Below, piece by piece: positions 1-64,000 of a DNA stretch of 64,000 nucleotides. Numbering within the stretch: position 1 is the first letter of the stretch; the number at the start of each line of letters is the position of its first letter. The notes beneath the pieces are model-generated. The model did not search any database. It was given only the letters and a program-made list of their open reading frames with translations, and was not told where the DNA came from. The position numbers were made by a program, and so were the translations under genes. This stretch comes from a virus: UHGV virus genome UHGV-0371537; one strand, written 5' to 3'.

Positions 1-21
1 GCCCCCGTCGACACCGACAAA

Positions 22-1626
22 ATGGTCACGAACCAGGAAGAAAAGTTGCTTTCAAAAGCGACTGTTGTTGCGCTGGACGATGCTCAGGATGGTTCCATCA
101 TCCTCCAGGGCGGCGCAAATACATTCAATTTCGTAGGCGTTGAAAGCGAACTCCTCAACGTCAAACAGCTGGTCGAAGAGTACCAGAGCATGGCACAACA
201 GCCTGAGATCCGTAAGGCTGTGGATATCATTGTTAACGACGTCGTCACCTGTGAAGAGGACGAAACTCCCGTATCTATCAACCTGGAAAAGGTAGAGGGC
301 ATCACAGACGACGTCAAAGAGAAGATCACCGAAGCGTTCAAAGAGATCATGCATCTCTTGGACTTCGACAACACTGCCTACCAAAAGATTCGCAAGTGGT
401 ATGTCGAAGGTCGTCAGGCTTATCATGTCGTAGTGGACCCGAAGAACAAGAAAGCGGGTATCGCCAAACTCATCATGATGGATTCTCGTTGTATCCGACC
501 TGTGTATATCGTCCAAAAAGCGATGCGCGACGGTATCGAAGTCATCAATGATGTCAAACTTCAATACTACTACAACCCCAATTACAACCGCAACCAGTTC
601 ACTGGCCAGTCCGGTACATCTCAGAACTTCCAGCCTTCACAGCAAGAACTGGTGTTTGATGACGAGAGCATCGTGTACCTGGACAGTGGTGAAGAGCCAT
701 TGGCGAATGGGGTTGTTCCAAGCCTGTTAAACCCGGCTATTCGTCCCCTGAACAACCTCGTCACAACCGAGGATGCAACGGTCATCTACGCCATCACGCG
801 TGCTCCCGAGAAGCGTGCATTCTATCTCGACGTGGGTACTTTGGGTAAGAAGTCTGCCGAAGAATACATGCAAGCTATGATGGGCAAGTTCAAGAACCGC
901 CTGGCATATGATCGCATCACAGGTAAAGTCGCAGGCAACACGCATCTGATGGGCATCGCAGAGGATTACTGGCTGCCACGTCGTGAAGGACAGAACGCAA
1001 CCGAGATCTCTAACGTCGGTGGTGGTGATCAGCTTGGCCAGATGGATCACGTGAACTATTTCCGTGAGAAGCTGTATGAAGCCCTGATGATCCCGAAAGG
1101 GCGTCTACAAGAGGAAGGGTCCATCAACATCGGTGGTTCCAACCTGGCTGAGATTACTCAGGAAGAACTGCGCTTCAACAAATTCTGCGCCAGTCTGCGT
1201 CGTCGTTATTCAGGTGGTATATTCCTGGAACTTCTGCGTCGTCAGTTGATTCTGAAGAACATCACAGATCAGGCCGATTGGAACGAGAAGATCAAGCCGT
1301 TCGTCAAGTTCGAATTCACGTCCGACAGTTTCATCCGCGAGCAGCAAGAGAACGAAATCTTGGCACAGCGTATGTCAGCTTTGGGACAGATCGAACCGTA
1401 TATTGGCACCATCTTCTCTATCGATTATGCTCAACGCAATCTGCTGCGTATGTCTGATGAAGACATCAAAGATCAGCAAGAGAAGATCGCAAAAGAGAAG
1501 AAAGAAGGCAAATATCCTGAAGTGCAGGCAGATGAATCCGGCGGCTTTGGCGGCGGGGAAGTCAGCCCACTGAAATTCAGACCTAATGTCATCCCAGCGC
1601 CGACCCCGCCTGGTGGTGAAGAATAA
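22..1626 (+). CDS. portal vertex protein (T4 gp20-like); frame is open back to position 1, so the true start may lie upstream of the window
   Basis: 534-aa ORF directly upstream of a T4-order head module (core proteins, gp21, gp22, gp23); size fits portal; assigned by synteny, not motif. Confidence 0.6.
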   Translation: MVTNQEEKLLSKATVVALDDAQDGSIILQGGANTFNFVGVESELLNVKQLVEEYQSMAQQPEIRKAVDIIVNDVVTCEEDETPVSINLEKVEGITDDVKEKITEAFKEIMHLLDFDNTAYQKIRKWYVEGRQAYHVVVDPKNKKAGIAKLIMMDSRCIRPVYIVQKAMRDGIEVINDVKLQYYYNPNYNRNQFTGQSGTSQNFQPSQQELVFDDESIVYLDSGEEPLANGVVPSLLNPAIRPLNNLVTTEDATVIYAITRAPEKRAFYLDVGTLGKKSAEEYMQAMMGKFKNRLAYDRITGKVAGNTHLMGIAEDYWLPRREGQNATEISNVGGGDQLGQMDHVNYFREKLYEALMIPKGRLQEEGSINIGGSNLAEITQEELRFNKFCASLRRRYSGGIFLELLRRQLILKNITDQADWNEKIKPFVKFEFTSDSFIREQQENEILAQRMSALGQIEPYIGTIFSIDYAQRNLLRMSDEDIKDQQEKIAKEKKEGKYPEVQADESGGFGGGEVSPLKFRPNVIPAPTPPGGEE

Positions 1627-1664
1627 TTCGACTAAGTATAGAAAACATTTTAGAGGATACGAAC

Positions 1665-1835
1665 ATGGCCGCTATCGATCTGGTAAAAGCAATCATCGCT
1701 GGTGACACCGATGCAGCTGTAGCTGAGTGTGAAACTGAACTGTCTGCTCGCGCCCAAGAACTGGTACAGCAGGGCACTGCATATGTCATGAACTCTCTGA
1801 GTCAAGACATGAATCCTGTTGACGACGATCAATAA
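1665..1835 (+). CDS. small acidic prohead core protein (gp67-like position)
   Basis: 56-aa ORF MAAIDLVKAI..., RBS GAGGAT 7 nt upstream, between portal and protease as in T4; not in ORF track (<60 aa). Confidence 0.4.
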   Translation: MAAIDLVKAIIAGDTDAAVAECETELSARAQELVQQGTAYVMNSLSQDMNPVDDDQ

Positions 1836-1847
1836 GAGGGTGGTATC

Positions 1848-2153
1848 ATGGAAATCGAAGAAATTGCAACGTTCGCTGATTTCCTGGCTTCCCGCATGGA
1901 CGAGCAGAAAGTCATTGACAAGGTGAACGCGAAAGGTAAACGCCGCCGTCGCCTGCAGTGTGCTCCTGGTTTCAAACTGTCTGCAGACGGTTCCCGTTGT
2001 GAGGTTATGGTCGCCAGTGAGCGCCGGACTCGCAAGCTGGGCAACCGCAAGGCAATTCGAGCCAAGAAACGCATGGGTATGGGCTACCAGCGCAAAATTG
2101 AACGTCGTAAGAAGAAAGCGATGAAGTTCCGTCGTATGATGGGGCTGAGTTAA
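1848..2153 (+). CDS. basic prohead core protein (gp68-like position)
   Basis: 101 aa, Arg/Lys-rich (KGKRRRRLQ, RRKKKAMKFRR), RBS GAGGGTGG; position between gp67-like and gp21-like. Confidence 0.45.
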   Translation: MEIEEIATFADFLASRMDEQKVIDKVNAKGKRRRRLQCAPGFKLSADGSRCEVMVASERRTRKLGNRKAIRAKKRMGMGYQRKIERRKKKAMKFRRMMGLS

Positions 2154-2160
2154 GGAGCGA

Positions 2161-2829
2161 ATGATGAAACTGTTGCGTGAGATCACTGCGATAGGGAAAG
2201 ACCTTCAGATTGGTGAAGCGGCCACGGCGACTGGCGGTAAAGCCATGTACATCGAAGGTCCATTCGTGATGTGTAACCAGGTGAACCGTAATCGTCGCAA
2301 CTACGATCTCCAGAAAGTGGGTATCCCTGCCGTGGAAGCATATGACAGGGAGTACATCCAGGATCGTCGCGCAATCGGTGAACTCAAACATCCGGATTAT
2401 CCTTTCCCTGATATTGAACATGCTGCACTCAAAACCGAATCTTTGCGCTGGGAAGGCACCAACGCTATCGGTCGAGCGCGGATCTTAAATACACCGAAAG
2501 GCCAGATCATTCGTGCTCTGGCTGAAGCAGACTTCAACCTGGCCGTGTCTACACGCGGTCTTGGTGAGACCAAGTCGGTAGACGGTTACGATGACGTCCA
2601 ACCTGGCTTTATGCTCACTGCTGTTGATGCAGTCGACCGTCCTTCTGGACAAGTTTGTTATGTAAAGGCTGTGAGCGAATCTGTTGAATGGCAGCTTGAT
2701 GAATCTTCAGGAATCTGGGTTCCTAAAGACATCAAAGGGCAAGTGGTCGATTCATTGGTGAAAACCAATATTCAGTTCGAAGACGACTTCCTGCGCCGCC
2801 TCGATATCGCATTGAGACATCTGGGCTGA
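2161..2829 (+). CDS. gp21: prohead core protease (T4 gp21-like)
   Basis: 222 aa, RBS AGGAGCGA; position and size match T4 gp21; conserved-looking core GELKHPDYPF; precedes scaffold and capsid. Confidence 0.75.
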   Translation: MMKLLREITAIGKDLQIGEAATATGGKAMYIEGPFVMCNQVNRNRRNYDLQKVGIPAVEAYDREYIQDRRAIGELKHPDYPFPDIEHAALKTESLRWEGTNAIGRARILNTPKGQIIRALAEADFNLAVSTRGLGETKSVDGYDDVQPGFMLTAVDAVDRPSGQVCYVKAVSESVEWQLDESSGIWVPKDIKGQVVDSLVKTNIQFEDDFLRRLDIALRHLG

Positions 2830-2840
2830 ATTCAGCCTCA

Positions 2841-2848
2841 CTAAATAC
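2841..2848 (+). promoter_or_regulatory. candidate late promoter element (CTAAATAC) ahead of the scaffold gene
   Basis: CTAAATAC about 27 nt upstream of ATG 2875; resembles T4-family late -10 (TATAAATA / CTAAATA variant). Confidence 0.35.
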
Positions 2849-2874
2849 TGAAAATCGTTCAGAAGGAAACAATC

Positions 2875-3747
2875 ATGAAACCTGAATTGCAAAAACTGTT
2901 TGAGGGCGTTAACGGCCTCAGCACCGACTTCCTGGATAAAGTGTCTGGCCTGCTGGAATCTAAAGTAGAAGCTGCTCGCCTGACTGCTATCCAAGAAACC
3001 GAAAACGCTGCCAACATTGAGCGTCTGCGTCTTGTTGAAGCTCACCAGTCTGAAATTGCTCAGCTGAAAGAGTCTCACATCCAAGAGCTGGCCATCAAAG
3101 TCGACGGCTTCCTGAACGCCGTTGTAGAAGAGTGGGCTAACAAGAACGCTCCTGCTATCGACGCTCAGATCAAACGTGAAGCGGCTGAAAATCTGCTGAC
3201 TGGTCTGACTGGCGTTCTGAAAGAAGCTGGTATCAACTTCGCTACCGACGAAAACGGCCAGATCGCTGCGCTGACTGCTCGCCTGACCGAAGCTGAACGC
3301 CGTGCGGCTGAAGCTGAAGCAGAAAACCGTCAGATCAAAGAAGCGGCCAATGCGACTCTGCGCGACTCTGTTGTTGCCCGTATCTGTGAAGGTATGGTAG
3401 ACACCAAGAAAGCCACCGTCGTCGGCCTGCTGGAAGCGGTTCAGTTCACCACCGAAAGCGAATTCGCTTCTCGTGTTCAGACCTTCCGTAATCTGGTAGA
3501 AGGTAAGTCTGCCAAGAAAGAAGGTGACGACAACGACGATGACGACTTCAAAGACAAAGTCGGCGGCAAAGACGGCGACGATGACAACAAAGAGTCGAAA
3601 GACAAAGTCGACGAGAGCAAGAAATCCAAGAAAGAAGGCGACGACGACAACGACGACGATGAAGATGATGAAGCTGGTAAAGAGCTGAAAGAATCTATCC
3701 GTCGTCAGCGCGAATTGTATCGTGCGAAGTACAACGTCAACGGCTAA
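2875..3747 (+). CDS. gp22: prohead scaffolding protein (gp22-like)
   Basis: 290 aa, helical/coiled-coil-like with strongly acidic C-terminal tract (DDNDDDDFKDK...DDDNDDDEDDE); immediately upstream of major capsid gene. Confidence 0.7.
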   Translation: MKPELQKLFEGVNGLSTDFLDKVSGLLESKVEAARLTAIQETENAANIERLRLVEAHQSEIAQLKESHIQELAIKVDGFLNAVVEEWANKNAPAIDAQIKREAAENLLTGLTGVLKEAGINFATDENGQIAALTARLTEAERRAAEAEAENRQIKEAANATLRDSVVARICEGMVDTKKATVVGLLEAVQFTTESEFASRVQTFRNLVEGKSAKKEGDDNDDDDFKDKVGGKDGDDDNKESKDKVDESKKSKKEGDDDNDDDEDDEAGKELKESIRRQRELYRAKYNVNG

Positions 3748-3759
3748 TTTTAGCAGCCA

Positions 3760-3785
3760 CAGCCCTCGAAAGGGGGCTTGATTTT
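3760..3785 (+). terminator. rho-independent terminator-like hairpin after scaffold gene
   Basis: AGCCCTC-GAAA-GGGGGCT stem-loop then TGATTTT. Confidence 0.45.
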
Positions 3786-3838
3786 GAACTACTAAGTAAT
3801 TTCAACTTAACTGAATATCAATGTAAGGAATGAGCATC

Positions 3839-5161
3839 ATGGCTAAGAAACTTGTAACCGAAGAAATGCGCAAAGAGTGGCTGCCTGTTCTTCAAAAAGA
3901 ATCTGAACAGATCCAGCCTCTGTCTGCCGAAAACGTCGCTGTCCGTCTCCTGGAAAACCAGGCTGAGTGGAACGCCAAAAACCTGGGTGAATCCGAAGCC
4001 CCTGGCTCTCTGAACAACACTGTCGGTAAATGGCAGCCAGTTCTGATTGACATGGCTAAACGTCTGGCTCCGATCAACATCGCGATGGACTTCTTCGGCG
4101 TTCAGCCGCTGTCTGGTCCTGACGGTCAGATCTTCGCACTGCGTGCTCGCCAGGGCGTTGCAGATAGTTCCAACACCGCGCAGTCTCGTAAAGAACTGTT
4201 CATGCAGGAAGCTGATTCCGGCTACTCTGGTGACGGTACTGTACAGGCTGGCGACCCATCTGGCTTTACCCAGGCTGAAATCGAAGGTTCCGGCGCTGGT
4301 ACAACCACCATCGGTAAAGGTATGCCAAGCACCGACGCTGAACTGCTGGGTACTACCACCAACCCATGGGCGCGTGTTGGTATCACCGTGCAGAAAGCTA
4401 CCGTGACTGCGAAGTCTCGCGGCCTGTACGCTGACTACAGCCATGAGCTGCGCCAGGACATGATGGCGATTCACGGCGAAGACGTGGACAGCATCCTGTC
4501 TGACGTGATGGTCACTGAAATTCAGGCGGAAATGAACCGTGAGTTTATCCGCACCATGAACTTCAGCGCAGTACGCTTCAAAAAATTCGGCGCAAACGGC
4601 ATCGTGGACATCTCCACCGATATCTCCGGTCGTTGGGCTCTGGAAAAATGGAAGTACATGACTTTCATGCTGGAAGTTGAAGCGAACGGTATCGCCGTTG
4701 ACACCCGTCGTGGTAAAGGGAACCGTGTTCTGTGTTCTCCGAACGTAGCATCTGCCCTGGCGATGTCCGGCATGCTGGATTACGCTCCGGCGCTGCAGGA
4801 AAACACCAAGCTGGCGATCGACCCAACTGGCCAGACCTTCGCTGGTGTTCTGTCTAACGGCATGCGCGTTTACATCGACCCGTATGCAGTAGCAGAGTAC
4901 ATCACCCTGGCATACAAAGGCGCGACCGCGCTGGATGCTGGTATCTTCTTCGCGCCGTATGTGCCGCTGGAAATGTACCGCACCCAGGGTGAAACCACCT
5001 TCAGCCCACGTATGGCGTTCAAGACCCGCTACGGGATTTGTGCTAACCCATTCGTTCAGATCCCAGCGAACCAGGATCCACAGGTCTATGTGACTGCGGA
5101 TGGTATCGCCCAGGACAGCAACCCTTACTTCCGTAAAGGGTTAATAAAAGGCCTGTTTTAA
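3839..5161 (+). CDS. gp23: major capsid protein (T4 gp23-like)
   Basis: Aligns to recalled T4 gp23 (FFGVQPLSGPDGQIFALRA, FAGVLSNGMRVYIDPYA, GIFFAPYVPL, FKTRYGI); start moved to ATG 3839 (AAGGA 9 nt upstream). Confidence 0.9.
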   Translation: MAKKLVTEEMRKEWLPVLQKESEQIQPLSAENVAVRLLENQAEWNAKNLGESEAPGSLNNTVGKWQPVLIDMAKRLAPINIAMDFFGVQPLSGPDGQIFALRARQGVADSSNTAQSRKELFMQEADSGYSGDGTVQAGDPSGFTQAEIEGSGAGTTTIGKGMPSTDAELLGTTTNPWARVGITVQKATVTAKSRGLYADYSHELRQDMMAIHGEDVDSILSDVMVTEIQAEMNREFIRTMNFSAVRFKKFGANGIVDISTDISGRWALEKWKYMTFMLEVEANGIAVDTRRGKGNRVLCSPNVASALAMSGMLDYAPALQENTKLAIDPTGQTFAGVLSNGMRVYIDPYAVAEYITLAYKGATALDAGIFFAPYVPLEMYRTQGETTFSPRMAFKTRYGICANPFVQIPANQDPQVYVTADGIAQDSNPYFRKGLIKGLF

Positions 5162-5190
5162 TAATTAAAACAATGGCTTACGTCCTAACA

Positions 5191-5217
5191 AACCCCGCTT
5201 CGGCGGGGTTTTTGTTT
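5191..5217 (+). terminator. rho-independent terminator after major capsid gene
   Basis: AACCCCGC-TTCG-GCGGGGTT then TTTTTGTTTG. Confidence 0.75.
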
Positions 5218-5268
5218 GTTCATAATACCAAACAGGTTATACTAGATACCATACGAAGGAGAACAATT

Positions 5269-6741
5269 ATGTATCAGGTAATCTGTAGTGTCTGTCATGA
5301 ACAGTTCAAAGCATCCAGGAAAGATAAGAAATTTTGTTCAGATGGTTGTAAAACGTTTTCTAGCAACACATTGAAAAATCTATCACCGGAATTTGTTGCT
5401 GATGCGACGTGCCTTTCGGATGAAGAATCTTATCGTCAATTTTTCCATAAACACATGTTCACTAAGAACAATAAATTGGATATTCAGAAATGCAAATCTA
5501 ATTTGTTAATGAAGCACATCAGATTGGACCTGTTGATATTTGCCAACGCCCATAACACCCTACAAGATCTGGCCTGTAAAGTCACAGCATGGTTACACAA
5601 TAGAACCGTGAAAATGTGCCCTGTGTGTTCCAAAGAAACCAACTTTTACATCAATGACAAAGATTACAGAACATATTGTTCCGAAGAATGTTATCAGATT
5701 TCTATGTGTAAAGGCGGGGTTGGTCGGAAAGCTATAGAGGCTTCAAATATATCCAAATATGGGAGCTGCTCTACACTACAACTACCTGGTGTGAGGAAGA
5801 AGGCGTTGATAACATTACAAGAACGTTATGGTGTTGACAATCCCATGAAAAACTCGATCATATTGAAACGTGCATTGTTTAACAATGGTTCTGTCAGGAA
5901 TAAGAAATCTTCTTATGAAAAAGAAATATCCGAGTTCCTCACCTCAATAGGAGTTGTGAACAAGGTTTCTAATTACAGTATATTGTCAGGCAAACAATTG
6001 GATATCTACTGCCCGGAACACAAACTTGCAATAGAATTCAATGGGTTGTACTGGCATTCAGAAGTTTTTAAAGAAAAACGGTATCATCTAGAAAAGACTG
6101 AAATGTGTGAATCTCAGGGTATCCAGTTGATCCATATTTGGGAAGACGAATGGGCTGAGAAACAGGATGTGGTCAAATCTCTTCTGAAGGCAAAACTCGG
6201 CATTAAAACGCCTGTCTCATACGCTCGCCAACATAAAGTTGTTTGGGGTAATATAAACGGTGTGAGGGAGTTTCTAGACGCCCATCATATACAAGGTTCC
6301 GTGTCGTCCACCCACCACTTATCGCTAATTGATAAGGCTGGTGTGATACAGGCCGTGATGTTGTTTACCAAAAGGAAAGATGGCCTGGAATTAGTCAGAT
6401 TTGCCTCTAATGATTGCCACGGGGCGTTCAGTAAACTTCTATCGCACTTCAGAAGGAAATTTGTTGGTGTCCCAATCTATTCTTTTGGCGACAGGTGTGT
6501 CGTAAGCAGGCTGTCGAACATTTACCTATCCCACAGGTTCATAGAAGAGGAAGTACAGAAGCCGGATTACAAATATCACAAGCCTGGTACATTTATGCGT
6601 GAGCACAAGTTCGGTTTCAGAAAAGATTCATTTGCTCGGATGGGTTATGACATAGAAGGCAAAACAGAAAGCCAGTTAGCAACCGAAGCCGGGCTGGTCA
6701 GGATTTGGAATTGTGGTCTGATCAAATATACCTTGAACTAA
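5269..6741 (+). CDS. free-standing homing-endonuclease-like protein: N-terminal CxxC zinc fingers plus PD-(D/E)XK (DUF559/Vsr-like) nuclease core
   Basis: CSVCHEQF, CPVCSKE...CSEECY zinc-finger pairs; LDIYCPEHKLAIEFNGLYWHSE nuclease motif; AAGGAG RBS; sits right after capsid gene where T4 carries segD. Confidence 0.6.
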   Translation: MYQVICSVCHEQFKASRKDKKFCSDGCKTFSSNTLKNLSPEFVADATCLSDEESYRQFFHKHMFTKNNKLDIQKCKSNLLMKHIRLDLLIFANAHNTLQDLACKVTAWLHNRTVKMCPVCSKETNFYINDKDYRTYCSEECYQISMCKGGVGRKAIEASNISKYGSCSTLQLPGVRKKALITLQERYGVDNPMKNSIILKRALFNNGSVRNKKSSYEKEISEFLTSIGVVNKVSNYSILSGKQLDIYCPEHKLAIEFNGLYWHSEVFKEKRYHLEKTEMCESQGIQLIHIWEDEWAEKQDVVKSLLKAKLGIKTPVSYARQHKVVWGNINGVREFLDAHHIQGSVSSTHHLSLIDKAGVIQAVMLFTKRKDGLELVRFASNDCHGAFSKLLSHFRRKFVGVPIYSFGDRCVVSRLSNIYLSHRFIEEEVQKPDYKYHKPGTFMREHKFGFRKDSFARMGYDIEGKTESQLATEAGLVRIWNCGLIKYTLN

Positions 6742-6804
6742 AAGATCATTTCAATAACGGGGTGAGAGGTATTATTGCCCCGTCTACTATCCGAGGGCTG
6801 TGAC

Positions 6805-7032
6805 ATGTACCTGAAAAAGATTGTGAAGAAGCCGAAAGGCGAAGTGATCGAAGTATGCCTTATTGAGGCTTATGTTGACTCCTGGAACAACGAGCAGCGT
6901 TACTTCATGGTCAACACATTGGTGTATGTCCCAGCCTCTCACCTTAACCGTGATTTCATCACACCCGAGAACATCGTCCGTTGGGAGATTGCAACGCAGT
7001 CCGACACCGACGAACACCCTATTTTGAACTGA
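6805..7032 (+). CDS. hypothetical protein
   Basis: 75-aa ORF, GAGGG RBS before ATG 6805; no recognisable motif. Confidence 0.4.
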   Translation: MYLKKIVKKPKGEVIEVCLIEAYVDSWNNEQRYFMVNTLVYVPASHLNRDFITPENIVRWEIATQSDTDEHPILN

Positions 7033-7044
7033 AGGATCTATATC

Positions 7045-7488
7045 ATGTCAAAAGAGAAATACATCTTCATCAGCCCAGCCACGAAGGAGTTCTTTATCTC
7101 CGAAGTGAAAGATCGCGTTGAGAAGTTCCGCTACATGCGCAGCTATGGCCTGGCATCTGGTGAAATCGATTACCAGTCACTGGACAATGATCGCCAAGAT
7201 CTGATTGATGATGGCTGGCGTTTAGTCCCTTCCCCTCAGTATATCCACATCAAGCTGTACTACATGAAGGACAGCGGGAAGTATTACTCTGAAGGCGAAC
7301 TCATCCTCAATCGTGGCGAGGCTGAAGCTGAACCTGCTAAGTCCTGGATGGTCACTATGGATAAAATCCGCTATCTGCTCGACTCAGGCAATTTGCCCGG
7401 TTTGGTTAAAGGTGCCAGGTACGAGGTCTTCGTGACCGGAGAAGGGCATCCAGGTGGTTATCCACATCTGTTCCGCATTAACAACTGA
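7045..7488 (+). CDS. hypothetical protein
   Basis: 147-aa ORF, tightly packed after previous gene; no recognisable motif. Confidence 0.5.
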   Translation: MSKEKYIFISPATKEFFISEVKDRVEKFRYMRSYGLASGEIDYQSLDNDRQDLIDDGWRLVPSPQYIHIKLYYMKDSGKYYSEGELILNRGEAEAEPAKSWMVTMDKIRYLLDSGNLPGLVKGARYEVFVTGEGHPGGYPHLFRINN

Positions 7489-7495
7489 GGTCATC

Positions 7496-7732
7496 ATGAG
7501 AATCAAAAAGATCGGCGCAAGTCCGCTCACTGGGACAATCTTCCAGGGCACCTTGAACACCAAAACCAGCATGTGGGTTGGTGAGAAGACCGACGTGACA
7601 GAGGACTGCGTGGCTGCCACGGCTGAACACATGCGACACATCAATAAAGACTACTGCTTCCCAACGACGGATGGTAAGTTCTTGGTGCTGAGCGCCGAGG
7701 TTCACGAGACCCTTCCTGATCGCTTCAAATAA
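7496..7732 (+). CDS. hypothetical protein
   Basis: 78-aa ORF from ATG 7496 (GAGG RBS); followed by hairpin and promoter. Confidence 0.45.
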   Translation: MRIKKIGASPLTGTIFQGTLNTKTSMWVGEKTDVTEDCVAATAEHMRHINKDYCFPTTDGKFLVLSAEVHETLPDRFK

Positions 7733-7758
7733 ATTTTAAATTTATTCAATAAACGGGG

Positions 7759-7786
7759 TTTACTTCTTCAATAAACCCCGTATACT
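7759..7786 (+). promoter_or_regulatory. early-type sigma70-like promoter (TTTACT-N16-TATACT)
   Basis: -35 TTTACT 7759-7764, -10 TATACT 7781-7786; embedded in a 10-bp inverted repeat (7753-7781); ahead of gene 7836. Confidence 0.5.
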
Positions 7787-7835
7787 TCATTCCATAAGCA
7801 GCACAACACTGACTCTGAAATGAAGGAACTACACC

Positions 7836-8132
7836 ATGAACAATATGCCAACCACCAAAACTGCTCTGGAAATCGATTCTCGCTTTATCGTTGAAGCATG
7901 GGCAAATAGCCAAAATGCGTATGTGTACTCCCTTTATATCGGCGACACCTATATTTCTTGTCTCGGTATCGACGGTTCTGTGAACGAGCACGGCGTGAAC
8001 GAGCGCTATACCAAGAAGCAGGCTATCGCGGATGCTACCAAATTCGCAACCGACATTCTGGATCGCATCAAAGCAGGCAAGCCGTACAAACGCGGTGAAA
8101 AGGGCTATGCCACCCAATTGCTCGGCGCTTGA
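7836..8132 (+). CDS. hypothetical protein (first gene behind an early-type promoter)
   Basis: 98 aa; preceded by TTTACT-N16-TATACT promoter and GAAGGAACTACACC-ATG initiation context. Confidence 0.5.
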   Translation: MNNMPTTKTALEIDSRFIVEAWANSQNAYVYSLYIGDTYISCLGIDGSVNEHGVNERYTKKQAIADATKFATDILDRIKAGKPYKRGEKGYATQLLGA

Positions 8133-8201
8133 TTTGTTCTAAATCTTTGAACGGGGTATGTTAACTGCATACCCTTATCCCTACAAATAGAGGACTTTAC
8201 C

Positions 8202-8546
8202 GTGGCAAACGAAACCAAGGCAACGAAATCTGTGGAGATTCCCCACATCGTCAAGTTCGAAAAGCCGAGCGAGCGTAAACCGCGCAAAACTCGCCGCTTG
8301 GTCACCAAGTTGGACCTCCTGAAACAGAAGTTTGGCAACCACAGTGTGTTCACCCGCATTCGTAATGCATTAAAGGAAGGGCGAACCGAGCTGGAGCTAT
8401 ACCGTCCGAACGGTTCGACACGTGCGTATCAGACCACCGACGGCTTGCTGGAACTGATCCGCCTGAGCGGGATGACGATCGAACCTCGTTCGTCAGGCAC
8501 TCCCCTGTGCTCCCTCTATGTCATCGGCAATCTTGGGGCGCTGTAA
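8202..8546 (+). CDS. hypothetical basic protein
   Basis: 114 aa, GTG start with AGAGGA RBS 8 nt upstream; Lys/Arg-rich N-terminus. Confidence 0.45.
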   Translation: MANETKATKSVEIPHIVKFEKPSERKPRKTRRLVTKLDLLKQKFGNHSVFTRIRNALKEGRTELELYRPNGSTRAYQTTDGLLELIRLSGMTIEPRSSGTPLCSLYVIGNLGAL

Positions 8547-8551
8547 GTTCT

Positions 8552-8974
8552 ATGAAGAAGTATATCGTTGTCATCACTGGTTCCCGCTCAATTACCGAGC
8601 GGGATAAGGTCTTCGCCAAGCTGGATGAACTCCTCGATCCTCATGAAGTCTACACATTGATCGAGGGTGAGGCCAATGGTGTGGACAAGATTTGTCGCGA
8701 TTGGGCTGAAATCAATTATGTTGATGTCACTCCTATGCCGATCCCATCGGGCTATTATGAAAAATATGGCAAAGGGATGGGCAACAAACGCAATCAGGAC
8801 ATGTTAGACAAGGCATTGGATCTCGCTAGGCAGACTAAGCTGGAGGTGTATCCGATTGCGATGTGGGATGGTTCGTCCACTGGCACCCTGGACATGATAA
8901 ACAGGCTGAAGAAGGCAGGTCTCCCTGTGGATATCACTCTGATGGGTAAACCCAAAACCAAGCGCCTTTTGTAA
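8552..8974 (+). CDS. small Rossmann-like protein, possibly SLOG/DprA/LOG superfamily (DUF2493-like)
   Basis: 141 aa; VVITGSRSI, EGEANGVDK, WDGSSTGTLDMI motifs resemble the nucleotide-binding loops of DprA/LOG/SLOG proteins; assignment from memory. Confidence 0.45.
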   Translation: MKKYIVVITGSRSITERDKVFAKLDELLDPHEVYTLIEGEANGVDKICRDWAEINYVDVTPMPIPSGYYEKYGKGMGNKRNQDMLDKALDLARQTKLEVYPIAMWDGSSTGTLDMINRLKKAGLPVDITLMGKPKTKRLL

Positions 8975-9015
8975 CCTGTCATAAATAATCTGAGTTCACA
9001 CAGCGGAGATACATC

Positions 9016-9183
9016 ATGTTTGTCGTCAATCTGTTCTGCTATATCTTCACGGCTTACTTCCTTGCAGCAGTAGCGCATGAGACGTATACTGATCTGAAGG
9101 AGGGCGAATACGCCGACTGGAAGGTCTATGCCAAGAAGTTCGCTCGCAAGTTCTGGTCCAACTTCGTTTACAAACTACCCTGA
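9016..9183 (+). CDS. small hydrophobic (membrane) protein
   Basis: 55 aa MFVVNLFCYIFTAYFLAAVAH..., one predicted TM helix then basic tail; GGAG RBS; not in ORF track (<60 aa). Confidence 0.4.
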   Translation: MFVVNLFCYIFTAYFLAAVAHETYTDLKEGEYADWKVYAKKFARKFWSNFVYKLP

Positions 9184-9186
9184 TCC

Positions 9187-9195
9187 CTAAATACC
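9187..9195 (+). promoter_or_regulatory. candidate late promoter element (CTAAATACC)
   Basis: CTAAATACC about 27 nt upstream of ATG 9222; followed by GGTATTTTCTT-ATG context shared with the endolysin gene. Confidence 0.35.
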
Positions 9196-9221
9196 CCCAT
9201 CATCCATGGGGGTATTTTCTT
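9192..9221 (+). terminator. hairpin with T-run immediately ahead of gene 9222
   Basis: TACCCCCA / TGGGGGTA 8-bp stem then TTTTCTT; overlaps candidate late element and RBS region. Confidence 0.45.
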
Positions 9222-9950
9222 ATGAACGCACAGATCTATGACGCCCTTGAGCAGGGTAACGCATTTAACAATCCTCTCCCGTCCCTCAGCAGCACGTCAC
9301 AGGGTTTAATCACCAGTGGTAAGGCGACTACAGCTTCACTGGCTAACACAGGCGATACGCAAATCCAGGGCGCTCTGACGGCAGGTGGGCTTACCACAGC
9401 CAAACTGAACGAAGCAACCACTATGTTCAACTCTGCAGGTACGAGCCTCACCACCCTGAACAACTATGGTGACCAGACTGTCAGTGAAGCATATTCTCGG
9501 ATCGGGACTTCTGTTTCTTACAAATCTGGCCTGAAATCCATAGAGCGCGAGCCAACGAATTGTGATCTGATCAACAATGCATTCGGTGTCATTCAGACCC
9601 TTGGACGCCAGTGGATCGGTGCCATGGAGACCGCTCTCAGCACTGTCACGGCAAAAATGACCGAACTAGCCGAATTAGTAGCGCAGGGTGTGAGCGCAGG
9701 CCTGGCAAAGATCCAGGCGCTGGCTGCTGAGGTCACCGGGTACGTCAACACTGCCATAACTCAGGTCTCCCAGATAGCCCAGGATATTACGAGCGGTATC
9801 GCGGCAGAGCTAGCCCACATACAAGACATGGTTAGCAAGTGTCTGAACTTCTCATTTGCTAACGTCCTGTCTGAGTGGGCTAAAGATCTATGTGCTGGTG
9901 GTGTTATCAACAACATCGGTTCAGATAATCTCAAGAGTGCGCTGAAGTAA
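9222..9950 (+). CDS. hypothetical protein, Thr/Ala/Ser-rich (possibly structural)
   Basis: 242 aa; behind CTAAATACC element and GGTATTTTCTT-ATG context shared with the endolysin gene. Confidence 0.5.
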   Translation: MNAQIYDALEQGNAFNNPLPSLSSTSQGLITSGKATTASLANTGDTQIQGALTAGGLTTAKLNEATTMFNSAGTSLTTLNNYGDQTVSEAYSRIGTSVSYKSGLKSIEREPTNCDLINNAFGVIQTLGRQWIGAMETALSTVTAKMTELAELVAQGVSAGLAKIQALAAEVTGYVNTAITQVSQIAQDITSGIAAELAHIQDMVSKCLNFSFANVLSEWAKDLCAGGVINNIGSDNLKSALK

Positions 9951-10592
9951 TCAACGCTCCCTCGCCGGAAGAACTCCCACTGGCTCGATACCATCCAACA
10001 GTAGGGAGTTCACACCCACATTACTCAGTCTAATCCAGATCGTTCCCCCTGGGTTAACTTCAAAGATATTCATCTCATTCCCAACTGCGTCGTTGTTGAC
10101 AAACACACCCTGGGTTGCGATTCGTACTGGTTTATCTGAGTCATTCATGATTTTGAACGTCACGATTATATCCGATGTTGTACCCAGTCGCCCAACCATG
10201 TGTTGCTTCAGCTTGGCGTAGAATGATGGATTAAAAGTGATGATAATGCTGTTGTTCTGAGAGTAATAAATACTTGCTGATAGGTATGGAATCTTCCCTT
10301 CGTCGCCACGCCGCAGGAGGGGAATCGTGGTCTTCCAGTAAGGCTTGAGGGTGCTCGTGTTCTCCTCGAAGCAACCTAAAGGTACGAGCTTCTGGAAGGT
10401 CTGGAACTCTTGCACGATGATGTCCAGAATACCCTTGTTACAAGTGGGAACACTGGCCGACAACGTCACAGGTACGGTGCGTACTTCTGGGTTCCAGAGT
10501 TCGGAAACAGAAATTATTGGCGTGACAAAGATGCGACAGCTCGTGAGTAAGAGCATCGCGCATGCCAACAACAATCTACTGATCCCGCGCAT
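9951..10592 (-). CDS. predicted lipoprotein (possible envelope or superinfection-exclusion factor)
   Basis: Minus-strand ORF; ATG at 10592 gives MRGISRLLLACAMLLLTSC with lipobox L-T-S-C; convergent with the upstream + gene. Confidence 0.55.
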   Translation of the reverse strand: MRGISRLLLACAMLLLTSCRIFVTPIISVSELWNPEVRTVPVTLSASVPTCNKGILDIIVQEFQTFQKLVPLGCFEENTSTLKPYWKTTIPLLRRGDEGKIPYLSASIYYSQNNSIIITFNPSFYAKLKQHMVGRLGTTSDIIVTFKIMNDSDKPVRIATQGVFVNNDAVGNEMNIFEVNPGGTIWIRLSNVGVNSLLLDGIEPVGVLPARER

Positions 10593-10630
10593 CAGGGTCA
10601 CAAAATATCTCCACAGCAAAAGGTGCTATT

Positions 10631-11131
10631 ATGTCCGACGTACAATTCAAGAACGAAAACCCTAATTTTGCGGCGTCCGATAAGTGGCGTTTATCTATCG
10701 GAGACCTTGTACTCGTGTCCCGCAACATCCATGACTTCAGCATCCCTGGCTTGTATTCCGAGGGTATCGATGGTCCATCACCCGGTGACGTTCTCGTTTC
10801 CATATCTTCAGAACGTATCACATATGACCCCGTCGTATTTACTTTCGTAATCGATGAGGACTGGAAAACTTGGTTGGCGTTACACAACTGGATCCGCTCA
10901 AACGTCAAGCTGGACCAGCCTGTGAGCAAAGACATCACAATTGACTTGCTGGACAACCTCAATCGCCCCATCGGGCTGACTTTGGTGTTACAAGAATCAC
11001 GCCCAACTGCTCTTGACAACGTGTTGGTAGACGTGGATGCTGCTGTGCCTCAGCTGGTGTCGACTGTGACGTTCAAATTCCAGGAGATGGTGCCGACTCT
11101 TGTGAGCCGTGAGATAGATTCTAATCCGTGA
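10631..11131 (+). CDS. hypothetical protein
   Basis: 166 aa, AAGGTG RBS; no recognisable motif. Confidence 0.5.
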   Translation: MSDVQFKNENPNFAASDKWRLSIGDLVLVSRNIHDFSIPGLYSEGIDGPSPGDVLVSISSERITYDPVVFTFVIDEDWKTWLALHNWIRSNVKLDQPVSKDITIDLLDNLNRPIGLTLVLQESRPTALDNVLVDVDAAVPQLVSTVTFKFQEMVPTLVSREIDSNP

Positions 11132-11173
11132 TGCGCGGTATAATTTTATGACATTGACAAGCTGGGATATTTT

Positions 11174-11626
11174 ATGAAAGAACAACTACAGACAATGGCA
11201 ACCGAGGATATCATGGACGAACTGGAGCCGCTGATAACAGTGGACCCAGAAGACATGAACCTTGACCAGATATCATTGAAGATTGGGCGCTCATGGATGG
11301 CCGTGCAGCGCCATTATCTGCGTGAAGGGCGTTATCTGGAATTCCTCAATGGACGCTTCCGGCAGATTGATCTTTACCTGCGCCGCTACTATGCAGGGGA
11401 GTTGCCACCGAATATCTATGCAGAACGCCCCCTGAAGGTTCGCCCCCTGAAGTCCGACCTGGACACATGGGTGAAAGCCGACGAAGACTATGTAGAATTG
11501 TCCGTTCTGCTACAAGAGCAGAAGGCAAAGGTCAAGTTTATTGAGACTTGTTTGGATCGTTTGAACAAGCTCGGCTACGAAGTGAAGAACGCCATAGATT
11601 GGCGTAAATACATGGATGGTTCATGA
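11174..11626 (+). CDS. uvsY: UvsY-like recombination mediator
   Basis: 150 aa; pattern similarity to recalled T4 UvsY (LYLRRYYAG vs LKARLDYYSG; C-terminal amphipathic helix); adjacent to uvsW as in T4. Confidence 0.5.
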   Translation: MKEQLQTMATEDIMDELEPLITVDPEDMNLDQISLKIGRSWMAVQRHYLREGRYLEFLNGRFRQIDLYLRRYYAGELPPNIYAERPLKVRPLKSDLDTWVKADEDYVELSVLLQEQKAKVKFIETCLDRLNKLGYEVKNAIDWRKYMDGS

Positions 11627-12372
11627 TGGCATCTCTCCAGGCTCTCAGAAAGCTGAACGACTTCGAAAATCGTCACTACACATTCCAGCAGTATGAACTC
11701 CCATACAAAGAACTGGAGTGTGTGACGACGGAGAATGGTCGACATTATGTGTCTCCGACTGGCGTCAAACTCACGTCTGTCACAACGATGCTGGGTCGAA
11801 CCGGAGACCATGAATGGCTCGAAGCCTGGAGGGAGAAGTTGGGCGCAGAGGCCGCCGATCTTGAGACCATGCGTTGTGCGGAACGTGGGGAGAAGCTGCA
11901 TCTTGCGTGTGAATTGTATTTGAAGAACCGCCCAATGAAAGAAGTGCTCGAGGCGGCTGGTGAATACATGTTCATGTTCAAGCAACTCTTCCCATACCTG
12001 AACAAGATGACCAAGATCTATGCTCAGGAGATTCCATTATATAGCGAAGTCCTTGGCCTCGCTGGGCGCGTAGACCTCATCGGGGTGTATGAGGGCAAAC
12101 CAGCCATAATCGACTTCAAGACCTCCAATGTAATGAAGACTCGGGGTATGATTGAGGACTACAGCATCCAGCTGTGTCTATACTCAGTCATGTTCCAACA
12201 GATGTTCGGCGTGAAGATCACCCGGTTGATAAACGTCATCGCCAACGAATCCTCTTTGAACCCAACTATCATCGAGTTCCATCGTGATGACATCCTGAGC
12301 AAGATGTTTGAGCGTGTCCGCCTGTACCATCGCATGGATAAAGAACAGAACGGAGTCTGGGCGAACCACTAA
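11623..12372 (+). CDS. PD-(D/E)XK family nuclease (RecB/Cas4-like fold)
   Basis: 249 aa; GRVDLIGVYEGKPAIIDFKTS matches D...(E/D)xK nuclease core; ATGA start/stop overlap with uvsY-like gene. Confidence 0.5.
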   Translation: MMASLQALRKLNDFENRHYTFQQYELPYKELECVTTENGRHYVSPTGVKLTSVTTMLGRTGDHEWLEAWREKLGAEAADLETMRCAERGEKLHLACELYLKNRPMKEVLEAAGEYMFMFKQLFPYLNKMTKIYAQEIPLYSEVLGLAGRVDLIGVYEGKPAIIDFKTSNVMKTRGMIEDYSIQLCLYSVMFQQMFGVKITRLINVIANESSLNPTIIEFHRDDILSKMFERVRLYHRMDKEQNGVWANH

Positions 12373-12377
12373 ATACC
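12369..12377 (+). promoter_or_regulatory. candidate late promoter element (CTAAATACC) ahead of uvsW
   Basis: CTAAATACC about 24 nt upstream of ATG 12401. Confidence 0.35.
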
Positions 12378-12400
12378 CCATATATCTTGGGAGATTTTGT

Positions 12401-13909
12401 ATGGCAGACGTTCAGATTGTTAAGGTTAACGAAGTCCGCATGCGTTGCATCGCAGATCTTTCTATCAGGGAAGAGCTGAACGATTACTTCAAATTCGAAG
12501 ACCCCAATTACACACCAAATCCATTCTCGAAATGGGATGGAATCGTTCGCCTTTTCACCAAGTCGTCCGGCCTCATCGATATCGGTCTCCTGTTCGAGGT
12601 TTTTAAATTCTGTAAGCATCACGGATACACAGTTGAATTGGACCCGGCGCTGAAGTACATACAGGACATCCCTGATGAAGAGATCTATGAATTCATCAAC
12701 AGCCTACACGCCAAAGTACGTACAGAAAATCATGAGTACATCGATGCGATCACCCGTGATTACCAGTTCGACACGATAGCCAAGGCGATGCGTCAAACCA
12801 GATGCGTCTGCGAACTGGCTACGAGTGCCGGGAAGTCCTTTGTTCTGTATGTCATGGCGCGGTACTACAGGCAACGCAGAGAAGCCCTAGAAAGCAATCT
12901 GAGGACGCTTATCGTGGTGCCGTCAATCCACCTGGTTACACAGCTGTACGACAACTTCGAAGAATACTCCCACGGCACTGACTGGAAGCCAGTTGTCCAC
13001 ACTCAGCTGATCTTTGAGGGGGCAACCAAGAACATCACCAAGCCGATTGTCATCAGTACCTGGCAGGGCATACAAGACCAACCGAAGGAGTGGTTCCACC
13101 AGTTTGGCGACATCGTTGTGGATGAAGTACATACATCCAAGTCCGAGAAGCTGTCCTACATCCTCAACAATTGTATCTACGCCGACCAGCGTCTGGGCGT
13201 GACGGGTACGCTGGCAAACACCAAAGTCGCTGGGCTTCAGGTGGTGGCTCACTTCGGCACTTATCACAAGATCATCACGGCTCGCGACCTTATCAATCTT
13301 GGGTACGCCACTGACATCAAGGTCAAGATGATCGAGCTGAAGCACACCATCGCTGACGCAATGACTCTTGACGGGGAGTACAGCAAGGAAATTGAATATC
13401 TTATCACCCATCAGTCGCGAAACGAAGTGATTGCGAAGATGGCGCTGAACCTCAAGGGGAATGTTGCTGTTATGTTCGAGCGTATTGACGCCCACATGAT
13501 GGTAGTGTATGAGATGCTGAGCGCAGTAAAGCCAAACGTGTTTGTCATCAACGGTGAAGTGAAGATCGAAGATCGTCGACGCATTCAGAAAGCGATGGAA
13601 GATGGCGAGGATATCACGTTGCTGGCTTCTTACGGGACAATGCAGCAGGGTGTTTCAATCAAGAAGTTGCATCACCTGGTACTGGCCCACCCGAGCAAGT
13701 CATATATCCGTGTCATACAGACATTGGGTCGTCTGATGCGTCAGCACTCCTCTAAGGATGTGGCATGGATCTGGGACTTAGTCGACAATGCGTCGTATAA
13801 AGGATCCCAGAACCACGCTGTGAGGCATTCGCAAGAGCGATACAAGTTCTATCTGTCTGAGCGCCACCCAGTAGAATTCATGAAAGTGGCGCTCGGTAAT
13901 CACGATTGA
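12401..13909 (+). CDS. uvsW: UvsW-like SF2 DNA helicase
   Basis: Aligns to recalled T4 UvsW: ELATSAGKSFVLYVMARYY, WQGIQDQPKEWFHQFGDIVVDEVH, HHLVLAHPSKSYIRVIQTLGRLMR; start at ATG 12401 (GGGAGA RBS). Confidence 0.85.
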   Translation: MADVQIVKVNEVRMRCIADLSIREELNDYFKFEDPNYTPNPFSKWDGIVRLFTKSSGLIDIGLLFEVFKFCKHHGYTVELDPALKYIQDIPDEEIYEFINSLHAKVRTENHEYIDAITRDYQFDTIAKAMRQTRCVCELATSAGKSFVLYVMARYYRQRREALESNLRTLIVVPSIHLVTQLYDNFEEYSHGTDWKPVVHTQLIFEGATKNITKPIVISTWQGIQDQPKEWFHQFGDIVVDEVHTSKSEKLSYILNNCIYADQRLGVTGTLANTKVAGLQVVAHFGTYHKIITARDLINLGYATDIKVKMIELKHTIADAMTLDGEYSKEIEYLITHQSRNEVIAKMALNLKGNVAVMFERIDAHMMVVYEMLSAVKPNVFVINGEVKIEDRRRIQKAMEDGEDITLLASYGTMQQGVSIKKLHHLVLAHPSKSYIRVIQTLGRLMRQHSSKDVAWIWDLVDNASYKGSQNHAVRHSQERYKFYLSERHPVEFMKVALGNHD

Positions 13910-14277
13910 TCTTGGTTCACATAGGCGGGGGTTGCCTCGCCTTCTTCACCCGCTGCGCCGAACAATTTGTCCAAAGAAGCCAGGCACTGAGAATTCAGAT
14001 GTTCACTAATCGTGTCTTTCAACGTTCGTTCGCTGTCTAATTTGAACGGCAACACCTTCGCTTCAATGCCGTTTTCAAAGGTGACAACGCCGATGTACAG
14101 ACCAACTTTCATGCCTGTCATCAAGCCAAGAGGCACAAAGCGCGGCTCCGATGGTAAGTTCTTGTCTGACGCCAGCTGTGCCAGATAAACTGGAGTTCCG
14201 GTAACAAACTCTCCTGCGGTGAGGATGGCATCTGGCTTGCTGCATCCCACTGCGTACAATCCTACAAACTGTTTCAT
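13900..14277 (-). CDS. hypothetical protein (minus strand)
   Basis: 125-aa ORF with ATG at 14277, non-repetitive composition; only long ORF in a region with no + strand coding; weak RBS. Confidence 0.4.
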   Translation of the reverse strand: MKQFVGLYAVGCSKPDAILTAGEFVTGTPVYLAQLASDKNLPSEPRFVPLGLMTGMKVGLYIGVVTFENGIEAKVLPFKLDSERTLKDTISEHLNSQCLASLDKLFGAAGEEGEATPAYVNQDQS

Positions 14278-14490
14278 ATATTACTCTCGTGTGTTGGTTA
14301 ACCTGACATACATATTATTTCGCGCCCATGTTTAGACCAAATTAAATTATTTTGCTGTTGAATAAAAACTGCTTTCTTGTTGAACAACTGGCGTGGTATT
14401 ATACGAGTTGTGAGTGTTAACGAGCAACGAGTATTTGTTTTATGAGCGAAGCGAATAGGATTAATAAAGGTTGTTATCTTTAATAAATTC

Positions 14491-14514
14491 CATAAATGCC
14501 GAAGGCATTTATTA
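14491..14514. terminator. palindromic hairpin flanked by A/T runs (bidirectional terminator-like)
   Basis: ATAAATGCC-GAA-GGCATTTATT in the 343-bp noncoding region before gp45. Confidence 0.4.
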
Positions 14515-14620
14515 ATAACGCGTAGCGGCAAATCACCACTTGTTCTATAAGCACAACACAGCGATACTAGATTGCGTCAAACATGACTTGAACCCCACTA
14601 TATTTTGAGGATACATACAA

Positions 14621-15289
14621 ATGCAAGAGATCACTCTCTCCGAACGTACACTTCAGTTGCTGGCCAACTTTGAGACCATCAACCCTTCTATCGTTCTGAC
14701 ACCGGGTAAAATGCTGCGCAGCATCAACGATTCTTCTACTGTGATTGCCGTGGCGCAGATCGAAGAAGACTTCCCGTTTGAGTTCCCTATCCTGGACCTG
14801 ACAAAGCTCCTGGCCATCCAGCGCCTGCCTTCCTTCAAAGGCGGTAAAGCCGAATTCCATCAGGACTACATCCTGCTGAAAGGTGAAAGCTCTCAGTTGC
14901 AGTTCTGGCGCTCTGCGAAGGAACTCACTGTTGTCCCGGCTGACACCATCGAACTGCCGTCTGTCGACTTCGAAGCGATCATCACTCCAGAAAAGATGAA
15001 AGAACTGACCCGCGCCTGTTCTACCCTCGGCCACAAGACCGTGCGCCTGGTTGCTCAGGGTGGCAAAACTCGCTTGGTTGCAACTACCACTACCCTGGAC
15101 AACTCTAACAACTACACCGTTGAGCTGGGTGAAACTGCTCTGCCGGACTTCGTCATGCCGCTGGACGTTGCCAACCTGAAGATGATCGAAGGCAACTATA
15201 CTCTGCGCGCCTGTGCAGAACTGCAGATGGTCAACTTCCAGTCCTCCGACGCGACGATCAATTACTTCGTCGGCGCACAGATTGAGTAA
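14621..15289 (+). CDS. gp45: sliding clamp (T4 gp45-like)
   Basis: 222 aa; N-terminus TLQLLANFETINPSIVLTPGK parallels T4 gp45 (TALLKNFATINSGIMLKSGQ); followed by gp44/gp62/regA in T4 order. Confidence 0.8.
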   Translation: MQEITLSERTLQLLANFETINPSIVLTPGKMLRSINDSSTVIAVAQIEEDFPFEFPILDLTKLLAIQRLPSFKGGKAEFHQDYILLKGESSQLQFWRSAKELTVVPADTIELPSVDFEAIITPEKMKELTRACSTLGHKTVRLVAQGGKTRLVATTTTLDNSNNYTVELGETALPDFVMPLDVANLKMIEGNYTLRACAELQMVNFQSSDATINYFVGAQIE

Positions 15290-15305
15290 TCAATCTCCAG
15301 CCTGA

Positions 15306-15314
15306 TGCTATAAT
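15306..15314 (+). promoter_or_regulatory. extended -10 promoter-like element (TGCTATAAT) ahead of the GIY-YIG endonuclease
   Basis: TGnTATAAT at 15306-15314, followed by a GC hairpin (15319-15340) and the endonuclease RBS. Confidence 0.35.
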
Positions 15315-15318
15315 GTGT

Positions 15319-15340
15319 GGGCGGGGGTTTCCCGCCCATT
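15319..15340 (+). terminator. GC-rich hairpin after gp45
   Basis: GGCGGG-GGTTT-CCCGCC then CATTTG (weak T-run). Confidence 0.4.
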
Positions 15341-15368
15341 TGAAATGATTCTTCTACAAGAGGCTGAA

Positions 15369-16025
15369 ATGAGGAATCAACCGTTTGTATATCATTTGTT
15401 AGGAAAGGATGGTTCTTTCTATTTTGGTTCTAGAACGAAATTGGGTGCGCATCCTTTACAATTGTTCACTTCGTATTTCACTTCTTCACAAACGGTCAAG
15501 GAAATCATATCTAAGAAAGGTTCTGATTTCTTTGATGTGATATTTGTAGAATTGTTCGACTCTCCAGAAGATGCATATTGGAGAGAGCAGCAGTTGATTA
15601 GTGAGAACATTGATCACCCAAAATGTTTAAACAAATCATTTCAACCACTGGGTTGTGGTATCGCCAACGGTAGGTCAGCGGGACCCAAACATCACCGAGT
15701 TGGTGTCTCGAGTTGGTTGAAGGGTAAGTCTGGGAATCTTCATCCCATGCACGGAAGAACTGGTAAAAGCCACCCCGCCGCAGGAATAAAACCCTGGGAC
15801 ACCGGGGCTGCGCTGCTACACAACACCAGACCGATGTGGTTAAAGGCTGGGGTAGTGTATGATCACTGGGTTTCTACTGGTGATGGGTGCCATAGAATTG
15901 CCCGTTTGTTCTCTATCAAAGAGAACACCGCAACGAGTATGTTAAACAAATTCAAAGAGGGCTGGAACCCGTATGATGACGACGCTTGGGTTCTGTTCTG
16001 TAAACTATATCATGGAAATACATAA
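15369..16025 (+). CDS. GIY-YIG family homing endonuclease with NUMOD3-like repeats (seg-like)
   Basis: FVYHLLGKDGSFYFGSR (GIY-YIG-like), GKSGNLHPMHGRTGKSHPAAG (NUMOD3-like); inserted between gp45 and gp44; AAGAGG RBS. Confidence 0.65.
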   Translation: MRNQPFVYHLLGKDGSFYFGSRTKLGAHPLQLFTSYFTSSQTVKEIISKKGSDFFDVIFVELFDSPEDAYWREQQLISENIDHPKCLNKSFQPLGCGIANGRSAGPKHHRVGVSSWLKGKSGNLHPMHGRTGKSHPAAGIKPWDTGAALLHNTRPMWLKAGVVYDHWVSTGDGCHRIARLFSIKENTATSMLNKFKEGWNPYDDDAWVLFCKLYHGNT

Positions 16026-17014
16026 TGTCTAATATCACGATTGTAAAAGACCAGTACGCTTGGGAGAACCGTTTCCGCCCTGACAACCTTGATGAGATTA
16101 TCATCCCTCAAGACGTCCGTGCTAAAATCCATGGCTACATTACCAGTGGCAACGGTAACATTCCTTCCATGCTGTTTTACTCCCCTCAGCCTGGTACTGG
16201 TAAAACCACCTCTGCCCTGGCTGTGTGCAACGAGATCGGTTGTAAACAACCCCTGATGATCAACGCATCCCTGGACAACAGCATTGATGTTATCCGTGAT
16301 CGCGTGATTCAATACTCTACTGGCGTGAGTGTATTCGGCGGTCGCAAAGTCGTTATCCTCGACGAAGTGGAGCGCCTGTCTATGGCGGCGCAAGAATCCC
16401 TGAAGGGTATTGTAGAGAAGGTCTCCAAGAACTGCTCGTTCATCCTGACCACCAACGCCAAGCAACGCGTGAACGAACCTTTGCGATCTCGTTGCCGTGA
16501 AATCGACTTCATCTGGAACGAGCAGGAAGCACTGGAAGTTCAGAACAAGTTCTGTTTGCGTTGCGTTGAAATCCTCCGCGCCGAAGGTGTTGAGTTCGTT
16601 CCCCAGGTTCTGGCTGCTATCGTTAAGCGCCATTTCCCCGATAATCGCCGCATTATGGGCACCCTGCAGGATAACGTCACCACCTATGGCAAGATTGACG
16701 AACGCGCCCTGGCTGTCTTGAAAGCGGCTGACCTTGGTACTCTGGTCGGCATGCTGAAAGCCAATGACTGGGCTGGTATGAAGCAGTGGGTGACTGACAA
16801 CCAGAACTACATCACAGAAGACTTCTATTCTCGCTTCTTCCAGTTCTGTGTACCGCAAGACAAAGAGAAGCCGATGATGGTTCAGAACGAGTCCATCCCA
16901 GACCTGGTCTGCGTCTGCGGCCAGTCACAAATCGAACATCGTCAGGTGGGTGATGTGTGGCTTCACGCCGTTTATTTCCTGACCAACGTCATGCTCAACA
17001 TTAAGTGGAAGTGA
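16025..17014 (+). CDS. gp44: clamp loader large subunit (T4 gp44-like AAA+ ATPase)
   Basis: Walker A SPQPGTGKTT, VVILDEVERL (DExx), SRCREI sensor; aligns to recalled T4 gp44. Confidence 0.85.
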   Translation: MSNITIVKDQYAWENRFRPDNLDEIIIPQDVRAKIHGYITSGNGNIPSMLFYSPQPGTGKTTSALAVCNEIGCKQPLMINASLDNSIDVIRDRVIQYSTGVSVFGGRKVVILDEVERLSMAAQESLKGIVEKVSKNCSFILTTNAKQRVNEPLRSRCREIDFIWNEQEALEVQNKFCLRCVEILRAEGVEFVPQVLAAIVKRHFPDNRRIMGTLQDNVTTYGKIDERALAVLKAADLGTLVGMLKANDWAGMKQWVTDNQNYITEDFYSRFFQFCVPQDKEKPMMVQNESIPDLVCVCGQSQIEHRQVGDVWLHAVYFLTNVMLNIKWK

Positions 17015-17018
17015 TACT

Positions 17019-17441
17019 ATGGCCGCCCCTGGATTGTTCGATTATCTGTCTGCTCTGAACAGCAGCAAAGAGAACCTTCTGCAAACCGATGATCCGGAAG
17101 TGCAGAAGGGCTTCGACCCGTTCATGACGCGGCGTGGTCTCGCCCAGAGCAAAGACACTCTGGTGTTTGCGCAGCAGATGAATAAGCTGCATGCCACCAC
17201 TCCATGGATGCAATGGTCATACGCCTTTCATTCCATTCCAGCGCGTAAGCGTTATGACAAATGGTCTAAGAAAGGCGCTGTCGACCCTGATGTGAAGATG
17301 CTATCCGAGTATTTCTACATCAGCATGGAGAAGGCATCCGAGTACGTCCGTTTCTTGCCGCAGGAAGTCCTGGCTGAGATACGCGAAAAGATGGGACGTA
17401 CTGAGCTAAACGCCAAAGCGAAACCGCGCAAGGCTAAGTAG
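17019..17441 (+). CDS. gp62: clamp loader small subunit (T4 gp62-like)
   Basis: 140 aa; IPARKRYDKWSKK resembles T4 gp62 VPRGKRYGKWAKL; between gp44 and regA as in T4. Confidence 0.6.
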   Translation: MAAPGLFDYLSALNSSKENLLQTDDPEVQKGFDPFMTRRGLAQSKDTLVFAQQMNKLHATTPWMQWSYAFHSIPARKRYDKWSKKGAVDPDVKMLSEYFYISMEKASEYVRFLPQEVLAEIREKMGRTELNAKAKPRKAK

Positions 17442-17471
17442 TTCAAACTATTGCAAAAGGGGAAATAAGTC

Positions 17472-17936
17472 ATGGCGCGTAATACGCTGGACATATTGAA
17501 CATCTCAGCCGTCAACGATGAGGCCAGCATCGTTGATTGTATGGTTGAGGTTCAATTGAACCAAGATCGGCCAGGGATCTTCCTGGGGATCAAGGAAACA
17601 CTGAGCCGAATTGGGGTAAACACGCGCCAAGAGCCGAATACTCTGTACCAGACTTGTCATATCCTTCACAAGTATGGCAAGTATTATATCGTTCACTTCA
17701 AGCATCTGTTTATGCTGGATGGCCATTACAACGGCTTCAACCGTGAGGACATCCTGCGAATGAACCGCATCATCAAACTGCTTGAGCAGTGGAACATGGT
17801 GAAGGTCATTCACCCGGAACAGATCACCGAGGCCGCCGATATGTCACGCATCAAAGTGGTCAAACACGATCAGGTTCCCGAATGGAAACTGGTCCCAAAA
17901 TACATTATCCGGCCTACAAAGGCCAAAAGCGAATAA
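17472..17936 (+). CDS. regA: RegA translational repressor
   Basis: LYQTCHILHKYGKYYIVHFKHLFMLDG and EWKLVPKYIIRP match recalled T4 RegA (LYQSCHILQKKGLYYIVHFKEML...EWKLVPKYTIG). Confidence 0.8.
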   Translation: MARNTLDILNISAVNDEASIVDCMVEVQLNQDRPGIFLGIKETLSRIGVNTRQEPNTLYQTCHILHKYGKYYIVHFKHLFMLDGHYNGFNREDILRMNRIIKLLEQWNMVKVIHPEQITEAADMSRIKVVKHDQVPEWKLVPKYIIRPTKAKSE

Positions 17937-17952
17937 CTGGAGTCGCTAAATC

Positions 17953-18825
17953 ATGACAACTACATTTTCTAAGAACGTGAATCTGAATCTGGCTTTCGGT
18001 AATGCAAAGGGTGATGTGACGTCGCCCAATTTTGACAAGATCCGCAATCAGGCGAAACTGGTGCTGGAAGAAACCCGTGAACTGCTGGAAGCGGCGTATT
18101 TCGACCACGAGGTGAAAATTGAGTTCACTGCATCTCCGCGAGTCCTGAAAGAACCTGCTGTTGCCGACATCAAAGGCATTATGCGCCAGATTCTGGACGC
18201 TCAGGGCGACATCACAACAGTCAATGACGGCGTGGCTCACATTGCTGGTTTCGACGGCGATGAGTGCCTACAGCGCGTTTATGCTTCCAACATGAGCAAG
18301 TTCGTCCGCAATGCAGCTGAAGTTGTTCCGGCGCTGGAGTATTACTACAACAAAGGCTTCCCGCGTGAAAGCCTGCGCATCGAAGGTGAATTTCCACAGG
18401 CGTGCATCAAAGTGGTGGATACCATCACAATCGACGGCAAAGAGTATCCAGCAGGTAAGTTCCTGAAGAACATGGCGACATTCAAAGAGCCTGACTTCTC
18501 TGATATGCTGACTGCTGAGCCTAAGCGCCAGATCACAGAAATCATCTTGACGGGCACAGCCACTCCAGGCCAGCTTGGCTCAAATGAACATGCTGGTGTC
18601 GCTTTCGCTCCATTCGACTTCGTGGACGAGATCGTAGAATATTCCAAGATGGGCTTCCAGGCGTATTCAGGCGAAGCGATTGAGAGCTACATTCCTGTGT
18701 TTGTTTTTAATGAAGACAACTTCCCAACCCTGCCGATGATCTGGGGTGAATGGAAAGCCAACGTGCGCATTTACGTGGCTAGCCCAGTGCAGTCTTCAAT
18801 CACCCAGCTGACCCGTATCGATTAA
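17953..18825 (+). CDS. hypothetical protein; N-terminus weakly MazG/all-alpha NTP-pyrophosphatase-like (EExxELLEA)
   Basis: 290 aa; LVLEETRELLEA motif only; occupies the slot where T4 carries gene 43. Confidence 0.45.
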   Translation: MTTTFSKNVNLNLAFGNAKGDVTSPNFDKIRNQAKLVLEETRELLEAAYFDHEVKIEFTASPRVLKEPAVADIKGIMRQILDAQGDITTVNDGVAHIAGFDGDECLQRVYASNMSKFVRNAAEVVPALEYYYNKGFPRESLRIEGEFPQACIKVVDTITIDGKEYPAGKFLKNMATFKEPDFSDMLTAEPKRQITEIILTGTATPGQLGSNEHAGVAFAPFDFVDEIVEYSKMGFQAYSGEAIESYIPVFVFNEDNFPTLPMIWGEWKANVRIYVASPVQSSITQLTRID

Positions 18826-18849
18826 GATATCCGGTTATTCACTAAACAA

Positions 18850-18876
18850 CAGAGGCTATAATGGCCTCTGTTTTCG
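18850..18876 (+). terminator. rho-independent terminator after gene 17953
   Basis: CAGAGGC-TATAATG-GCCTCTG then TTTTCG. Confidence 0.65.
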
Positions 18877-18893
18877 TATTCTAAGAGGATACC

Positions 18894-20093
18894 ATGAAAG
18901 ATAAAGCCCTGGACGTCCCGTACTGCGGTGTCCGCGAAGAAAAGATAAAGTCGGCCAAACCGGTTCTCAGTCCGACCCATACCCGCCTGTCTTATGACTG
19001 GATGAGCGAGCGCTATAAGATCCACGTTCGAAAGGACGTCCAGCGTCTTCCTGCTCCTTGGACGAATAATCCTATACTACGGCAGGTCAAGTTCTGTAAC
19101 GTCCGGAGAGAGCACGACAGGCAGTCTCTTAACCTGATCAACAACATCGTCAACAACGATGCTCTGGGTATGGCAGACAAGATGTTTAACTGCGTGCTGT
19201 TCCGCATGTTCAACCTCTGGGATCCGATCCAGGCTATCGGCGGCGCGATGACGATCAAAGAATTCGCCAAGATTAATCTTGACGCAACCCGTGAACGACT
19301 TCAGAAGTTCGAGGCTGACGGTGGTAAGGTATTCACCAATGCCTTCAACACAGGCGGCCTGAAGCAATGCCTGGCTTTCCCTGAGATGGTTGTCAACCAC
19401 AAGGAGCAGCTCTTCGGTGGGATGATGGTGAAAGTGTATCGCGTTGGCCAGGGTATTGTGGACGAGATGGACTACAAGGTCGCCAAGAAGCTGGTCGAAG
19501 AGAATCCTGGTGAATATACCATCGAGGGATGGGAACCGTACATGCCAATGCGTGTCATCCGTTCCCTGAAGGCATTCGTCAACAAGTATCCAAATTACTT
19601 CCATGACCTGCTGCGCCTTGGTACTCCTCTGGAAGTATACCAGCGCATGTACGACGACATCGAAGGGCTTGGTCCATTCCTGGCTTATCAGATCTGGGTG
19701 GACTTCACGTACATTCCTGAGTATCCGTTTAGTGAGAACCACTTCACGGTTGCTGGACCAGGCTGTCGTGCAGGCATCGACCTGATGTTCCTGAACAAAG
19801 ACGGTATGACCCACGAAGAATGCATCTTCTGGTTACGGGACAACCAGGACGCAGTGTATTCCCAATATGGATATGTTCGTGAGCAATTCTGGTCTGCGGA
19901 AGAGCCTTGGGATCAGTGTATGAATGTTCAACAATTAGAAAACCACTTTTGTGAATTGTCGAAATATACCCGTTGTGTAGAGGCTTTACAGCAAGGTAAA
20001 AAACCGCGCGGGAAGGTTGGATACGATGGGGAAGGACAACCTAAAGCGGCGACATCTGGTTCTAAAAACCTACTAAATTTATTTAAAAAGTAA
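18894..20093 (+). CDS. hypothetical protein (conserved-looking, function unknown)
   Basis: 399 aa, AAGAGGA RBS, preceded by terminator hairpin; no motif I can assign. Confidence 0.5.
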   Translation: MKDKALDVPYCGVREEKIKSAKPVLSPTHTRLSYDWMSERYKIHVRKDVQRLPAPWTNNPILRQVKFCNVRREHDRQSLNLINNIVNNDALGMADKMFNCVLFRMFNLWDPIQAIGGAMTIKEFAKINLDATRERLQKFEADGGKVFTNAFNTGGLKQCLAFPEMVVNHKEQLFGGMMVKVYRVGQGIVDEMDYKVAKKLVEENPGEYTIEGWEPYMPMRVIRSLKAFVNKYPNYFHDLLRLGTPLEVYQRMYDDIEGLGPFLAYQIWVDFTYIPEYPFSENHFTVAGPGCRAGIDLMFLNKDGMTHEECIFWLRDNQDAVYSQYGYVREQFWSAEEPWDQCMNVQQLENHFCELSKYTRCVEALQQGKKPRGKVGYDGEGQPKAATSGSKNLLNLFKK

Positions 20094-20123
20094 CTTACTT
20101 TGTGAGTTAAGAAAGTATATTAT

Positions 20124-20152
20124 AACAGGAACTTTCATTTGGAGTTCCTGTT
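20124..20152 (+). promoter_or_regulatory. RBS-sequestering hairpin ahead of the HNH homing endonuclease
   Basis: Perfect 10-bp inverted repeat AACAGGAACT / AGTTCCTGTT (loop 9 nt) encloses the GGAG Shine-Dalgarno and ends at ATG 20153. Confidence 0.5.
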
Positions 20153-21082
20153 ATGTTTTACGAATTATTGATTTCTAAAGGCGGTAAACCGCATTTTATC
20201 AAGAAGTATTTGAGGATGGTTCAATCTTTCAAATATTCTGATAGTGACTACACTGAATTACACCACATCCTTCCCAAGAGCATGTTCCCTGAATATTCTA
20301 AAGATAAGATAAATTTGGTTCGATTAACAGGCAGACAACATTATCTTGTCCATGTATGCTTGGCCTTGGCTTTCCCAAACACGAGAATGGTGTATGCTGT
20401 TGTAGCTATGAGAAAGGGAGGAAGAAGAAATAAATCAGGTATTCGGTTTAATTCTCATTTGTATGAAAGTTTCAGAATTAAATTCAGCGAACAACTATCT
20501 TTACAATGGAAAGGGGTTTCTCGGTTTGTGGGTAAAGACAACCCAATGTATGGGAGAAGAGGAAAGAATAATCCCCAATATGGGTATAAGAGAACTCCAG
20601 AGCAAGTCAAGAAAATTACCAAAGGATTGATGAAAATCCATGAAAGGATGGCTTCTGATCCGGAATATAAAAGAGAAGTTTTAGAGCAGCGTCGTACCAA
20701 TACGGATTTAAAGCAATTTTCTGAGCGTTCCCGCCAAGCAAAACTCGGTGAACTCAATCCTAATTATGGGAAGGACTTAACCAACTCTTTCACACCGGAA
20801 CAACGCGCCAAACAGAAAGAAAACGCTCAGAAAGGCATGTTGGCTAAGATGCCTTGGGAGAAGGGTAAATGGAACCCCGACAATGACGTATATTGGGAGA
20901 AAGCTGATCAATTCCTTGAAGCCCTGAATACGATGAAACGTTCAGAAGCCCTCTTGTTCGTGTATGGAACAAAAGATCTGAAGGCGTTTAATGCCACCAG
21001 TGGGATAATCGAACGTTTCAATAAAGGCTGGGAACCATTAAAATGCGTAAAATGGTTAAAAAGATATAAGGGTGAAAAATGA
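20153..21082 (+). CDS. HNH family homing endonuclease with NUMOD repeats (mob-like)
   Basis: ELHHILPKS...NLVRLTGRQHY (HNH), GKDNPMYGRRGKNNPQYG and NPNYGK NUMOD-like repeats; RBS inside a 10-bp hairpin. Confidence 0.75.
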   Translation: MFYELLISKGGKPHFIKKYLRMVQSFKYSDSDYTELHHILPKSMFPEYSKDKINLVRLTGRQHYLVHVCLALAFPNTRMVYAVVAMRKGGRRNKSGIRFNSHLYESFRIKFSEQLSLQWKGVSRFVGKDNPMYGRRGKNNPQYGYKRTPEQVKKITKGLMKIHERMASDPEYKREVLEQRRTNTDLKQFSERSRQAKLGELNPNYGKDLTNSFTPEQRAKQKENAQKGMLAKMPWEKGKWNPDNDVYWEKADQFLEALNTMKRSEALLFVYGTKDLKAFNATSGIIERFNKGWEPLKCVKWLKRYKGEK

Positions 21083-21303
21083 GCTGGAAATTGTTCAAAC
21101 TGTGTAAAGCGACTGATGAGTTTCTTCTGAAAGCCCGTATGGAAGGACGTCTCGTGTACACTCCTTACCCAGGCACTATTCGGTTTTGTAGTACGTTGAG
21201 GAAACAGAAATCAGTTTCTGGGCCAAGACGTTTGTTGATGCAGGGGATGCTGGCATACAACTCCGGTGATACTCGGCCTTGTGACGGTGGTAAGATCGTC
21301 TGA
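21079..21303 (+). CDS. hypothetical small protein, 4-nt overlap with the HNH gene
   Basis: 74-aa ORF starting in ATGA overlap with the homing endonuclease stop; may travel with the endonuclease. Confidence 0.35.
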   Translation: MSWKLFKLCKATDEFLLKARMEGRLVYTPYPGTIRFCSTLRKQKSVSGPRRLLMQGMLAYNSGDTRPCDGGKIV

Positions 21304-21422
21304 ATAAAGATTCCCTTTACTTCATTCTTCAATAACTTTTTTCAACGTATTATTGACCTCACTTAAACGAAGCGCCCTGGCAAACGGGGCGCACATTTGA
21401 ACTGAAACAGGAAGACTACATC

Positions 21423-23441
21423 ATGTCAGAATTTAAGCCCTTCGCAGTAGCTGTTAACAACAACGTGCTGGCCATGTCAGCAACTGGTCTGTTCATGACC
21501 AACATCGATAAAGATGCTCTGTGGGATCTGTATCTGTCTTCTTTCCCTGCTGGCACCAACCCGCTCTACCGTGAGCGTACCGAGCACGACTGCACCTGCT
21601 GCAAACAATTCATCCGTAATATCGGTGGTGTGGTTACCATCGACACTGACCTGAACGTGATCTCTATCTGGGATAACATTCAGCTGGGCAACGAATACGA
21701 CGTTGTCGCTGCGGCGCTGTCTGCGTATGTCAAGCAACACGCAATCGTCGACGTGTACTTCAACGATACCAAGAAAGTCGGTGTTGAGTCGAATCACGAA
21801 ATGAAAGACGGTAATGTCCGCACCTACAACCACTTCCACACCGACCTGCTGCCCAGCTATGTTCTGCGGGCTGATGCCATCGCTTCTAAGAAGGGTGAAA
21901 TCCGTCAGGCGATTGAAGTGTTTGAGCGCGGCCTGCGTGAACTGTCTCTGGAATCGGCTGAAATCGTTCTGGAATTGATCGACCAGAATTCTCTGTATCG
22001 CGGTGAAGAGCACAAGGCGGCAGTGCAGGCGTTCGTGGTGAACAAGACCCTGTACGAACAGACTGCAGAAGAGAAACGCGCTCTGTGGGCTTGGCGCACT
22101 GGCTATCATGCGAACGGTCATACCCCTCACGGCATTCGTAATACCGTGATTGGCTCTCTGTTGGTAGACCTCAACGAAGGCCGCGACCTGGAAACCGCCG
22201 TCAAGTCTTTCGAAGCCAAAGTAGCTCCGACGAACTACAAGCGCCCAACCGCGCTGGTAACTAAGTCGATGATCGAAAATGCGCAGAAAGAAGTTGAAGC
22301 GCTGGGTCTGACCGATTCACTGGGTCGCCGTTATGCCGTGTATGACGATCTGACCATCAACAACGTTCTGTTTGCCGACCTGGCAGCACAGAAGAAGATG
22401 GACCCGTTTGCTCAGCTGGCGTCTGAAGTGAAGACTCCGACCAAGTCCCTGGACAAGGTTGAAGAGATCACCATCGACGACTTCCTGGCGAACGTGCTGC
22501 CGAAAGCGCACTCAATGGAAGTGCTGGTTGAGAACTCTCACACTGGCAACCTGATGTCCCTGATCGCTCCGGCTACGGCAGGTGCTCCTAACCTGTTCAA
22601 GTGGAACAACGGCTTCAGCTGGTCATACAACGGTGAAGTGGCCGACTCCATCAAAGAGCGCGTGAAGACAGCAGGTGGCAACGTTGACGGTTTCCTCCGT
22701 GTGTCGCTGGCGTGGCATAACAACGACGACCTGGATCTGAGCCTGAACGATCCTTTACACAATCATGTGTATTACCACAACCGTCGCTCAGCAACTGGCG
22801 CAACCCTGGATATCGACATGAACGGTATGGACGGCATTGACCCGAATCGCCGCCCGGTGGAGAACATCTTCTTCAGCGATGAGCGCAAGCTGCGTAATGG
22901 TCTGTACGAGTTCTATGTCACTAACTTCAGCCAGCGTGAAACCTGTGATATGGGCTTCGAAATCGAAGTCGAATACAAAGGCCAGACCAAGCGTTTTTCG
23001 CATCCTGGCCTGAAGCACAAAGATCGCACTCTGGCTGTTGTGATTGATGTCCGCGCCGGACAGGTGGTAGACATCCGCTCTACTCTGAAAGACGATGCTC
23101 GTTCTCAGGAAATCTGGGGCATCAAGACCTCGGTCTTCCAGAAGGTACAGCTGGTTCTGAACTCACCAAACCATTGGGACGGCGAGCAGACGGGCAACAA
23201 GCACGTGTTCTTCATCCTGGAAGGTTGTGCTAACCCTGTCGGCACTCGTGGCTTCTATAACGAATATCTGAAGCCGGAACTGGATAAACACCGTAAGGTT
23301 TTTGAAATGTTAGGTAGTAAGATGAAAGTACAGCCAAGCACTGAGCAGCTGTCCGGTCTGGGCTTCTCTACCACCCAACGCAACCACGTGTTCGTGAAGG
23401 TGAGCGGCTCGTTCAACCGCACTGTAAAAGTTGTGTTCTAA
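21423..23441 (+). CDS. large hypothetical protein (672 aa), unassigned
   Basis: AGGA RBS; no Walker, vWA or nucleotidyltransferase motif seen; first gene of a + strand block running to the NAD cassette. Confidence 0.6.
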   Translation: MSEFKPFAVAVNNNVLAMSATGLFMTNIDKDALWDLYLSSFPAGTNPLYRERTEHDCTCCKQFIRNIGGVVTIDTDLNVISIWDNIQLGNEYDVVAAALSAYVKQHAIVDVYFNDTKKVGVESNHEMKDGNVRTYNHFHTDLLPSYVLRADAIASKKGEIRQAIEVFERGLRELSLESAEIVLELIDQNSLYRGEEHKAAVQAFVVNKTLYEQTAEEKRALWAWRTGYHANGHTPHGIRNTVIGSLLVDLNEGRDLETAVKSFEAKVAPTNYKRPTALVTKSMIENAQKEVEALGLTDSLGRRYAVYDDLTINNVLFADLAAQKKMDPFAQLASEVKTPTKSLDKVEEITIDDFLANVLPKAHSMEVLVENSHTGNLMSLIAPATAGAPNLFKWNNGFSWSYNGEVADSIKERVKTAGGNVDGFLRVSLAWHNNDDLDLSLNDPLHNHVYYHNRRSATGATLDIDMNGMDGIDPNRRPVENIFFSDERKLRNGLYEFYVTNFSQRETCDMGFEIEVEYKGQTKRFSHPGLKHKDRTLAVVIDVRAGQVVDIRSTLKDDARSQEIWGIKTSVFQKVQLVLNSPNHWDGEQTGNKHVFFILEGCANPVGTRGFYNEYLKPELDKHRKVFEMLGSKMKVQPSTEQLSGLGFSTTQRNHVFVKVSGSFNRTVKVVF

Positions 23442-23484
23442 ACCCTTTTGAAACTGTAACCCATTTATCATTGAGGAAAGTAAA

Positions 23485-23856
23485 ATGTTCGATAAAGCAA
23501 CCCGTCTGAAACTGCGCTTCGAGTCCAACAAAGGTCTGCTGTCTGTTGAGCAGGTTTGGGACCTGAGCCTGACCGCCCTGAACGAAATGGCCAAAGGTCT
23601 GAGCCGTCAGGTGAAGGCAGCGGAAACCGATGAAGAAGATTTCATCGGCACCAAAAGCGCCGTTGACTCCGAACTGCAGCTGCGCTTCGACGTTGTCAAG
23701 CACATTATCGGCGTTAAGCTGAAAGAGCGTGACGACAGCAAAGACGCGGCACAGCGTAAGGCGGACAACCAGGTTATTATGGAGCTGATCCAGCGTAAGA
23801 AACAGCAGGAGCTGGAAGGCAAATCTGTTGAAGAACTGGAAGCGCTGCTGAAATAA
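23485..23856 (+). CDS. hypothetical protein, charged/helical
   Basis: 123 aa, GAGGAAAG RBS, followed by a strong rho-independent terminator. Confidence 0.5.
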   Translation: MFDKATRLKLRFESNKGLLSVEQVWDLSLTALNEMAKGLSRQVKAAETDEEDFIGTKSAVDSELQLRFDVVKHIIGVKLKERDDSKDAAQRKADNQVIMELIQRKKQQELEGKSVEELEALLK

Positions 23857-23878
23857 CCCTGTTGGCTCCGGCCTGAGC

Positions 23879-23907
23879 AACCCCGCCTTGTGCGGGGTTT
23901 CTTTTAT
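23879..23907 (+). terminator. rho-independent terminator after gene 23485
   Basis: AACCCCGC-CTTGT-GCGGGGTT then TCTTTTAT. Confidence 0.7.
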
Positions 23908-23921
23908 CTGAGGAAACCGTT

Positions 23922-24716
23922 ATGACAACCATCAATCGTAATGAACCCAAAGGTGTTGAGCTGAAGGGTAAATCTGTTCGCGAAGGTCTGAAGCTGTCTC
24001 CAGACCTCCTGAAGTCCCACATTGCTGAAGTCATCTATGAAGACCGTGAAGTCGGCGGTCATCGTGTCATCACCTGCCACTTCAAGATGGATAATGGATT
24101 TATCGTCTGGGGCAAGAATAGCTCTACTTCCATCGACCCTGCCAACTTTGATGAAGAGTTGGGTAAGAAGCTGGCCTATGACAAGACCTTCTCTCAGTTG
24201 TGGGAACTGGAAGCCTACCGCGCCGTTGTGGAGAAGCAGATGTTGGAGGTGGCTACCGCCGATGCGAAGATAGACATCTTCCAGTACATCTCCGAAAGGG
24301 GGAAGATAAATCAGATGGCTGGTATGGAATTCTTGCAAGGCCACGGTCAGTCTTTCGTGTTCCGACATCCACGAGACCCAAGCCGGGGTTTCTGTGCTGA
24401 ATTTATTCAGACTGACAACGAACGCCACAACGAACAATTCAATGGTAAATCCCGAGAGAAGGTTGAAACCTATCTGCGTTCGTTCATGCACCCGGATGAA
24501 TTGTATTCTGAACTCGTTGTCCGTCTGGCAAAGACATGCATGGCGGCTTACAAGGGTGGGATCTACTTCAATGCCACCACTTGGGATAAGATGAGCGCCG
24601 AAGAACAGAAAGACTGCTGTGAAGGCATCAGGCGGCTCTTGCTGGCTCCGGCGGATTATATCCCAACTGATCAGAAGGACGCGCTGTTCAAGGCCATCGT
24701 CGATTCCTACAAATAA
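23922..24716 (+). CDS. hypothetical protein
   Basis: 264 aa, GAGGAAA RBS; antisense 274-aa ORF rejected; no motif assigned. Confidence 0.55.
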   Translation: MTTINRNEPKGVELKGKSVREGLKLSPDLLKSHIAEVIYEDREVGGHRVITCHFKMDNGFIVWGKNSSTSIDPANFDEELGKKLAYDKTFSQLWELEAYRAVVEKQMLEVATADAKIDIFQYISERGKINQMAGMEFLQGHGQSFVFRHPRDPSRGFCAEFIQTDNERHNEQFNGKSREKVETYLRSFMHPDELYSELVVRLAKTCMAAYKGGIYFNATTWDKMSAEEQKDCCEGIRRLLLAPADYIPTDQKDALFKAIVDSYK

Positions 24717-24746
24717 CTGAATCAGCAAACTCCTTCAATAACAATG

Positions 24747-24778
24747 ACGCCCAGTATATTTGCTGGGCGTTTCAATTT
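24747..24778 (+). terminator. terminator-like hairpin after gene 23922
   Basis: ACGCCCAG-TATATTTG-CTGGGCGT then TTCAATTTG. Confidence 0.5.
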
Positions 24779-24789
24779 GTGCATCACAG

Positions 24790-24795
24790 TATAAT
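24790..24795 (+). promoter_or_regulatory. -10-like TATAAT box ahead of the Prs-like/NAMPT-like gene pair
   Basis: TATAAT at 24790-24795 after hairpin 24747-24770; no convincing -35. Confidence 0.3.
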
Positions 24796-24826
24796 ACGAC
24801 TGTACAATACACCATGAGGCTACATT

Positions 24827-25681
24827 ATGTTTCGTTTGAAATTGAACGACCAAGATGTGTTCTATAAGCACTTCACCTTCCCAGGTGGTGAGGAACATAT
24901 CAAGATCCAAAAGGCTGGAATCCCTATCGGCCACGTCCAGAACGTGGTGATTGATGCTCACATCAAATCCTCTGCTGACTTCGTTGAGCTGGCACTGCTG
25001 GTTAACGCTGTTCGTGGCCTGGGTAACGTGGACCGTCTGACGGCATTCCATGCATATATCCCGTACTTCCCATATGCGCGTCAGGATCGTCATTGTGACT
25101 TTGGTGAGCCTCTGTCCGTGAAGTGGGCGGCTGAGTTCATCAACAGCATGAACTTTGACCGCGTGGCGATCAAAGACCCTCATAGCCATGTCGTGTCTTC
25201 TCTGATCAACAACGTCCATGTGGTCCCGCAAGATTACATCGTGCGTCAATATCTGGGCTGGTTCATTCGCGGCAACAATGCTGTGCTGGTAGCCCCTGAC
25301 GGCGGCGCGGCGAAGAAGACCGAAGCCCTCAGCCTGTCATTGGACGGCGTTCCTGTTGTCTACGGACACAAGAACCGTGACACCAAGACTGGTGAGATCA
25401 TTGGGGTGAGTATTACAAACCCTGAACTGATCAAAGACCGCTATCTGGTTGTGGTTGATGATATCTGCGACGGTGGGCGCACGTTTGTTGAGCTGGGCAA
25501 AGAGCTTCAGAAGCACGAGCCTAAGCACATGACGCTCTTCGTCACCCATGGCATCTTCAGCAAAGGTCTCTCTGTTTTCGACGGGATCTATGATGCTGTG
25601 TATGCCGACACTGTCTGGTGGGAGAACATCACCGCCGACGGTCTTCCTTTCAAAACTGAAAATACAGGACGTGTAAAATGA
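24827..25681 (+). CDS. ribose-phosphate pyrophosphokinase (Prs) homolog; candidate ADP-ribose pyrophosphate synthetase (Adps) of an NAD+ reconstitution pathway
   Basis: IPYFPYARQDR and VVVDDICDGGRTF match Prs motifs (E. coli IPYFGYARQDRR, VLVDDMIDTGGTL); 4-nt overlap with downstream NAMPT-like gene. Confidence 0.8.
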   Translation: MFRLKLNDQDVFYKHFTFPGGEEHIKIQKAGIPIGHVQNVVIDAHIKSSADFVELALLVNAVRGLGNVDRLTAFHAYIPYFPYARQDRHCDFGEPLSVKWAAEFINSMNFDRVAIKDPHSHVVSSLINNVHVVPQDYIVRQYLGWFIRGNNAVLVAPDGGAAKKTEALSLSLDGVPVVYGHKNRDTKTGEIIGVSITNPELIKDRYLVVVDDICDGGRTFVELGKELQKHEPKHMTLFVTHGIFSKGLSVFDGIYDAVYADTVWWENITADGLPFKTENTGRVK

Positions 25682-27342
25682 GCATGCGCCACTTAGATCC
25701 GATCCATGCAATCGACTTCTACAAATCAGGGCACATCTATCAGTTCCCTGAAGGCAGCGAGCTGGTGTTCTCCAACGGAACTCCGCGCTCCAACAAACTG
25801 TTCAACTCTCACCTGCCGAAGAACGGCGTGGTGGTCTGGGGCATCCAGGGCTTCATGACTTGGTTCCATGAACTGTTTGACGAAGCATTCTTCCAGCGCC
25901 CGAAGGCCAAGGTGTTGAAGAAGTATGCCCGTCGCATGAACAAAGTCCTGGGTCCAGGTCGTGTTGGTACAGAGCATATTGAAGCCCTGCATGACCTCGG
26001 CTACCTGCCTATCGAAGTCCGTGCGCTGCCCGAAGGCACCATGTGTCCGTATGGCGTTCCGGTGTATGTGATGTTCAACACCTTGCCGGAGTTCTACTGG
26101 CTGACCAACTATCTGGAGACTGTGTTCAGCTCTGAGATCTGGAAGCCGATGACGAACGCCACCATCGCCCTGCATTACAAGGCACTGATGGTGAAAGCCG
26201 CTATCGCTACAGGTGTGTCGCCGGACCATTGGTTCATCGACTACCAAGGCCACGACTTCTCCTTCCGTGGCATGAGCGGGTGGCATGACGCGGCGTCTTC
26301 CGGTTCCGGCCATTTGGTATTCTTCAAAGGCACCGATACCAACCCTGCCCTGGACTTCGTAGAAGAGTATTATGGCGCAGACATCGACGAAGACTATGTC
26401 GTTGCTGGTTCTGTTGCGGCTACCGAACACGCCGTGATGTGTATGGGCACGAAGGATGGTGAATTCGAAACCTTCCGCCGCCTGGTGCAGGACGTGTATC
26501 CTGATGGCATCGTCAGTATCGTATCTGATGCATGGGATTACTGGCAGGTCATCGACGACTATCTCCCTCGCCTGAAAGACATTATCATGGCGCGTAACGG
26601 TAAAGTCGTGATCCGCCCCGACTCGGGCGACCCAGTACACATCGTTGGCGGCTACCGCATCGAGGGGTTCAAAGACCGCGCCACGCTGAACATCAGCGGC
26701 GTGTCTAGCAGCACCGAAGTCATTCACATCGAAGAGACGAACACCTATCACCTGATCACAGGCGAAGGCACGATCAATTCTCTGATGGCAGACGACCGTA
26801 ATATCATCAGCCGTTCTGAAGCAGTCGGCTCTATCCAGCGCCTGTGGGAGATCTTTGGCGGTACTCAAACTGAGACTGGTCACTTCCTTTTGGATGATCA
26901 CATCGGTCTGATCTACGGCGACTCCATCACCCTGGCACGTGAAGACCAGATCTTTAGCCGTCTGGCTGGCCGGAACTTCGCTTCCATCAACGTGGTGTTC
27001 GGTATCGGTTCCTACACCTACCAGATGAACACCCGTGACAGTACTGGCACGGCAGTGAAAGCCACGGCTGGTAAAGTGAACGGCGAATTCCGTGAGATCT
27101 TCAAAGAGCCGAAGACCGACAAAGGCGGGACTAAAAAGTCTGCACGTGGTTTCCTTAAAGTCATTAAAGACTCTCAGGGTAAACTAGTGTTGGTTGACGG
27201 TATCACCTTTGATCAGGTACAAGACGCCGACAACCAGCACCAACTGGTGTATCGTGATGGTAAGTTCTTCAACACTCAGACTCTGGAAGATGCGCGTGTT
27301 CGTGCTGCTCCTCTGGTGGCGGAACTGGCCTCACAAATCTGA
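25678..27342 (+). CDS. nicotinamide phosphoribosyltransferase (NAMPT) homolog; candidate nicotinamide ADP-ribose transferase (Namat)
   Basis: 554 aa; N-terminal AIDFYKSGHIYQF resembles the NAMPT DSYK region; family call from memory; no NMNAT (HxGH) gene seen nearby. Confidence 0.75.
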   Translation: MSMRHLDPIHAIDFYKSGHIYQFPEGSELVFSNGTPRSNKLFNSHLPKNGVVVWGIQGFMTWFHELFDEAFFQRPKAKVLKKYARRMNKVLGPGRVGTEHIEALHDLGYLPIEVRALPEGTMCPYGVPVYVMFNTLPEFYWLTNYLETVFSSEIWKPMTNATIALHYKALMVKAAIATGVSPDHWFIDYQGHDFSFRGMSGWHDAASSGSGHLVFFKGTDTNPALDFVEEYYGADIDEDYVVAGSVAATEHAVMCMGTKDGEFETFRRLVQDVYPDGIVSIVSDAWDYWQVIDDYLPRLKDIIMARNGKVVIRPDSGDPVHIVGGYRIEGFKDRATLNISGVSSSTEVIHIEETNTYHLITGEGTINSLMADDRNIISRSEAVGSIQRLWEIFGGTQTETGHFLLDDHIGLIYGDSITLAREDQIFSRLAGRNFASINVVFGIGSYTYQMNTRDSTGTAVKATAGKVNGEFREIFKEPKTDKGGTKKSARGFLKVIKDSQGKLVLVDGITFDQVQDADNQHQLVYRDGKFFNTQTLEDARVRAAPLVAELASQI

Positions 27343-27350
27343 TAACCGAA

Positions 27351-27373
27351 GGGGAGGCAACTCCCCTGTTTCG
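27351..27373 (+). terminator. hairpin after NAMPT-like gene (weak T-run)
   Basis: GGGGAG-GCAA-CTCCCC then TGTTTCG. Confidence 0.4.
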
Positions 27374-27383
27374 AGGTCGAGGA

Positions 27384-27554
27384 ATGTCCAAACCATTCAA
27401 AAATGCGGGTGTCGACAACCTCGACCGCCGCTTTAGCCCATCGGAAACGCTGATGAGTCAGATTGAACTCAATCGCGATTTCCTGGAACATATGCTGGTC
27501 AAGCCGGAAGGTGAGGCCGAAGACAACCCTGAAGAAGGCAATAACGATGATTGA
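27384..27554 (+). CDS. small acidic protein overlapping the vWA gene start
   Basis: 56-aa ORF MSKPFKNAGV...EEGNNDD; GAGG RBS; stop overlaps vWA start (ATGATTGA); not in ORF track. Confidence 0.35.
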   Translation: MSKPFKNAGVDNLDRRFSPSETLMSQIELNRDFLEHMLVKPEGEAEDNPEEGNNDD

Positions 27555-29808
27555 ATCCCTGGAGTTTAAGAATGCGGTTTCGACTGTTGCTCCGTCCAAC
27601 CATGTAATCGTTGTGGACATCTCTTATTCGATGTACCGTGCGCTCCCTGAAGTCCGTAAGCACCTGAAGGAGAACCTGCCTTCCCTGGTGAAACCGGAAG
27701 ACACTGTGAGCCTCCTATACTTCTCATCCCGTGGCGACTTTGGTACTGTGTTCTCTGGTCGCCAGATCAGTGTTGCGTCTGATCTGAGCGAGCTGAACAA
27801 ACTGATTGATCGCTTCCTGCAACCATCCGGCTGTACTGGTTTTGTTGAACCTCTGGGTCTGGCGGTAGATACTGCGCGCAGTCTGAAGAAACCCGGCTAT
27901 GTCAACAACCTGGCATTCATGACCGATGGTTATGACAACTGCTGGCGCTCCAATGAGATCCTGGCCGTTGCCGAAACCTTGCCATTCGTCTTTGATAACA
28001 TCACTTTCATCGAATACGGCTGGTACTGTAACCGCGAACTGCTGGCTCAGATGTCTGAGCGTTCCGGCGCGACTCACGTGTTCGCCGAAGGCCAGACTGA
28101 ATATCAGACTGAGCTGGAAAACGTGTTGAAGTCCTCGGTGCCGAAGGTTCGTGTTGACGTTCCTCTGGTGTACACTCACGCCATTTATGTCGAAAACGGC
28201 GTAGCAACCGTGCTGGCGGTGCAAGCCGAAGCAAGAATGGATTTCCAGATTGGCGATGAGTCCGTAAAACGGAAAGTGATTGAAGTAGGCCACGTGAGCA
28301 TCCCTGAGAGCGTCACGAAGCTGTGGGTTGTCAATCCTAACATGATCGACCAGCTTGATGCGCTGGCGGACATCCAGGCGGCATACGTGCTGGCGTTCTA
28401 CGGCGTACACATCATGGACGCAGACCTGGTGTGGGCTGCACTGAAGAAAACGGGCGACGTTCGCTTCATCAAACAGTACAGCAACTGCTTCACCAAGCAG
28501 GACTACTCCAACATCAAAGTTGATCTGACCCAGGCCATCGTTGATGACCAGCTGCGCGGCGTTGATGGTATCGATTACAATATGGTCCCGGCTGAAGATG
28601 CCACGACCGTGGTTGATGTGCTGACGTACCTGGCCGAAGCTGGCGTGTCTGTTGCCACCAAGCACCCGATGTTCTCCTACAAGAGTATCGGTCGCGGTAC
28701 TGTACAGAAAGCCGACGACACCGAAGACAAACTGGCCGAAGAAATCGCGAACGCCCAGTCCAAAGAAGAGCGCAAAGCCCTGGCTCTCAAGCTGGCCGAG
28801 CACGAAGAGTGGACGCCGTCGTTTGAACCTGCCAATGATCTGGGTGTGGTTCCAATCAGCGACCTGGTCTATAACTCCGAGCGCCCGAACATCAGTGTGC
28901 GGACAGTGCAGCATGGTACTGTTGCAGTTCCTGAGTTCGCGCAGAAGAAGTACGGCCTGCCTGAAGAACTTGACACCTTCCAGTGGCGCAATTACACCAT
29001 CGTCAAAGATGGTATCATCAACGTGAAGACTCTACCGTTTAGACATACCGAATCACCAGTCCGGGGTGCTGAGGTTGTGCAAAAGCTGATCGAGATGGGC
29101 GTTCACGTGTTTGGTGGTCCAGAAGTGTTCATCTTGAACCTGGAAAGCGTACCGCTGGTCAACCGTGCGATGGTCAAGAACATCAGTGCTGCTCAGTTCT
29201 TTGCGGACAATGTCCGCCTGGAAGCCCTGAAAGGCAAGCAGAAGGTGCTGAAGTTCTATCGCGACGCTCTGGTTGGTAAAGGCAATGCCAAAGGTCTGGC
29301 TATTCAGTACGGCGCTGAGGCCGCAGAATACCTGTCTGGTGTTGGCATTCGCGATTACGGCTTCTCGCCGAAGACTGAGACCAAGGAGTCTACCGACTTC
29401 TACATGAGCCGTGAGCTGAACGTTAAGATCGCTGGCGCTTCTTCCCTGCCGAGCATCGCAGCGGTACAGAAGAAGATTGCCGACAAAAAGACTCTCAATG
29501 CGGGTGATATGTTCATCGCCAATGCCCTGAAAGAGTACGATGCATTCGTGAAGTCCCCGGCGATCACTGCCGTGCCTGAAGCCGTACAGAAACAGCTGAT
29601 CGAAAACTGGATCGACGCTGCTGCCAAGGCGGCCATCACTGAAGTCCGCGCTCTGAACAAGACGCTGTCTAAAGTGGTTTATGGTATCGTTGCTGGCCAC
29701 GGCTGGTTCACCGACCTCGACCTGGAAGAGTCCACCATGGAAGTTGAAGTGGATGGCGTGAAGTACAAGGTCACTGCCGAACTGGCAGAGAAAGAGATCA
29801 AAATCTAA
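27547..29808 (+). CDS. von Willebrand factor A (vWA) domain protein, 753 aa
   Basis: MIDAS-like HVIVVDISYSMY (DxSxS) with downstream T and MTDGYDN; start moved to ATG 27547 (GAAGAAGG RBS); rest unassigned. Confidence 0.65.
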   Translation: MIESLEFKNAVSTVAPSNHVIVVDISYSMYRALPEVRKHLKENLPSLVKPEDTVSLLYFSSRGDFGTVFSGRQISVASDLSELNKLIDRFLQPSGCTGFVEPLGLAVDTARSLKKPGYVNNLAFMTDGYDNCWRSNEILAVAETLPFVFDNITFIEYGWYCNRELLAQMSERSGATHVFAEGQTEYQTELENVLKSSVPKVRVDVPLVYTHAIYVENGVATVLAVQAEARMDFQIGDESVKRKVIEVGHVSIPESVTKLWVVNPNMIDQLDALADIQAAYVLAFYGVHIMDADLVWAALKKTGDVRFIKQYSNCFTKQDYSNIKVDLTQAIVDDQLRGVDGIDYNMVPAEDATTVVDVLTYLAEAGVSVATKHPMFSYKSIGRGTVQKADDTEDKLAEEIANAQSKEERKALALKLAEHEEWTPSFEPANDLGVVPISDLVYNSERPNISVRTVQHGTVAVPEFAQKKYGLPEELDTFQWRNYTIVKDGIINVKTLPFRHTESPVRGAEVVQKLIEMGVHVFGGPEVFILNLESVPLVNRAMVKNISAAQFFADNVRLEALKGKQKVLKFYRDALVGKGNAKGLAIQYGAEAAEYLSGVGIRDYGFSPKTETKESTDFYMSRELNVKIAGASSLPSIAAVQKKIADKKTLNAGDMFIANALKEYDAFVKSPAITAVPEAVQKQLIENWIDAAAKAAITEVRALNKTLSKVVYGIVAGHGWFTDLDLEESTMEVEVDGVKYKVTAELAEKEIKI

Positions 29809-29815
29809 TCCAACA

Positions 29816-29839
29816 GGCGGGGCAACCCCGCCTTTCTTT
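29816..29839 (+). terminator. rho-independent terminator after vWA gene
   Basis: GGCGGGG-CAA-CCCCGCC then TTTCTTT. Confidence 0.7.
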
Positions 29840-29851
29840 GGGAGAAGTAAC

Positions 29852-30175
29852 ATGAGCGGTAAACCAACATATGTTGAGGTAATGCGCCACCTGGCCCGGT
29901 ACGCCACCGATAATCTGAATATGGATCTGTGGCGTGACGATGACAAGCGCAAACTGCTGGATGATGTGGCGGCTCAAAACGAGGATGCCCTGGACAAGCT
30001 GGCTGGCCTCCGCACCAAGAAAGACCTCGGCGGCGACGAACTCGATGCCATAGAAATCGTAATGGATCTCGAAGAAGAGTTTCAGGTCGAAATCGACGAC
30101 GGTTGGCTGGGTAGTAAAGGCGATGACCCGACCATGGGTGAACTCGCTGAACTCGTGGTCGCCCTGCGCAAATAA
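29852..30175 (+). CDS. acyl carrier protein-like protein with acceptor Ser replaced by Glu
   Basis: DLGGDELDAIEIVMDLEEEFQVEI vs E. coli AcpP [24 protein letters not shown]; the phosphopantetheine-accepting S of DSL is E here. Confidence 0.7.
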   Translation: MSGKPTYVEVMRHLARYATDNLNMDLWRDDDKRKLLDDVAAQNEDALDKLAGLRTKKDLGGDELDAIEIVMDLEEEFQVEIDDGWLGSKGDDPTMGELAELVVALRK

Positions 30176-30181
30176 CAGAAG

Positions 30182-30207
30182 TCCCCAACAAACGTTGGGG
30201 ATTTTTA
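30182..30207 (+). terminator. rho-independent terminator after ACP-like gene
   Basis: TCCCCAAC-AAAC-GTTGGGGA then TTTTT. Confidence 0.7.
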
Positions 30208-30217
30208 CTTTTAGGGG

Positions 30218-30246
30218 TTTACTTCCTCTAAGGAATGTCCTATTAT
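30218..30246 (+). promoter_or_regulatory. early-type sigma70-like promoter (TTTACT-N17-TATTAT)
   Basis: -35 TTTACT 30218-30223, -10 TATTAT 30241-30246; directly after terminator 30182-30207. Confidence 0.5.
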
Positions 30247-30297
30247 TCAATAACTGGCGAACGATGGGTTCATCAGGTTGAAAGGTAAGATTATATC

Positions 30298-30537
30298 ATG
30301 AAGAACAAAATGGTCGAAACTTCAGTAGAGATTGATCGCAATTGGGGCTTGCTGCGCGCAAAGGGGTTCCGTCGTGTGTATGCGACCAAAGAAGTCTACG
30401 CACAGCGCCGTGACGTTATTATCAGTAAGAAGGGTAAAGAGTGGGTTGCTGAAGAAGTCGATGTTGAGACTGGCGTCGTCGGCAAGATAAAGGCCAAATC
30501 TGCAATTCTCTTCGCTCTTCTGAAGCATATCAGTTAA
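30298..30537 (+). CDS. hypothetical small basic protein
   Basis: 79 aa behind TTTACT-N17-TATTAT promoter and GATTATATC-ATG context. Confidence 0.45.
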   Translation: MKNKMVETSVEIDRNWGLLRAKGFRRVYATKEVYAQRRDVIISKKGKEWVAEEVDVETGVVGKIKAKSAILFALLKHIS

Positions 30538-30597
30538 TTCTATAAACCCACGGCGGGGTATGTTTACTCCGCCTATTTGACATCAAGAGACTATATC

Positions 30598-30975
30598 ATG
30601 AAAAAGTTAATCCTCGCTGTTGCTATGCTGGGCGCTTCCTTTGCTGCTGTTTCCGCTCCTACTGTCATCACCGGAGTGTCTACCAACGGCGTTTATGCTT
30701 TCAAGGCGTATGGACAAGACCTCGTCCTGTATAAGAACGGGAAGATGATTGAGCGCTGTGTAGCGGACGGTGTAAACCGTGGGATCGACAATCAGGGCAG
30801 TCCGTTCATTCTGGACTTCTATGCCTGCTCCAACGGGACGAAGACCTTTGGTGTCAAGACCTTCGGCAACGTCGCCGACGGCGGTTGGGGGTTTATGGTT
30901 GAAACCCGCAATCGCCGCCCGGTCACGACTATTGAAGAAGAGTTCTTGATCTCTGTCGGGGGTGGTTCGTTATGA
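30598..30975 (+). CDS. secreted (periplasmic) protein with Sec signal peptide
   Basis: MKKLILAVAMLGASFAAVSA signal peptide; GAGACTATATC-ATG initiation context. Confidence 0.55.
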   Translation: MKKLILAVAMLGASFAAVSAPTVITGVSTNGVYAFKAYGQDLVLYKNGKMIERCVADGVNRGIDNQGSPFILDFYACSNGTKTFGVKTFGNVADGGWGFMVETRNRRPVTTIEEEFLISVGGGSL

Positions 30976-31259
30976 AAAAGGACGAAGAACTCGCTCTATT
31001 CTCTATGGTGCGCAGTGAAGTCGAAACAGGTTTCAGGGAGACAGACGCGATTATTGACTTAATGAAAGTCAAAAACGATATCGACAATGAACGGTACAAA
31101 ACAGCGCTCTACGGCCTTCTCGAGTTCATTCTGCGCAAGGCCGATCTTGGTCCTGTCGACACCCTTGATGATCTGACCAAGCTGTTGAACACGGGCGGGG
31201 AAACTTTCGACACCGCTCGTATCCTGATTGACGGTGGACCTGAAGAAGACGAGGTGTGA
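30972..31259 (+). CDS. hypothetical acidic protein
   Basis: 95 aa, ATGA overlap with upstream gene. Confidence 0.45.
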   Translation: MKKDEELALFSMVRSEVETGFRETDAIIDLMKVKNDIDNERYKTALYGLLEFILRKADLGPVDTLDDLTKLLNTGGETFDTARILIDGGPEEDEV

Positions 31260-31260
31260 T

Positions 31261-31347
31261 ATGGACTGGGGAATTATTCTTCAATGTGTTGCTACTTTCG
31301 TCTTGGTGTTCCTGATTGTGTTCTGTTTTGGTTTCAGGATGCGCTAA
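31261..31347 (+). CDS. very small hydrophobic peptide
   Basis: 28 aa MDWGIILQCVATFVLVFLIVFCFGFRMR, single TM-like segment; start 1 nt after upstream stop; speculative. Confidence 0.3.
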   Translation: MDWGIILQCVATFVLVFLIVFCFGFRMR

Positions 31348-31380
31348 CTAAGGGATAATCCATATCCCGAGGTGAATCTC

Positions 31381-31830
31381 ATGTTCATGTCTTCCTTCAT
31401 AGACTGGTTGAACATTATCAACGGCCTGAGGATTCCTGTTGGAAATCTCGGGCTTTCTCGTTCTTCTATGCCACAGATTGACGATGACAAGCAGCAGGCG
31501 TTCCATGACTACCTGGAGGAACTCGGCATCACTATCGATGCTGGCCAGGTTCCTATCAAATCGCTCCGTCTCACCCAGAACGAAATCAACAAGATGAAGG
31601 TCTGGAAGATCATGAAGAACATTCGAAACAAGAAGCCGATGGGTCGGGTTTGGGTGTCTTCTGACAATTATGTGGTCGACGGCTCCCACCGCTATGTTGC
31701 TGCCCTGAACATGGATGATCGCCAGCGCATCAAGGTCTACAAAGTGGACATGCCAGCGATGGAGTTCGTCAAGGTTGCCAAGCAGTTCAAGGGTGTGAAG
31801 TTCAGAACTGTATCTGATGCCCGATACTAA
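31381..31830 (+). CDS. ParB/sulfiredoxin-like N-terminal domain protein (ParB-like nuclease domain)
   Basis: YVVDGSHRYVAA resembles the ParB-family DGxHR motif; GAGGTG RBS before ATG 31381. Confidence 0.5.
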   Translation: MFMSSFIDWLNIINGLRIPVGNLGLSRSSMPQIDDDKQQAFHDYLEELGITIDAGQVPIKSLRLTQNEINKMKVWKIMKNIRNKKPMGRVWVSSDNYVVDGSHRYVAALNMDDRQRIKVYKVDMPAMEFVKVAKQFKGVKFRTVSDARY

Positions 31831-31914
31831 TCTGAATACGATAGTTTATTGAAACCCTTTACTCAACATGGTGAGCCGCCTATCATTTCATCCAATGAAA
31901 TAAGGAGAATCACC

Positions 31915-32601
31915 ATGAAACGTTTAATCCTCGGGGTCGTGCTGGCTGGTCTGGCATTACCCGCCGCCGCCAAGCTGAACTCCACAGGTGACAAACTGTG
32001 GTCTGATCTTTCCTACTGTGCTGGGTTCTCCCAGGCAGTCGCCATCGACAAGTCTGGTTCCATAGAGAACTTTGCTGAACTCTGGAACACGGGCAACGTC
32101 TCCACTGCTGTGGTCAATGCTGGGATTGAGTTCAACCGTTACAAACAGGGAGCCTATAACCTCAAGGGCTACCTCAATGACGATGAATTTAATCGAGGCG
32201 GAATGGAGGCTGGCGATTTGATCATGACTGGCCGAATGGGCACCCAAGGCCGAATGACAGTCAGACAGTGCCGTTCGCTTCCTTCTCCGGCATTACAGAA
32301 GGGTGTGCAGATAGGCCGCCGTCACCTGAACCTCATCAACGATGGCAACCAGTGCATCAAAGTATTCGAATACAGCGCTACACAGACCTCTGATCGCGTC
32401 CTGAAGAAGGAATGGCGTACTCGCGCTCTTGGTCTCAGAGCCTGGCTGGTTGAGAACGATCATTATTTTGAGGATCGTGTTCAGAACGGTCTGAAAGACC
32501 TGGCCACGAATCTGAGCGTGAACCTTGATGATCCTCGCATGTCGCGCGAACTTCAGCAGACTCGTGTTGACTGCGACAATATGATGAAGGAGAACGAGTG
32601 A
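31915..32601 (+). CDS. secreted protein with Sec signal peptide
   Basis: MKRLILGVVLAGLALPAAA signal peptide; AAGGAG RBS. Confidence 0.55.
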   Translation: MKRLILGVVLAGLALPAAAKLNSTGDKLWSDLSYCAGFSQAVAIDKSGSIENFAELWNTGNVSTAVVNAGIEFNRYKQGAYNLKGYLNDDEFNRGGMEAGDLIMTGRMGTQGRMTVRQCRSLPSPALQKGVQIGRRHLNLINDGNQCIKVFEYSATQTSDRVLKKEWRTRALGLRAWLVENDHYFEDRVQNGLKDLATNLSVNLDDPRMSRELQQTRVDCDNMMKENE

Positions 32602-32915
32602 TGAAAGGTAAAATCCTACTCCTGCTGTTACTGATGACCGGGTGTGTAAACGCTACACCACCGTCTAAACTGAATACCTGCGCCGCCTGGATGGAGACGT
32701 ATCAGCAGTTCCACCCAGATGACAAAGATACATCTATCCTCCTGTCTGACTTCGAGGGGGAGCTGAAGCGCCTTGATCTGTTCAGTGTTGATCAGATAGA
32801 GAATGCGCTGGATCTTCCCATGATGCTGACTGCGGCTGATAACAGCCCACAGACGAAGAAAGATCTGATGTATTGCCGGGGGATTGCCCAAGACTTTGTT
32901 GGCGTTTCAAAATAG
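32598..32915 (+). CDS. predicted lipoprotein
   Basis: MMKGKILLLLLLMTGC with lipobox L-M-T-G-C; ATGA overlap with upstream secreted-protein gene. Confidence 0.55.
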   Translation: MMKGKILLLLLLMTGCVNATPPSKLNTCAAWMETYQQFHPDDKDTSILLSDFEGELKRLDLFSVDQIENALDLPMMLTAADNSPQTKKDLMYCRGIAQDFVGVSK

Positions 32916-32965
32916 ATTTCAGGGTAAAATTTAACCCTCCATTGAAATTGAAGGAATACATTGTG

Positions 32966-33913
32966 ATGCTCCTGACGAAAACAATCGCTGCGGCGATCAT
33001 CGAAAAGAATAAATCATTCGCTCCAAACTCAGCGCGGGTGATGCTCGTACATGATGACGCCCGTGTCATCTTCGCCGAGAAGTTCGAGCAAGGCTCTACA
33101 TTCTGGTTCGCTGACACCATGCGTGAAAGCAAACTGCAGGGCATCATCCACAAACTGACTTTGGTTGCCAAGCGCAATGATCAGGGCGACTGGGTGGGTG
33201 TTTCCGACTTCAGTACGAAGATCACACCAAAGGCTCCGCTTTCTCGTCAAGAGCGCATTCTGGAAGCCCAGGAAAAGCTGCGTGCGGCTCGGAGCACACC
33301 GAAGGCGAAACCAGATGCAAGTCCGGTCATAACTCCTGCCACCAAACTGCCTCCCGTGAGCGAAAAGTCTGTTGAGCAATATGCGGAGAAGCGCAAGGGT
33401 GTGGTTGTGGAATCACAACGTCTGGTGAAAACAGAGAATGGTCACGCAGTTGTCAAGACCGAAAAGACTGTAGAACCCTTTAAGGATTCTTCAAAATCAG
33501 CTGTTGAAGTCGTGTCCGCAGTAACTGAAGTTGTCAGTAAAGTTCGCGAAGACATGATCGCCTTGGGTGCCTTGAGCGAACCCTCTGAATTCATTTCCCT
33601 GCGCGAACTTGAACCGCCTGCCCGCCGCCGGGTTGCCAATGAGATGTTTGTATCATTCAGGCCGGATGGAAAGATCATTCTGTGTAAAGCCCTGCGCGAT
33701 GCACTCCCTTGGACAACTCTGAACATGATGGTGACCCGCGACTTCAAACGTTTCGGTGTCTGTGCTGGAAAGGACTACAACGTCAACCAGAGCGGGACTT
33801 ATGTCAACCGCGCCATGTGCTCCAAGCTGACCTTCCCAGAAGATTCCGGAACTATCCGTGTCGTCGTAGAGTGGGATGACAAGCTGAACATGTATGTTGG
33901 CGATTTCCAATAA
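32966..33913 (+). CDS. hypothetical protein
   Basis: 315 aa from ATG 32966 (AAGGAA RBS); Lys/Pro-rich central linker; no motif assigned. Confidence 0.5.
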   Translation: MLLTKTIAAAIIEKNKSFAPNSARVMLVHDDARVIFAEKFEQGSTFWFADTMRESKLQGIIHKLTLVAKRNDQGDWVGVSDFSTKITPKAPLSRQERILEAQEKLRAARSTPKAKPDASPVITPATKLPPVSEKSVEQYAEKRKGVVVESQRLVKTENGHAVVKTEKTVEPFKDSSKSAVEVVSAVTEVVSKVREDMIALGALSEPSEFISLRELEPPARRRVANEMFVSFRPDGKIILCKALRDALPWTTLNMMVTRDFKRFGVCAGKDYNVNQSGTYVNRAMCSKLTFPEDSGTIRVVVEWDDKLNMYVGDFQ

Positions 33914-33969
33914 TCAATAACCTCGGGCGGCTTATCATAAAGTCGCCCTTTCATTTGAGAGACTATATC

Positions 33970-34632
33970 ATGGAAAAACTTTATTCTATTATCGTCGGTC
34001 CTGATCCCGACGGATTATTCTTCGCCCCGTTGTCCTATGTCGCCCACGCCCGTATCGGCAGTCATTACGCGTATTGCACACATGGTCACGACGGTTCCAA
34101 TGTGCTCCATTATAGTCGCCTGAACGATTTCCTGGCACTTCAACCAGAAGACGTTGTGCTGGCGCGTCGCGTGTTCATTGATTTCAACGCGATGCACAAC
34201 AACGAAATCGACGCTCGCTACCATGCCATGCGTTCTATGGAAGGGCGAGACTGCATTTATCGTATCGACCATTTTGGTGAGTTTACCCAATCGATCGATT
34301 GGTTCGTTTCGGACAAGACATTGGGCGAAAGAATTGTCACGACTCCGTGGGTGCATGCGGAACAACTTCGTGTGTCTACCGATGCGTACAAAGAAGTCGA
34401 CAATCTGTGCAACAAGTTCCGCATCTCGGTGACCTGTAATCAAGACCTGGGAGAAGAGATCCAATGGACAGCTGAGTCTCCTCATTTCAGTGACCTGGTG
34501 ATGACAGCAGAAACCCGTTCCCGCGCTGTCGTTCAGTTGGTTCTATGGGCGTTCTACCAGCGCACCCCGTTCTCCTACATGGGGCAGAAAGCGATTGACG
34601 AACTCCTGAAGTCTCACGCGGTGGAGGTATAA
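33970..34632 (+). CDS. hypothetical protein
   Basis: 220 aa; GAGACTATATC-ATG initiation context identical to gene at 30598. Confidence 0.5.
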   Translation: MEKLYSIIVGPDPDGLFFAPLSYVAHARIGSHYAYCTHGHDGSNVLHYSRLNDFLALQPEDVVLARRVFIDFNAMHNNEIDARYHAMRSMEGRDCIYRIDHFGEFTQSIDWFVSDKTLGERIVTTPWVHAEQLRVSTDAYKEVDNLCNKFRISVTCNQDLGEEIQWTAESPHFSDLVMTAETRSRAVVQLVLWAFYQRTPFSYMGQKAIDELLKSHAVEV

Positions 34633-34633
34633 C

Positions 34634-34921
34634 ATGGCTGGCGTATGGTGTGATGTCTTGCTGGTTCGATACAGCGTAAATGGGTGCGCCCAAGTGCGTT
34701 CCACCTTCTATCCGGTTCCATTCTCTTCCGGCGGCCTGACAATTCAAAGAGTTCTCGACATAGAGTCAGAACTGAACAAACGATCTTGGGGTGTGCGTGG
34801 TGTACAAGTCCTGGGGTACGATCTTCTGAATGAAATGATGGTTGAAGAAGACAAAGTTGAGACTGTCATTGGTCGCCCGGAGATGGAATTGTTAATCTCC
34901 AAATCGGAGGTCAAATCATGA
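34634..34921 (+). CDS. hypothetical protein
   Basis: 95 aa, GGAGGT RBS. Confidence 0.4.
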   Translation: MAGVWCDVLLVRYSVNGCAQVRSTFYPVPFSSGGLTIQRVLDIESELNKRSWGVRGVQVLGYDLLNEMMVEEDKVETVIGRPEMELLISKSEVKS

Positions 34922-35166
34922 GTCCCAACATGGCAATAATCTGGGTTGGTGAATCGTCAATACGTTGTCTTCACAAGACGATCACCTTCTTGGATGATGA
35001 GCGCCTGGCCGAACAACGGGTTGAAGTCCGCGAAATGCAGGTTTCTTCAAAGGCGGTGAACGTTCCTGTGTCTAATGTTCAGACTTTTAAGCCTTGCGTC
35101 AGAGTGATTTGTGAACGCTGTGGATGTTATGGCACGATGACGACTGAAGACGTGGCGAAAGGCTAA
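34918..35166 (+). CDS. hypothetical protein with C-terminal CxxC pair
   Basis: 82 aa, GGAGG RBS, ATGA overlap; CERCGC motif. Confidence 0.4.
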   Translation: MSPNMAIIWVGESSIRCLHKTITFLDDERLAEQRVEVREMQVSSKAVNVPVSNVQTFKPCVRVICERCGCYGTMTTEDVAKG

Positions 35167-35259
35167 TAATTTCGCTTTATTCAATATGTTTTGTTAGGTA
35201 AGCTGTAGTCCTCTTGTAGTGAACATGAAAGTAAACATTAACCCAACGGAGAAATCCAG

Positions 35260-35538
35260 ATGAATCGTACTGAATTTGTTGCCCACATTGCTTCGACCCA
35301 GAACATCACCAAAGGCGAAGCGGAGAAAGTAGTGGCATCCTTTATCGACGGCGTTAAAACTGCAGTTGCTGCAGGTGCGTCTGTACAGCTGGTCGGCTTC
35401 GGCGCGTTCGAAGTTAAAGCGCAAGAAGCGCGTGAAGGTCGCAACCCTCTGAACGGCCAGACCATTCAGATCGCGGCGAAAAACGTTGTGAAATTCAAAG
35501 TGGGCGAAGGTCTGAAGAACGCTGCCAACGGCAAGTAA
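35260..35538 (+). CDS. HU/IHF-like histone-like DNA-binding protein
   Basis: GFGAFEVKAQEAREGRNPLNGQTIQIAAKNVVKFKVGEGLK matches the HU family arm; GGAG RBS; terminator follows. Confidence 0.8.
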   Translation: MNRTEFVAHIASTQNITKGEAEKVVASFIDGVKTAVAAGASVQLVGFGAFEVKAQEAREGRNPLNGQTIQIAAKNVVKFKVGEGLKNAANGK

Positions 35539-35590
35539 TTCTATCTGACGCGCGGCCTGGCTCTGCGACGCAGGGTATGGCAAAAGAGAA

Positions 35591-35619
35591 AGCCGGGGCA
35601 AACGCTCCGGCTTTTTCGT
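35591..35619 (+). terminator. rho-independent terminator after HU-like gene
   Basis: AGCCGG-(10-nt loop)-CCGGCT then TTTTCGTT. Confidence 0.6.
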
Positions 35620-35666
35620 TCCTGGGAATCGGTTAAACTAAAGGCGAATCCCATAGGAGGAAGCAA

Positions 35667-37385
35667 GTGACAGCATTCAATCAATATACCAAGGCGCTTG
35701 ATGGCGTCGGACCAGTTAGCATAGACCGCATCAAGTCTCTTGCCACTGAGTTCTTCCCATACGACACCGCCAACCCCGGCCAGATGGAGTGCATCGTTGA
35801 AGCCGTTGATGCCCTTGTGAATAAGAAATTCAAACACGTGATCATCGAGGCTCCAACTGGTGTGGGCAAATCCCTCATTGGCACGACCATCCATAACGTG
35901 CTTCGCCATCTGGTTCTTGAGCGCAACCCATATGGTCAGTTCCGCACGTCTATCACGACGCCGACCAAAGGGCTACAGGATCAGTATGCGGCGGAGAAAG
36001 CCGTGGCGATAGACATCCTGAAGGGTAAGAAAAACTATCGTTGCCATATCAGTCCCGACCTGTACTACAACGCCATTCAGTGTCGTATGGCATGCCGTGA
36101 CGGCCACTGTAGTAAGAATCGTTGCCCATATGTTCAGGCTCGTCGTCTTTGGACGGATATCTCCTCCCTGCGCTGCACCAACGCCGCCATGATGGTGGAG
36201 ATGTGCACGACGATCTGTATGAAGCCCGAAAACCGCGCCGATATGCTGATCCTTGACGAGTGCCATAAGATGCCCTCTACGCTCCTAGAGCACACGATCA
36301 TGGAATACAGTATAAATGCTGTAAGAGGGTTGCTTACAATCCCCGAGGGAGTGCCTATCGTGGAGACCATCACGGATATCATCAGGCGCACAGAAAACTA
36401 TGAGCTGGGCAAGCTGTACTCACTAACAGGTGAGATGCATGCGATCTTTGACGACCTGCATGACAAGGTTGAAGCCCTCTTAGAAACCCTTGAGGAACTG
36501 GTAGAAGACGAGCGCCTGACGGAAGCTCAGGTGATGAAGCTGTCTGACATCATTGACACCCTTCACAACCTCAGCGACTACTGTGGCATCATGGGTCAGA
36601 CCAACGCCAGCACCTTCATCGTTCAGGAAAAAGACAAGGGTATGATCCAGTTCAAGCCTGTCATCGCATCTGATGTGTCTCAGTTCGGCCTGTTCCGCAA
36701 GGGCGATTACCATGTTCACATGTCAGCGACCATCTGCGGGATTGAGTCCTATGCTCGTTCTCTGGGTATCCGTGAGGGCGAATATCACAAGATTCAAATC
36801 GGCAACCCCATCCCGATTGAGAATCGTAAGGTCAACTACATGCCCGTCATGAAGATGTCGGCCAACATGGGCGACTACGAGATGAAGAAGCTGGCCGAGT
36901 ACGTGGATGAGATCATTGCATTCCATCCAGGACAGTCTGGCATCATTCACACAGTCAGTTATGACCGCGCTCTGGCTCTACAGAAGTTCAGCAAGTACCG
37001 GAATATGATTCACGTTCCTCGTACTCGTAAGGCTCTGATGGATATCATGGAGCAGGCGTTCAGGACGAAGACGCCTTGTGTCATCGCCAGTCCGGCTATG
37101 GAAGAGGGGTATGACTTCAAAGGCGATTACAGCCGCTTCCAGATCCTGATCAAGGTTCCATACGATTACCTTGGTGACCCGCTTGTGGCTCATGTAAACA
37201 GTGTAGACCCTTCGGCATACTTCAGGATGGCGGTACTGCGTATCGTGCAGATGTGCGGGCGCTCGGTCAGGGGTGTGAATGACTGGGCTGCGACATACAT
37301 CCTTGATTCTTCATTTGAATCATTAATGATGCGCAACCCAGAGTTCTTCCCCGCATGGTTCACCGATGCTGTGTTCGAGGTTTAG
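35667..37385 (+). CDS. DinG/XPD-like SF2 DNA helicase with Fe-S cluster domain
   Basis: Walker A EAPTGVGKS, DEAH-type LILDECHK, four-Cys cluster CHISPD...CRMACRDGHCSKNRCPY; GTG start with AGGAGG RBS. Confidence 0.7.
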   Translation: MTAFNQYTKALDGVGPVSIDRIKSLATEFFPYDTANPGQMECIVEAVDALVNKKFKHVIIEAPTGVGKSLIGTTIHNVLRHLVLERNPYGQFRTSITTPTKGLQDQYAAEKAVAIDILKGKKNYRCHISPDLYYNAIQCRMACRDGHCSKNRCPYVQARRLWTDISSLRCTNAAMMVEMCTTICMKPENRADMLILDECHKMPSTLLEHTIMEYSINAVRGLLTIPEGVPIVETITDIIRRTENYELGKLYSLTGEMHAIFDDLHDKVEALLETLEELVEDERLTEAQVMKLSDIIDTLHNLSDYCGIMGQTNASTFIVQEKDKGMIQFKPVIASDVSQFGLFRKGDYHVHMSATICGIESYARSLGIREGEYHKIQIGNPIPIENRKVNYMPVMKMSANMGDYEMKKLAEYVDEIIAFHPGQSGIIHTVSYDRALALQKFSKYRNMIHVPRTRKALMDIMEQAFRTKTPCVIASPAMEEGYDFKGDYSRFQILIKVPYDYLGDPLVAHVNSVDPSAYFRMAVLRIVQMCGRSVRGVNDWAATYILDSSFESLMMRNPEFFPAWFTDAVFEV

Positions 37386-38149
37386 TAACCCGCCACGAAG
37401 GACAGATGGCATTTGACATTAGGTTCCAATGATGTCACTGAAATTGTCATGCTGTCCGAATCTTGGCTGAAACTAATGTTGGCGAGAGGTTTGGTCTGTA
37501 TGTGATTGTAGATGCTGTAGAACAGATCCTCGCCACGATACCCGACCTTGCCATCGGTGTCCTGCCAATGCCCCAGGGTTTCATCGTATACATGCACACG
37601 AAACTCGATCATGTGGAAGAGTGCCTTGGGGATGTCTTTGAGTATACTGGTGCCAACCACCGGAATCTCAATAGCTGAATCATTAGAATTCCCTTCATAG
37701 ACCGAAGCCCATGCGAAGGTAGGATCACCGCCTGCAACAGGTGTACGCTTCCAGTATTGGAACTCAGGGTTGCCTGAAGTGTTCTTCTGAAGTAGAATGA
37801 CTTCGCCACCTGTGAAGTTCGTGGTGTCAATGTCATCTCTCTCAAGTACATCGGCCGGAGACCCAATAAATTTCCAGCCTTCGCGATCCAGAAGAGACTT
37901 ATAATAGTCGGTGAACACGTTGCTATCGCCAGCGGAGTTGATGGCGTCTTTGAGGCCTTGGCCTGTCACCATCTCATTCAGGCGAAGCCACATGTCCTTG
38001 ACGGCAGACGCAGCTGCGACCTGCCCGACAGTCCCACCTGCAGTGTAATCATAGATGATATCTTCGAACTTGATAGCATCATTGATGGACAAGAGCAGTT
38101 GCTCAATCTGCGGTGCGGTGAGACTGAAACGATATGCGCGGGGTGCCAT
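37382..38149 (-). CDS. hypothetical protein (minus-strand gene between + strand helicase and RNase H)
   Basis: 256 aa from ATG 38149 with AAGAGGA RBS; longer than any + strand ORF here; function unknown. Confidence 0.5.
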   Translation of the reverse strand: MAPRAYRFSLTAPQIEQLLLSINDAIKFEDIIYDYTAGGTVGQVAAASAVKDMWLRLNEMVTGQGLKDAINSAGDSNVFTDYYKSLLDREGWKFIGSPADVLERDDIDTTNFTGGEVILLQKNTSGNPEFQYWKRTPVAGGDPTFAWASVYEGNSNDSAIEIPVVGTSILKDIPKALFHMIEFRVHVYDETLGHWQDTDGKVGYRGEDLFYSIYNHIQTKPLANISFSQDSDSMTISVTSLEPNVKCHLSFVAGY

Positions 38150-38194
38150 AGTTTCATTCCTCTTTCTATAAAACCAGTTTGGGATATTTATATC

Positions 38195-38722
38195 ATGATA
38201 GAAATTTATTCTGACGGGGGTTCTAACCCGAAGACCAACCAGGCCGCAGGCTGGGCATTTGCCATTAAGCCGATGTCGGGTATGCAATGGAAAGTGTTCT
38301 TTGGGCACCTTCCGCCGCCATCGACGAATAATATCGCCGAGTTGTTGGGAGTCACGAACGCATTGAAATTACTGTGGGCATTCTCTAGAAAGGGTGAGCG
38401 CAGCATACCGGACGTCCGCATCTGGTCCGACAGCCAATACACCATCAATAGCGTACTGGAGTGGCGAGCGAAGTGGGAGTATCAGGGGTTCCCGGAAAAG
38501 AACGTTGAACTCATAAAAGATCTGTTCAGGATCTATGATCTCGTTAGTTCAATTTGTGAAGTTGAACTAAAATGGGTCAAAGGTCATGCGGGTGTTGAAG
38601 GTAACGAACTCGCAGACACGTGGGCTACTGCAGCCAAGAATGACAGCAACTTCCTGATTGAGAACGACAAGATCTCTGTGAAGAAAGTTGTTGGATCTTT
38701 TGATGAATTTATCGGTATCTGA
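38195..38722 (+). CDS. rnhA: ribonuclease HI
   Basis: MIEIYSDGGSNP...NNIAEL...IWSDSQY...WVKGHAGVEGNELAD covers the RNase HI catalytic signature; ORF-track start 37958 rejected. Confidence 0.8.
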   Translation: MIEIYSDGGSNPKTNQAAGWAFAIKPMSGMQWKVFFGHLPPPSTNNIAELLGVTNALKLLWAFSRKGERSIPDVRIWSDSQYTINSVLEWRAKWEYQGFPEKNVELIKDLFRIYDLVSSICEVELKWVKGHAGVEGNELADTWATAAKNDSNFLIENDKISVKKVVGSFDEFIGI

Positions 38723-38733
38723 GGGTTCCCACA

Positions 38734-39462
38734 ATGGGTATGAATTATGTTGATCGTGGCGAGAATGTCGTCAAATATTTTACGGACGAAGATAACGAGC
38801 GTGTCATCAGTATCCTTCGTGACTGGATCCCCGCCCGTAAGAAAGCACTGGCCGAAGGAACAAGACTTCCAAAGATCCCCAACTATGTTGCTGTCCAAGT
38901 CCAGCGCATCATCACCAAGATGAGCACCCGCTACAATTATCGTGACTATCCCTTCCGTGAGGACATGGTCTCTGAAGCCGTCGTGAACATCCTTCGTTAC
39001 CTCCACACGTTTGACGTCGGCCATGTGGGCAAGAAAGGCAAAATCAATTTCTTTTCCTGGGTGACCATGTGTGCTGATCGTTCCTTCGCTCGCAAACTGA
39101 ACATTGAAGAAGAACACACTTACATCAAGTTGCGCTCCTTTGAAGAGGCAGGCGGTTTCGCAGGGCTGGCTGATGACCCAGATTTCCAACAAGAGGTCTT
39201 CGTTGATGCTACTGGGATTGGTATGGACTTCCGCGAGCGCATCGGTAACTTCGAAAACAAGAAGGACGCCCAAAGACAGCGGGAACGCGAAAAGGTAGAG
39301 ACCGCCCGAGCCGCTGAATCGAACAAAAAGATAGCGAAAGGCATACTTCAATACATGTCTCAGGGTAAGAATACCCCAACAGCGCAGGCCGAAGACGATT
39401 CAGATCAGGACTTCGGTAATACCCAATTCGATCTGGAAGAAAACGAAGGAGAAACAGAATAA
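38734..39462 (+). CDS. gp55: late-transcription sigma factor (T4 gp55-like)
   Basis: Pattern similarity to recalled T4 gp55 (RYNYRDYPFREDMVSEAVVNILRYLHTFD vs [31 protein letters not shown]); upstream of gp47/gp46 as in T4. Confidence 0.6.
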   Translation: MGMNYVDRGENVVKYFTDEDNERVISILRDWIPARKKALAEGTRLPKIPNYVAVQVQRIITKMSTRYNYRDYPFREDMVSEAVVNILRYLHTFDVGHVGKKGKINFFSWVTMCADRSFARKLNIEEEHTYIKLRSFEEAGGFAGLADDPDFQQEVFVDATGIGMDFRERIGNFENKKDAQRQREREKVETARAAESNKKIAKGILQYMSQGKNTPTAQAEDDSDQDFGNTQFDLEENEGETE

Positions 39463-40577
39463 TGGCGATTGCTAAAATCGGCGATCTGCATATCGGGAGC
39501 CGTAATGGTTCCCGTTACGTTCGCGACTTCATTAAGAACTATCTCATCAATTATTTCATCCCCGAGCTGGTCGCCTCCGACATCTATGAGGTGTGGCAGT
39601 TCGGTGATACGTTTGATGTCCGTAAATTCATGTACGGGCGTGACAAAGACTGGATGAAGGATGAACTCACCCCTGCGTTGAAAGCGGCTGGTATCAAGTG
39701 GAATGGTATCGTGGGCAACCATGACATCACCCTGGAAGAGTCCAACCGCATCAACTGGCCATCCTACCTGAACGAACTCGACCCTGACGTCTACCACTAC
39801 TACAGTGAACCGACCGAAGTGATGATTGAGGGTGTTAAGACCCTGCTACTGCCGTGGATCAACAAGGAGAACTATGATGCGTCTATTAAGGCGATACAAA
39901 ATACAGACGCCAAGTACTGTTTTGCGCATTTGGAGTTGGCAGGGTTCAAAATGTACCAGTCCTCTACTTGTGATCACGGTCAGATCGACGTTACTCTCCT
40001 TTCCAAGTTTGACCGGGTCGATACGGGGCATTTCCATACCCGTTCGATGGAAGGTAACATTCAGTATATTGGGACTCCGTATCACCTGAACTGGGAAGAC
40101 TACAAAGACGGCACCAACCGTGGCTTCTATGTAGACGACATGCGTGGCGGTGAAGTCTTCATCCCTAATGCCGAGCACCAGACGCTGTTCCGCTACGTGG
40201 AATATGACTACACCAAATTGTCCTCCGATGACGAAGGCAATTGGATCGACCCGGAATGGCTGAACACAGGCTTGGGTATTGAAGGACAGATCGTTAAGGT
40301 AATCGTACAGAACCGCGACAACGCCAAGCATTATGAGAAGTTCTGTGATGCGATGAAGCGTTGCAAGTGTATTGACTACAACTTCATCGACCGGACGATT
40401 ACCGTGGCGGCCGAGAAGGTTGAGGTCACCGAAGAGATGGTGGCAACCGATGCGGTGGAAGTCCTGAAGAAGGATATCCGCGCCGGGAACAACATCCAGC
40501 GCCCAGAAAATGTCTGCAAGCTGGCTGAGTACTTCTACAACGCTGCCCAACAACGCCTGAACAAACTGGACGCATAA
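39462..40577 (+). CDS. gp47: recombination nuclease subunit (T4 gp47 / SbcD-Mre11-like)
   Basis: Calcineurin-like phosphoesterase motifs IGDLHIG, QFGDTFDVR, GIVGNHD, GHFH; paired with Rad50-like gene. Confidence 0.8.
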   Translation: MAIAKIGDLHIGSRNGSRYVRDFIKNYLINYFIPELVASDIYEVWQFGDTFDVRKFMYGRDKDWMKDELTPALKAAGIKWNGIVGNHDITLEESNRINWPSYLNELDPDVYHYYSEPTEVMIEGVKTLLLPWINKENYDASIKAIQNTDAKYCFAHLELAGFKMYQSSTCDHGQIDVTLLSKFDRVDTGHFHTRSMEGNIQYIGTPYHLNWEDYKDGTNRGFYVDDMRGGEVFIPNAEHQTLFRYVEYDYTKLSSDDEGNWIDPEWLNTGLGIEGQIVKVIVQNRDNAKHYEKFCDAMKRCKCIDYNFIDRTITVAAEKVEVTEEMVATDAVEVLKKDIRAGNNIQRPENVCKLAEYFYNAAQQRLNKLDA

Positions 40578-40578
40578 C

Positions 40579-42915
40579 ATGACCCAAAGTACAGATATCC
40601 TGGCCAAATTTGGCAATCTTCTGAAGGAAGCTGACACCCCGGTAGAGGTGGAAGTCCCATTCGAAGTGCGTGATAACATTACGCACAAACTGACCTTCCG
40701 CAAAGGCCGCGCCAAGAACTTCCGCTCCATCGGCAATCAGTTCATGGAGATTGATTACCAGCGCAACCCGGCTACCCTCGTCACGTCCGATGACAACGGC
40801 GCGGGTAAATCCACGATGCTGGTGTGGCTGTTGTTCTTCGTATTGTACAACGACACGTACAGCAAGAAGGAGAAGAAGGCAGGTCTGGTGAACTCACAGA
40901 GCCGCAAGGAATGTGTGGGCGAGGTGGAGTTTGCCTGTCGCGGCAGCGAATGGAAGGTTCGCCGTGGCATTAAACCTGACTTTGTTGAAGTCTACCAGAT
41001 GGCGGACGGCAAATGGATGCAGATCGATAATGAAGCAGCCAAGGCCGACATGAACAAGTACATCGTGAACCTCATCGGCGTGGACCAGAAGATGTTTGAG
41101 AACTCTCTGGTTCTGGGTAAAGAGAAGTTCATTCCGTTTACGGAGATGTACACTGCCGACCGCCGCGCCATGGTGGAGACGATTTGGGACTTGGGCTTCT
41201 TCAGCCTGATGAACGAAGATGTCAAGGCCGCCATCAAGAAAGCAAACGAAAAGCTGGACACAATCGCAAATGAATGTGCTTTGAAGGTTGTTGACCACAC
41301 CAACAAGAAGACGCAGCTGCAGCAGATAGAGCAGTCCAATGCCCTTATCCAACAGCAGTCGGCTGATATTCTTGTGCAGCAACAGGAAGCACTGACTTCC
41401 CTGGACGCTGACATCGCCACCCAGAATGAAGAGCGCACCCGCCTCACAGCTGTGGAGTTTGAAGCCACCCAGGAAATGAAGACGGTGGAAAGCCGCCTGC
41501 ATGATGAATCCATGGTTGAGATCGAGGCTGTGAAGAAAGACTTTGAAGCCAAGATCCAAACCGTGAAGAATGCTGCTCAGGACAAGGCTGACGATTATGA
41601 ACGCATCGAAGTGTCTACCGCCGAGCATGATCTTCAGGTCTTGCGTGACCGCGCCTTTACAGTGGCCGAAAGCAAGAACACTCTACTCACCGAGCGCAAT
41701 GCAAACCTGGATGCCCTGAACGCTGCTATCCAACGCCGCCAGCAGGGTGAGAACTTCCGCATCAAGTTCCAGACCGAAATGGACGGACATCAGTCGGCCA
41801 TCAAGCGCTTCCACGACATGGGGACTTGCCCTACCTGTACCCAACTGGTCTCCGATGACACCAAGGCGCGGATTGAGAGTGAGTACAATCCTCAGATCCA
41901 GGAACTGCAGTCGAAGTTAGATCAACTGGACAAAGTTACCGCCGATATCAATGTCCTGATCGATGACCACAAGGCTCAGGACGATAAGTTGGTTGCCGAT
42001 ATTGCTGTGTTGGACGCTGAACTGGATGCAATGCGCAAGCAGGCCGACGAAATCGTTGACAACATCAAACAGCTGCGCCGTGACATTCAGGGGTTCCATG
42101 ACGCCGCCACGATCGAGTGTAACTCTCTGAACCGTGAATGTCAGCAGAAGATCCTTGACATCCGTAAGGCGTTGAACGTTCGTTTTGAAGACATCACTGC
42201 ATCGCTGCAACAGACGCGGGAGAACGCCGTTAGCGGGATTAAAGCCGTCGATGATAAGATCGCCGAGCTGAAAGCCCGTCGTGCTCCTCTCGTGGCGTCG
42301 ATTGCCGATCTGGAGCGTAAACTGTCTATACAGCCGACACCCACAGCCGACCTGGAGAATGCCATCTCCTCGATTGAGGGTGAACTGGAAGATCTATACC
42401 AGCGCCGCGAGGATGCTGACCAGGAACTTCAAGACTTACAGCACCTGTTGTTCTTCCTGAAGGATGACCAGACCAAGGCGCGCATCATCGCCCTGTACCT
42501 GCCATTCCTCAATAGCAAGATCAACGAGTATCTTGAAGCCCTTAACATGTTCCTGGACATCGTTGTTGACGATACCTTTGAGATCACCATGAGTGCAGCA
42601 GGTCGCAAGGGGCAGAGCATCTTTTCCTTGTCTACTGGCCAACGCAGTCGTCTGAACCTGGCTGTGACATTAGCCCTGCGTGATGTGGCTAACCTCAAGG
42701 CATCAGTGCAGTGCAACCTGTTCGTGCTGGATGAAATCCTTGAGAACATGAGCGAGCGCGGGGTGCAGGAATCGGTTGAGATGCTGAAGCATAAGTTCGG
42801 CGGGAACAACCTGTTTGTCATCAGTCAGCGTGAGCAGGAGTTCCAGGAATACTTCCAACACAACATCCGTTATGGCCTGCGAAACGGCCTGACCGAAGTT
42901 ATCAAGAAGGATTGA
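40579..42915 (+). CDS. gp46: recombination ATPase subunit (T4 gp46 / SbcC-Rad50-like)
   Basis: Walker A SDDNGAGKST, long central coiled coil, C-terminal LSTGQRSRL (signature) and FVLDEIL (Walker B). Confidence 0.8.
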   Translation: MTQSTDILAKFGNLLKEADTPVEVEVPFEVRDNITHKLTFRKGRAKNFRSIGNQFMEIDYQRNPATLVTSDDNGAGKSTMLVWLLFFVLYNDTYSKKEKKAGLVNSQSRKECVGEVEFACRGSEWKVRRGIKPDFVEVYQMADGKWMQIDNEAAKADMNKYIVNLIGVDQKMFENSLVLGKEKFIPFTEMYTADRRAMVETIWDLGFFSLMNEDVKAAIKKANEKLDTIANECALKVVDHTNKKTQLQQIEQSNALIQQQSADILVQQQEALTSLDADIATQNEERTRLTAVEFEATQEMKTVESRLHDESMVEIEAVKKDFEAKIQTVKNAAQDKADDYERIEVSTAEHDLQVLRDRAFTVAESKNTLLTERNANLDALNAAIQRRQQGENFRIKFQTEMDGHQSAIKRFHDMGTCPTCTQLVSDDTKARIESEYNPQIQELQSKLDQLDKVTADINVLIDDHKAQDDKLVADIAVLDAELDAMRKQADEIVDNIKQLRRDIQGFHDAATIECNSLNRECQQKILDIRKALNVRFEDITASLQQTRENAVSGIKAVDDKIAELKARRAPLVASIADLERKLSIQPTPTADLENAISSIEGELEDLYQRREDADQELQDLQHLLFFLKDDQTKARIIALYLPFLNSKINEYLEALNMFLDIVVDDTFEITMSAAGRKGQSIFSLSTGQRSRLNLAVTLALRDVANLKASVQCNLFVLDEILENMSERGVQESVEMLKHKFGGNNLFVISQREQEFQEYFQHNIRYGLRNGLTEVIKKD

Positions 42916-42917
42916 TT

Positions 42918-43082
42918 ATGAACTACGAACAAATTAAACTGGCTATTCTGATCTTTGCATGCATCATTGACATCATTGCATTTTCTCGTGAAACCGAAAG
43001 GAAAAACTACCTGAAAGCACTGGGGTATCTCGGGTTCTCTGCCTGGTTCTGTTATCTACTTGCAGGTCAAATCCTGAAATGA
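42918..43082 (+). CDS. small hydrophobic membrane protein
   Basis: 54 aa MNYEQIKLAILIFACIIDIIAF..., AAGAAGG RBS; overlaps next gene by ATGA; not in ORF track. Confidence 0.35.
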   Translation: MNYEQIKLAILIFACIIDIIAFSRETERKNYLKALGYLGFSAWFCYLLAGQILK

Positions 43083-43408
43083 AAGTCGTCCACTTCAAGA
43101 AGGAGCCATATGACGTCTACATCGGGCGTCCCGGGAAATGGGGAAACCCGTTCGAGGTCAAAGACCACGGGCGGGGGAACTGCATCGAGTTGTTTGAAGA
43201 CTACTTGTATGTGCGCCTGATTGAAGGGGATATCACCGAGGATGAACTCCTTGAGCTTGATGGGAAGATCTTGGGGTGTTGGTGTAAGCCGCGCCCCTGT
43301 CACGGAGATGTTTACGTCAAAGTCATTGGTCGTATTAAACTATTCCGCAAGCTGGGTAAATCCTTTACTGAACACCTGAGACAAACATATGTCAGAATCA
43401 AAAGATGA
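43079..43408 (+). CDS. conserved small protein with YIGRPxKWGNPF motif (DUF4326-like)
   Basis: 109 aa; EPYDVYIGRPGKWGNPFEV; domain name recalled from memory, not verified. Confidence 0.45.
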   Translation: MKVVHFKKEPYDVYIGRPGKWGNPFEVKDHGRGNCIELFEDYLYVRLIEGDITEDELLELDGKILGCWCKPRPCHGDVYVKVIGRIKLFRKLGKSFTEHLRQTYVRIKR

Positions 43409-43673
43409 AATCCAAGACTCCTGTGACATTGCGGTTGAAATCTGGAACCGTCGGAACCCGCATTACCAGGTGACCGTCACGCCAAATCGCTACCTTGAGC
43501 AGGGTGGTTTGATTGTTGTTGATGCTGTGGTTGCGTTCAACAAGTACGCCGACATGCAAATCCTGGACGGCAACTTCACTGTCGCGACCAAGACGGCTTG
43601 GGATGACCCGATGGAGTTTGTCTACGGCTGGCTGGAGTGTATCGAAGAATCCTACCACCTCATCTACGAATGA
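43389..43673 (+). CDS. hypothetical protein
   Basis: 94 aa, overlaps upstream gene end. Confidence 0.4.
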   Translation: MSESKDEIQDSCDIAVEIWNRRNPHYQVTVTPNRYLEQGGLIVVDAVVAFNKYADMQILDGNFTVATKTAWDDPMEFVYGWLECIEESYHLIYE

Positions 43674-43772
43674 GGCTGAAGGGCACTAAATATCACGTGC
43701 CCTTTATCTTTTAACCCCTGTCAGGAGGCTCAATCGAGCTGCAAGTCGACAAACCACATAAGGAACGCCATC

Positions 43773-44387
43773 ATGACGATGACAACGTTGAAGGCCATGG
43801 CCTTGTCCGTGACCTTTACCATTGCCAGCGGGAATGTGCACGCTTCCCAAAATACAAGTCAATGTGTTTATGATTTCTCTGAGCAACAACTTAATACGCT
43901 GGCAACTGCCTATCACATAGGCAAGACACAAGATCTTGGTTACACTCTGGCCGCCATATCTTGGCGAGAGAGCCGCGCTGGTGAAGATGTAGTGTCAATG
44001 CGCTATGGACTCAAGGCGGCCAACATGGGAGCCTTTCAGAACAAGGTGAAGACAGTTGGTGATCGCGAAGGTTGTAAGAATCGCAAGTGCTATGCCAATG
44101 TCGCCATAAAGTTGCTGACCGACCAAGAATATGCCGCGCAAGCCGCCCTCGAAGAGATGCAGTTCTGGCTGACCTATCACAAGCAGAATGTACGCAAATC
44201 CCTCTCCTCTTACAATGCTGGCTTCGCCCGTAATCCCGCATCGAACGCTTATGCCGCTGACGTCGTGAAGAAAGCTAAATATCTTCAGAAATGTGTGTCC
44301 TTCAAAGGCCGGACCATCTCCGAGGTAGATCCTCAGGTGATCGCCATGAACAAGCGCACGATAGAGAAACTGAAGAGGACAAGATAA
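43773..44387 (+). CDS. secreted protein, possible lytic transglycosylase (SLT-like)
   Basis: Signal peptide MTMTTLKAMALSVTFTIASGNVHA; AISWRESRAG...MGAFQ resembles the SLT catalytic E-S...G.MQ region; AAGGA RBS. Confidence 0.45.
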   Translation: MTMTTLKAMALSVTFTIASGNVHASQNTSQCVYDFSEQQLNTLATAYHIGKTQDLGYTLAAISWRESRAGEDVVSMRYGLKAANMGAFQNKVKTVGDREGCKNRKCYANVAIKLLTDQEYAAQAALEEMQFWLTYHKQNVRKSLSSYNAGFARNPASNAYAADVVKKAKYLQKCVSFKGRTISEVDPQVIAMNKRTIEKLKRTR

Positions 44388-45025
44388 TGAACATCACTCC
44401 ATCTCAGACCGGATATGAACATATCTTGGTCTTCATCGCTCTACAGGGCGCGAAGGAAGGCATCATCGTATCCGAGTACTCGGGGACTGTGCGCCTTGCC
44501 GATTACGTCGCACCCGAGGCGTTCATTAAGAAGTGTATTGATGCGTGGTGCCTCTATGCCCTCGGCACGTATCCTGCCCCTCCTGAGGGCGAGCTGTTGT
44601 TTACTGTACCGACTCCGGCTGCTGGCGATACGGACGCGATCTTTGCCGATATGCTGGCCAAGGGGTATCTGGTGTATGATATCACTCACGATGTCTACTC
44701 CTTCACCTCGCTGAACACCGTGTTTGGGTTCACCATCACGTCTGAAGCCAACATCCCTGACTGGGGCATCTTGGCGTGGGGCGTTGACGGCCTGGGCGCA
44801 ACCTATGCATCGTCCGATGTCGGTCCTGTGTTGATTGATGAGGGTGTAACCATGGAGCAGTACCTTGCTCAGTTCCCTCAGCACAATATCACAGGCAGCG
44901 ACATCATTTTAGTTCAGCCTGGTGCTATCGCTCTCCCCCGTTTGGTGGATGGATGGAAGCCTCAGCTGAAGGATATCATCGCCGGGATCAGATTCCATAT
45001 TCCTGTGGTGAACCCAACGCCGTAA
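44387..45025 (+). CDS. hypothetical protein
   Basis: 212 aa from ATG 44387 (TAATG overlap with upstream stop). Confidence 0.45.
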   Translation: MNITPSQTGYEHILVFIALQGAKEGIIVSEYSGTVRLADYVAPEAFIKKCIDAWCLYALGTYPAPPEGELLFTVPTPAAGDTDAIFADMLAKGYLVYDITHDVYSFTSLNTVFGFTITSEANIPDWGILAWGVDGLGATYASSDVGPVLIDEGVTMEQYLAQFPQHNITGSDIILVQPGAIALPRLVDGWKPQLKDIIAGIRFHIPVVNPTP

Positions 45026-45040
45026 AAATAATTCAATAAA

Positions 45041-45065
45041 AGGGGCTTTCGCCCCTTTACTTCTT
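45041..45065 (+). terminator. rho-independent terminator after gene 44387, abutting an early promoter
   Basis: AGGGGC-TTTC-GCCCCT then TTACTTCTT. Confidence 0.6.
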
Positions 45066-45084
45066 CAATATCCTTCCCTATACT
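45056..45084 (+). promoter_or_regulatory. early-type sigma70-like promoter (TTTACT-N17-TATACT)
   Basis: -35 TTTACT 45056-45061, -10 TATACT 45079-45084; downstream TTCATTCCATAAGCAG block also found at 7787-7802. Confidence 0.55.
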
Positions 45085-45132
45085 TCATTCCATAAGCAGT
45101 ACGACACCAACTTGAAACGAAGGAACTATATT

Positions 45133-45492
45133 ATGGCTATCACCACAAAAACTGAATTGAACGCGATCCTGAAAGAAGCTGGCTTCGGTAGTATCAAACG
45201 CCAGGGCAAGGTTTTACGCGATGGCGGTAAAATCGTAAAGGGCATCATGTTGGGAAGTACTGGCCCGTTGAGCATCAGCTCCCCTCAGTATGACAATCTT
45301 CGTAAACTGGCGCGTGAACTTCTCCAAGAAGACCTCCATATCACGACGCAAGAAACCAATTATGTGGTTTTGGAATGCAACAAATTCATCGTCAGCCTTT
45401 ACATCTGCAGCACCCGCTCATATCCGGTGTCTGAAGGTTATGACCCAATGTATCTGACCCATTATGCTCAGGTTACTGTCAAAGCAAAATAA
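45133..45492 (+). CDS. hypothetical protein behind an early-type promoter
   Basis: 119 aa; N-terminus MAITTKTELNAILKEAGFG resembles gene at 51446; promoter TTTACT-N17-TATACT upstream. Confidence 0.5.
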   Translation: MAITTKTELNAILKEAGFGSIKRQGKVLRDGGKIVKGIMLGSTGPLSISSPQYDNLRKLARELLQEDLHITTQETNYVVLECNKFIVSLYICSTRSYPVSEGYDPMYLTHYAQVTVKAK

Positions 45493-45504
45493 TCAAATTC
45501 AACG

Positions 45505-45530
45505 GGGAGCTTCGGCTCCTCTTTTGTTTT
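45505..45530 (+). terminator. rho-independent terminator after gene 45133
   Basis: GGAGC-TTCG-GCTCC then TCTTTTGTTTTCG. Confidence 0.65.
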
Positions 45531-45576
45531 CGCTAATTAAGGAAAACCGCACCGATTTATTATCAGGAGAATTACA

Positions 45577-47565
45577 ATGGCCACCCCATCTTTCTTAAAT
45601 TTCCTTGAAGAGTCTAAACAATTAGACGAAGCGTTCAACTCCGCTCCGTATGAGCTGACCATGGGTAAGAAGAACGCAGGCGATGTGTTCTTCACCTTCA
45701 TCGACGAAGATGAAAAGGAATACCGTATTCAGTTCTATACCCCACAGGGGCTGGGCAAGAACGTTCGTCAGGTCTTCATCGGCCAGAAGCGCGGCTCCGT
45801 CTACCCTGATGCCATCGCTCGCTTCAAAAACCCAATGCGCGTCATCGCCTCCATGATCGAAGCGACCAAGCAGTTCCTGGCGACCCCTCTGGGCAAGACC
45901 ATCGATGGTTATGCTGTCAACTTCTCTAAGAAAGCGCTGGAACGCGGGATGACCCTGATTCCTAAGATCATCCGCCAGTCCGGCCTGAAGCAGAAACTGA
46001 ACGTCATGGACCTGACTTACGCGCCTGTCCCTGACCGTGGTTATGTGTGGTTGGTCCGCAAGGGCAAAGATCCGGCTCAGGTATTCGACGGTCCGAAGAT
46101 GCAGGGCATCACCTGGGATGATCCAGACAAGGTCGGTGACGTTCCGGTTCAGAACAATACCCCAGATGTGGGGACTTCATCTTCTGTTGATGATTCCAAC
46201 GGATGGAAATTAACTTCAAACGGGGATCAGCCTATGTTGATCTGGGTTGGCAAAGAGAGAGGCCGCATGAACACGGCAAATATCGCTCCCCACTACAATG
46301 AGCCAGGCGTGTATGTTGGCGCATACATGAATGAGAAATCTGTGCGTGGGCAAAGTGCTGATTTCATTGCTCGTCAGTTGAAATTACCGCAAGTCCCTAT
46401 CAGTATCCTGAATGATTTCACCACGGCGTCCACAAAATTTTGGAAAGGTTCTCAGCAGAAGTCTGCGCCAGCTGACTCCAACACCACTATTGGTGCTCGG
46501 GGTGTGGGAACTGGGTCTGGTTCTTCTGAAATCGAAATCAACCGCGACTGGTACAACAGCTCAGACACTGGTCTGGTGTTGAAGAGCGGGCGCGACCCGA
46601 TTCGCGGAAACTACACCCGCTTGATGAGCGGTTCGAGAGAAGTAGCCACATTCTATGGCTATGATTTTGACAAATACCCAGACGGAACTGAAGTATCTTG
46701 GAATATGAAGCGCGGCTTCACCAACCAAGACTTGGTCGGTGCGTCCATGACCAAACAGAAGAAAGGCATGTACGATCAGTACACTTTCAAGAAAGGTGCT
46801 CAGTTAATTCTGGTGGTGGACGTTGATACCAGCAACAATACCAACACCCTCAGTTCTAACGACCTAAAAATCCCGCGCAACGCCGAAGTATTCGGTGAAA
46901 CTGGTAGTGGTTTCTCCGTTCGGTGGGCTGTCAATTTCCCCGAAACGGGAAAATATGCCGGTACTTCTATGATAACCAACGTAACCTATTATCATGACAA
47001 AGGCAAAGTTGCATTCACCCCAATTGTCTCTCAGAAAGGGCGTACCCTGAACAATCCGAAGACATATGAACTTCCTTTGAACAAAGATTTGGTCCAGAGT
47101 GTGATTGATGAGATTTCATCAAAAATGGTATATCTTTCCAGAAACCTCCAACAGTTGAAAAGTCAGACATACAACCCAAACCAGGTTTTCTTGAATGATA
47201 TAACCATCACGGATAAAGGTGAAGTGATTTGGAACGATTACAACTTGTCTGACGGCAAAGTTACACAAATTATGCTGTCCATGATAAGCGCAGAAAATAA
47301 ACGCTTGGAGAAAGTGACAAACAGGCCGGATATCACATTACCAAAGAAACAAGCCGAAGTAGTAGAATTTATAAACCGGATGATTGATATTGATCTCGGA
47401 CCTTATTTGAGAGAACCCAAAAAACGTGATGTGGTATTATTCGACTCTTCTGAATTGTCGATAAACCAACTCAACAACATAGAACGCCTGGGAAGAGAAA
47501 CAGGAAAATGGTCTCTTCAGTCAAACGGCGGTATGGGTCATGCACTATTTCTGAATGTTTGGTGA
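45577..47565 (+). CDS. large hypothetical protein with possible capsid-targeting N-terminus (Alt-like position)
   Basis: 662 aa; N-terminus MATPSFLNFLEES resembles T4 internal-protein targeting leaders; no ADP-ribosyltransferase motif confirmed. Confidence 0.5.
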   Translation: MATPSFLNFLEESKQLDEAFNSAPYELTMGKKNAGDVFFTFIDEDEKEYRIQFYTPQGLGKNVRQVFIGQKRGSVYPDAIARFKNPMRVIASMIEATKQFLATPLGKTIDGYAVNFSKKALERGMTLIPKIIRQSGLKQKLNVMDLTYAPVPDRGYVWLVRKGKDPAQVFDGPKMQGITWDDPDKVGDVPVQNNTPDVGTSSSVDDSNGWKLTSNGDQPMLIWVGKERGRMNTANIAPHYNEPGVYVGAYMNEKSVRGQSADFIARQLKLPQVPISILNDFTTASTKFWKGSQQKSAPADSNTTIGARGVGTGSGSSEIEINRDWYNSSDTGLVLKSGRDPIRGNYTRLMSGSREVATFYGYDFDKYPDGTEVSWNMKRGFTNQDLVGASMTKQKKGMYDQYTFKKGAQLILVVDVDTSNNTNTLSSNDLKIPRNAEVFGETGSGFSVRWAVNFPETGKYAGTSMITNVTYYHDKGKVAFTPIVSQKGRTLNNPKTYELPLNKDLVQSVIDEISSKMVYLSRNLQQLKSQTYNPNQVFLNDITITDKGEVIWNDYNLSDGKVTQIMLSMISAENKRLEKVTNRPDITLPKKQAEVVEFINRMIDIDLGPYLREPKKRDVVLFDSSELSINQLNNIERLGRETGKWSLQSNGGMGHALFLNVW

Positions 47566-47637
47566 AACAAGCTGAACTTGAACAGAATAAAGCCCCTCCG
47601 GGGGCTAATTACATCTAAATCCCCGAGGAGAGATCCA

Positions 47638-48210
47638 ATGAAACCTTTTATCGAATATTTTAAAGAGCAAGCTGCACAGCCTCAGACCCATGCTGGTGTC
47701 CAGGGTAAGACCGTATCCATCACCAAGCAAGCTGACGGCACCCAGTGGTGTTCCGGCGCTACCGTGACCCAGATCACTCCTGACAATCAGGCGGATGTCT
47801 ACAACCTGGAGTTAACCAACGGCAACACCATCAAGGTGAAGCTGACCCCAGACCAGACTCACGGTATCTCCCAAGGTCAGGAAGTTGTTGCTGTCCACGA
47901 TGGCTTCGAATTCTTCTTCTTCGGCAAGTCCGCCGACAAAGGCCAGGTGACTGAAGCCTATGCCCAGGAACTGGCGAACATGGACAAGATGATCGGTAAA
48001 GCACTGGGTGTTGGCAAGTCCCGCAAGAGTGGTCGCACTGAGTTCGAATACTCTGGCATCCCTGGCATCGGCAAGGCGATCACCGTGAACTTCGGCGGCG
48101 AAGATGACCCATATGTGATCGTCACCTGCAACGGCAAAGAGCAGGACATCAGCAAGGGTAAAAACCTGGCTGCTGACATTGCCAAGTTCCTCGGTGTTAA
48201 GCCTGTGTAG
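47638..48210 (+). CDS. internal-protein-like head protein candidate
   Basis: 190 aa; N-terminus MKPFIEYFKEQAA resembles T4 IP leader MKTYQEFIAEA; GAGGAGAG RBS. Confidence 0.5.
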   Translation: MKPFIEYFKEQAAQPQTHAGVQGKTVSITKQADGTQWCSGATVTQITPDNQADVYNLELTNGNTIKVKLTPDQTHGISQGQEVVAVHDGFEFFFFGKSADKGQVTEAYAQELANMDKMIGKALGVGKSRKSGRTEFEYSGIPGIGKAITVNFGGEDDPYVIVTCNGKEQDISKGKNLAADIAKFLGVKPV

Positions 48211-48240
48211 AAGGGTGAACTTTGCAACCGGGTGAGTCGT

Positions 48241-48276
48241 AAAATAAACCCCGCTTTTCGCGGGGTTTTGTTATTT
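48241..48276. terminator. bidirectional rho-independent terminator between convergent genes
   Basis: AAAATAAACCCCGC-TTTTC-GCGGGGTTTTGTTATTT; A-run on one side, T-run on the other. Confidence 0.75.
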
Positions 48277-48876
48277 CACATACATACTGACTTGTACTTT
48301 CTTACCTTTTTCGTTTTTGACGTCCATCAGCTTGGATGCACCATTCAGTTTCATGACGGTTCCGCGTTCTTTGCCGCCATTCGGTAACTCGTATTCAATA
48401 TCTTCCCCAGGAGATGGCATACCCGCATGAGGTCCCATAACCATGGCGATCTTATAACGAGCCAAGCCGGGGCGACCGCCTTTATACGCATACCAACCAC
48501 CTTCAGTCATTTCTTTCCATTGCTTGTTACCGTCAATGGAGATAAAGGAATTGCCCATACCTGATTTGACATCCAACAAGTCAATATATTTGCCTGATTT
48601 GTTGTACTTGACAGCGGTGTCAGTATCAACCTTGTCAATCATCTGGGCGCTGGCAAACTGTCCATCTTTCAATCCAGATGCTGAGATGATGTCTTTGGCA
48701 TTGGCCAGGATTATCTTGCGACCGTCAGGGGTTTCAAAGGTGGCTTTGTCGCCACTAACACTAACTCGCAAGAAAGTGCCGATATTGTCTTCGGTGGACT
48801 TGCCGATCTTGTCTGACTTGATATGAACAGACATCGGTGGCGCGGCTTCGGTCAAAAAGTCTTGAAAAGTTTTCAT
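48271..48876 (-). CDS. internal-protein-like head protein candidate (minus strand)
   Basis: 201 aa; N-terminus MKTFQDFLTEAA closely matches T4 IP leader MKTYQEFIAEA; GGAG RBS; convergent with 47638 gene. Confidence 0.55.
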   Translation of the reverse strand: MKTFQDFLTEAAPPMSVHIKSDKIGKSTEDNIGTFLRVSVSGDKATFETPDGRKIILANAKDIISASGLKDGQFASAQMIDKVDTDTAVKYNKSGKYIDLLDVKSGMGNSFISIDGNKQWKEMTEGGWYAYKGGRPGLARYKIAMVMGPHAGMPSPGEDIEYELPNGGKERGTVMKLNGASKLMDVKNEKGKKVQVSMYVK

Positions 48877-48965
48877 TTTCGTTCTCCAGTTATATTATTC
48901 TATATAGTACCTCATGGACCCATTAACACTAAATACTAGATGGTTCACAATACAGGAAACAAATC

Positions 48966-49319
48966 ATGGTTAACGCGAGTATTTTCATCAACCGTGGACT
49001 GCTTGCTATAGCCCACTCTCATGCCCTGCACTTCGTTACAACGTCCTATGCCAAGCACAAAGCTCTCGGGGAGTTCTACGGGGAACTGGAGGACTTGCTG
49101 GACACGTTTACCGAAGCATACATCGGTGCGGGTGGCCAGTACGTTCCGTCGTTTGAGAACATCAAGCTCTATAACCCAGACCCTATCTCCTATGTCAACA
49201 GCGTGGTGATAGACGTCGATGGCATCTACAGGCAGTGCGACTCCCACCTTCAGAACACGCTTGATGAAATCAAGACGCTGTGCTATCAGACGATCTACAA
49301 ACTGAAGCAGCTGTCGTAA
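48966..49319 (+). CDS. hypothetical protein
   Basis: 117 aa, AGGAAACA RBS. Confidence 0.45.
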   Translation: MVNASIFINRGLLAIAHSHALHFVTTSYAKHKALGEFYGELEDLLDTFTEAYIGAGGQYVPSFENIKLYNPDPISYVNSVVIDVDGIYRQCDSHLQNTLDEIKTLCYQTIYKLKQLS

Positions 49320-49376
49320 GTCAATACGAAATAAAGGCATATAATTTTGCTCATTATTCACCGAAAGGAAAGGACA

Positions 49377-49988
49377 ATGAGCAAAATCTTTACCCCGACA
49401 CATCGTGAAGGATGTGAGATCGCGGCCAACTACCTGCGCGGTCGCATGAACTGCGGCGCAGTCTTCATCGAACCAAACTCCTTCGACAACAAAGAATCGC
49501 CAGATGCCATCGGGTTTCGTTCAGGCGGGTGCTCTGTCCTGATGGAAGTGAAGGTGTCCCGCGCCGACTTCCTCACCGACAAGAAGAAGCCCCATCGGAT
49601 GGACCCCACAACAGGGATGGGCGCATACCGCTTTTATGTCTGCCCTCAGGATGTGATCAGGGTTGAAGACCTGCCACCAAAGTGGGGGTTGTTCTACTTC
49701 ACACCTCGCAAGTCCCTGATGCCCGTTCATGTGCCGGACATGCAATACTCCTCGTTGTCATCACCAGAGCATTATCAGAAGTATCTTGATGAACAGATCA
49801 AGAGAGGAAGAACCGTCACCCGGCATATGCGCAGCTACATGGAACTTCTCGACGGCTTCGCCCACTTTGAGCGCAACACGGCTGGAGAACAGAATATCCT
49901 GTATGGGGCTTGGCGGCAACTGTGTATAGCTCAAAGTCGTGGTGTAGACTATACTGTGACCGAAGTGTTCCAGAGGCCGAAGATCTAA
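49377..49988 (+). CDS. hypothetical protein, possible PD-(D/E)XK nuclease fold
   Basis: 203 aa; PDAIGF...CSVLMEVKVSRADF fits a D...E-V-K nuclease core; weak call. Confidence 0.4.
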   Translation: MSKIFTPTHREGCEIAANYLRGRMNCGAVFIEPNSFDNKESPDAIGFRSGGCSVLMEVKVSRADFLTDKKKPHRMDPTTGMGAYRFYVCPQDVIRVEDLPPKWGLFYFTPRKSLMPVHVPDMQYSSLSSPEHYQKYLDEQIKRGRTVTRHMRSYMELLDGFAHFERNTAGEQNILYGAWRQLCIAQSRGVDYTVTEVFQRPKI

Positions 49989-51046
49989 TGAAATTTCTTG
50001 ACGAGCAATTTATCAACAACGTGTCGCCCCGCCTTGACAAGTTCAAGTGGGAGCGCGTTGGTACTGTCGCAAACTTCCGTTGTCCCCTGTGTGGTGACTC
50101 CACGAAGTCTGCCAACAAGCGCCGTGGATACTTCTTCTATGATCGGGATCATGACTGCTTCCGGTTCAAGTGCCACAACTGCAACCAGATGAATGGCTGG
50201 TCATTTGAGTTCTGGCTGAAGAAGTTCGATGAGCGCCTCTCAACCGAATACAACATGGAGAAGTTCCGTCTGCTGGGCGATACATCAGGCAGACCGCTTC
50301 CTTCCCTGAAGCCGTTACCAAAGCTGACACAGACCGCCCGTATTGGATCAGTGGCGGCGAAACGCGACGAGAGCCTCCTCGGCAATATGCTGCGCCTTGA
50401 TCTGCTACCGCCTGACCATAAGGCTCGACAGTACGTACAGTGGCGAGGACTACCGGAGAGCACGTGGTCTTTGCTGTATTACACGCAGCACTTCCGACAG
50501 GATCTAAAACAGTTCGAAACAGATCCTGAAAAGCAGCTGAAGATCCCTGATGATGAACGGCTGGTGATTCCATTCTGGACGCAAGACGGGCGCATGAAGA
50601 TCGTCCAGGGGCGCGCATTCGACGAAACAGCCACATTGCGTTATGCAACAGTCAAACCCAAGGACGAAGACACGAAGGTGTACGGTGAAGACCGGGTTAA
50701 CTTTCACAAGACCAAGCTGGTCGTGGAAGGTCCGATTGACAGCCTCTTCCTACCCAATTGCATGGCATCAGCTGATGCGGATTTGCTGAGTGTGAAGGGT
50801 GACATCTATATCCCTGATAACCAGTACCGGAACCCGCAGGTGTGTGACGGCATTCAGAAGATGATAGATAAAGGTGTCAAGGTCGTGTTGTTCCCGCCGA
50901 GTATGCCATGGAAAGATATCAACGACATGGTCATGCCATCGAAGGGTAACATGGCCATACGAGACCTCCTGAAGCTGATTGCCCAGAACGTCTACCAGGG
51001 GATGGCCGCATCACTGCAATTTGCCGAACTGAGGAAAGTGAAATGA
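49988..51046 (+). CDS. gp61: DNA primase (T4 gp61-like)
   Basis: FRCPLCGDS zinc ribbon, VVEGPIDSLFL TOPRIM, WKDINDM; aligns to recalled T4 gp61 (FRCPVCGDS, LEGPIDSLF, WKSKDVNDM). Confidence 0.85.
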   Translation: MKFLDEQFINNVSPRLDKFKWERVGTVANFRCPLCGDSTKSANKRRGYFFYDRDHDCFRFKCHNCNQMNGWSFEFWLKKFDERLSTEYNMEKFRLLGDTSGRPLPSLKPLPKLTQTARIGSVAAKRDESLLGNMLRLDLLPPDHKARQYVQWRGLPESTWSLLYYTQHFRQDLKQFETDPEKQLKIPDDERLVIPFWTQDGRMKIVQGRAFDETATLRYATVKPKDEDTKVYGEDRVNFHKTKLVVEGPIDSLFLPNCMASADADLLSVKGDIYIPDNQYRNPQVCDGIQKMIDKGVKVVLFPPSMPWKDINDMVMPSKGNMAIRDLLKLIAQNVYQGMAASLQFAELRKVK

Positions 51047-51249
51047 CGTTAGAAGAACTGAACAAGCTGGACGACGGGGAGATCGTGCGGGGGTACTTGA
51101 AATCCCGTGAGGGTTATGTCCTATCTGGGGAAGAGTCTCCGAGTTTCATCCACGGCTGGAAGAATGGTCAGGTGGACTTCCATGGTGTTCCCATCAGTCC
51201 TGAGCAGGCCGAATTGGCTCGCGAGTTTGTAAGATTTCGCCCGAGCTAA
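51043..51249 (+). CDS. hypothetical protein
   Basis: 68 aa, ATGA overlap with primase stop. Confidence 0.4.
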   Translation: MTLEELNKLDDGEIVRGYLKSREGYVLSGEESPSFIHGWKNGQVDFHGVPISPEQAELAREFVRFRPS

Positions 51250-51343
51250 AACTTTTTACTTCACATCACCCTCCCTCCAGGCCTCGTCGAATGAGGCCTT
51301 TTAAAATACTTCAAAAATATTTTAAAAATTTATTGAAAAAGAC

Positions 51344-51372
51344 TTTACTCTTCAATAATGATGCACTATTAT
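51344..51372 (+). promoter_or_regulatory. early-type sigma70-like promoter (TTTACT-N17-TATTAT)
   Basis: -35 TTTACT 51344-51349, -10 TATTAT 51367-51372; in an AT-rich spacer ahead of gene 51446. Confidence 0.5.
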
Positions 51373-51445
51373 AGTTCACATAGGGCGGTAACACACCGCC
51401 GAATGAAAAGTGAAACGAACCAACTACATTATGAGGAATTACATC

Positions 51446-51934
51446 ATGGCTACTACCAAAACTCTGATCACCAACGGCACCATCTCTTTCGAACTGAACA
51501 CCGAAGTTGCTAAAGTTGAAATGTTCCGCATCGCTCAGGCAGCTGGCTTCACTGGTGGCAAAACTTCCTTCATGAACCTGCTGAACGGCAAAGTGGAAGC
51601 GACTAACGGCTTCACCCTGGTAGAGCAGACTGTGGTTGACAAAGCCGTGGTTGCTAAGGCTGCTGACAAAGTTGGCATGCTGAAAGACCTGGGTCACGAC
51701 ATCCACGTTGTCGAAGCGAATACCGAAACTTACGGCACCATCGTAGTCGGTAAAGGTCGCATCCAGCTGAACCCACTGAACAACGGTTCCTTCTCTGTGA
51801 TGGTCTTCCCTAAGAAGGGCTATGACAACACAGACATCGTGAAAGCTGCTGGCGGCGAAGCGAAAGCTCAGTATGTCAAAATGGGTAAACTGAGCGCCAA
51901 AGACGTTCAGACCCTGGTGAGCAAACTGGCTTAA
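51446..51934 (+). CDS. hypothetical protein behind an early-type promoter
   Basis: 162 aa from ATG 51446 (GAGGA RBS); N-terminus MATTKT...AAGFTG resembles gene at 45133. Confidence 0.5.
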   Translation: MATTKTLITNGTISFELNTEVAKVEMFRIAQAAGFTGGKTSFMNLLNGKVEATNGFTLVEQTVVDKAVVAKAADKVGMLKDLGHDIHVVEANTETYGTIVVGKGRIQLNPLNNGSFSVMVFPKKGYDNTDIVKAAGGEAKAQYVKMGKLSAKDVQTLVSKLA

Positions 51935-51939
51935 TCGAA

Positions 51940-51965
51940 AGGGGGAGGAAACTCCCCTCCTTATT
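51940..51965 (+). terminator. terminator-like hairpin after gene 51446
   Basis: GGGGAG-GAAA-CTCCCC with T-run (GATTTTT) about 12 nt downstream. Confidence 0.45.
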
Positions 51966-51988
51966 CAGATTTTTGGTAGGAGACCATC

Positions 51989-52177
51989 ATGTCCCGCGCT
52001 GTCATTCAAGCCTCTCCAGGCGCTCTCTGGGTTGTCAACCGCATTCCGAACAAAGTCTTTCCTCAGTTTCAAGAGGAACTCGAGCAGGCGATGTTAGCAG
52101 TCCTGGAAAAATACGGGTACGACACTGAAGTTCGTACGTCCTTCAACGAAGTCATGCCAGTGGTGGTAGCAAGATGA
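51989..52177 (+). CDS. hypothetical protein
   Basis: 62 aa, TAGGAGA RBS. Confidence 0.4.
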   Translation: MSRAVIQASPGALWVVNRIPNKVFPQFQEELEQAMLAVLEKYGYDTEVRTSFNEVMPVVVAR

Positions 52178-52473
52178 AACTGAGCAGCTCAGAAGCGACC
52201 AAGATTGCGGAAGAATCAGCACAACTGCTGGCTTCACATACTTCAAAACCCTGGGTAATAGACACATGTTCTTTCTCCCAAGTTATCCTTTCTTGCGGGG
52301 ATGTTTACGTTCAGCATCTACTAACCACGGGATCTTGGTTTGCTGGTTTTAAAGAATATGATGATAGTATTACCAGTCGTTATGTTGGTTCTGCAATAAT
52401 GGCATATGAAGGTTTAAAGTCCGCTGTCGAAGATTACATTACCCAGTTGAAAGAAATCCACGATAATATGTGA
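52174..52473 (+). CDS. hypothetical protein
   Basis: 99 aa, ATGA overlap with upstream gene. Confidence 0.4.
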   Translation: MKLSSSEATKIAEESAQLLASHTSKPWVIDTCSFSQVILSCGDVYVQHLLTTGSWFAGFKEYDDSITSRYVGSAIMAYEGLKSAVEDYITQLKEIHDNM

Positions 52474-52504
52474 CACGGCAGTTCCTCAAGTAGTTCACTT
52501 TCAC

Positions 52505-52514
52505 TTTAAATACC
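52505..52514 (+). promoter_or_regulatory. candidate late promoter element (TTTAAATACC) ahead of the endolysin gene
   Basis: TTAAATACC about 29 nt upstream of ATG 52543; GGAGGTATTTTCTT-ATG context. Confidence 0.35.
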
Positions 52515-52542
52515 TTCGCATTCATTGCGGAGGTATTTTCTT

Positions 52543-53337
52543 ATGGCCATTCTAAAACTTGGCAACCGTGGCACTGAAGTGAAGGCACTTCAGGATAGCC
52601 TCAACAAAATCGGCTTCACCCTCGTCGCCGACGGCATCTTTGGTAAGGCAACAGAGAACGCTGTCAAGACTGTTCAGGCGGGTGCGGGGCTTGTCATCGA
52701 CGGTATCGTGGGTCCAAAGACCTCCTATGCTATTCGCAACGCTGGAGACGCCCATCAAGATCACCTGACCGAGGCTGACCTTATCGATGCGGCTAATCAG
52801 CTTGGAGTTGATCTCGCCTCTGTAAAGGCGGTCAACCAGGTGGAATCCCGTGGCACTGGCTTCACCAAGTCAGGTAAGATCAAGACATTGTTCGAACGCC
52901 ACATCATGTACAAGAAGCTCATGGCGAAGTTCGGCCAGGCTCGGGCGAATGCTATAGGGCAGATGTACCCGACGTTGGTCAGTCCTTCTGCAGGTGGGTA
53001 CACGGGCGGCGATGCAGAACTGGATCGACTTCATGCGGCCATCAACATCGACGAGGATTGTGCGTACGAGAGTGCCTCATACGGTCTCTTCCAGATCATG
53101 GGCTTCAACTGCCAGGTCTGTGGGTATGCCAATGCCAAGGAGATGTTCAATGACTTCCTGACAGGCGAACGTGCTCATCTGATGGCATTCGTGAAGTTCA
53201 TCAAGGCCGATGCCAAGCTCTGGCAGGCTCTGAAGGACAAGAACTGGGCTGAGTTTGCGCGGCGCTATAATGGTCCGGCGTATGCCAAGAACCAGTACGA
53301 CACGAAGCTCGCTGCTGCATACAAGAGTTTCAGTTAA
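52543..53337 (+). CDS. modular endolysin: N-terminal peptidoglycan-binding domain plus C-terminal muramidase-like domain
   Basis: N-terminus LKLGNRGTEVKALQ...DGIFG...DGIVGP (PG-binding repeat); C-terminus ESASYGLFQIMGFN; GGAGG RBS. Confidence 0.75.
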   Translation: MAILKLGNRGTEVKALQDSLNKIGFTLVADGIFGKATENAVKTVQAGAGLVIDGIVGPKTSYAIRNAGDAHQDHLTEADLIDAANQLGVDLASVKAVNQVESRGTGFTKSGKIKTLFERHIMYKKLMAKFGQARANAIGQMYPTLVSPSAGGYTGGDAELDRLHAAINIDEDCAYESASYGLFQIMGFNCQVCGYANAKEMFNDFLTGERAHLMAFVKFIKADAKLWQALKDKNWAEFARRYNGPAYAKNQYDTKLAAAYKSFS

Positions 53338-53340
53338 CTC

Positions 53341-53367
53341 AAAGGCCGGAAACGGCCTTTTTCTTTA
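53341..53367 (+). terminator. rho-independent terminator after endolysin gene
   Basis: AGGCCG-GAAA-CGGCCT then TTTTCTTTAT. Confidence 0.75.
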
Positions 53368-53441
53368 TCCGCCCCTCGGGTATGCTGGGTGTGTCGCCTT
53401 AATTAAGGTTGATGACACCCCTGAGATATAGGAAGGTTCCC

Positions 53442-54284
53442 ATGCAATCTGCCACCAAAGTTGTAAGTATGAAGCCAGCGGGCAAGACCAAGTCAGCACG
53501 TAAGAAGGAGACTGTTCAGAAAGAAGATGACTGGATGAAGTTCTCCAAAGGCGACTTTAGAATCGCTCCGTTCAATGGCCTCTCAGAGAATCAGAACCTC
53601 GCATATCAATCTGCTCTTGAAGAAAACCTCACCATCGCGATTGGTCCGGCAGGCACGGGTAAATCGTACTGCGGTGCCTCAGCCGCCGCCAAGCTCCTGA
53701 TCGATAAAGTTGTCAGTAAGATCGTCATCACACGCTCTCCGCTGCCAACAGGCCAGACAGCAGGCTTCCGTCCTGGCGACACTTACGAAAAGCTCATGCC
53801 ATACCTGATGCCCCTGATTCAGACGCTGAAAAAGGTGCTGAAGACCGATACTGGCAGCGACGGGTTCTTCAACTATCTGTGGGAGAAACGGATCATCGAG
53901 ATCCAGGATCTGGAGACCATCAAGGGGATGACCTTTGACGACACCTTCCTGATTATCGAAGAAGCGCAGGAATGCGATATGGAGCAGCTGAAGAACCTGC
54001 TGACCCGCGCATCCGACTCGACTTACATCTTTGTCAACGGTGACATCAAGCAATCCAACAAGCGCCTGCGCGACAGCGCTCTGGAAAAGTACGTCGGTTC
54101 CTTCCGCGACTTCAACGCCAAGCTGGAGGCCGGAACTCTGAAGATCGATGGTGTTGGAGTCGGTGATGAATACCCTGAATGGGTACAACCGTTCAGTATC
54201 ATCGAATTCAACAAGACCGACCGCAACGGGCGCGGCGACTTCACTCGCCTGATGCTGGAAGTCAACGATCTGTACGACATTTAA
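53442..54284 (+). CDS. phoH: PhoH-like ATPase
   Basis: Walker A AIGPAGTGKSY, Walker B-like FLIIEEAQ; start at ATG 53442 (AGGAAGG RBS). Confidence 0.8.
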   Translation: MQSATKVVSMKPAGKTKSARKKETVQKEDDWMKFSKGDFRIAPFNGLSENQNLAYQSALEENLTIAIGPAGTGKSYCGASAAAKLLIDKVVSKIVITRSPLPTGQTAGFRPGDTYEKLMPYLMPLIQTLKKVLKTDTGSDGFFNYLWEKRIIEIQDLETIKGMTFDDTFLIIEEAQECDMEQLKNLLTRASDSTYIFVNGDIKQSNKRLRDSALEKYVGSFRDFNAKLEAGTLKIDGVGVGDEYPEWVQPFSIIEFNKTDRNGRGDFTRLMLEVNDLYDI

Positions 54285-54330
54285 GTAACTCACCAACACT
54301 CCCCGCCGCCTTCAATCTACGAGGGCGGCG

Positions 54331-54336
54331 TATAAT
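54331..54336 (+). promoter_or_regulatory. -10-like TATAAT box ahead of the HNH endonuclease
   Basis: TATAAT directly after a 7-bp GC hairpin (54304-54330) and 18 nt before ATG 54354. Confidence 0.3.
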
Positions 54337-54353
54337 ATGTTCCGAGACTAATC

Positions 54354-55013
54354 ATGAATTATCAAAATATCTATGACTCTCTGATACAAAGAGCCAAGAC
54401 CCGTTCATTGGTTGGTTATTCTGAAACCCACCATATTATCCCTAGATGTATGGGAGGGAAAGATGACAAACATAATCTGGTGGAGTTGACACCAGAAGAA
54501 CATTATTTAGCACATCAATTGTTAGTCAAAATATATCCCAAAAATTTCAAATTAGCATTTGCAGCTAATGCTATGTGCGTAAACAATGAATTCTCCGGTA
54601 GATCTTGTAACAAATTATTCGGTTGGTTGCGGAGAAAACTTTCTCATTCCAATAAACAGATGTACAAAGACAACCCTAATTTGAGGAAAATTCGTTCCGA
54701 TCAAATGAAACAGACACATGTAAAGTATTCTCATTTGCGGGAAATACAGTCTAAACGTTTGAAGGAAAACAATATATGCGTGATAAAACAACCTTGGGAA
54801 AGTAACCATGCCACCAAAGAGTCTTTGGATATATGGAAACGCGCCGACGAATATTATGATTGGTGGTTGTGCAACCAAAAAGGTTGCACGTTCATGGCGA
54901 AAGCGTTTGGGTTCAAAAACAAGACGACTCCGCATTTCACAATGATTAATAAATTTAAATCTGGGTGGAATCCCAAAGCCGACCCAGAGTGGTTAGAGTT
55001 TGTAAGTCAATAA
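54354..55013 (+). CDS. HNH family homing endonuclease (mob-like)
   Basis: YSETHHIIPRCMGGKDDKHNLVELTPEEHYLAH (HNH); inserted between phoH and nrdA; C-terminal NKFKSGWNP motif shared with two other endonucleases. Confidence 0.75.
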   Translation: MNYQNIYDSLIQRAKTRSLVGYSETHHIIPRCMGGKDDKHNLVELTPEEHYLAHQLLVKIYPKNFKLAFAANAMCVNNEFSGRSCNKLFGWLRRKLSHSNKQMYKDNPNLRKIRSDQMKQTHVKYSHLREIQSKRLKENNICVIKQPWESNHATKESLDIWKRADEYYDWWLCNQKGCTFMAKAFGFKNKTTPHFTMINKFKSGWNPKADPEWLEFVSQ

Positions 55014-55072
55014 GCCCCGAAGAGTTTATTATTGGGGTGGAGTTCATTCACCAATAAATCCAGGAAATATAA

Positions 55073-57361
55073 ATGAGCGAAATTAACGTCATTAAGCGGG
55101 ACGGATCTTCTGTCCCCTTTGATATTGAGAAACTACACGCAGTCGTAGACCGCGCATGTGACGGCCTGCCTGGTGTATCAATGTCAGAGGTGATCGCTGC
55201 ATCGAAGATTCAGTTCACCGACAACATGAGAACAGATCGCATTCAGGATATCCTCATCCAGGCTGCGGCTTCGCTGATCTCTGTAGACAAACCCAATTAC
55301 CAGTATGTGGCTGCTCGCCTGAAGTCATATGATCTGCGCAAGGCTGTCTATGGCCAGTACAAGCCGCCTCACCTGCTGGATATCTTCGTCAAGAACATCA
55401 AACAGCGTGTGTATGATCGTGAGTTCCTTGATCTCTACACGACCGAAGAGTTCAACGAGCTGAACGATGTTATCAACCACAAACGTGACAAGAACTTCAC
55501 CTGGGCGGCCATGGGTCAGCTGACAGAGAAGTATCTGCTGCGTGACCGTTCCAAGAAGGACAGCAAGATCTTCTATGAAACCCCACAGGTCATGTACATG
55601 GGCATCGCCATGGCGTTGTTCTCCAACTGGGACAAAGACAGCCGCCTGGATATGGTGAAGAAGTTCTATGAATATGCCAGCACAGGCAAGTTCAGTCTTC
55701 CAACCCCGATTATGGCAGGCGTTCGTACTCCTACCCGTCAGTTCAGTTCCTGCGTGTTGATCAAAACTGGTGACACCCTGGACTCTATCAACGCAACAGC
55801 CAAGACCATCGTTGACTATGTGTCCAAACGTGCGGGTATCGGCTTCGACATCGGGGCGATACGTGGGATTGGTAGTCCTATTCGCGGCGGAGAGATGGTT
55901 CACACAGGCCTGATCCCATTCATCAAGTATCTCACTGGGGCGCTCAAGTCTTGCTCCCAGGGCGGCATTCGTGGTGGTGCAGCAACAGCTTATATCCCTC
56001 TGTGGCATTACCAGTTCGATGACGTCGTTGTACTGAAGAATAACCGTGGCACTGAAGAAAACCGCGAACGCCGTATCGACTACGGTATTCAGATCAACCG
56101 CGTGATGTTTGAGCGCCTGGTTGCCAAGCAGCCTCTGTATCTGTTCGACCCGAAAGACAACCGCGAAATGTACGAAGCATACTTCTCCGACGTCGACAAG
56201 TTCCGTACTCTGTATGAGAACATGATCAAGGCCGCCGATGCTGGTCTGGTACGTTCTAAGAAGCTGCAGGCTGAAGAAGTGTTCCAGATGCTGTTAGACC
56301 AGCGTTCAGACACAGGCCGCATCTACATCGCATTTGTCGATCACATGAATGAATACAGCCCATTCAACCTCGACACGATCTACAGCTCCAACCTGTGTCT
56401 TGAAATCGCCCTGCCGACCCGTGAGTTTGAGCAGTACAACGATGAAAACGGGCGCGTGGCTCTGTGCACCCTGGCTTCCTTTAACCTGACGGCGTTCGAA
56501 GACCCGACTGAGATGGAAGACGTGGCGTTTGTGTTGGTGTCTGCGCTGGACATGCTGTTGGAATATCAGGACTATCCGGCAATCCAGGCTCGTAAGGCTG
56601 TTGAGGATTATCGCCCTCTGGGTGTTGGTATCGTGAACGTGGCTCACTTCTTGGCCAAGAACTTCACAGGCTATGGTTCTCCGGCTGGTCTTGAGATGTT
56701 GGATGCGTGGATGGCACACCTGCACTACTATCTGGTCAAGGCATCCAACCGTCTGGCGATGAAGTTCGGTGCATGCAAACGTGGAACCATCCACAATAAT
56801 GGGCAGGTCACTGCCGATCTTCAGCCGCTTCCACTTGATATCCTGCCGAATGGTAAGAAACCGGAAGGCATGGCATACGGCCTGGATTGGGAAGAACTGA
56901 AGGATGATCTGAAGACCTATGGTATCCGCAATGCCACCCTGCTGGCAGTAGCCCCTACCGAAAGCTCCTCACAAGTCCTCAACGCAACGAACGGCATTGA
57001 GCCACCGAAGGGCTTGGTAAGCATTAAGGGCAGCAAGGACGGCACGTACAAGCAGGTCGTTCCGGATGTAGAGACCCTTGGACCGCTGTATGACCTGAAG
57101 TGGGACCTGGAATGCATCGAGTACCTGAAGACCGCTGCTGTCATCCAGCGCTGGGTTGACCAGTCCATCAGTACCAACACATGGTATGACCCAGAGAAGT
57201 ACCCTGACGGCAAGATCCCTCGTGCTAAGATGATGCAGGATATCCTGTCGTTCTATATGTGGGGTGGTAAGACTCTGTATTACAACACGAACAAGGACGC
57301 CAAGGAAGACGAAGAGCTGAAACAGGCTGATGCCGTGGAATGTGAAAGTTGTATCGTGTAG
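55073..57361 (+). CDS. nrdA: ribonucleotide reductase large subunit (class Ia NrdA)
   Basis: 762 aa; N-terminal ATP-cone (VIKRDGSSVPFDIEKL), catalytic region SSNLCLEI..., C-terminal CESCIV tail. Confidence 0.9.
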   Translation: MSEINVIKRDGSSVPFDIEKLHAVVDRACDGLPGVSMSEVIAASKIQFTDNMRTDRIQDILIQAAASLISVDKPNYQYVAARLKSYDLRKAVYGQYKPPHLLDIFVKNIKQRVYDREFLDLYTTEEFNELNDVINHKRDKNFTWAAMGQLTEKYLLRDRSKKDSKIFYETPQVMYMGIAMALFSNWDKDSRLDMVKKFYEYASTGKFSLPTPIMAGVRTPTRQFSSCVLIKTGDTLDSINATAKTIVDYVSKRAGIGFDIGAIRGIGSPIRGGEMVHTGLIPFIKYLTGALKSCSQGGIRGGAATAYIPLWHYQFDDVVVLKNNRGTEENRERRIDYGIQINRVMFERLVAKQPLYLFDPKDNREMYEAYFSDVDKFRTLYENMIKAADAGLVRSKKLQAEEVFQMLLDQRSDTGRIYIAFVDHMNEYSPFNLDTIYSSNLCLEIALPTREFEQYNDENGRVALCTLASFNLTAFEDPTEMEDVAFVLVSALDMLLEYQDYPAIQARKAVEDYRPLGVGIVNVAHFLAKNFTGYGSPAGLEMLDAWMAHLHYYLVKASNRLAMKFGACKRGTIHNNGQVTADLQPLPLDILPNGKKPEGMAYGLDWEELKDDLKTYGIRNATLLAVAPTESSSQVLNATNGIEPPKGLVSIKGSKDGTYKQVVPDVETLGPLYDLKWDLECIEYLKTAAVIQRWVDQSISTNTWYDPEKYPDGKIPRAKMMQDILSFYMWGGKTLYYNTNKDAKEDEELKQADAVECESCIV

Positions 57362-57393
57362 GTTAGGTCTAAACCTGCTACCGTTATATCATC

Positions 57394-57416
57394 AGGGGTG
57401 AGAGATCACCCCTTAT
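57394..57416 (+). terminator. hairpin between nrdA and nrdB (possible attenuator)
   Basis: AGGGGTGA-GAGA-TCACCCCT then TATTCAT (weak T-run). Confidence 0.4.
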
Positions 57417-57432
57417 TCATCAGGAAAGAAAC

Positions 57433-58536
57433 ATGAGCGAACAGAAACAATTTTCCGTATTCGACCCAAGCTCGGACAACACTGGCCTGCCGTTCTTCGG
57501 CGACCCAGTGAGCATCCAGCGCTATGACATCGTGGCTTGGCCATTCGTACAGAAGTGGTATGAGAAAGGCCTCAGCCAGTTCTGGCGTCCGGAAGAAGTA
57601 GACATCACCAAGGACAAGGCCGACTATGCCACCCTCACACCTGCTGAAAAGCGCATCTATGAGAGCAACCTGAAGCGCCAGACCATGCTGGATTCTATCC
57701 AGGGCGCGGCTCCGTTCGAGGCGTTTGGTCCATGGGCGTCTACCCCTGAAATGCAGTTCGCCGTCCTTGAGTGGACGCGCCAGGAAGCCATTCACTCCCT
57801 GTCGTACACCCACATCCTGCGAAACACTGTGAACGATCCTGGTATCGTGTTTGACCACGTGTTGGACGTTGCAGAGATCGTGGATTGTGCTCATCAGATT
57901 AGTACTCACTATGACGATATGGTTCGTTACAGTGGCATGCGTATGGCTGGTCGCGCCTTTACCCGTGAAGACATGATGAATGCCAAACGTGCATTCTGGC
58001 GTGCTCTGTTTGCTGCCAACACACTGGAAGGCATCCGCTTCTACGTGTCCTTTGCATGCTCTTGGGCGTTCACGCAGTTCCAGAAGAAGATGGAAGGTAA
58101 TGCTAAAATCATTCGCCAGATCGCCCGTGATGAGCAAGATCACCTGATCCTGACTCAGACGCTGCTGAACCGTCTGCCTGGCATGGACCCTGACTTCGAA
58201 ATCATCCGTGAGGAACTGCGTGGTGAGATGACCCAGATGTTCTTGGACGTGGGTAATCAGGAGAAGCAATGGGCTGACTATCTGTTCCAGGACGGCTCCA
58301 TGCTTGGCCTGAACGCGAAGATCCTACACCATATGGTAGACTGGTTGCTCACCCACCGCATGGGCGCTATCGGACACCCATATCCTGGGGAACCACGTAA
58401 GGAATGCCCAGTGCCATGGATCAACGAGTGGCTAAATAATAAGACAATGCAGTACGCGTTGCAGGAAGCTGAAGCTCCTGATTATCTTATGGGTGTACTG
58501 ACTGGTTCAGTATCCGACGGCCTCAAATTCGCTTAA
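57433..58536 (+). CDS. nrdB: ribonucleotide reductase small subunit (NrdB)
   Basis: 367 aa; di-iron ligand pattern (EAIHSLSYTHIL, EGIRFYVSFA); directly downstream of nrdA. Confidence 0.9.
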   Translation: MSEQKQFSVFDPSSDNTGLPFFGDPVSIQRYDIVAWPFVQKWYEKGLSQFWRPEEVDITKDKADYATLTPAEKRIYESNLKRQTMLDSIQGAAPFEAFGPWASTPEMQFAVLEWTRQEAIHSLSYTHILRNTVNDPGIVFDHVLDVAEIVDCAHQISTHYDDMVRYSGMRMAGRAFTREDMMNAKRAFWRALFAANTLEGIRFYVSFACSWAFTQFQKKMEGNAKIIRQIARDEQDHLILTQTLLNRLPGMDPDFEIIREELRGEMTQMFLDVGNQEKQWADYLFQDGSMLGLNAKILHHMVDWLLTHRMGAIGHPYPGEPRKECPVPWINEWLNNKTMQYALQEAEAPDYLMGVLTGSVSDGLKFA

Positions 58537-58545
58537 AGGTGAGAA

Positions 58546-58770
58546 ATGATTACGATCTATTCCAAACAAGGTTGCGCTCAGTGTGTTACAGCTGAAAATC
58601 TGTGTAAGATGAAAGGGCTGGAACACAAGATCCTCAAGCTGGACAAAGACTACCAGCTGGAAGAACTTCAGAAGTTGACGGGTAAGCAGCGCATGTCTAT
58701 GCCTGTAATCGTCCTCGCTGACCAGACCGTGACCGACGTTACTGGACTCGCCGCCAGCCTCAAGCGCTGA
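58546..58770 (+). CDS. glutaredoxin-like protein (NrdH/NrdC-type)
   Basis: 74 aa, N-terminal YSKQGCAQC (CxxC) typical of glutaredoxin/NrdH; downstream of nrdAB. Confidence 0.7.
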   Translation: MITIYSKQGCAQCVTAENLCKMKGLEHKILKLDKDYQLEELQKLTGKQRMSMPVIVLADQTVTDVTGLAASLKR

Positions 58771-58777
58771 TCTGTCA

Positions 58778-58805
58778 AAGCCCCTCAATGAGGGGCTTTA
58801 CTTTT
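58778..58805 (+). terminator. rho-independent terminator after glutaredoxin gene, abutting an early promoter
   Basis: AAGCCCCTC-AAT-GAGGGGCTT then TACTTTT. Confidence 0.6.
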
Positions 58806-58825
58806 GAAACACCCTCCCCTATACT
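58797..58825 (+). promoter_or_regulatory. early-type sigma70-like promoter (TTTACT-N17-TATACT)
   Basis: -35 TTTACT 58797-58802, -10 TATACT 58820-58825; directly after terminator hairpin 58778-58798. Confidence 0.55.
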
Positions 58826-58875
58826 TCCCAATAATTCATTGGCATTCGCCACAAATTGAAAGCGGGAACTATATC

Positions 58876-59337
58876 ATGACAAACAAAGTGCTCACCAACC
58901 CACTGCACAACTTCGGTTACATTCAGCTTCCTCTGGTGATTGATACCCTATACGCTGATGACAAAGAGGAGATCTGTTGGTCTCCAACCGCTCTGATTGA
59001 ACGCGAAATCTTCAAGTCTGTTGTTGATGTTATGTTCCGTATCGGTCGCAATGCACCTCTGGTCTACCTCGGCAAAGCAACTGAACTGAAGACAAGCCAC
59101 AACGAACGCTTCCTGCGCATTGATACTACCGGGTGCTCCCAGCAAGACTTCAACACACTGCGCAATTATGTTCTGGTCAACCGCCCGGTATCCCAGCATC
59201 GTCCTTACCTGACGTCAATGCACATAGACAGTTTCATCACTGACGTACACCTGCAGGCTGAAACCCTCCATGAAGAGGAAACAGGCCGAGCTATCGACAC
59301 TGTCTTAAATATGGTTGTGATCACCCTCGCGGAGTAG
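58876..59337 (+). CDS. hypothetical protein behind an early-type promoter
   Basis: 153 aa from ATG 58876 (GGAACTATATC-ATG); promoter TTTACT-N17-TATACT upstream. Confidence 0.45.
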   Translation: MTNKVLTNPLHNFGYIQLPLVIDTLYADDKEEICWSPTALIEREIFKSVVDVMFRIGRNAPLVYLGKATELKTSHNERFLRIDTTGCSQQDFNTLRNYVLVNRPVSQHRPYLTSMHIDSFITDVHLQAETLHEEETGRAIDTVLNMVVITLAE

Positions 59338-59342
59338 CCATC

Positions 59343-59732
59343 ATGAACTATCCTCTTGACGCGAAATTTATTCTTCCAAGGAAGGAACTAGACACCTTCC
59401 GGGTTCTGCATCAACTTTTGGCCGCCGGGGAAACAATCCCGCTATACGAAGGTGGAAAGAAGGTAGGAAAAGGAATTTCGTGTGCGATCGATGACAGTGA
59501 ATACTGGGCATTTGATTTCAATCGCACCGAGAATTTCAAGCCAAGGGATTCATCAATGATGATGAGGTTCATGATTGACAAACCAATTGACCTACAGAAG
59601 TATGATCTGTTCTTGGACGCGATCCCATACGAATTCAGGGAGGAGGGTCTGAAGTACAGATTTGCGTTGTTGGTGTGCTTCAAAATGACTATCGTCCTGA
59701 AGCCTATGTTCACACCGCCCAACGCAAGTTAA
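59343..59732 (+). CDS. hypothetical protein
   Basis: 129 aa, GGAG RBS. Confidence 0.45.
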   Translation: MNYPLDAKFILPRKELDTFRVLHQLLAAGETIPLYEGGKKVGKGISCAIDDSEYWAFDFNRTENFKPRDSSMMMRFMIDKPIDLQKYDLFLDAIPYEFREEGLKYRFALLVCFKMTIVLKPMFTPPNAS

Positions 59733-60113
59733 TCAGTTCGTCCTTTTCAACCACACGGTGTCTGTTATTGGATCTGGGTTGTTGACCACATAGAAAGTGA
59801 TGGTCACGCCCAGAGAGTGGTAATCTTCCGACAGACTGACCGTGACTTCCTCCACCTCGGCTCGTGGTTCATACAGAGCAATAGCATCTTCAACTTTGTT
59901 CTTCACATCTACCTGAATCGTCGGGTTCGTGTTCTCCCCGAGTAGATTGTAAAGCCCCGCTCCGATCCCAGGGTATGTCGGCCAATCTCCAACCGACGAC
60001 ATGACGATATTCCTCACAGATTGTAGGACAGCGTAAATCCCAGATTTCATGGTGACATCTTTGGTCACAGGGTGCATGCCGAACTTCAGATCGACATCTT
60101 TGTATTCTTTCAT
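59733..60113 (-). CDS. gp25: baseplate wedge protein (T4 gp25 / GPW-like)
   Basis: Aligns to recalled T4 gp25 (SVRNIVMSSVGDWPTYPGIGAGL vs SIKNSLLGIITTRKGSRPFDPEFGCDL; YEPRAEVEEV vs YEPRIDKLAV; VNNPDP vs IDNPDD); GAGGAG RBS. Confidence 0.7.
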   Translation of the reverse strand: MKEYKDVDLKFGMHPVTKDVTMKSGIYAVLQSVRNIVMSSVGDWPTYPGIGAGLYNLLGENTNPTIQVDVKNKVEDAIALYEPRAEVEEVTVSLSEDYHSLGVTITFYVVNNPDPITDTVWLKRTN

Positions 60114-60187
60114 TACAACACTCCTCTCAGGGTGCCTAGAAGGAGCAGAGAGGAGCGTTGCCCCTCTGCCACTAAACTTATACCAAC

Positions 60188-61798
60188 TTACTCTTCGGTG
60201 CCGAAATTACCACCATTGTCTTTTAATTCTGCCTTGATATCAATCTCACCTGGACCCGTAGGGGATGCAGGGGTTGCACCTGACAGAGAAGAGGCGCGAC
60301 CAGCACCTTCCGCATATTTGATGTTGCCATTAATCGTCTGGGCCACAGTCAGTTTGTCGGCGATGATCTCTGTTGCCAGAATCTTAGGAACCTTCAACGT
60401 CCCGCCGACCTCCAGAGTCTCACAGATAATACGCAAAATATTCTGCGCCTGCAACTCAGCCAGGTTGCTGAATTTCATCAACGCTGTGCCAGCAACAACA
60501 TTAGAATAGTTGTTGGAATGCAAATGATAGACTTCACCAGTCTTGCGCTGCACTTCCGTTCCTTTGATCGTCAGGTTGTGATCGCCGCCAACATAATAAC
60601 GTTTGTTGAACATCGTCAGATCATAATGATCTTTCACAGACTTGTTCACAACGTCACCGTCTGGCAGCATTTGTTTGTACGACCCGGACATGTGCATCCA
60701 GTGAAGACGTTCGCCCCCCGGTGTGTCATCCACTTCCATGATGTGGCCAGCCCGAGAAGCCATGACGTTGTTGTACGGATACTTGGACCCACCCGCAGCC
60801 GGAACCATAGTTTCGCCAGTGTTGTCAATGTCCTGAACACGGCCTGTTGGTGCTGGCGTTGCCTGCTCTTTCGGAGTCCGATCTGGAATTGGTTCTGACC
60901 ATTTACCGTTCTGTTGGGCGGGGGCAGCCGCAGCTGTGTTTGCAGGTCCAGGCCAGCGATAGCCCAAGACCGAAGAACGGCTGAAACGACTGACCTTCAC
61001 TGAATCGGATTGGTTGCCCCCGATACACCAGACATAGTTGGCATCGAACTTCTGCACGAACGCCACATGGCCGAATGTCGGGTTGTTACCGCGCCGGAAG
61101 ACCACGATAGCGCCATACTGAGGTGCCGACAATGGACTACCCCACGTCAGGTAAGATCGGGCAAGAGCGGAGCGTGTGGAAGTGTATCCGGCCTTTAACA
61201 TAACCCAACCAACAAACGCAGCGCACCAGGATACTTCATCTTCAGATGCACCAAGCGAGGTTGTCTTGTGATACTCAACGATGCGGGGGTTGTTGTTGAA
61301 CTTGCCAGCATATTCTTTGACGCCAAGTTCACCACGGGCGATAGTCATCCATTTTTCAGGATCATACCCACCCACAGGAGGCTGAGGGTCTGGCTGAGGT
61401 TCGTCTTCTTGCTTTACAGGTACATCAGTGACAGCATTGTACGCCTGACGTTCAACAGACATGACGACCTGCCCCAGAGCCAGGGGGTTTGTGTCCGCCC
61501 CATCAGTCGGGGTCGCACCCGGCCAGGTCCATGCGATTCTGAGATTCTGGTATGCGTCATCCAGCGCGAACCCCATGACTTCCGTGCCGACAATGATACC
61601 CGTAGGGGACCAACCTAAACCTGCCGAGGAGGCATTCGACGCAGGCATCATCACTTTTGCCCATGGGAGTTTATCCGTAGGCAAGAGGACGGGATCATCT
61701 GTATGTATGCCGTGTATGCGAACGGCCACGCGCCCGTTTTCATCAGGATCATTGACGTCTTCAACGGTGCCATAAAACCATCTCATTTTGTCTAACAT
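60188..61798 (-). CDS. baseplate hub/central spike protein (gp5-like) with CHAP peptidoglycan-hydrolase domain
   Basis: N-terminus FYGTVEDVNDPDENGRVAVRIHGIHTD...LPWAKVMMP (gp5 OB-fold signature); central SWCAAFVGWV...GHVAFV (Cys/His CHAP-like). Confidence 0.7.
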   Translation of the reverse strand: MLDKMRWFYGTVEDVNDPDENGRVAVRIHGIHTDDPVLLPTDKLPWAKVMMPASNASSAGLGWSPTGIIVGTEVMGFALDDAYQNLRIAWTWPGATPTDGADTNPLALGQVVMSVERQAYNAVTDVPVKQEDEPQPDPQPPVGGYDPEKWMTIARGELGVKEYAGKFNNNPRIVEYHKTTSLGASEDEVSWCAAFVGWVMLKAGYTSTRSALARSYLTWGSPLSAPQYGAIVVFRRGNNPTFGHVAFVQKFDANYVWCIGGNQSDSVKVSRFSRSSVLGYRWPGPANTAAAAPAQQNGKWSEPIPDRTPKEQATPAPTGRVQDIDNTGETMVPAAGGSKYPYNNVMASRAGHIMEVDDTPGGERLHWMHMSGSYKQMLPDGDVVNKSVKDHYDLTMFNKRYYVGGDHNLTIKGTEVQRKTGEVYHLHSNNYSNVVAGTALMKFSNLAELQAQNILRIICETLEVGGTLKVPKILATEIIADKLTVAQTINGNIKYAEGAGRASSLSGATPASPTGPGEIDIKAELKDNGGNFGTEE

Positions 61799-61830
61799 AT
61801 TGAGTTCCGGTTGTCAAACAAGGATTTGAA

Positions 61831-61840
61831 GGTATTTATG
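61831..61840 (-). promoter_or_regulatory. candidate late promoter element (CATAAATACC on minus strand) ahead of the gp5-like gene
   Basis: Reverse complement of 61831-61840 is CATAAATACC, about 33 nt upstream of minus-strand ATG 61798. Confidence 0.4.
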
Positions 61841-62130
61841 CGCAGCGGATTTTGCCTTATATACTATAGGAAGCTCTGCTTCCGTTCAGTTATTGTCTTA
61901 TTCGATCTTATTCGCTTCGCTCATCACACCGCCTTATGCAGGCAGCACCATTCCAATGCCATGGAGGCATAAGGGCGAGGCAATAACTGTACACCTCAGA
62001 ACATCCCTTGAAAAATGGTTTTTAATTGACAATCTGATTCAAAATAGACGATCCCCAACAATGACTCAGGAACAAGCCCATTATAACAATTTCAGGTAAA
62101 GAGAGCGCGTGTTAACCTGTTTTGCAGTTA

Positions 62131-62160
62131 AGCCAATAAAAATCCCGCCGAAGCGGGATT
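62131..62160 (-). terminator. rho-independent terminator for minus-strand gene 62308-63114
   Basis: AATCCCGC-CGAA-GCGGGATT hairpin; on the minus strand it is followed by TTTTATTGG. Confidence 0.65.
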
Positions 62161-62307
62161 ATGGTTTCTTAGACAACCTGACCTTGAGGGCTTCAGTTAA
62201 CAAGTCAAGGTGCCATGGCATCGATTCATTGATTTCAAATATGTTATAGCCGTGTAACTTCAATTCATCACACATCACGAAATAGGATAATAAATCAGTT
62301 TCAAACA

Positions 62308-63114
62308 TTAAATGAAAATTTCATTAATGCTATTGAACTCAATAGGATGCTCTTTACCACATTTAGGGCATTTGATTTTGTTCTTGTAGTGGATGCGAGG
62401 AATTTTATGGAAGAAGTTCTTCGTAATATCCTCGATAACATCCGATTCAAGATTGTCTTTTACCCATTCAATGAAAGCGTCTTTGACACGACGACGCTCA
62501 ATAGATTCTTCGGGCGTGATGCCCGGTTCATCCGGGTTCTCTACACGCCATACTTGTCCATCGTCATCATACAGACAATCAATGAAAGTCGCCAGCATTT
62601 CTTCAATGCTAGATGATTCAGACAGAGCCGTGGCATCGGCAAAGGAGGGCTGGCGCATCTTCAGATGATAACCACCCGGCAGGTCAAAGATTTCTTTAAA
62701 CCCTTCCTTCGCTACACACTTGACATTCAGTAGAGGGATAGGCAGCACCAGTTCCTGCTTACAAGGAACCATGGTTTTCTTCTCGATTCCTTCCCCGACG
62801 TCTGTCGTTTCTTCGATTTGGTTGTTGCATTCATAGCGGATTTTCATCAATTCGCCAATAGCGATGCTACGCATGCGGATGAACACTTCTTCAACAACAC
62901 CGATCGGCAGTTTGTTAAACGGTGCCCCGGCTTCAACACAATCTGCAAACAGGCTTTCCATAATCGCAGCACGCTCTTCAACCGGAGTCTGAGGATCCGC
63001 GACCTGTAGCATGAGAGTTTGTTGCCCGGCAGTGAAAGCGCGATATCTGATGACACTCGGCCAAAAATCGCTTTTGAATGTCTTTTCTGTTCTGGGCAAT
63101 GAAGGTAATTTCAT
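62308..63114 (-). CDS. hypothetical protein, possibly baseplate/tail-associated, with C-terminal zinc ribbon
   Basis: 268 aa from ATG 63114 (GGAG RBS 8 nt upstream); C-terminal CPKCGKEH; upstream of gp5-like gene on same strand. Confidence 0.5.
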   Translation of the reverse strand: MKLPSLPRTEKTFKSDFWPSVIRYRAFTAGQQTLMLQVADPQTPVEERAAIMESLFADCVEAGAPFNKLPIGVVEEVFIRMRSIAIGELMKIRYECNNQIEETTDVGEGIEKKTMVPCKQELVLPIPLLNVKCVAKEGFKEIFDLPGGYHLKMRQPSFADATALSESSSIEEMLATFIDCLYDDDGQVWRVENPDEPGITPEESIERRRVKDAFIEWVKDNLESDVIEDITKNFFHKIPRIHYKNKIKCPKCGKEHPIEFNSINEIFI

Positions 63115-63163
63115 AATGTATCTCCATGGTATATTGTAAGGATATTTATAACGAGGAATGAAA

Positions 63164-63688
63164 ATGCGCGGATTCTGTTTTAGCGAAATTGGCAAAGAAC
63201 TGTCGATACAATATCCAGACCCCAATACAGACTTCTTTATTTTCTTGTCTGACTATGCCCAGAAAGAGAATATTAGTCACATTGCGATGAAGTACGAAGA
63301 TTATAAATTTTGTCGATTGGGTGTTAAGGATCTCTTGCGCTTCGGACTGTGTGTCATTATCGTAGATCAAACCTATAGCCCCATTGATGATGAAGAAGTC
63401 CTTCCTGTTTTCGTACATCGCAATATCAACACTCTGGATACACATTTTCCTGGGTGTGTGGTCGTTGGTGAGCTGGTTCCTTATTTCCACCGTTTGCGGA
63501 AGTTGGAACAAATTAAAAGTTATTTTCAAGATGGCGTGGGTCAATATAAGATGAACGTCCTCGGTAGTGGATGGAAAGTGTTGTCAACAGCTGGTGGCAC
63601 CGACTATATCAAAATGCGGGTCTATGGTTATGACGTGGACCGCGATTATGAACTGGAGAAAAGTAATGCAAAAAGAAAACGCCGTTGA
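63164..63688 (+). CDS. hypothetical protein
   Basis: 174 aa, divergent from the minus-strand gene at 63114; GAGGA RBS. Confidence 0.45.
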   Translation: MRGFCFSEIGKELSIQYPDPNTDFFIFLSDYAQKENISHIAMKYEDYKFCRLGVKDLLRFGLCVIIVDQTYSPIDDEEVLPVFVHRNINTLDTHFPGCVVVGELVPYFHRLRKLEQIKSYFQDGVGQYKMNVLGSGWKVLSTAGGTDYIKMRVYGYDVDRDYELEKSNAKRKRR

Positions 63689-64000
63689 ACGTACTCCTAT
63701 TGAGGAAGTACAACAATATGTGTTGGATCTGTTGAAACACACCGTATCCGACGCCGACGGTAAAGTACCGGATGAGTTTGTCGGTGCATTCGAAGAAGTC
63801 GCTCACGATACCGAAGGTGTTCCTCTGATCCAGACGATTGGTGGCCTGTTAATGTTTGATGAAAAAGCACTGGCTGATGGCGCTGTGCTGTACTCTGCAA
63901 ACATTGGGGTTGATGGTGAGTCATTGTCTATCGAAGTGTGTAACCTCGCCAAGTACCTGCTGCAATGCGGCTATGATCTGCGTGTCGTTACAGCTCATTA
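63666..64000 (+). CDS. hypothetical protein, 3'-truncated by window end
   Basis: Open frame from ATG 63666 (GGAG RBS) to the last base, about 111 codons, no stop. Confidence 0.4.
   Translation, partial: MQKENAVERTPIEEVQQYVLDLLKHTVSDADGKVPDEFVGAFEEVAHDTEGVPLIQTIGGLLMFDEKALADGAVLYSANIGVDGESLSIEVCNLAKYLLQCGYDLRVVTAH

Follow-up and report, generated by a model that had tools for sequence, protein, structure and literature searches.

A predicted MazG-like hydrolase and a gp160-type protein with a polymerase-type C-terminal tail encoded next to regA in a ViI-like phage

In phage DNA of the ViI type, about 40% of T is present as 5-NeOmdU and the remainder is T (PMC5889632, PMC11721090). Five proteins, supplied as lysates, were used in the reconstitution of 5-NeOmdU, and one of them is ViI gp160, listed as aG/PT-PPlase1 (PMC5889632). 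In ViI lysates, gp247 was necessary, while gp160 was not needed for 5-NeOmdU and could not replace gp247; the 2021 study reporting this does not include gp160 in its Table 1 of characterised enzymes (PMC8989533). ViI gp247 belongs to clade 2 (PF18724, ADDT; Pplase2), as do M6 gp51, PaMx11 gp46 (PDB 8z2m), PhiW-14 gp109 and the DADT of phage 15599. The clade-2 enzymes, paralogous to the gp160 type, are amino-acid:DNA transferases with catalytic cysteines (Cys287 in gp247 and Cys226 in the 15599 enzyme), and Michael-addition and exocyclic-methylene chemistry has been shown for them. The related dapT pathway includes a demonstrated dTTPase/dUTPase (PMC13458397). On the replication side, the C-terminal tails of T4 gp43, gp33 and gp55 are interchangeable epitopes that bind the gp45 clamp (PMC2988020). 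The single earlier claim of a phage DNA-modifying enzyme on the clamp, for T4 alpha-GT, has been contested (bioRxiv 10.64898/2025.12.06.692756).

Position and conservation of the two genes

The stretch of DNA analysed here (the window, 64,000 nucleotides) has its best nucleotide match, at 91%, in Escherichia phage AV101, and its source is a ViI-like phage (Ackermannviridae, Aglimvirinae-type). A preliminary description of the window reported two genes of 290 and 399 aa after 45-44-62-regA, and the open reading frames and upstream genes were found as given there (Table 1). Gene 45 is without any Pfam match. Both genes are preceded by Shine-Dalgarno-like sequences (GGAG for gene 1, AGAGGA for gene 2). 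More than 100 phage genomes have both at full length, which marks them as real genes. The hairpin between them appears from its sequence to be terminator- or attenuator-like. A terminator is annotated in the corresponding region of Dickeya phage LIMEstone1. Sigma-70-type promoter matches were not enriched in the region, with seven found against 9.1 expected from shuffled sequence. An HNH homing-endonuclease gene lies directly downstream of gene 2 in the window phage, whereas ViI has none there.

Table 1. Positions of the genes and sequence features discussed in the text
Feature	Position	Strand	Remarks
Gene 45, sliding clamp	14621..15289	+	named after AV101 and ViI orthologue annotation (gp45)
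Gene 44, clamp loader	16025..17014	+	PF21328 Gp44_lid
Gene 62, clamp loader	17019..17441	+	PF16790
regA	17472..17936	+	PF01818
Gene 1	17953..18825	+	290 aa, ATG start
Gene 1, N-terminal all-alpha domain, predicted pyrophosphohydrolase	17953..18522	+	residues 1-190
EETRELLEA, first acidic motif, putatively metal-binding	18067..18093	+	residues 39-47; aligns with DR2231 EExxE
DAQGD, second acidic motif	18196..18210	+	residues 82-86; aligns with DR2231 E/DxxD helix
Gene 1, C-terminal beta-rich domain	18523..18822	+	residues 191-290; ends ...TxL[TS]RID (conserved)
Hairpin, 11-bp stem then T-rich run	18848..18872	+	between genes 1 and 2; pattern scan and sequence
Gene 2	18894..20093	+	399 aa, ATG start
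GLGPFLAYQIWVD, G-x-G segment	19665..19703	+	residues 258-270; putatively helix-hairpin-helix-like
ENHFCELSKY, candidate catalytic centre	19938..19967	+	residues 349-358; Cys353-Glu354 invariant
SGSKNLLNLFKK, polymerase-type C-terminal tail	20055..20090	+	residues 388-399; proposed gp45 clamp-binding peptide

The two genes had been described as unrelated to DNA polymerase and as inserted where T4 carries gene 43. The first statement stands: neither protein has a polymerase domain, and a tblastn search of the 64-kb window with ViI PolA was empty, by which a split or fragmentary polymerase was also rejected. The second has to be given up. The order regA, MazG-like gene, gp160 is usual in Ackermannviridae (ViI), and the ViI DNA polymerase lies about 57 kb from these genes. 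Because this order is standard for the family, genes 1 and 2 are no insertion in place of gene 43; the arrangement is ancestral in Ackermannviridae, and no insertion replaced the polymerase. In each of ViI, Vibrio 1.255.O and Cygsa01, regA is followed by a MazG-like gene.

Other genes of the hypermodification pathway, including those for the 5-hmdU DNA kinase and the dUMP hydroxymethylase, were not found inside the window. Among its relatives, ViI, PH4, XF4, Vibrio 1.255.O and Cygsa01 encode both enzymes. We favour, with a probability of about 70%, the joint explanation that genes 1 and 2 are part of the thymidine-hypermodification and replication apparatus of this phage and act as proposed in the following sections.

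Gene 1 as a predicted nucleotide pyrophosphohydrolase

Gene 1 is syntenic with ViI gp161 (Vi01_131c), to which it is 57.9% identical over its full length, and it matches phrog_2144 (E 4e-131), with phrog_671 as the sole other PHROG match. By sequence it is the gp161 orthologue and a protein of known kind, a predicted MazG-like nucleoside-triphosphate pyrophosphohydrolase of the DR2231 type, and would belong to nucleotide metabolism for this reason. The MazG-like EExxELLEA motif pointed out earlier is indeed present, as EETRELLEA. When the family profile was compared to the PDB, it matched Deinococcus radiodurans DR2231 (PDB 2yeu and others) with E values from 1.2e-7 to 4e-6 over profile positions 31-105, spanning the helices with EExxE, the second acidic motif and N-x-S-K. 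Both acidic metal-binding motifs of the superfamily (EExxE and E/DxxD) are found in gene 1, and E40, E43, D82, D86, K169 and K172 are invariant in the N-domain across 48 diverse homologues. No Pfam or NCBIfam family was matched at E <= 0.1, so that no curated MazG model recognises gene 1; PF08761 (dimeric dUTPase / dCTPase) was not matched either, and a direct PDB sequence search with the protein found nothing.

Compared with DR2231, gene 1 possesses an additional alpha/beta insert (residues ~118-190) and a C-domain of about 100 aa. Phages of the N4-like, PAK_P1-like, Ralstonia and Vibrio groups have the N-domain by itself, while the C-domain is confined to part of Ackermannviridae. Identity to ViI gp161 is 35% in the C-domain versus 72% in the N-domain, and the C-domain is fast-evolving. 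AF2 predicts strands in it (pLDDT about 75-83), and it has no structural match and is assignable to no fold; the model of the whole protein is mediocre, with a pLDDT of 69.6.

We propose that gene 1 hydrolyses a pyrimidine dNTP to dNMP and PPi, most likely dUTP and/or dTTP, which would favour the synthesis and incorporation of 5-hmdUTP. The same role is held by the gp18 dTTPase/dUTPase of phage 15599 (dapT) and the PhiW-14 dTTPase (PMC13458397). The 15599 gp18 domain is dimeric dUTPase/dCTPase-like (PF08761 type), and its ViI counterpart is Vi01_058c, not gp161. Equating gene 1 with gp18 was rejected, the two being of different families and ViI having its own PF08761 member. No Acinetobacter phage is among the named organisms listed by tblastn with gene 1. 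Counting against the proposed substrate, Vi01_058c is a separate gene adjoining the hydroxymethylase and the more obvious ViI dUTPase/dTTPase than gp161.

Gene 1 could instead be a general house-cleaning or (p)ppGpp/dNTP-directed MazG unrelated to pyrimidine pools, a role already suggested for MazG proteins of other phages. This would fit the N-domains of N4-like, PAK_P1-like and jumbo phages, for which no T hypermodification is known, and the two further NTP pyrophosphohydrolases of ViI, one of which is the dimeric-dUTPase-family member of the hydroxymethylase cluster. However, DR2231, the closest solved relative, is described as a dUTP-specific enzyme, and in three 5-hmdU-modifying lineages the linkage of gene 1 to the clamp/regA replication module is stable. 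We consider a general MazG role somewhat unlikely.

Family, fold and possible chemistry of gene 2

Both genes had been left unassigned in the preliminary description; an assignment is nevertheless available from Pfam, PHROGs and two papers, and for gene 2 public profile libraries are sufficient. It matches Pfam PF18723 (HMUDK_hel; formerly aGPT-Pplase clade 1) with an E value of 3.8e-81 and a score of 273 bits, where the curated gathering threshold is 25, over model positions 4-279 of 281. ViI gp160 (orf00160, Vi01_130c) is syntenic and 83.5% identical over 401 aa, and the two share the position after regA and the MazG-like gene, the Pfam family and the type of C-terminal tail. The orthologue in phage SW16-7 carries the annotation aGPT-Pplase1 (PMC10458263). 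Sequence comparison thus identifies gene 2 as the gp160 orthologue, a clade-1 aGPT-Pplase and likewise a protein of known kind. The earlier suggestion that nucleotide- or DNA-modification enzymes are encoded here agrees well with a MazG-like gene 1 of the DR2231 type and a PF18723 member orthologous to gp160 (PMC5889632). The predicted folds are of enzyme type, neither protein resembles a structural protein, and ViI-type DNA is modified (PMC5889632, PMC11721090). The only match of gene 2 to a 'head and packaging' PHROG is marginal (E 1e-4) and was overridden by Pfam and the fold. NCBIfam has no model for either protein.

The predicted fold of gene 2 is alpha-helical and of the helix-hairpin-helix (HhH) DNA glycosylase type; it also resembles the solved transferase PaMx11 gp46 (PDB 8z2m). 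Residues F262, L263, Y265, Q266 and D270, in the GLGPFLAYQIWVD segment, are invariant in the homologue alignment, and residues 258-270 may form the HhH element. A weak hhalign match between gene 2 and Pplase2 stops just short of the G-R-L-S-A-W segment of Pplase2. Comparison with clade 2 by hhalign was not significant, either for ViI gp247 (E 0.18, tail only) or for a 9-sequence clade-2 alignment (E 0.07), and PF18724 was not matched at E <= 0.1. Because hhalign gave no significant match, neither homology of the two clades at the sequence level nor alignment of their catalytic residues is claimed. Direct PDB searches with the gene 2 sequence or profile found nothing, and ViI gp247 is likewise without a PDB sequence match.

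Across 42 homologues, E349, N350, C353, E354 and K357 are invariant. PhiW-14 gene 72, another PF18723 member, retains C-E-x-S-K-Y but neither E349 nor C291. The segment ENHFCELSKY resembles the Pplase2 motif E-T-x-x-(x)-C (PMC13458397); written in full, the motifs are E-N-x-x-C-E-x-x-K in gene 2 versus E-T-x-x-(x)-C-x-x-K in clade 2. The two cysteine motifs may be equivalent, and the invariant Cys353-Glu354 motif is the candidate catalytic centre. In the mechanism that we propose, gene 2 would flip 5-hydroxymethyl-dU, or phosphorylated 5-PmdU, from freshly replicated DNA and act on the flipped base via Cys353-Glu354 by Michael-addition and exocyclic-methylene chemistry. The serine transfer giving 5-NeOmdU is not its reaction, since this is done by gp247.

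A different transferase role is a candidate for gene 2, which might be a second X:DNA group transferase using another nucleophile or other sequence contexts and giving a minor or transient modification. The fold class shared with PaMx11 gp46, the conserved Cys-Glu and a tail that is the same as that of Pplase2 are consistent with this, as is the wide donor diversity among clade-2 enzymes (PMC13458397). Phage SP10, for which a clade-1 domain (gp186C) but no clade-2 enzyme is reported, makes glutamyl-thymidine all the same (PMC5889632 Table 3), which argues that clade 1 can be a group transferase. On the other side, reports on ViI DNA name a single hypermodified base (PMC5889632), gp160 was unable to substitute for gp247 in lysates (PMC8989533), and the donor-binding residues of clade 2 cannot be aligned with gene 2. 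A second transferase is possible but unlikely in our judgement.

The composition of ViI-type DNA (PMC11721090) bears on another possibility, that gene 2 reverts 5-hmdU (5-PmdU) not destined for hypermodification to ordinary thymidine on DNA. PhiW-14 and SP10 convert 5-hmdU in situ to T or to a hypermodified base, by a route to T stated to be unknown (PMC5889632). With borohydride, a clade-2 enzyme yields thymidine from 5-PmdU, which shows the intermediate to be reducible, and gp160 is dispensable for 5-NeOmdU formation (PMC8989533). PF18723 members coexist with a clade-2 enzyme in ViI, PhiW-14 and Cygsa01, and those of pelagiphages pair with a thymidylate-synthase-like gene (PMC9599517). Attack of Cys353 on C6 would be followed by loss of the phosphate, and the exocyclic methylene would then undergo reduction instead of capture by serine. 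Gene 2 showed no reductant-binding domain or cofactor motif, however, and the glutamyl-thymidine of SP10 also speaks against the reversion. A dithiol mechanism with C291 and C353 was dropped, as the second cysteine, C291, is missing in PhiW-14 gene 72. Reversion to thymidine as the function of gene 2 is rated as quite unlikely.

As a further alternative, gene 2 might be a true DNA glycosylase or nucleoside hydrolase, acting in repair or host DNA degradation and modifying no base. This is most improbable: association with 5-hmdU systems is what defines PF18723 (PMC5889632), the clade-2 relative with the same fold is a transferase, and a catalytic aspartate signature of the GPD type was not identified in gene 2 by a non-rigorous check.

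The C-terminal tail of gene 2 and the sliding clamp

Gene 2 ends in a disordered linker (residues 382-392, pLDDT < 50) followed by a short helix (393-398), and 42 homologues vary in the linker but conserve the tail. Among 354 ORFs of the window, the tail motif is found in gene 2 alone. The tail is common to the DNA polymerase, Pplase1, Pplase2 and one 5-hmdU DNA kinase, which is the second kinase (HMUDK2) in Ackermannviridae-like phages and the gene-37 kinase in PhiW-14. Its sequence is lineage-specific, and in four lineages of relatives the tail of the gp160-type protein co-varies with that of the phage's own DNA polymerase. The form in enterobacterial phages is [VS][NS]L[LM]xx[LMF], with NLLNLFKK in gene 2 and VNLLDRLKKPE in ViI gp160; the polymerases of PH4 and XF4, the closest relatives tested, end in ...RRVNLLAMMQKKKG, the polymerase of the window phage itself lying outside the window. 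The other forms are K[TA][KR][KR]L[WF] in Vibrio 1.255.O (7 of 665 ORFs, a gp33 homologue among them), S[VL][MLF]D[FL]F in Pseudomonas Cygsa01 (5 of 1078 ORFs) and TTxLGxFF in PhiW-14 (7 of 669 ORFs, one of them gp33). Each of the 42 Pplase1 homologues in the alignment has the enterobacterial, Vibrio or Cygsa01 form at its end, PhiW-14 gene 72 with the fourth form lying outside this alignment. The gp33 proteins carry KTRKLF in Vibrio 1.255.O, TTSLGGFAAT in PhiW-14 and, as a partial form, SLTTLFG in Cygsa01; the enterobacterial form is not clearly present in ViI gp33 (…LKSKKLI) and gp55.

As in gp43, gp33 and gp55 of T4/RB69, the tail sits at the extreme C-terminus as a short peptide preceded by a flexible linker, is carried by the polymerase, and is lineage-specific yet identical in kind among its client proteins. 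The systems differ in that the clients here include base-modifying enzymes (a kinase and two HhH-fold enzymes), and in that the enterobacterial tail is hydrophobic and basic whereas the T4/RB69 type is hydrophobic and acidic. The T4 analogy and the co-variation suggest that the tail is a gp45 clamp-binding peptide and that gp160-type enzymes ride the sliding clamp, though the partner could be another replisome protein. The C-terminal peptide ...SKNLLNLFKK would dock on gp45 like the tail of the DNA polymerase. In eukaryotes, the DNA-modifying enzyme DNMT1 is brought to newly replicated DNA by a peptide that binds the clamp PCNA; its proteins and chemistry are unrelated to those of gene 2, and the likeness is an analogy only. 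The polymerase-type tail on gp160-type enzymes may be a new observation.

The tail common to gene 2 and HMUDK2 would also suit a non-catalytic, accessory DNA-binding and base-flipping partner of the 5-hmdU DNA kinase, as implied by the current Pfam name HMUDK_hel ('kinase helical domain') and by SP10 gp186, in which a PF18723-type domain is fused to a kinase (PMC5889632 Table 3). Against such a partner, the SP10 kinase domain is active by itself (PMC8989533), the PF18723 gene stands alone in most phages, and gene 2 has its invariant Cys-Glu-x-x-Lys in a conserved helix, as is typical for catalytic sites but not for scaffolds. We hold it to be very unlikely. A more elaborate possibility, which we put forward as speculative and improbable, is a clamp 'toolbelt' of post-replicative thymidine-hypermodification enzymes in T4-related phages. 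The clade-1 enzyme, the clade-2 transferase and the second 5-hmdU DNA kinase would belong to it, each bearing the clamp-binding tail of the polymerase, and the clade-1 enzyme would convert the remaining 5-PmdU to thymidine; if true, this conversion would determine the ratio of modified to unmodified T, roughly 40:60.

The annotation itself is routine: a new Aglimvirinae-like phage encodes the orthologues of ViI gp161 and gp160. Within the favoured explanation, genes 1 and 2 indicate hypermodified thymidine derived from 5-hmdU in the DNA of this phage, and hypermodified DNA matters for restriction digestion, sequencing and escape from host nucleases. The gp160-type protein is the one conserved protein of the pathway that lacks a defined reaction, and is a candidate for the conversion of 5-hmdU to thymidine or for a second product on DNA. 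The co-varying tail shared by three DNA-acting hypermodification proteins and the polymerase offers a testable explanation for how hypermodification may be coupled to replication.

Position of the two genes beside regA

Gene 1 and gene 2 are adjacent on the plus strand, with exactly the coordinates and sizes that the preliminary description gave them. The upstream order 45-44-62-regA was confirmed, with Pfam matches for genes 44, 62 and regA, and no DNA polymerase gene is encoded within the window. A total of 280 phage records match the 2.1-kb region. The high-coverage matches are all Ackermannviridae, with Escherichia, Salmonella, Dickeya, Klebsiella and others as hosts, and the top match is Escherichia phage AV101 with 91% nucleotide identity. 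The type phage, Salmonella phage ViI (NC_015296), possesses the order gp45, gp44, gp62, regA (orf00162), orf00161 (Vi01_131c, annotated as 'MazG-like pyrophosphatase') and orf00160 (Vi01_130c), and its DNA polymerase gene is ~57 kb away. In Ackermannviridae regA therefore normally has these two genes beside it, and they were not inserted where gene 43 would be, as had been supposed. Full-length tblastn identity to ViI gp161 is 57.9% for gene 1, and to gp160 83.5% for gene 2. Both had been described as unassigned, but gene 1 belongs to phrog_2144 and gene 2 to PF18723; they are of known kinds, and the earlier suggestion of modification enzymes is supported.

Coordinates of features in the window and in related phage genomes
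Feature	Record	Position	Strand	Description
Gene 45 (clamp)	window	14621-15289		upstream of gene 1
GIY-YIG/SegE-like ORF	window	15315-16025	+	between genes 45 and 44; weak Pfam matches
Gene 44	window			PF21328; 3' of the GIY-YIG-like ORF, 5' of gene 62
Gene 62	window			PF16790; between gene 44 and regA
regA	window			PF01818; directly upstream of gene 1 in listed order
Gene 1	window	17953-18825	+	290 aa (ORF list); Shine-Dalgarno-like sequence precedes start
Gene 1 C-terminal domain	window	18523-18822	+	last 100 residues
Hairpin between genes 1 and 2	window	18848-18872	+	11-bp stem, T-rich tail
Gene 2	window	18894-20093	+	399 aa (ORF list); Shine-Dalgarno-like sequence precedes start
Hairpin 3' of gene 2	window	20126-20154		10-bp stem
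HNH/NUMOD3 gene	window	20153-21082	+	homing endonuclease, phrog_655; directly 3' of gene 2
672-aa protein	window	21423-23441	+	phrog_1735 (E = 0)
264-aa protein	window	23922-24716	+	N-terminal Phage_gp49_66 domain (PF13876, E 4.5e-12)
Ribose-phosphate pyrophosphokinase gene	window	24827-25681	+	
Nicotinamide phosphoribosyltransferase gene	window	25678-27342	+	
ViI gp161	L003	38725-39588	-	gene 1 orthologue
ViI small Cys-rich protein	NC_015296	30355-30567	-	
Vibrio 1.255.O small Cys-rich protein	MG592621	60040-60306	+	
Vibrio 1.255.O DNA polymerase	MG592621	133401-138842		split gene
PH4 DNA polymerase	L010	886-4350		split gene
XF4 DNA polymerase	L011	1-4162		split gene
Cygsa01 small Cys-rich protein	PP179332	109399-109710	-	
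Cygsa01 gene block	PP179332	28636-37914		
PhiW-14 exonuclease	NC_013697	26496-27356	+	PD-(D/E)XK; ...LGxFF tail
PhiW-14 NrdA.1-like protein	NC_013697	81188-81487	+	...LGxFF tail

Other features were observed around these genes. The GIY-YIG/SegE-like homing-endonuclease ORF looks like a recent mobile insertion, since its position is empty in AV101 and ViI. The HNH/NUMOD3 gene has a counterpart in AV101 but not in ViI, and a hairpin burying its GGAG and start codon suggests that it is under translational control. The strong hairpin between genes 1 and 2 is terminator- or attenuator-like, and a terminator is annotated in the matching region of the Dickeya phage LIMEstone1 record. Further downstream, the 672-aa protein is kept across Ackermannviridae and has no Pfam domain. 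The overlapping pyrophosphokinase and phosphoribosyltransferase genes form a NAD+ salvage pair; published work discusses this pair as counteracting defences that deplete NAD.

Gene 1 and the MazG-like pyrophosphohydrolases

Gene 1 has no match in Pfam or NCBIfam, and phrog_2144 is annotated as 'MazG-like pyrophosphatase'. A profile of 48 diverse family members matched the Deinococcus MazG-like protein DR2231 (E 1e-7), in an alignment joining the EExxE, second acidic and N-x-S-K motifs; E40, E43, D82, D86, K169 and K172 are invariant among these members. An exhaustive search returned 236 representative clusters, nearly all covering residues 1-190 only, and the beta-rich C-terminal domain is present in just part of the family. 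Identity to ViI gp161 is 35% in this domain versus 72% in the N-domain, so that, judged by sequence, the former diverges at a much higher rate than the catalytic domain. Its end is conserved as PVQxxxTxL[TS]RID (...LTRID), possibly another short motif for docking. Gene 1 is a putative pyrimidine-dNTP (dUTP/dTTP) pyrophosphatase, a role proposed after the example of the dapT pathway and its dTTPase/dUTPase (PMC13458397). Confidence in this role is modest, because the N-domain is also found in N4-like and PAK_P1-like phages and a separate dimeric-dUTPase-family gene adjoins the hydroxymethylase gene in ViI.

Gene 2 and the PF18723 family

Gene 2 matches PF18723 (E 3.8e-81), formerly aGPT-Pplase clade 1 and currently named 'HMUDK_hel, 5-hmdU DNA kinase helical domain'. 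This name, together with the fusion in SP10, would suggest a protein that is purely an accessory of the kinase, a reading weakened by the activity of the kinase domain alone (PMC8989533). The most likely role of gene 2 is catalysis on nascent DNA, with 5-hmdU or 5-PmdU as the target base. It is favoured because of the fold, the conserved Cys-Glu pair, the limitation of the family to 5-hmdU systems, and a C-terminal tail that gene 2 shares with the kinase and the transferase.

The ViI orthologue gp160 was listed as 'aG/PT-PPlase1' by Lee et al. 2018 (PMC5889632), who reconstituted 5-(2-aminoethoxy)methyl-dU (5-NeOmdU) on 5-hmdU DNA with gp160, gp67, gp226, gp243 and gp247. The orthologue in phage SW16-7 was already annotated as aGPT-Pplase1 (PMC10458263). 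According to Lee et al. 2021 (PMC8989533), 5-PmdU is the product of the kinases, the required serine:DNA transferase is gp247, a clade-2 paralogue, and gp226 is the decarboxylase; gp160 is absent from the enzymes characterised there, and later structural and enzymological papers cover clade 2 alone (PMC11472151; PMC13458397). The product of gene 2 could be a second adduct, as SP10 reportedly has the clade-1 domain only, yet produces glutamyl-T (PMC5889632). It could also be thymidine: according to PMC5889632, it is not known how 5-hmdU is turned into T in DNA, and borohydride reduces the clade-2 intermediate to T (PMC8989533). For M6 gp51 the enzyme adduct was trapped with beta-mercaptoethanol or borohydride.

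The AlphaFold model of gene 2, built with 42 homologues, is confident (pLDDT 88.9), and Foldseek found no significant match to it. Invariant positions in the alignment are N69, R72, D75 and R76, the T148-K157 segment (FTNAFNTGGLK), F279/S280, GPGC (288-291) and E349-N350-x-x-C353-E354-x-x-K357. An essential Cys close to a Glu is a feature of clade-2 enzymes (PMC8989533); for phage 15599 the motif is given as E222-T223-x-x-C226 (PMC13458397), and the gp247 counterpart is E282-T283-x3-C287-x2-K290. The resemblance of the clade-1 C353-E354 motif to the clade-2 Cys motif is suggestive, and the two may be the same motif; profile-profile comparison of the clades, however, was not significant (E 0.18 and 0.07). 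PhiW-14 gene 72, a PF18723 member, keeps C-E-x-S-K-Y and lacks C291 and E349, which leaves C353 and E354 as the only universal candidate residues.

C-terminal tails and the gp45 clamp

The last 15 residues were the sole segment aligned between gp160 and gp247, and similar tails were therefore searched for in ViI. Four ViI proteins possess them, whereas no tail of polymerase type was found on gp67, gp226, the hydroxymethylase or gp161. The motif occurs in one of the 354 window ORFs, gene 2, where the model places a short helix (393-398) after a disordered linker (382-392). Phages PH4, XF4, KpS110 and 3M display the same pattern as ViI, and the tail changes in step with that of the polymerase in Vibrio phage 1.255.O (L[WF] end on just 7 of 665 ORFs), Pseudomonas phage Cygsa01 (5 of 1078) and PhiW-14 (7 of 669). 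Each of the 42 Pplase1 homologues in the alignment has a tail of the enterobacterial, Vibrio 1.255.O or Cygsa01 form; gene 72 of PhiW-14 lies outside this alignment and carries a fourth form, the ...LGxFF tail common to polymerase, gp33, kinase and both Pplases.

C-terminal tails by phage
Phage	Proteins and tails
Window	gene 2 ...SKNLLNLFKK
ViI	DNA polymerase ...RRVNLLSMMGKKG; gp243 (second kinase) ...SSVSLLGLMRKA; gp247 ...TSVNLMSLLKR; gp160 ...GSVNLLDRLKKPE
Vibrio 1.255.O	polymerase KARKLW; Pplase1 VTKRLW; Pplase2 KTRKLW; HMUDK2 KTKRLW; gp33 homologue KTRKLF; two small proteins
Cygsa01	polymerase ASVMDFFS; Pplase1 KSVLDLF; HMUDK2 KNVFDLF; Pplase2 NDLMGFFQ; small Cys-rich protein
PhiW-14	polymerase AKLGAFFV; kinase HGLGGFFKG; putrescine transferase gp109 TTGLGSFFR; gene 72 TTTLAQFAP; gp33 TTSLGGFAAT; exonuclease; NrdA.1-like protein

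Small Cys-rich, zinc-finger-like proteins (CxCGG...CxxC) with the lineage-specific polymerase-type tail were found in ViI, Vibrio 1.255.O and Cygsa01 and are candidates for further clamp clients. The DNA polymerase genes of PH4, XF4 and Vibrio 1.255.O are in two or three pieces through homing-endonuclease/intron insertions, and those of ViI, KpS110 and 3M are intact. A single block in Cygsa01 holds HMUDK2, Pplase2, Pplase1, gp45, gp44, gp62, regA and a MazG-like pyrophosphohydrolase, so the hypermodification genes are more tightly linked to the clamp module than in ViI.

T4 gp43, gp33 and gp55 bind the gp45 clamp through their C-terminal tails, which serve as interchangeable epitopes (PMC2988020), and from this analogy we infer clamp binding of the tails described here. 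The simplest reading is that the gene 2 protein and its pathway partners would be clients of gp45, which is encoded four genes upstream. No mention of such a link was found in the papers on hypermodification; PMC8989533 does not use the word 'clamp', and a literature search gave no match; the sole related claim, that T4 alpha-glucosyltransferase binds gp45, was recently contested (bioRxiv 10.64898/2025.12.06.692756). That the clade-1 enzyme and its partners carry a clamp-type tail is a new, testable addition, and docking of these proteins on the clamp would couple modification to replication.

Follow-up and report, generated by a model that had tools for sequence, protein, structure and literature searches.

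A horizontally mobile DUF8224 two-gene module and a separate Gp49-family gene in an Agtrevirus-like phage of the Ackermannviridae

Three adjacent genes at positions 21,423 to 24,716 of the viral genome UHGV-0371537 (the window, that is, the whole stretch analyzed, is 64,000 nucleotides) were assigned to two separate units. Genes 1 and 2 constitute a self-contained, horizontally mobile two-gene module that encodes a ~670-aa DUF8224 protein and a coiled-coil partner. Gene 3 lies outside this pair and accompanies it only in the Ackermannviridae. It derives from the Gp49(N4)/gp66(Sf6)+RyR protein that is widespread in phages; this version, specific to the Ackermannviridae, has gained an insertion in the middle, and its RyR domain has decayed. 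As an explanation of the whole region, two separate things, with the module acting as a soluble complex in damage control, is tentatively favored and judged somewhat more apt to be wrong than right. The features, numbered from the first letter of the window, were as follows.

20153-21082: homing endonuclease, HNH/NUMOD3 (family searches)
21423-23441, + strand: gene 1, 672 aa (ORF list); multi-domain protein of the family DUF8224 = PF26675 = phrog_1735 (profile match, homolog tag)
21585-21602, + strand: H-D-C-x-C-C cluster, aa 55-60 of gene 1 (invariant columns, 41-sequence alignment A1)
22659-23087, + strand: TerD-like beta-sandwich insert, aa 413-555 of gene 1
23100-23441, + strand: C-terminal domain, aa 560-672 of gene 1, plus stop codon (invariant columns; kept in short forms)
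23485-23856, + strand: gene 2, 123 aa (ORF list); obligate DUF8224 partner, phrog_2018 (E = 3.6e-48)
23879-23909, + strand: terminator-like hairpin with T-run between genes 2 and 3 (scan and sequence)
23922-24716, + strand: gene 3, 264 aa (ORF list); Gp49/Sf6-gp66-family protein, phrog_4435 (E = 7.6e-117)
24000-24224, + strand: Phage_gp49_66 domain, aa 27-101 of gene 3 (PF13876)
24507-24713, + strand: C-terminal remnant, aa 196-264 of gene 3 (alignment A3)
24827-25681: Prs-like gene (family searches)
25678-27342: NAMPT gene (family searches)

The coordinates and + strand of the three ORFs were exactly those of the original prediction, which had been made from the letters and an ORF list, and its account of the local signals and flanks also held. 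Ribosome-binding sites were present (AGGAAG, 9 nt upstream of gene 1; GAGGAAA upstream of each of genes 2 and 3), a homing endonuclease lay upstream and Prs/NAMPT downstream, and gene 2 was followed by a hairpin at 23879-23899 with an 8-bp stem containing six GC pairs, then TCTTTTAT. This hairpin, kept in the relatives ChubbyThor and CAU_YEP3, is intrinsic-terminator-like and closes the gene 1/gene 2 unit, in which the two genes are separated by 43 bp on the same strand. Because homologs were found in the databases (more than 5,379 for gene 1, 172 for gene 2 and 44 for gene 3) and each protein had a full-length PHROG match (E = 0 for gene 1; the values for genes 2 and 3 are those given above), genes 1, 2 and 3 are genuine and not ORFs that arose by chance. 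The long ORFs on the antisense side, for example the 274-aa ORF at 23904-24728 on the minus strand, were shadows of the coding strand, and a 74-aa ORF at 21079-21303 was unrelated to the upstream gene and matched no family.

The genome belongs to an Agtrevirus-like phage of the Ackermannviridae and is 94% identical to Shigella phage Ag3. The statement that the genes lack a T4 counterpart was correct in that no T4-type match was found, and it is moot as a frame because the genome is of this kind; likewise, no homology to routine T4-family proteins (rIIA/rIIB, ligase, structural), proposed beforehand as the refuting observation, was detected through Pfam, PHROGs, NCBIfam or PDB sequences. No match to Walker ATPases, ligases or Nudix proteins was obtained for any of the three proteins. 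The stated absence of recognizable motifs agreed with null Pfam and NCBIfam scans of genes 1 and 2 and failed for gene 3, in which PF13876 covers residues 27-101. The proposed accessory block was not supported: genes 1-3 are conserved through the Ackermannviridae, and the variation lies in the flanking elements, with ChubbyThor lacking the homing endonuclease, CAU_YEP3 lacking Prs/NAMPT and the window lacking a DUF3268 gene. Novelty did not stand either, as all three proteins belong to catalogued families lacking an assigned function (DUF8224/PF26675, phrog_2018 and PF13876/phrog_4435). The suggested grouping of the three genes came apart under the recommended conservation and synteny check, in which genes 1 and 2 were inseparable across phages and bacteria, far beyond the Ackermannviridae, and gene 3 was tied to them only within that family.

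The pairing of genes 1 and 2 was established from gene order. A partner gene of ~125-135 aa adjoined the DUF8224 gene on the same strand at 85 of 88 viral and 76 of 80 bacterial loci, and gene 2 of the window matched the partner HMM with E = 8.2e-56. Its AlphaFold2 model (pLDDT 81.5) began with a small hairpin/helix domain, continued as a helix of ~50 residues and ended in a short helix at the C-terminus. Physical contact between the two proteins is suggested by this synteny; no natural gene 1-gene 2 fusion was found among 432 proteins. The module was found in thousands of large phages, its distribution extending over large virulent phages of all tail types, a giant virus and ~160 bacterial species. 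At 50% identity DUF8224 itself falls into about 9,350 clusters, and 559 of 50,697 deposited phage genomes contain it. Bacterial chromosomes carry the pair by itself, free of phage genes, with stand-alone copies in culturable Micromonosporaceae and Bradyrhizobium, and in phages the pair sits in replication or nucleotide-metabolism blocks, not in morphogenesis blocks. In Bradyrhizobium sp. Tv2a-2, rtcB and an HD_4 gene flank the pair. Limestoneviruses have lost the pair and still form plaques, and thus are natural knock-outs; Dickeya phages of the phiDP23.1 type retain gene 2. Apart from the partner, no conserved neighbor was found across 45 viral lineages or in bacteria. Candidate third genes downstream (~255 aa and ~485 aa) were alike in size only, being unrelated by phmmer and different in their Pfam domains; a DNA ligase lay within 8 kb at 12 of 88 loci, approximately as expected by chance for large phages; and the bacterial flanks were rejected as defence islands, with 0 PADLOC matches for nine neighbors and two large flanking proteins that proved unrelated.

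Gene 1 is a typical, full-length member of DUF8224/PHROG 1735, equal to the family in length and in invariant motifs, and no difference was seen at the family level. Positions 1-673 of the phrog_1735 profile aligned to residues 1-672 (E = 0), and gene 1 was 94-98% identical to proteins of Ag3-like phages. The Pfam scan of gene 1, which returned 0 families, used a copy of Pfam that does not contain PF26675; the PF26675 assignment was taken from precomputed tags on homologs 98% identical to gene 1. The DUF8224 core has two parts, the C-terminal domain and an N-terminal module that carries the invariant CxxC cluster, and the TerD-like beta-sandwich is inserted into this core (AlphaFold2 model, mean pLDDT 83). 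In the 41-sequence alignment, D56, C57, C60 and H137 were invariant and C59 nearly so; C57/C60 form the CxxC at the start of a helix that begins at residue 58 in the model. The H-D-C-x-C-C cluster, which is present in the short form of Bosa as HNCNCC, is a putative metal or redox site, for which H137 may be a further ligand. The C-terminal domain carried the invariant motifs S-P-N-x-W and R-G-x-x-N-E (alignment A1) and was retained in short forms, which matched HMM positions about 555-660. These short forms lacked exactly the TerD-like insert and also lacked the partner gene; Bosa gp07 was rejected as a remote partner homolog (hhalign probability 0.1%).

The insert has the TerD beta-sandwich fold, a likeness of fold and motif pattern. 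Its invariant acidic motifs are W431-x-N433-x-DDLD438, L462-D-x-D-M-N467 and V479-E-N481, with D435, D436, D438, D463, D465, N467, E480 and N481 invariant in the 41-sequence alignment, and the domain probably binds Ca2+ through these Asp/Asn/Glu loops. At the sequence level, however, the domain did not match TerD (PDB 2kxt, 2qz7; PF02342): PF02342 gave no match to the whole of gene 1, to the 41 members or to nine isolated domain sequences (E up to 10), and a profile of the domain returned nothing from PDB sequences. TerD proteins also stand alone at ~190 aa, whereas the domain of gene 1 is an insert within 672 aa; none of the Ter partners TerB, TerC and TelA is linked to it; and the weak Pfam signal that recurs in the gene 1 family is DUF2135 instead. 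That signal (4 of 41 members) and another to Rdx (3 of 41) were not significant after correction for multiple testing.

Searches for a biochemical function gave little. Scans of genes 1 and 2 against Pfam, NCBIfam and PADLOC yielded no match, and at E up to 0.1 neither the proteins of genes 1-3 nor the vWA protein matched any PADLOC-DB family. PDB sequence searches with single sequences and profiles (whole protein, TerD-like domain, partner) produced noise only. Foldseek, one of the checks proposed with the original prediction, matched only uncharacterized proteins in BFVD, and it found no match in the PDB at E <= 0.001. No recognizable catalytic fold was seen in the DUF8224 core, so the function of the core may well be non-enzymatic. 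The GenBank labels "DNA-directed RNA polymerase" and "SAP domain protein" were unsupported in the searches; other members are labeled "coil containing protein" or "structural protein". A literature search on PF26675, DUF8224, the PHROG numbers, TerD in Ackermannviridae and Ackermannviridae transcriptomes found nothing on genes 1-3.

For gene 3, PF13876 matched residues 27-101 with E = 4.5e-12 and 46.8 bits (cut-off 27), so that the protein shares its N-terminal domain with the N4 Gp49/Sf6 gp66 family, in which fusion to a RyR domain (PF02026) is common. Gene 3 differs from that family by a ~95-aa Ackermannviridae-specific insert between the two parts. Its C-terminus aligned with the RyR domain of relatives that carry PF02026, in which the core reads W..K...GW.YG...D...K.HP, but ~27 core columns are missing from this Agtrevirus-type gene 3 (alignment A3) and a Pfam scan gave no PF02026 match. 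Full-length homologs came only from contigs of Ackermannviridae size.

Under the favored reading, the two proteins of the module would associate in the cytoplasm as a soluble complex. The TerD-like domain, as a probable Ca2+ binder, would dock on or respond to the partner, and the conserved core would be the active part, directed at a target that all bacteria share. The likeliest field would be the control of damage to nucleic acids or nucleotides, as repair or as counter-defence in infected cells, with virion structure or core replication less likely, and the module would be helpful but dispensable. Sets for end healing and sealing (T4 Pnk + Rnl1, RtcB, LigD-type ligases) recur beside the pair or the short form in unrelated genomes and, like the pair, are dispensable, horizontally mobile add-ons of large phages, but they have no homology to it and the association is sparse and unconserved across lineages; the likeness is a lead on the field of action and not a family membership. 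Seed searches for RtcB, HD, PNK and RNA ligase hit 1-6 loci each among 168, a weak lead. Counter-defence-type genes also occur in the neighborhood in the window (the 5-hmdU kinase-like gene and Prs/NAMPT). Counting against the favored reading, the TerD likeness is one of fold and motif pattern, and repair or counter-defence neighbors are sparse, with none conserved across lineages. In its boldest form, which we regard as unlikely, DUF8224 and the partner would be a new and very widespread two-protein machine, common to tailed phages, at least one giant virus and some bacteria. Its core, novel in fold and equipped with a Cys-Cys-His metal site, would repair or neutralize damage to nucleic acids or nucleotides, and a TerD-like domain that binds Ca2+ would, together with the coiled-coil partner, switch or target that core; the whole would be an uncatalogued general counter-defence or repair system.

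An anti-defence role of genes 1-3, as raised in the original prediction, is possible. The specific version in which the pair is a dedicated sponge or sensor, an abundant complex whose TerD-like domain, as a ligand binder, would serve either for sequestering or degrading an immune signal derived from nucleotides or for blocking an effector of abortive infection, is quite unlikely. It is consistent with the abundance of both proteins in Salmonella phage Arash, the proximity of the pair to Acb1 and NAD salvage genes, the HD_4 hydrolase gene that follows it in Bradyrhizobium, the proposal that TerD domains are ligand sensors, and the dispensability of the pair in one genus. However, known sponges and inhibitors are small and fast-evolving, whereas the 75-kDa DUF8224 protein is 45-50% identical across host phyla; short forms work without the TerD-like domain; a protein with anti-defence as its sole role would hardly be expected on bacterial chromosomes, where copies occur; and a PADLOC-DB search linked the proteins to no known defence or anti-defence model.

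That the two proteins are packaged in the particle, as structural or ejected components acting at or just after DNA entry, is improbable. Both were called "structural protein" by LC-MS of gradient-purified particles of Arash (26 and 13 unique peptides), and in LIMEstone1 the structural status of the nearby vWA protein has been confirmed by MS. The Arash "virion" proteome comprised 116 proteins, however, including RNR, dNMP kinase, NAMPT (423 spectra) and an HNH endonuclease, and its authors allow for carry-over of abundant proteins. Also against packaging are the occurrence of the pair in myo-, sipho- and podoviruses, the bacterial copies free of phage genes, the location outside morphogenesis blocks and the plaques of Limestoneviruses that lack the pair.

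A phage-borne Ter-type stress or superinfection-exclusion system, in which gene 1, Prs/NAMPT and the vWA protein would act together like TerD, PRTase and TerF-vWA of bacterial Ter operons, is highly improbable and was largely refuted by phyletic patterns. TerD is found together with PRTases and vWA proteins in Ter operons, of which partial versions occur in jumbo and Caulobacter phages (PMC7824862). The same component types do follow one another on one strand of the window (gene 1 with its TerD-like domain, Prs + NAMPT, the vWA protein gene), but this linkage exists only in the Ackermannviridae, and across 45 viral lineages and in bacteria the pair was accompanied by neither a vWA nor a PRTase gene. 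In CAU_YEP3, Prs/NAMPT is missing although genes 1-3 and the vWA gene are present, the vWA protein has a different range (Ackermannviridae, T4-like Klebsiella/Cronobacter phages, Rhizobium phages), the Pfam model of TerD is not matched by gene 1, and Prs + NAMPT are explained by NAD salvage. Conserved linkage to Ter components (TerB/TerC/TelA, PRTases, TerF/TerY-type vWA) was not found among the neighbors of the pair. Least probable of all is gene 1 as an accessory factor of DNA hypermodification, working with the neighboring 5-hmdU kinase-like enzyme, by which thymidine hypermodification is initiated in Ackermannviridae. In relatives that lack the homing endonuclease, the HMUDK_hel/aGPT-Pplase-type gene is immediately followed by gene 1, and the family is present in Bacillus phage SP-15, whose DNA is hypermodified, but the adjacency to the kinase does not occur outside the Ackermannviridae, the pair is found in bacteria and many phages with no such kinase nearby, and Limestoneviruses keep the kinase-like gene (ORF115) having lost gene 1.

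The three "unassigned genes" of the window do not make up a novel accessory island; they are ordinary conserved hypothetical genes of the Ackermannviridae. Among phage protein families that lack an assigned function, DUF8224 is one of the larger ones, and a universal target is suggested because its members are 45-50% identical across phages of unrelated hosts. New here are the small partner protein that accompanies DUF8224, its co-occurrence with the TerD-like insert that natural short forms are missing, and the stand-alone bacterial copies and Limestonevirus natural knock-outs, which make the family easier to study.

All three ORFs of the original prediction were re-found at exactly the same coordinates, all on the plus strand, and each has many homologs and a full-length PHROG match, which shows them to be genes rather than chance ORFs.

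Genes 1-3 and neighboring features (window coordinates unless stated)
18894-20093: 5-hmdU DNA kinase helical-domain protein (PF18723, E = 3.8e-81), gene upstream of the endonuclease
20153-21082 (junction 20093-21422): HNH/NUMOD3 homing endonuclease (phrog_655), between the 5-hmdU kinase-like gene and gene 1, GC 0.36-0.43
21423-23441, plus strand: gene 1, ORF of 672 aa
23485-23856, plus strand: gene 2, ORF of 123 aa
23857-23921: slot of the DUF3268 zinc-finger gene (142 aa, Pfam E = 3.7e-36), which lies at 8592-9020 in comparison locus L001; the slot is 8795-9227 in L002 (Yersinia phage CAU_YEP3)
23922-24716, plus strand: gene 3, ORF of 264 aa

The predicted ribosome-binding sites and the terminator after the second gene were also found, as AGGAAG 5′ of gene 1, GAGGAAA 5′ of gene 2 and of gene 3, and a hairpin at 23879-23899 (8-bp stem, 6 GC pairs, then a T-run) that is common to relatives. 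GC content of the three-gene region (0.49-0.55) is that of the surrounding genome, the upstream homing endonuclease gene alone being AT-rich. A second, GC-rich hairpin (GCGCCC-N8-GGGGCGC, 21372-21392, without a T-run) lies 30 nt 5′ of the gene 1 start; it may mark where the endonuclease insert ends, or act in RNA processing or stability.

Shigella phage Ag3 shares 94% identity with the region, and other Agtrevirus-like Ackermannviridae share 91-94%. Because the genome belongs to this group and is not T4-like, the T4 frame in which the genes were originally placed is beside the point. The PF18723 protein, a marker of thymidine hypermodification in Ackermannviridae, makes the lineage immediately recognisable. 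Relatives have the genes in the order clamp, clamp loader, RegA, NTP pyrophosphohydrolase, 5-hmdU kinase-like/aGPT-Pplase gene, gene 1, gene 2, DUF3268 gene, gene 3, Prs, NAMPT, vWA protein and acyl carrier protein. Genes 1-3 are the stable part of this stretch, from which the genus of Dickeya phage LIMEstone1 departs, and it is the flanking elements that vary, contrary to the suggestion of an accessory block. The endonuclease is present in the window and absent in phage ChubbyThor; at its junction the upstream kinase-like protein diverges from that of ChubbyThor over its final ~35 residues, and a 74-aa ORF 3′ of the endonuclease gene (21079-21303) gave no homolog or family match. The slot after the terminator is an insertion/deletion hotspot, since relatives carry the DUF3268 gene there, adjoining the shared terminator, CAU_YEP3 carries a different small gene and the window carries neither. 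The Prs-like and NAMPT cassette (24827-27342) is also variable, being missing from CAU_YEP3. The vWA protein (phrog_2426, 27463-29808), which probably starts at ATG 27547 (753 aa) rather than TTG 27463, has homologs 47% identical in T4-like Klebsiella, Cronobacter and Enterobacter phages; MS has confirmed it as structural in LIMEstone1, and it is called a "minor tail protein" in some records.

In LIMEstone1 (locus L168, 5043-5991), all that is left of gene 1 is a set of fragments that match profile positions 1-171 and 211-265, pseudogenised into ORF113, ORF112 and ORF111, each annotated as a separate hypothetical protein. Genes 2, 3 and Prs are lost, and nadV is truncated to a 110-aa fragment (L168 6091-6423). 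Lytic growth therefore does not require the module. The fragments have independent families or entries in PHROGs and BFVD (phrog_25920, 21434 and 38165).

Gene 3 is a separate gene, sited 3′ of the terminator of the gene 1-gene 2 pair and not part of one three-gene unit as had been proposed; among the loci compared, no homolog of it accompanies the pair outside Ackermannviridae. Its residues 27-101 match Pfam Phage_gp49_66, so that the earlier statement that no motif is recognisable held for gene 1, which gave nothing in the Pfam, NCBIfam or PADLOC libraries searched, and not for gene 3. The basic protein of the gp49_66 family is widespread, ~210 aa long and composed of Gp49 and RyR (PF02026) domains. 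Ackermannviridae versions carry an additional variable segment of ~95 aa; the RyR domain is intact in Kuttervirus-type proteins, and in the window type its core has lost ~27 residues and PF02026 no longer matches. Conservation thus differs within the trio: the pair is widely conserved, whereas full-length relatives of gene 3 occur only on Ackermannviridae-sized contigs.

The original proposal is partly right, in that no function is assigned to the genes and their neighborhood is rich in counter-defence genes, but they are not new to databases. Gene 1 is a full-length member of phrog_1735, close homologs of which are tagged Pfam PF26675 (DUF8224). A word-indexed search found more than 5,379 homologous clusters at 90% identity, and an exhaustive profile search 9,354 clusters at 50% identity (E ≤ 0.001), with lengths of 650-720 aa in nearly all of the best 150 of the 9,354. 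DUF8224 occurs in 559 of 50,697 phage records, covering Ackermannviridae, Cronobacter/Klebsiella myoviruses of ~145-150 kb, Caulobacter phiCbK-like siphoviruses, Bacillus Bastille-like phages, SP-15, Lu11, Microcystis and Cellulophaga phages and one N4-like podovirus; most groups share 40-52% identity with the window protein, and the most distant ~28-38%. Structural relatives were found in a giant virus (Indivirus) and several jumbo phages. A literature search found no mention of the family.

An AlphaFold2 model of gene 1 built on 41 sequences (mean pLDDT 83) predicts a TerD-like beta-sandwich fold for residues 413-555. Invariant acidic motifs in this part (W-x-N-x-DDLD, L-D-x-D-M-N and V-E-N) are placed in a way that, we assume, recalls the Ca2+ loops of TerD (2kxt), making Ca2+ binding putative. 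The part is not filed under the TerD family, because TerD was not seen by any sequence method tried, Foldseek against the PDB gave no match, and the sole recurring weak Pfam signal in the family is DUF2135 (4 of 41 members). The N-terminal 400 residues are modeled confidently and match no solved structure; invariant D56-C57-x-x-C60 at a helix start, together with invariant H137, suggests a putative metal or redox site.

Gene 2 is an obligate partner of gene 1. Genes 33-51% identical to it (129-140 aa) lie directly 3′ of DUF8224 in two distant metagenomic phage contigs, Caulobacter phage Ccr2 and Bacillus phage PBC6, and a partner HMM found a same-strand homolog in 85 of 88 viral loci, the three misses being the short form of Xanthomonas phage Bosa and two contigs ending within 535 bp. 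The gap is mostly 10-60 bp, with the partner directly upstream in three loci. When loci were grouped at 65% identity into 45 lineages, DUF8224 (45/45) and the partner (44/45) were the sole real shared gene families; other shared clusters were antisense shadow ORFs. Phage-record counts per host genus run parallel for the two. The partner is hydrophilic, acidic and cysteine-free, and its model (pLDDT 81.5) has a small hairpin/helix domain, a ~50-residue helix and a short terminal helix. In Xanthomonas phage RiverRider, an N4-like podovirus (L170 5014-6320), a seven-tRNA-gene array lies directly 3′ of the pair.

Short forms of ~540-575 aa occur in Xanthomonas phages Bosa and Xoo-sp2, Pseudomonas phage phiH2 and jumbo Klebsiella phage KpLz-2_45. 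They match DUF8224 profile positions 3-397 and ~555-660 and nothing between, so that exactly the beta-sandwich is missing, and no partner gene is present at any of these loci; the gene that follows gp06 in Bosa shows no relationship to the partner. On the simplest reading, the core of N-terminal module and C-terminal domain would be the working part, and the TerD-like insert and partner a layer added for regulation or targeting.

With one genome scanned per species, 160 DUF8224 loci were found in bacteria, many in Micromonosporaceae (Micromonospora, Actinoplanes, Salinispora and Dactylosporangium), including complete chromosomes, and others in Myxococcota, Bradyrhizobium, Sericytochromatia and Clostridia. 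Of 80 loci retrieved, 76 have the partner, and the four misses lie at contig ends. Micromonosporaceae loci have a local GC of 0.66-0.72 and ordinary flanks (LuxR regulator, short-chain dehydrogenase, ECF sigma factor, ABC ATPase, aldo-keto reductase), none conserved among 36 loci. The pair can therefore live outside any phage as a stand-alone cassette. The most suggestive cellular context found is chromosomal, in the culturable Bradyrhizobium sp. Tv2a-2 (L100 6604-11033), where RtcB, DUF8224, partner and an HD_4 hydrolase follow on one strand, RtcB 54 bp upstream of the pair and the hydrolase 55 bp downstream.

These stand-alone copies argue for a target present in uninfected cells and against a virion role, which rests on the proteome of Salmonella phage Arash listing both proteins; that proteome also includes RNR, NAMPT and an HNH endonuclease, and shows that the two are co-expressed in quantity and little else. 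A link of gene 1 to thymidine hypermodification draws on Ackermannviridae synteny only and is contradicted by LIMEstone1, which retains the kinase-like gene without an intact gene 1. Neither the 45-50% conservation of this 75-kDa protein across host phyla nor its bacterial copies sit well with a role purely as sponge or inhibitor. A Ter system, in which TerD-like protein, PRTases and vWA protein work together, is known in phages (PMC7824862) and attractive in the window, but fails because phyletic patterns contradict it.

No third gene is fixed beside the pair across the loci compared, and PADLOC gave no match. RtcB is near the pair in two loci besides Tv2a-2 and a LigD-type ligase in six; plain DNA ligase, in 12 of 88, is not above chance. 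Bradleyvirinae short forms have RNR on one side and a PNK and DNA-ligase pair on the other, ten diverse immediate flanks include three SF2 helicases and one PD-(D/E)XK nuclease, and the window has a DNA-hypermodification gene and NAD salvage genes. In Arash, gp143 (L169 3251-3703), which lies two genes 5′ of the pair and is labeled "RNA ligase", is homologous to anti-CBASS Acb1 and matches that family (PF23474, E = 1.3e-15) more strongly than the 2′-5′ RNA ligase family. Together the flanks point weakly, and no further, to nucleic-acid or nucleotide damage control, a field of action in which we have fairly low confidence; also with low confidence, the pair may be a cytoplasmic, Ca2+-responsive repair or counter-defence complex. 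The useful result, held with high confidence, is how a large dark-matter family is built: an obligate two-gene module with an inserted domain, predicted to be TerD-like, that tracks the partner, and with natural short forms, natural knock-outs and cellular copies.

Follow-up and report, generated by a model that had tools for sequence, protein, structure and literature searches.

Does a Prs-like gene that overlaps a Nampt-like gene in the virus genome UHGV-0371537 serve conventional NAD+ salvage by way of NMN, or does the pair rebuild NAD+ directly from ADP-ribose? The window, by which we mean the whole 64,000-nucleotide stretch analyzed here, belongs to an Agtrevirus-like member of the Ackermannviridae. 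The initial annotation had proposed NAD+ reconstitution pathway 1 (NARP1) for this cassette, and the proposal is borne out in that profiles, a tree, residues, and context agree and sister-phage orthologues are present in the published NARP1 census. As read from its sequence, the cassette is very probably a two-gene NARP1 operon. We infer its substrates, products, and anti-defense phenotype by analogy, the assignment of function being based on homology at 33 to 46% identity to tested enzymes.

Layout of the locus

The Prs-like and Nampt-like open reading frames (ORFs) lie exactly where they had been described, both on the plus strand with a 4-nt overlap, and the two motifs quoted for the former (IPYFPYARQDR and VVVDDICDGGRTF) are both within its 284-aa product. 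The locus contains the following genes and DNA elements.

23922..24716, plus strand: gene for a gp49_66-domain protein of 264 aa (Pfam PF13876 only), directly 5′ of adps
24747..24770, no strand assigned: hairpin ACGCCCAG-N8-CTGGGCGT in the gap between the upstream gene and adps; conserved, a backbone element
24791..24796, plus strand: exact TATAAT, 31 nt 5′ of the adps ATG; conserved in relatives
24816-24819, plus strand: GAGG Shine-Dalgarno sequence ahead of adps, read from the sequence
24827..25681, plus strand: adps, ORF of 284 aa, Prs-like, an ADP-ribose pyrophosphate synthetase by homology
25678..25681, plus strand: ATGA start/stop overlap of adps and namat, read from the sequence
25678..27342, plus strand: namat, ORF of 554 aa, Nampt-like, a nicotinamide ADP-ribose transferase by homology
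27351..27366, plus strand: GC-rich hairpin GGGGAG-GCAA-CTCCCC, directly 3′ of the namat stop codon

The junction reads gtaaaATGAgc, with the ATG of namat beginning at 25678 and the TGA of adps ending at 25681, and adps and namat are translationally coupled via this ATGA. Because the two genes overlap, there is no gene between them. The cassette had also been credited with a TATAAT-like box of its own. The box itself is real, exact, and conserved, but it does not belong to the cassette, because the same hairpin and TATAAT element is also found at the NARP1-free "empty" sites of sister phages (L099 and L100) and is thus part of the backbone. A consensus scan of positions 23300-27800 returned no complete sigma-70 promoter (0 sites versus 3.2 expected by chance) and no −35 element matching the TATAAT.

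Relationship to characterized Adps and Namat proteins

NARP1 has been characterized in Escherichia phage Bas63 (JohannRWettstein), where it comprises genes 79-80, and in the Bacillus phages SPbetaL1 and FADO (bioRxiv 10.1101/2024.02.11.579819). These systems have the same adps-namat gene order as the window and no NMN adenylyltransferase (NMNAT), and the Adps catalytic Lys, the Namat core, and a Namat-type selectivity-clamp helix motif (SCH) are common to all; Bas63 further shares an identical DDICDGGRTF motif, the length of the selectivity-clamp loop (SCL), and a Namat insertion at the same site. Identity to the window proteins is only 33 to 37% for Adps and 43 to 46% for Namat, however, and the 4-nt overlap of adps and namat is replaced in Bas63 by a 45-nt gap. 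The clamp differs as well, with Met instead of Tyr at SCH position 7 and Leu instead of Trp at the SCL residue following Lys.

The 284-aa protein matches Pfam Pribosyltran and Pribosyltran_N, NCBIfam TIGR01251 (3e-30), and phrog_619 (2e-90), and its best PDB match is the Prs of M. smegmatis (5mp7; E = 5e-18). Pairwise BLASTP was discarded as a means of telling Adps from Prs, being ambiguous (E. coli Prs outscores the FADO Adps in alignments to the window protein), and reciprocal profiles and a tree were therefore used. With a profile of 77 Namat-linked Prs-like ORFs, from which Ackermannviridae were left out, the window protein scores 275 bits, the characterized Adps proteins 218 to 245 bits, and E. 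coli Prs 144 bits; with TIGR01251, the model of cellular Prs, the corresponding scores are 105.1, 96 to 138, and 423 bits. The window protein misses the NCBIfam Prs cut-offs, that of TIGR01251 (cut-off, 113) and, by far, that of every Prs equivalog model (e.g., 93 versus 296), while the E. coli Prs control clears them at 423 to 532 bits. A bootstrapped neighbor-joining tree (188 columns) that included three cellular Prs separated these from all Namat-linked proteins with a bootstrap of 100/100. The window Adps falls within the clade descending from the most recent common ancestor of the Bas63 and SPbetaL1 proteins, a bracket that is a point estimate only, because the internal branches are weakly resolved.

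Individual residues point the same way, and the two sites of note in Adps are as follows.

25370..25372, plus strand: Lys182 in the GHKNRD loop, equivalent to catalytic K162 of SPbetaL1 Adps by pairwise residue mapping
25457..25486, plus strand: motif DDICDGGRTF, aa 211-220, the same as in Bas63 Adps by alignment; DDMIDTGGTL in cellular Prs

The K162A variant of SPbetaL1 Adps is inactive (Osterman et al. 2024, bioRxiv 10.1101/2024.02.11.579819). Like other Adps proteins, that of the window is without the N-terminal helix and the C-terminal tail of Prs, and a Namat homologue adjoins its gene on the same strand, which places it within the 10 genes used as a criterion by Osterman et al. On sequence grounds, the Prs-like protein is assigned to the phage Adps clade, apart from cellular Prs.

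The 554-aa protein matches Pfam NAPRTase (7e-32), NCBIfam NF006629 (3e-141), and phrog_448 (2e-193), as well as the crystal structure of SPbetaL1 Namat (9W5X/9W5W [PMC12774641]) at an E value of 2.5e-135, with human Nampt at about 1e-49. It scores 701 bits with a Namat profile, versus 292 bits for KVP40 NadV, to which it is 29% identical. In the comparison with characterized Adps and Namat versus Prs and NadV that had been suggested at the outset, both window proteins thus side with Adps and Namat by family profile. All of the Namat core is conserved (D13, Y15, F194, R197, D220, H251, R313, D315, and G414/D415, which in SPbetaL1 numbering are D13, Y15, F189, R192, D215, the catalytic His, R306, D308, and G360/D361). 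Among 21 mapped SPbetaL1 positions, comprising the NAD+-contacting residues and Tyr394, 17 are identical, and the remaining four differ as R40K, A362S, F392Y, and Y396M (SPbetaL1 to window). Three further segments of the protein are of note.

25780..25827, plus strand: SCL, TPRSNKLFNSHLPKNG, by alignment; same length as the Bas63 SCL
26653..26826, plus strand: lineage-variable insertion, aa 326-383, after RPDSGDP, by alignment; length varies among many Namats
27007..27039, plus strand: SCH, GSYTYQMNTRD, aa 444-454, by alignment and residue mapping

The SCH consensus of Namats is GS-X-phi-X-phi-X-phi-TRD, in which X is most often aromatic (PMC12774641). The window motif fits this framework with Tyr at positions 3 and 5, whereas KVP40 Nampt has GGGLLQQLDRD at the site. 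Position 7 is Met450 in the window and the adenine-stacking Tyr396 in SPbetaL1. Since this position is Y in 64, F in 7, M in 4, H in 3, and L in 2 of 80 Namats (79 of them Adps linked), an aromatic residue is not universal there. Nor is Met unique to the lineage, as was considered, for it is present in the unrelated L029 and L074, with His or Leu elsewhere. In the SCL, stacking is provided either by an Arg at position 3 or by the residue that follows Lys/Tyr (PMC12774641). The window reads S-N-K-L-F (Lys40, Leu41, and Phe42) against S-D-K-W-F in Bas63, so that Leu41 replaces the stacking Trp and two adenine-stacking clamp positions, Leu41 and Met450, are aliphatic. The 47-residue insertion (aa 326-383) was rejected as a special feature: that of Bas63 is larger and at the same site, and the motif-to-motif spacing across the site, 94 residues in the window, ranges from 47 to 125 over the 80 Namats.

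NMN adenylyltransferase search and alternative explanations

The earlier statement that no NMNAT is encoded near the cassette holds for the entire 64-kb window and for the full genome of Shigella phage MK-13, a close relative that shares 97.9% identity with the window in Adps and 99.6% in Namat. When every six-frame ORF of the window and of the complete MK-13 genome was searched by phmmer, using NadD and NadR of E. coli as queries, no match was better than an E value of 0.5; the GxFxPxHxGH motif is in no real gene of either, and no NMNAT is annotated in the complete MK-13 genome. Among 80 IMG/VR loci with related Namats, a same-strand Adps is found within 4 kb in 79 and an NMNAT in none.

In conventional salvage, the Prs-like protein would make PRPP and the Nampt-like protein NMN, and a phage NMNAT would be dispensable because host NadR or NadD/PncC converts NMN to NAD+. 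Enterobacterial hosts encode both NadR and NadD, and Namats still make NMN from PRPP in vitro (bioRxiv 10.1101/2024.02.11.579819; PMC12774641). The clamp of the window Namat, aliphatic at its two stacking positions, also speaks for this explanation, in that double clamp mutants of SPbetaL1 Namat lose most of the ADPR-pyrophosphate-dependent activity and keep NMN synthesis (PMC12774641). Against it, other Adps-linked Namats repeatedly carry Met, Leu, or His at position 7 of the SCH, and the Prs-like protein is in the Namat-linked Adps clade, below all cellular Prs equivalog cut-offs. Moreover, SPbetaL1 Adps yielded no product in the ribose-5-phosphate/PRPP synthetase reaction, and Bas63 NARP1 remains functional in a host from which pncC and nadR are absent (bioRxiv 10.1101/2024.02.11.579819). 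We consider conventional salvage quite unlikely.

A pathway of the NARP2 type, as in Vibrio phage KVP40 (NadV Nampt plus NatV Nmnat), would resemble the window cassette in its Nampt fold, its use of nicotinamide, and, by analogy, its role against NAD+ depletion. It requires an NMNAT, and none was found in the window or in MK-13. The gene might lie elsewhere, as the window covers 64 kb of a genome of about 158 kb and, in KVP40 and other NARP2 phages, the two genes are not neighbors. For MK-13, whose proteins are 98 to 99.6% identical to those in the window, the complete genome nevertheless has neither a NadD/NadR-like ORF nor an annotated NMNAT. KVP40 NadV prefers PRPP and is without the aromatic SCH motif, and at 29% identity its GGGLLQQLDRD is missing from the window Namat. 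Osterman et al. call the orthologues "Adps-associated" and not Nmnat-associated (bioRxiv 10.1101/2024.02.11.579819), and a NARP2-type pathway appears extremely improbable. It is hardly more probable that the cassette is a decaying or nonfunctional accessory element heading for loss. Sister genomes do show deletions, which have produced an Adps::Namat fusion in Ag3 (phrog_12872) and have left a mere remnant of the cassette in L096, and many Ackermannviridae are without it (including genomes in PMC10791037). In the window, however, neither frame is interrupted, no catalytic residue is missing, and dN/dS is 0.03 to 0.04 for adps and 0.009 for namat, at dS values of 0.17 to 0.8, which shows purifying selection on both genes.

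Occurrence in Ackermannviridae and predicted role

The initial annotation had placed the cassette in an accessory block, and indeed it is present or absent at one site that is fixed among Ackermannviridae, where NARP1 is a presence/absence polymorphism. The window DNA is 95.7% identical to that of P46FS4. Orthologues from SKML-39, P46FS4, allotria, Ag3, and 0507-KN2-1 are included in Tables S1 and S2 of Osterman et al., where the Adps proteins are labeled "Namat within 10 genes: Yes" and the Namats "Adps-associated" (bioRxiv 10.1101/2024.02.11.579819). These Ackermannviridae entries correspond to the window genes and occupy the same locus; they share 93 to 99.6% amino acid identity with the window and show no substantive difference, and the window represents a further isolate of the group. 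Of 14 Agtrevirus genomes, 8 have been recorded as carrying NAMPT/RPPK genes (PMC10791037), and a review of the Ackermannviridae already ties them to NAD+ reconstitution (PMC11721090). The reading as a NARP1 cassette is therefore supported but not new, having already been catalogued for this phage group.

The part as yet undescribed is the locus around the cassette, a NARP1 hot spot directly 3′ of a gp49_66-RyR (RyDEP-family) gene in Ackermannviridae. Extended NARP1 operons, with which the window has the adps and namat core in common, are NARP1-AP, which adds a Macro-domain ADPR-1″-phosphatase, Adpp (bioRxiv 10.64898/2026.01.28.702374), and the operon of mycobacteriophage DyoEdafos, in which NARP1 is combined with the RyR-domain glycosidase RyDEP (bioRxiv 10.64898/2026.05.28.727677). 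Pfam searches and inspection of flanking products found no Macro domain in or beside the window operon. A RyDEP-family gene is present, as in DyoEdafos, but its product is a homologue that has lost the ligand-binding core of the RyR domain. With no Macro-domain gene and the RyR core lost in the neighbor, the window has a minimal two-gene NARP1.

The loss is apparent from homologues of about 290 aa, which match PF02026 (RyR) at 41 to 43 bits, whereas the 264-aa protein has no match to it even at an E value of ≤10. A 40-aa gap takes out the equivalents of RyDEP H75, W78, and H100 and leaves that of D117 (KDALF); all four are kept in the full-length homologue P0028 (PF02026, 41 bits). An AlphaFold2 model of the 264-aa protein (pLDDT, 84) retrieved nothing from the PDB with Foldseek at an E value of ≤0.001, and no RyR match, a result that is consistent with a lost RyR core and otherwise uninformative. 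The gene has a dN/dS of 0.1 to 0.24. Two alleles are found in Ackermannviridae, one with an intact RyR domain and a widespread, core-deleted one under purifying selection, which is that carried by the window. Mutual exclusion of intact RyR and NARP1 was considered and dropped, as all four combinations occur (Fisher p = 0.067, with phylogenetically non-independent loci). It is conceivable, though rather unlikely, that the core-deleted protein has acquired a new NARP1-linked or anti-defense role other than cADPR binding or cleavage, or that the aliphatic clamp alters the donor specificity of Namat. The "RNA polymerase ADP-ribosylase" gp146 of MK-13 was discounted as a cassette-linked consumer of NAD+, its gene being absent from the window.

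For NARP1, the preferred reading, the mechanism would follow that of the characterized Bas63 and SPbetaL1 systems. A host defense such as type I Thoeris, DSR1/2, SIR2-HerA, SEFIR, Kongming, or a similar system would split NAD+ into ADP-ribose and nicotinamide. Using ATP, Adps would then add pyrophosphate to the free ribose moiety of ADP-ribose, producing ADPR-pyrophosphate, from which nicotinamide would displace pyrophosphate in the reaction of Namat, regenerating NAD+ directly. NMN adenylyltransferase would be unnecessary for this pathway, and none is encoded.

Because both the pathway and its occurrence in this phage group have been published, the window adds nothing conceptually new. The phage is predicted to resist NAD+ depletion of the SIR2, TIR, and SEFIR types and, because it has no Adpp, to remain sensitive to aRES, which produces ADPR-1″-phosphate. 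Degradation or sequestration of cADPR by the known RyDEP mechanism is not expected, because the RyR core of the neighboring protein is deleted. NARP1 reverses the NAD+ depletion caused by many unrelated defense systems, and its presence therefore predicts host range on strains with Thoeris, DSR, SIR2-HerA, SEFIR, or Kongming, which helps in the choice of therapeutic Ackermannviridae phages.

Family assignment of the adps-namat gene pair

The overlapping Prs-like and NAMPT-like genes reported in the initial annotation were recovered as two plus-strand ORFs at exactly the positions given there, with the quoted motifs found in the 284-aa product and with an ATGA common to the adps stop codon and the namat start codon.

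24827..25681, + strand: adps ORF, 284 aa
25678..27342, + strand: namat ORF, 554 aa
26653..26826, + strand: 47-residue insertion in Namat (aa 326-383), after RPDSGDP, where Namats as a whole vary in length

The 284-aa product matches Pfam Pribosyltran and Pribosyltran_N, NCBIfam TIGR01251 (3e-30), and phrog_619, "ribose-phosphate pyrophosphokinase" (2e-90). The 554-aa product matches Pfam NAPRTase, NCBIfam NF006629 (3e-141, exceeding the model cutoff), and phrog_448, "nicotinamide phosphoribosyl transferase" (2e-193). Purifying selection is strong on both genes, with dN/dS values of 0.029 to 0.043 for adps and 0.009 for namat (dS, 0.17 to 0.8 over both genes).

By BLAST, the window Adps shares 36.8% amino acid identity (2e-40) with the Adps of Escherichia phage Bas63, 32.5% and 29.5% (9e-15) with those of the Bacillus phages SPbetaL1 and FADO, respectively, and 27.4% (5e-18) with Escherichia coli Prs. 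Because the E values for FADO Adps and E. coli Prs left pairwise BLAST unsettled as a discriminator of Adps from Prs, reciprocal profiles were used. Scores against the cellular Prs model TIGR01251 were 105 bits for the window protein, 138 for Bas63, 106 for SPbetaL1, 96 for FADO, and 423 for E. coli Prs, and the window Adps stayed below every Prs equivalog cutoff among the NCBIfam models. Against a profile of 77 Namat-linked Prs-like ORFs from IMG/VR (Ackermannviridae excluded), the scores were 275 (window), 245 (Bas63), 222 (FADO), 218 (SPbetaL1), and 144 (E. coli Prs). A neighbor-joining tree of 188 core columns split the three cellular Prs proteins (E. coli, M. smegmatis, and human PRPS2) from all Namat-linked proteins with 100/100 bootstrap support and placed the window Adps within the clade spanned by Bas63 and SPbetaL1, the two Adps lineages with biochemical evidence (bioRxiv 10.1101/2024.02.11.579819). 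Residue mapping identified K182 as the equivalent of the catalytic lysine K162 of SPbetaL1. The window Adps carries DDICDGGRTF, exactly the Bas63 motif, where Prs has DDMIDTGGTL, and DPHS where Prs has DLHA; like other Adps proteins, it lacks two features of Prs, the N-terminal helix and the C-terminal tail.

The best solved structure for the window Namat is SPbetaL1 Namat (9W5X/9W5W; E = 2.5e-135), with human Nampt at ~1e-49. The protein is 43 to 46% identical to the SPbetaL1, FADO, and Bas63 Namats, in contrast to 29% for NadV of Vibrio phage KVP40, a PRPP-preferring Nampt of the NARP2 pathway. Among 2047 phage records, matches below 60% identity ran from ~35 to 47% in Adps-type phages down to ~25 to 29% in KVP40- and T4-like phages. 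A profile of 78 Namats from IMG/VR loci, 77 of them Adps linked, gave 701 bits for the window protein, 781 for SPbetaL1, 780 for FADO, 608 for Bas63, and 292 for KVP40 NadV.

We mapped 21 positions of SPbetaL1 Namat, namely, Tyr394 and the residues that PMC12774641 lists as contacting NAD+, and found 17 unchanged; the remaining four are R40K, A362S, F392Y, and Y396M, the first two of which are shared with Bas63. The Namat-specific helix motif, GS-X-phi-X-phi-X-phi-TRD (PMC12774641), reads GSYTYQMNTRD in the window, compared with GSYTYQYMTRD in Bas63, GSFTYQYNTRD in SPbetaL1 and FADO, and GGGLLQQLDRD in KVP40. Two adenine-stacking positions depart from the pattern: Met450 replaces Tyr, and Leu41 stands where Bas63 has the post-Lys stacking Trp. 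Since position 7 of the motif is Y in 64, F in 7, M in 4, H in 3, and L in 2 of 80 Namats (79 Adps linked), Met there appears to be a minor recurrent variant and no disqualifier, although it may alter selectivity for ADPR-PP. The post-RPDSGDP site is an insertion hot spot across phages, with a flanking-motif spacing of 47 to 125 residues (124 in Bas63).

Linkage, NMNAT search, and published record

The claim that no NMNAT accompanies the pair holds. When E. coli NadD and NadR were compared by phmmer with all six-frame ORFs from the window and from the complete genome of the Shigella phage MK-13, no homologue emerged (best E = 0.5), the canonical nucleotidyltransferase motif is absent from the real genes of both, and MK-13 has no NMNAT annotation. 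Among 80 IMG/VR loci that encode the closest Namat relatives, a same-strand Adps homologue lies within 4 kb in 79 and an NMNAT in none; this census reproduces the published Adps-Namat linkage on an independent data set.

These sequence comparisons support the NARP1 reading proposed in the initial annotation, which appears to be right but had been published earlier for the same phage group. NARP1 was described by Osterman et al., who reported that it overcomes Thoeris I, DSR1/2, SIR2-HerA, and SEFIR; their Table S1 records "Namat within 10 genes: Yes" for the Prs/Adps homologues of SKML-39, P46FS4, allotria, Ag3, and Klebsiella phage 0507-KN2-1, and Table S2 tags the partner proteins "Adps-associated" (bioRxiv 10.1101/2024.02.11.579819). 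NAMPT and RPPK were found in 8 of 14 Agtrevirus genomes (Sorensen et al., PMC10791037), and a 2024 Ackermannviridae review connects these genes to the Osterman mechanism (PMC11721090).

Distribution, decay, and insertion site of the cassette

The 2.5-kb cassette segment is 95.7% identical in DNA to Salmonella phages P46FS4 and SW16-7 and 94 to 95% identical to MK-13, SKML-39, and E. coli phage AV101. MK-13 (Ackermannviridae, Aglimvirinae, Agtrevirus) is collinear with the entire window over 91.8 to 155.7 kb, with protein identities of 97.9% for Adps and 99.6% for Namat (DNA, 93 to 96%).

Among Ackermannviridae loci sharing the flanking 672-aa and vWA-like genes, NARP1 occurs in the window, in MK-13 and allotria, and in five IMG/VR loci (L097, L098, L103, L104, and L109) and is missing from twelve, comprising ten IMG/VR and two SeF6a-type loci (L093 and L094). 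This bears out the placement in an accessory block: the gp49_66 gene on one side and the 56-aa and vWA-like genes on the other bound a fixed site (24717..27383; L093 to L111) that is polymorphic for the presence of NARP1. Locus L096 (6897-7400) retains a remnant in which Adps codon ~55 is fused to the Namat C terminus, and in Shigella phage Ag3, Adps(1-222) is fused in frame to Namat(226-554), the arrangement that phrog_12872 represents (Osterman Table S1); both are decay products of the cassette, and the Ag3-type fusion explains why both window proteins match this single phrog. In L013 and L104, the gp49-like gene lies 3' of namat rather than 5' of adps.

The 110-nt spacer 5' of adps contains a GAGG Shine-Dalgarno sequence and two further elements, read from the sequence.

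24747-24770: hairpin
24791-24796: exact TATAAT

This block is nearly invariant among NARP1-positive relatives. The TATAAT-like box previously credited to the cassette therefore exists but is not its own: an identical hairpin and TATAAT precede the next backbone gene in NARP1-free sister phages (L099 and L100), so that the pair is a backbone element with the cassette behind it, and a consensus scan of the cassette region found no full sigma-70 promoter.

Neighboring genes and the minimal form of the operon

23922..24716, + strand: gp49_66-domain gene directly 5' of adps, 264 aa; PF13876 is the sole Pfam match

Homologues of ~290 aa, 39 to 60% identical over >90% of the length, have an added C-terminal RyR domain (PF02026; 41 to 43 bits, cutoff 27.4), the family of RyDEP, which mycobacteriophage DyoEdafos encodes within its NARP1 operon (bioRxiv 10.64898/2026.05.28.727677). 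RyDEP matches SeF6a_040 of Salmonella phage SeF6a (E = 4e-14), in which H75, W78, H100, and D117 are kept. In the 264-aa protein, the flanks are kept around a clean 40-residue deletion, through which the counterparts of H75, W78, and H100 (RyDEP numbering) and of the GWxYG turn are lost and, with them, the ligand-binding and catalytic RyR core. The deleted allele is widespread and constrained (dN/dS, 0.1 to 0.24); its AlphaFold2 model (pLDDT, 84) has no significant PDB match. A clean trade-off between RyR allele and NARP1 is not supported, as all four combinations occur (Fisher P = 0.067, with nonindependent loci). In L109, an intact RyR gene is followed by NARP1. The unrelated phage contig L020 (5789-6823) has, directly 3' of adps and namat, a gene with a strong RyR match, whose 344-aa product combines N-terminal CxFxTG-type tandem repeats with a C-terminal RyR domain bearing all RyDEP key residues; it is another independent NARP1-RyR pairing.

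Compared with MK-13, the window is without gp151 (119 aa), sited directly 3' of namat (27376/27384 junction), and gp146, annotated "RNA polymerase ADP-ribosylase" (about 30540-30601); both differences are indels of the accessory region that surrounds NARP1. The 781-aa ORF 27463..29808 was called from a TTG start; its true start is probably ATG 27544 (27544..29808, MIESLEF..., as annotated in MK-13 and allotria), which overlaps the stop of the 56-aa gene 27384..27554. The vWA-like product begins with a DxSxS motif (VVVDISYSM), with weak Pfam VWA matches (E about 0.02); a gene for an acyl carrier protein (29852..30175) comes after it. Upstream, the 672-aa protein (21423..23441, +) belongs to phrog_1735, and its SeF6a orthologue is labeled DUF8224 in precomputed Pfam matches. 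In an unrelated viral contig of 60 kb, a homologue (E = 4e-32; L060:1048-2622) adjoins a NARP1 operon, which hints at a recurring association.

NARP1-AP adds to NARP1 the Macro-domain phosphatase Adpp and copes with aRES, the maker of ADPR-1''-phosphate (bioRxiv 10.64898/2026.01.28.702374). In contrast, Pfam found no Macro-domain gene within or beside the window operon, which thus appears to be the minimal two-gene form. Both the pathway and its occurrence in this phage group have been published, and the cassette is an ordinary example of it; the cassette would not be expected to rescue the phage from aRES, nor from cADPR signaling by the known RyDEP route.
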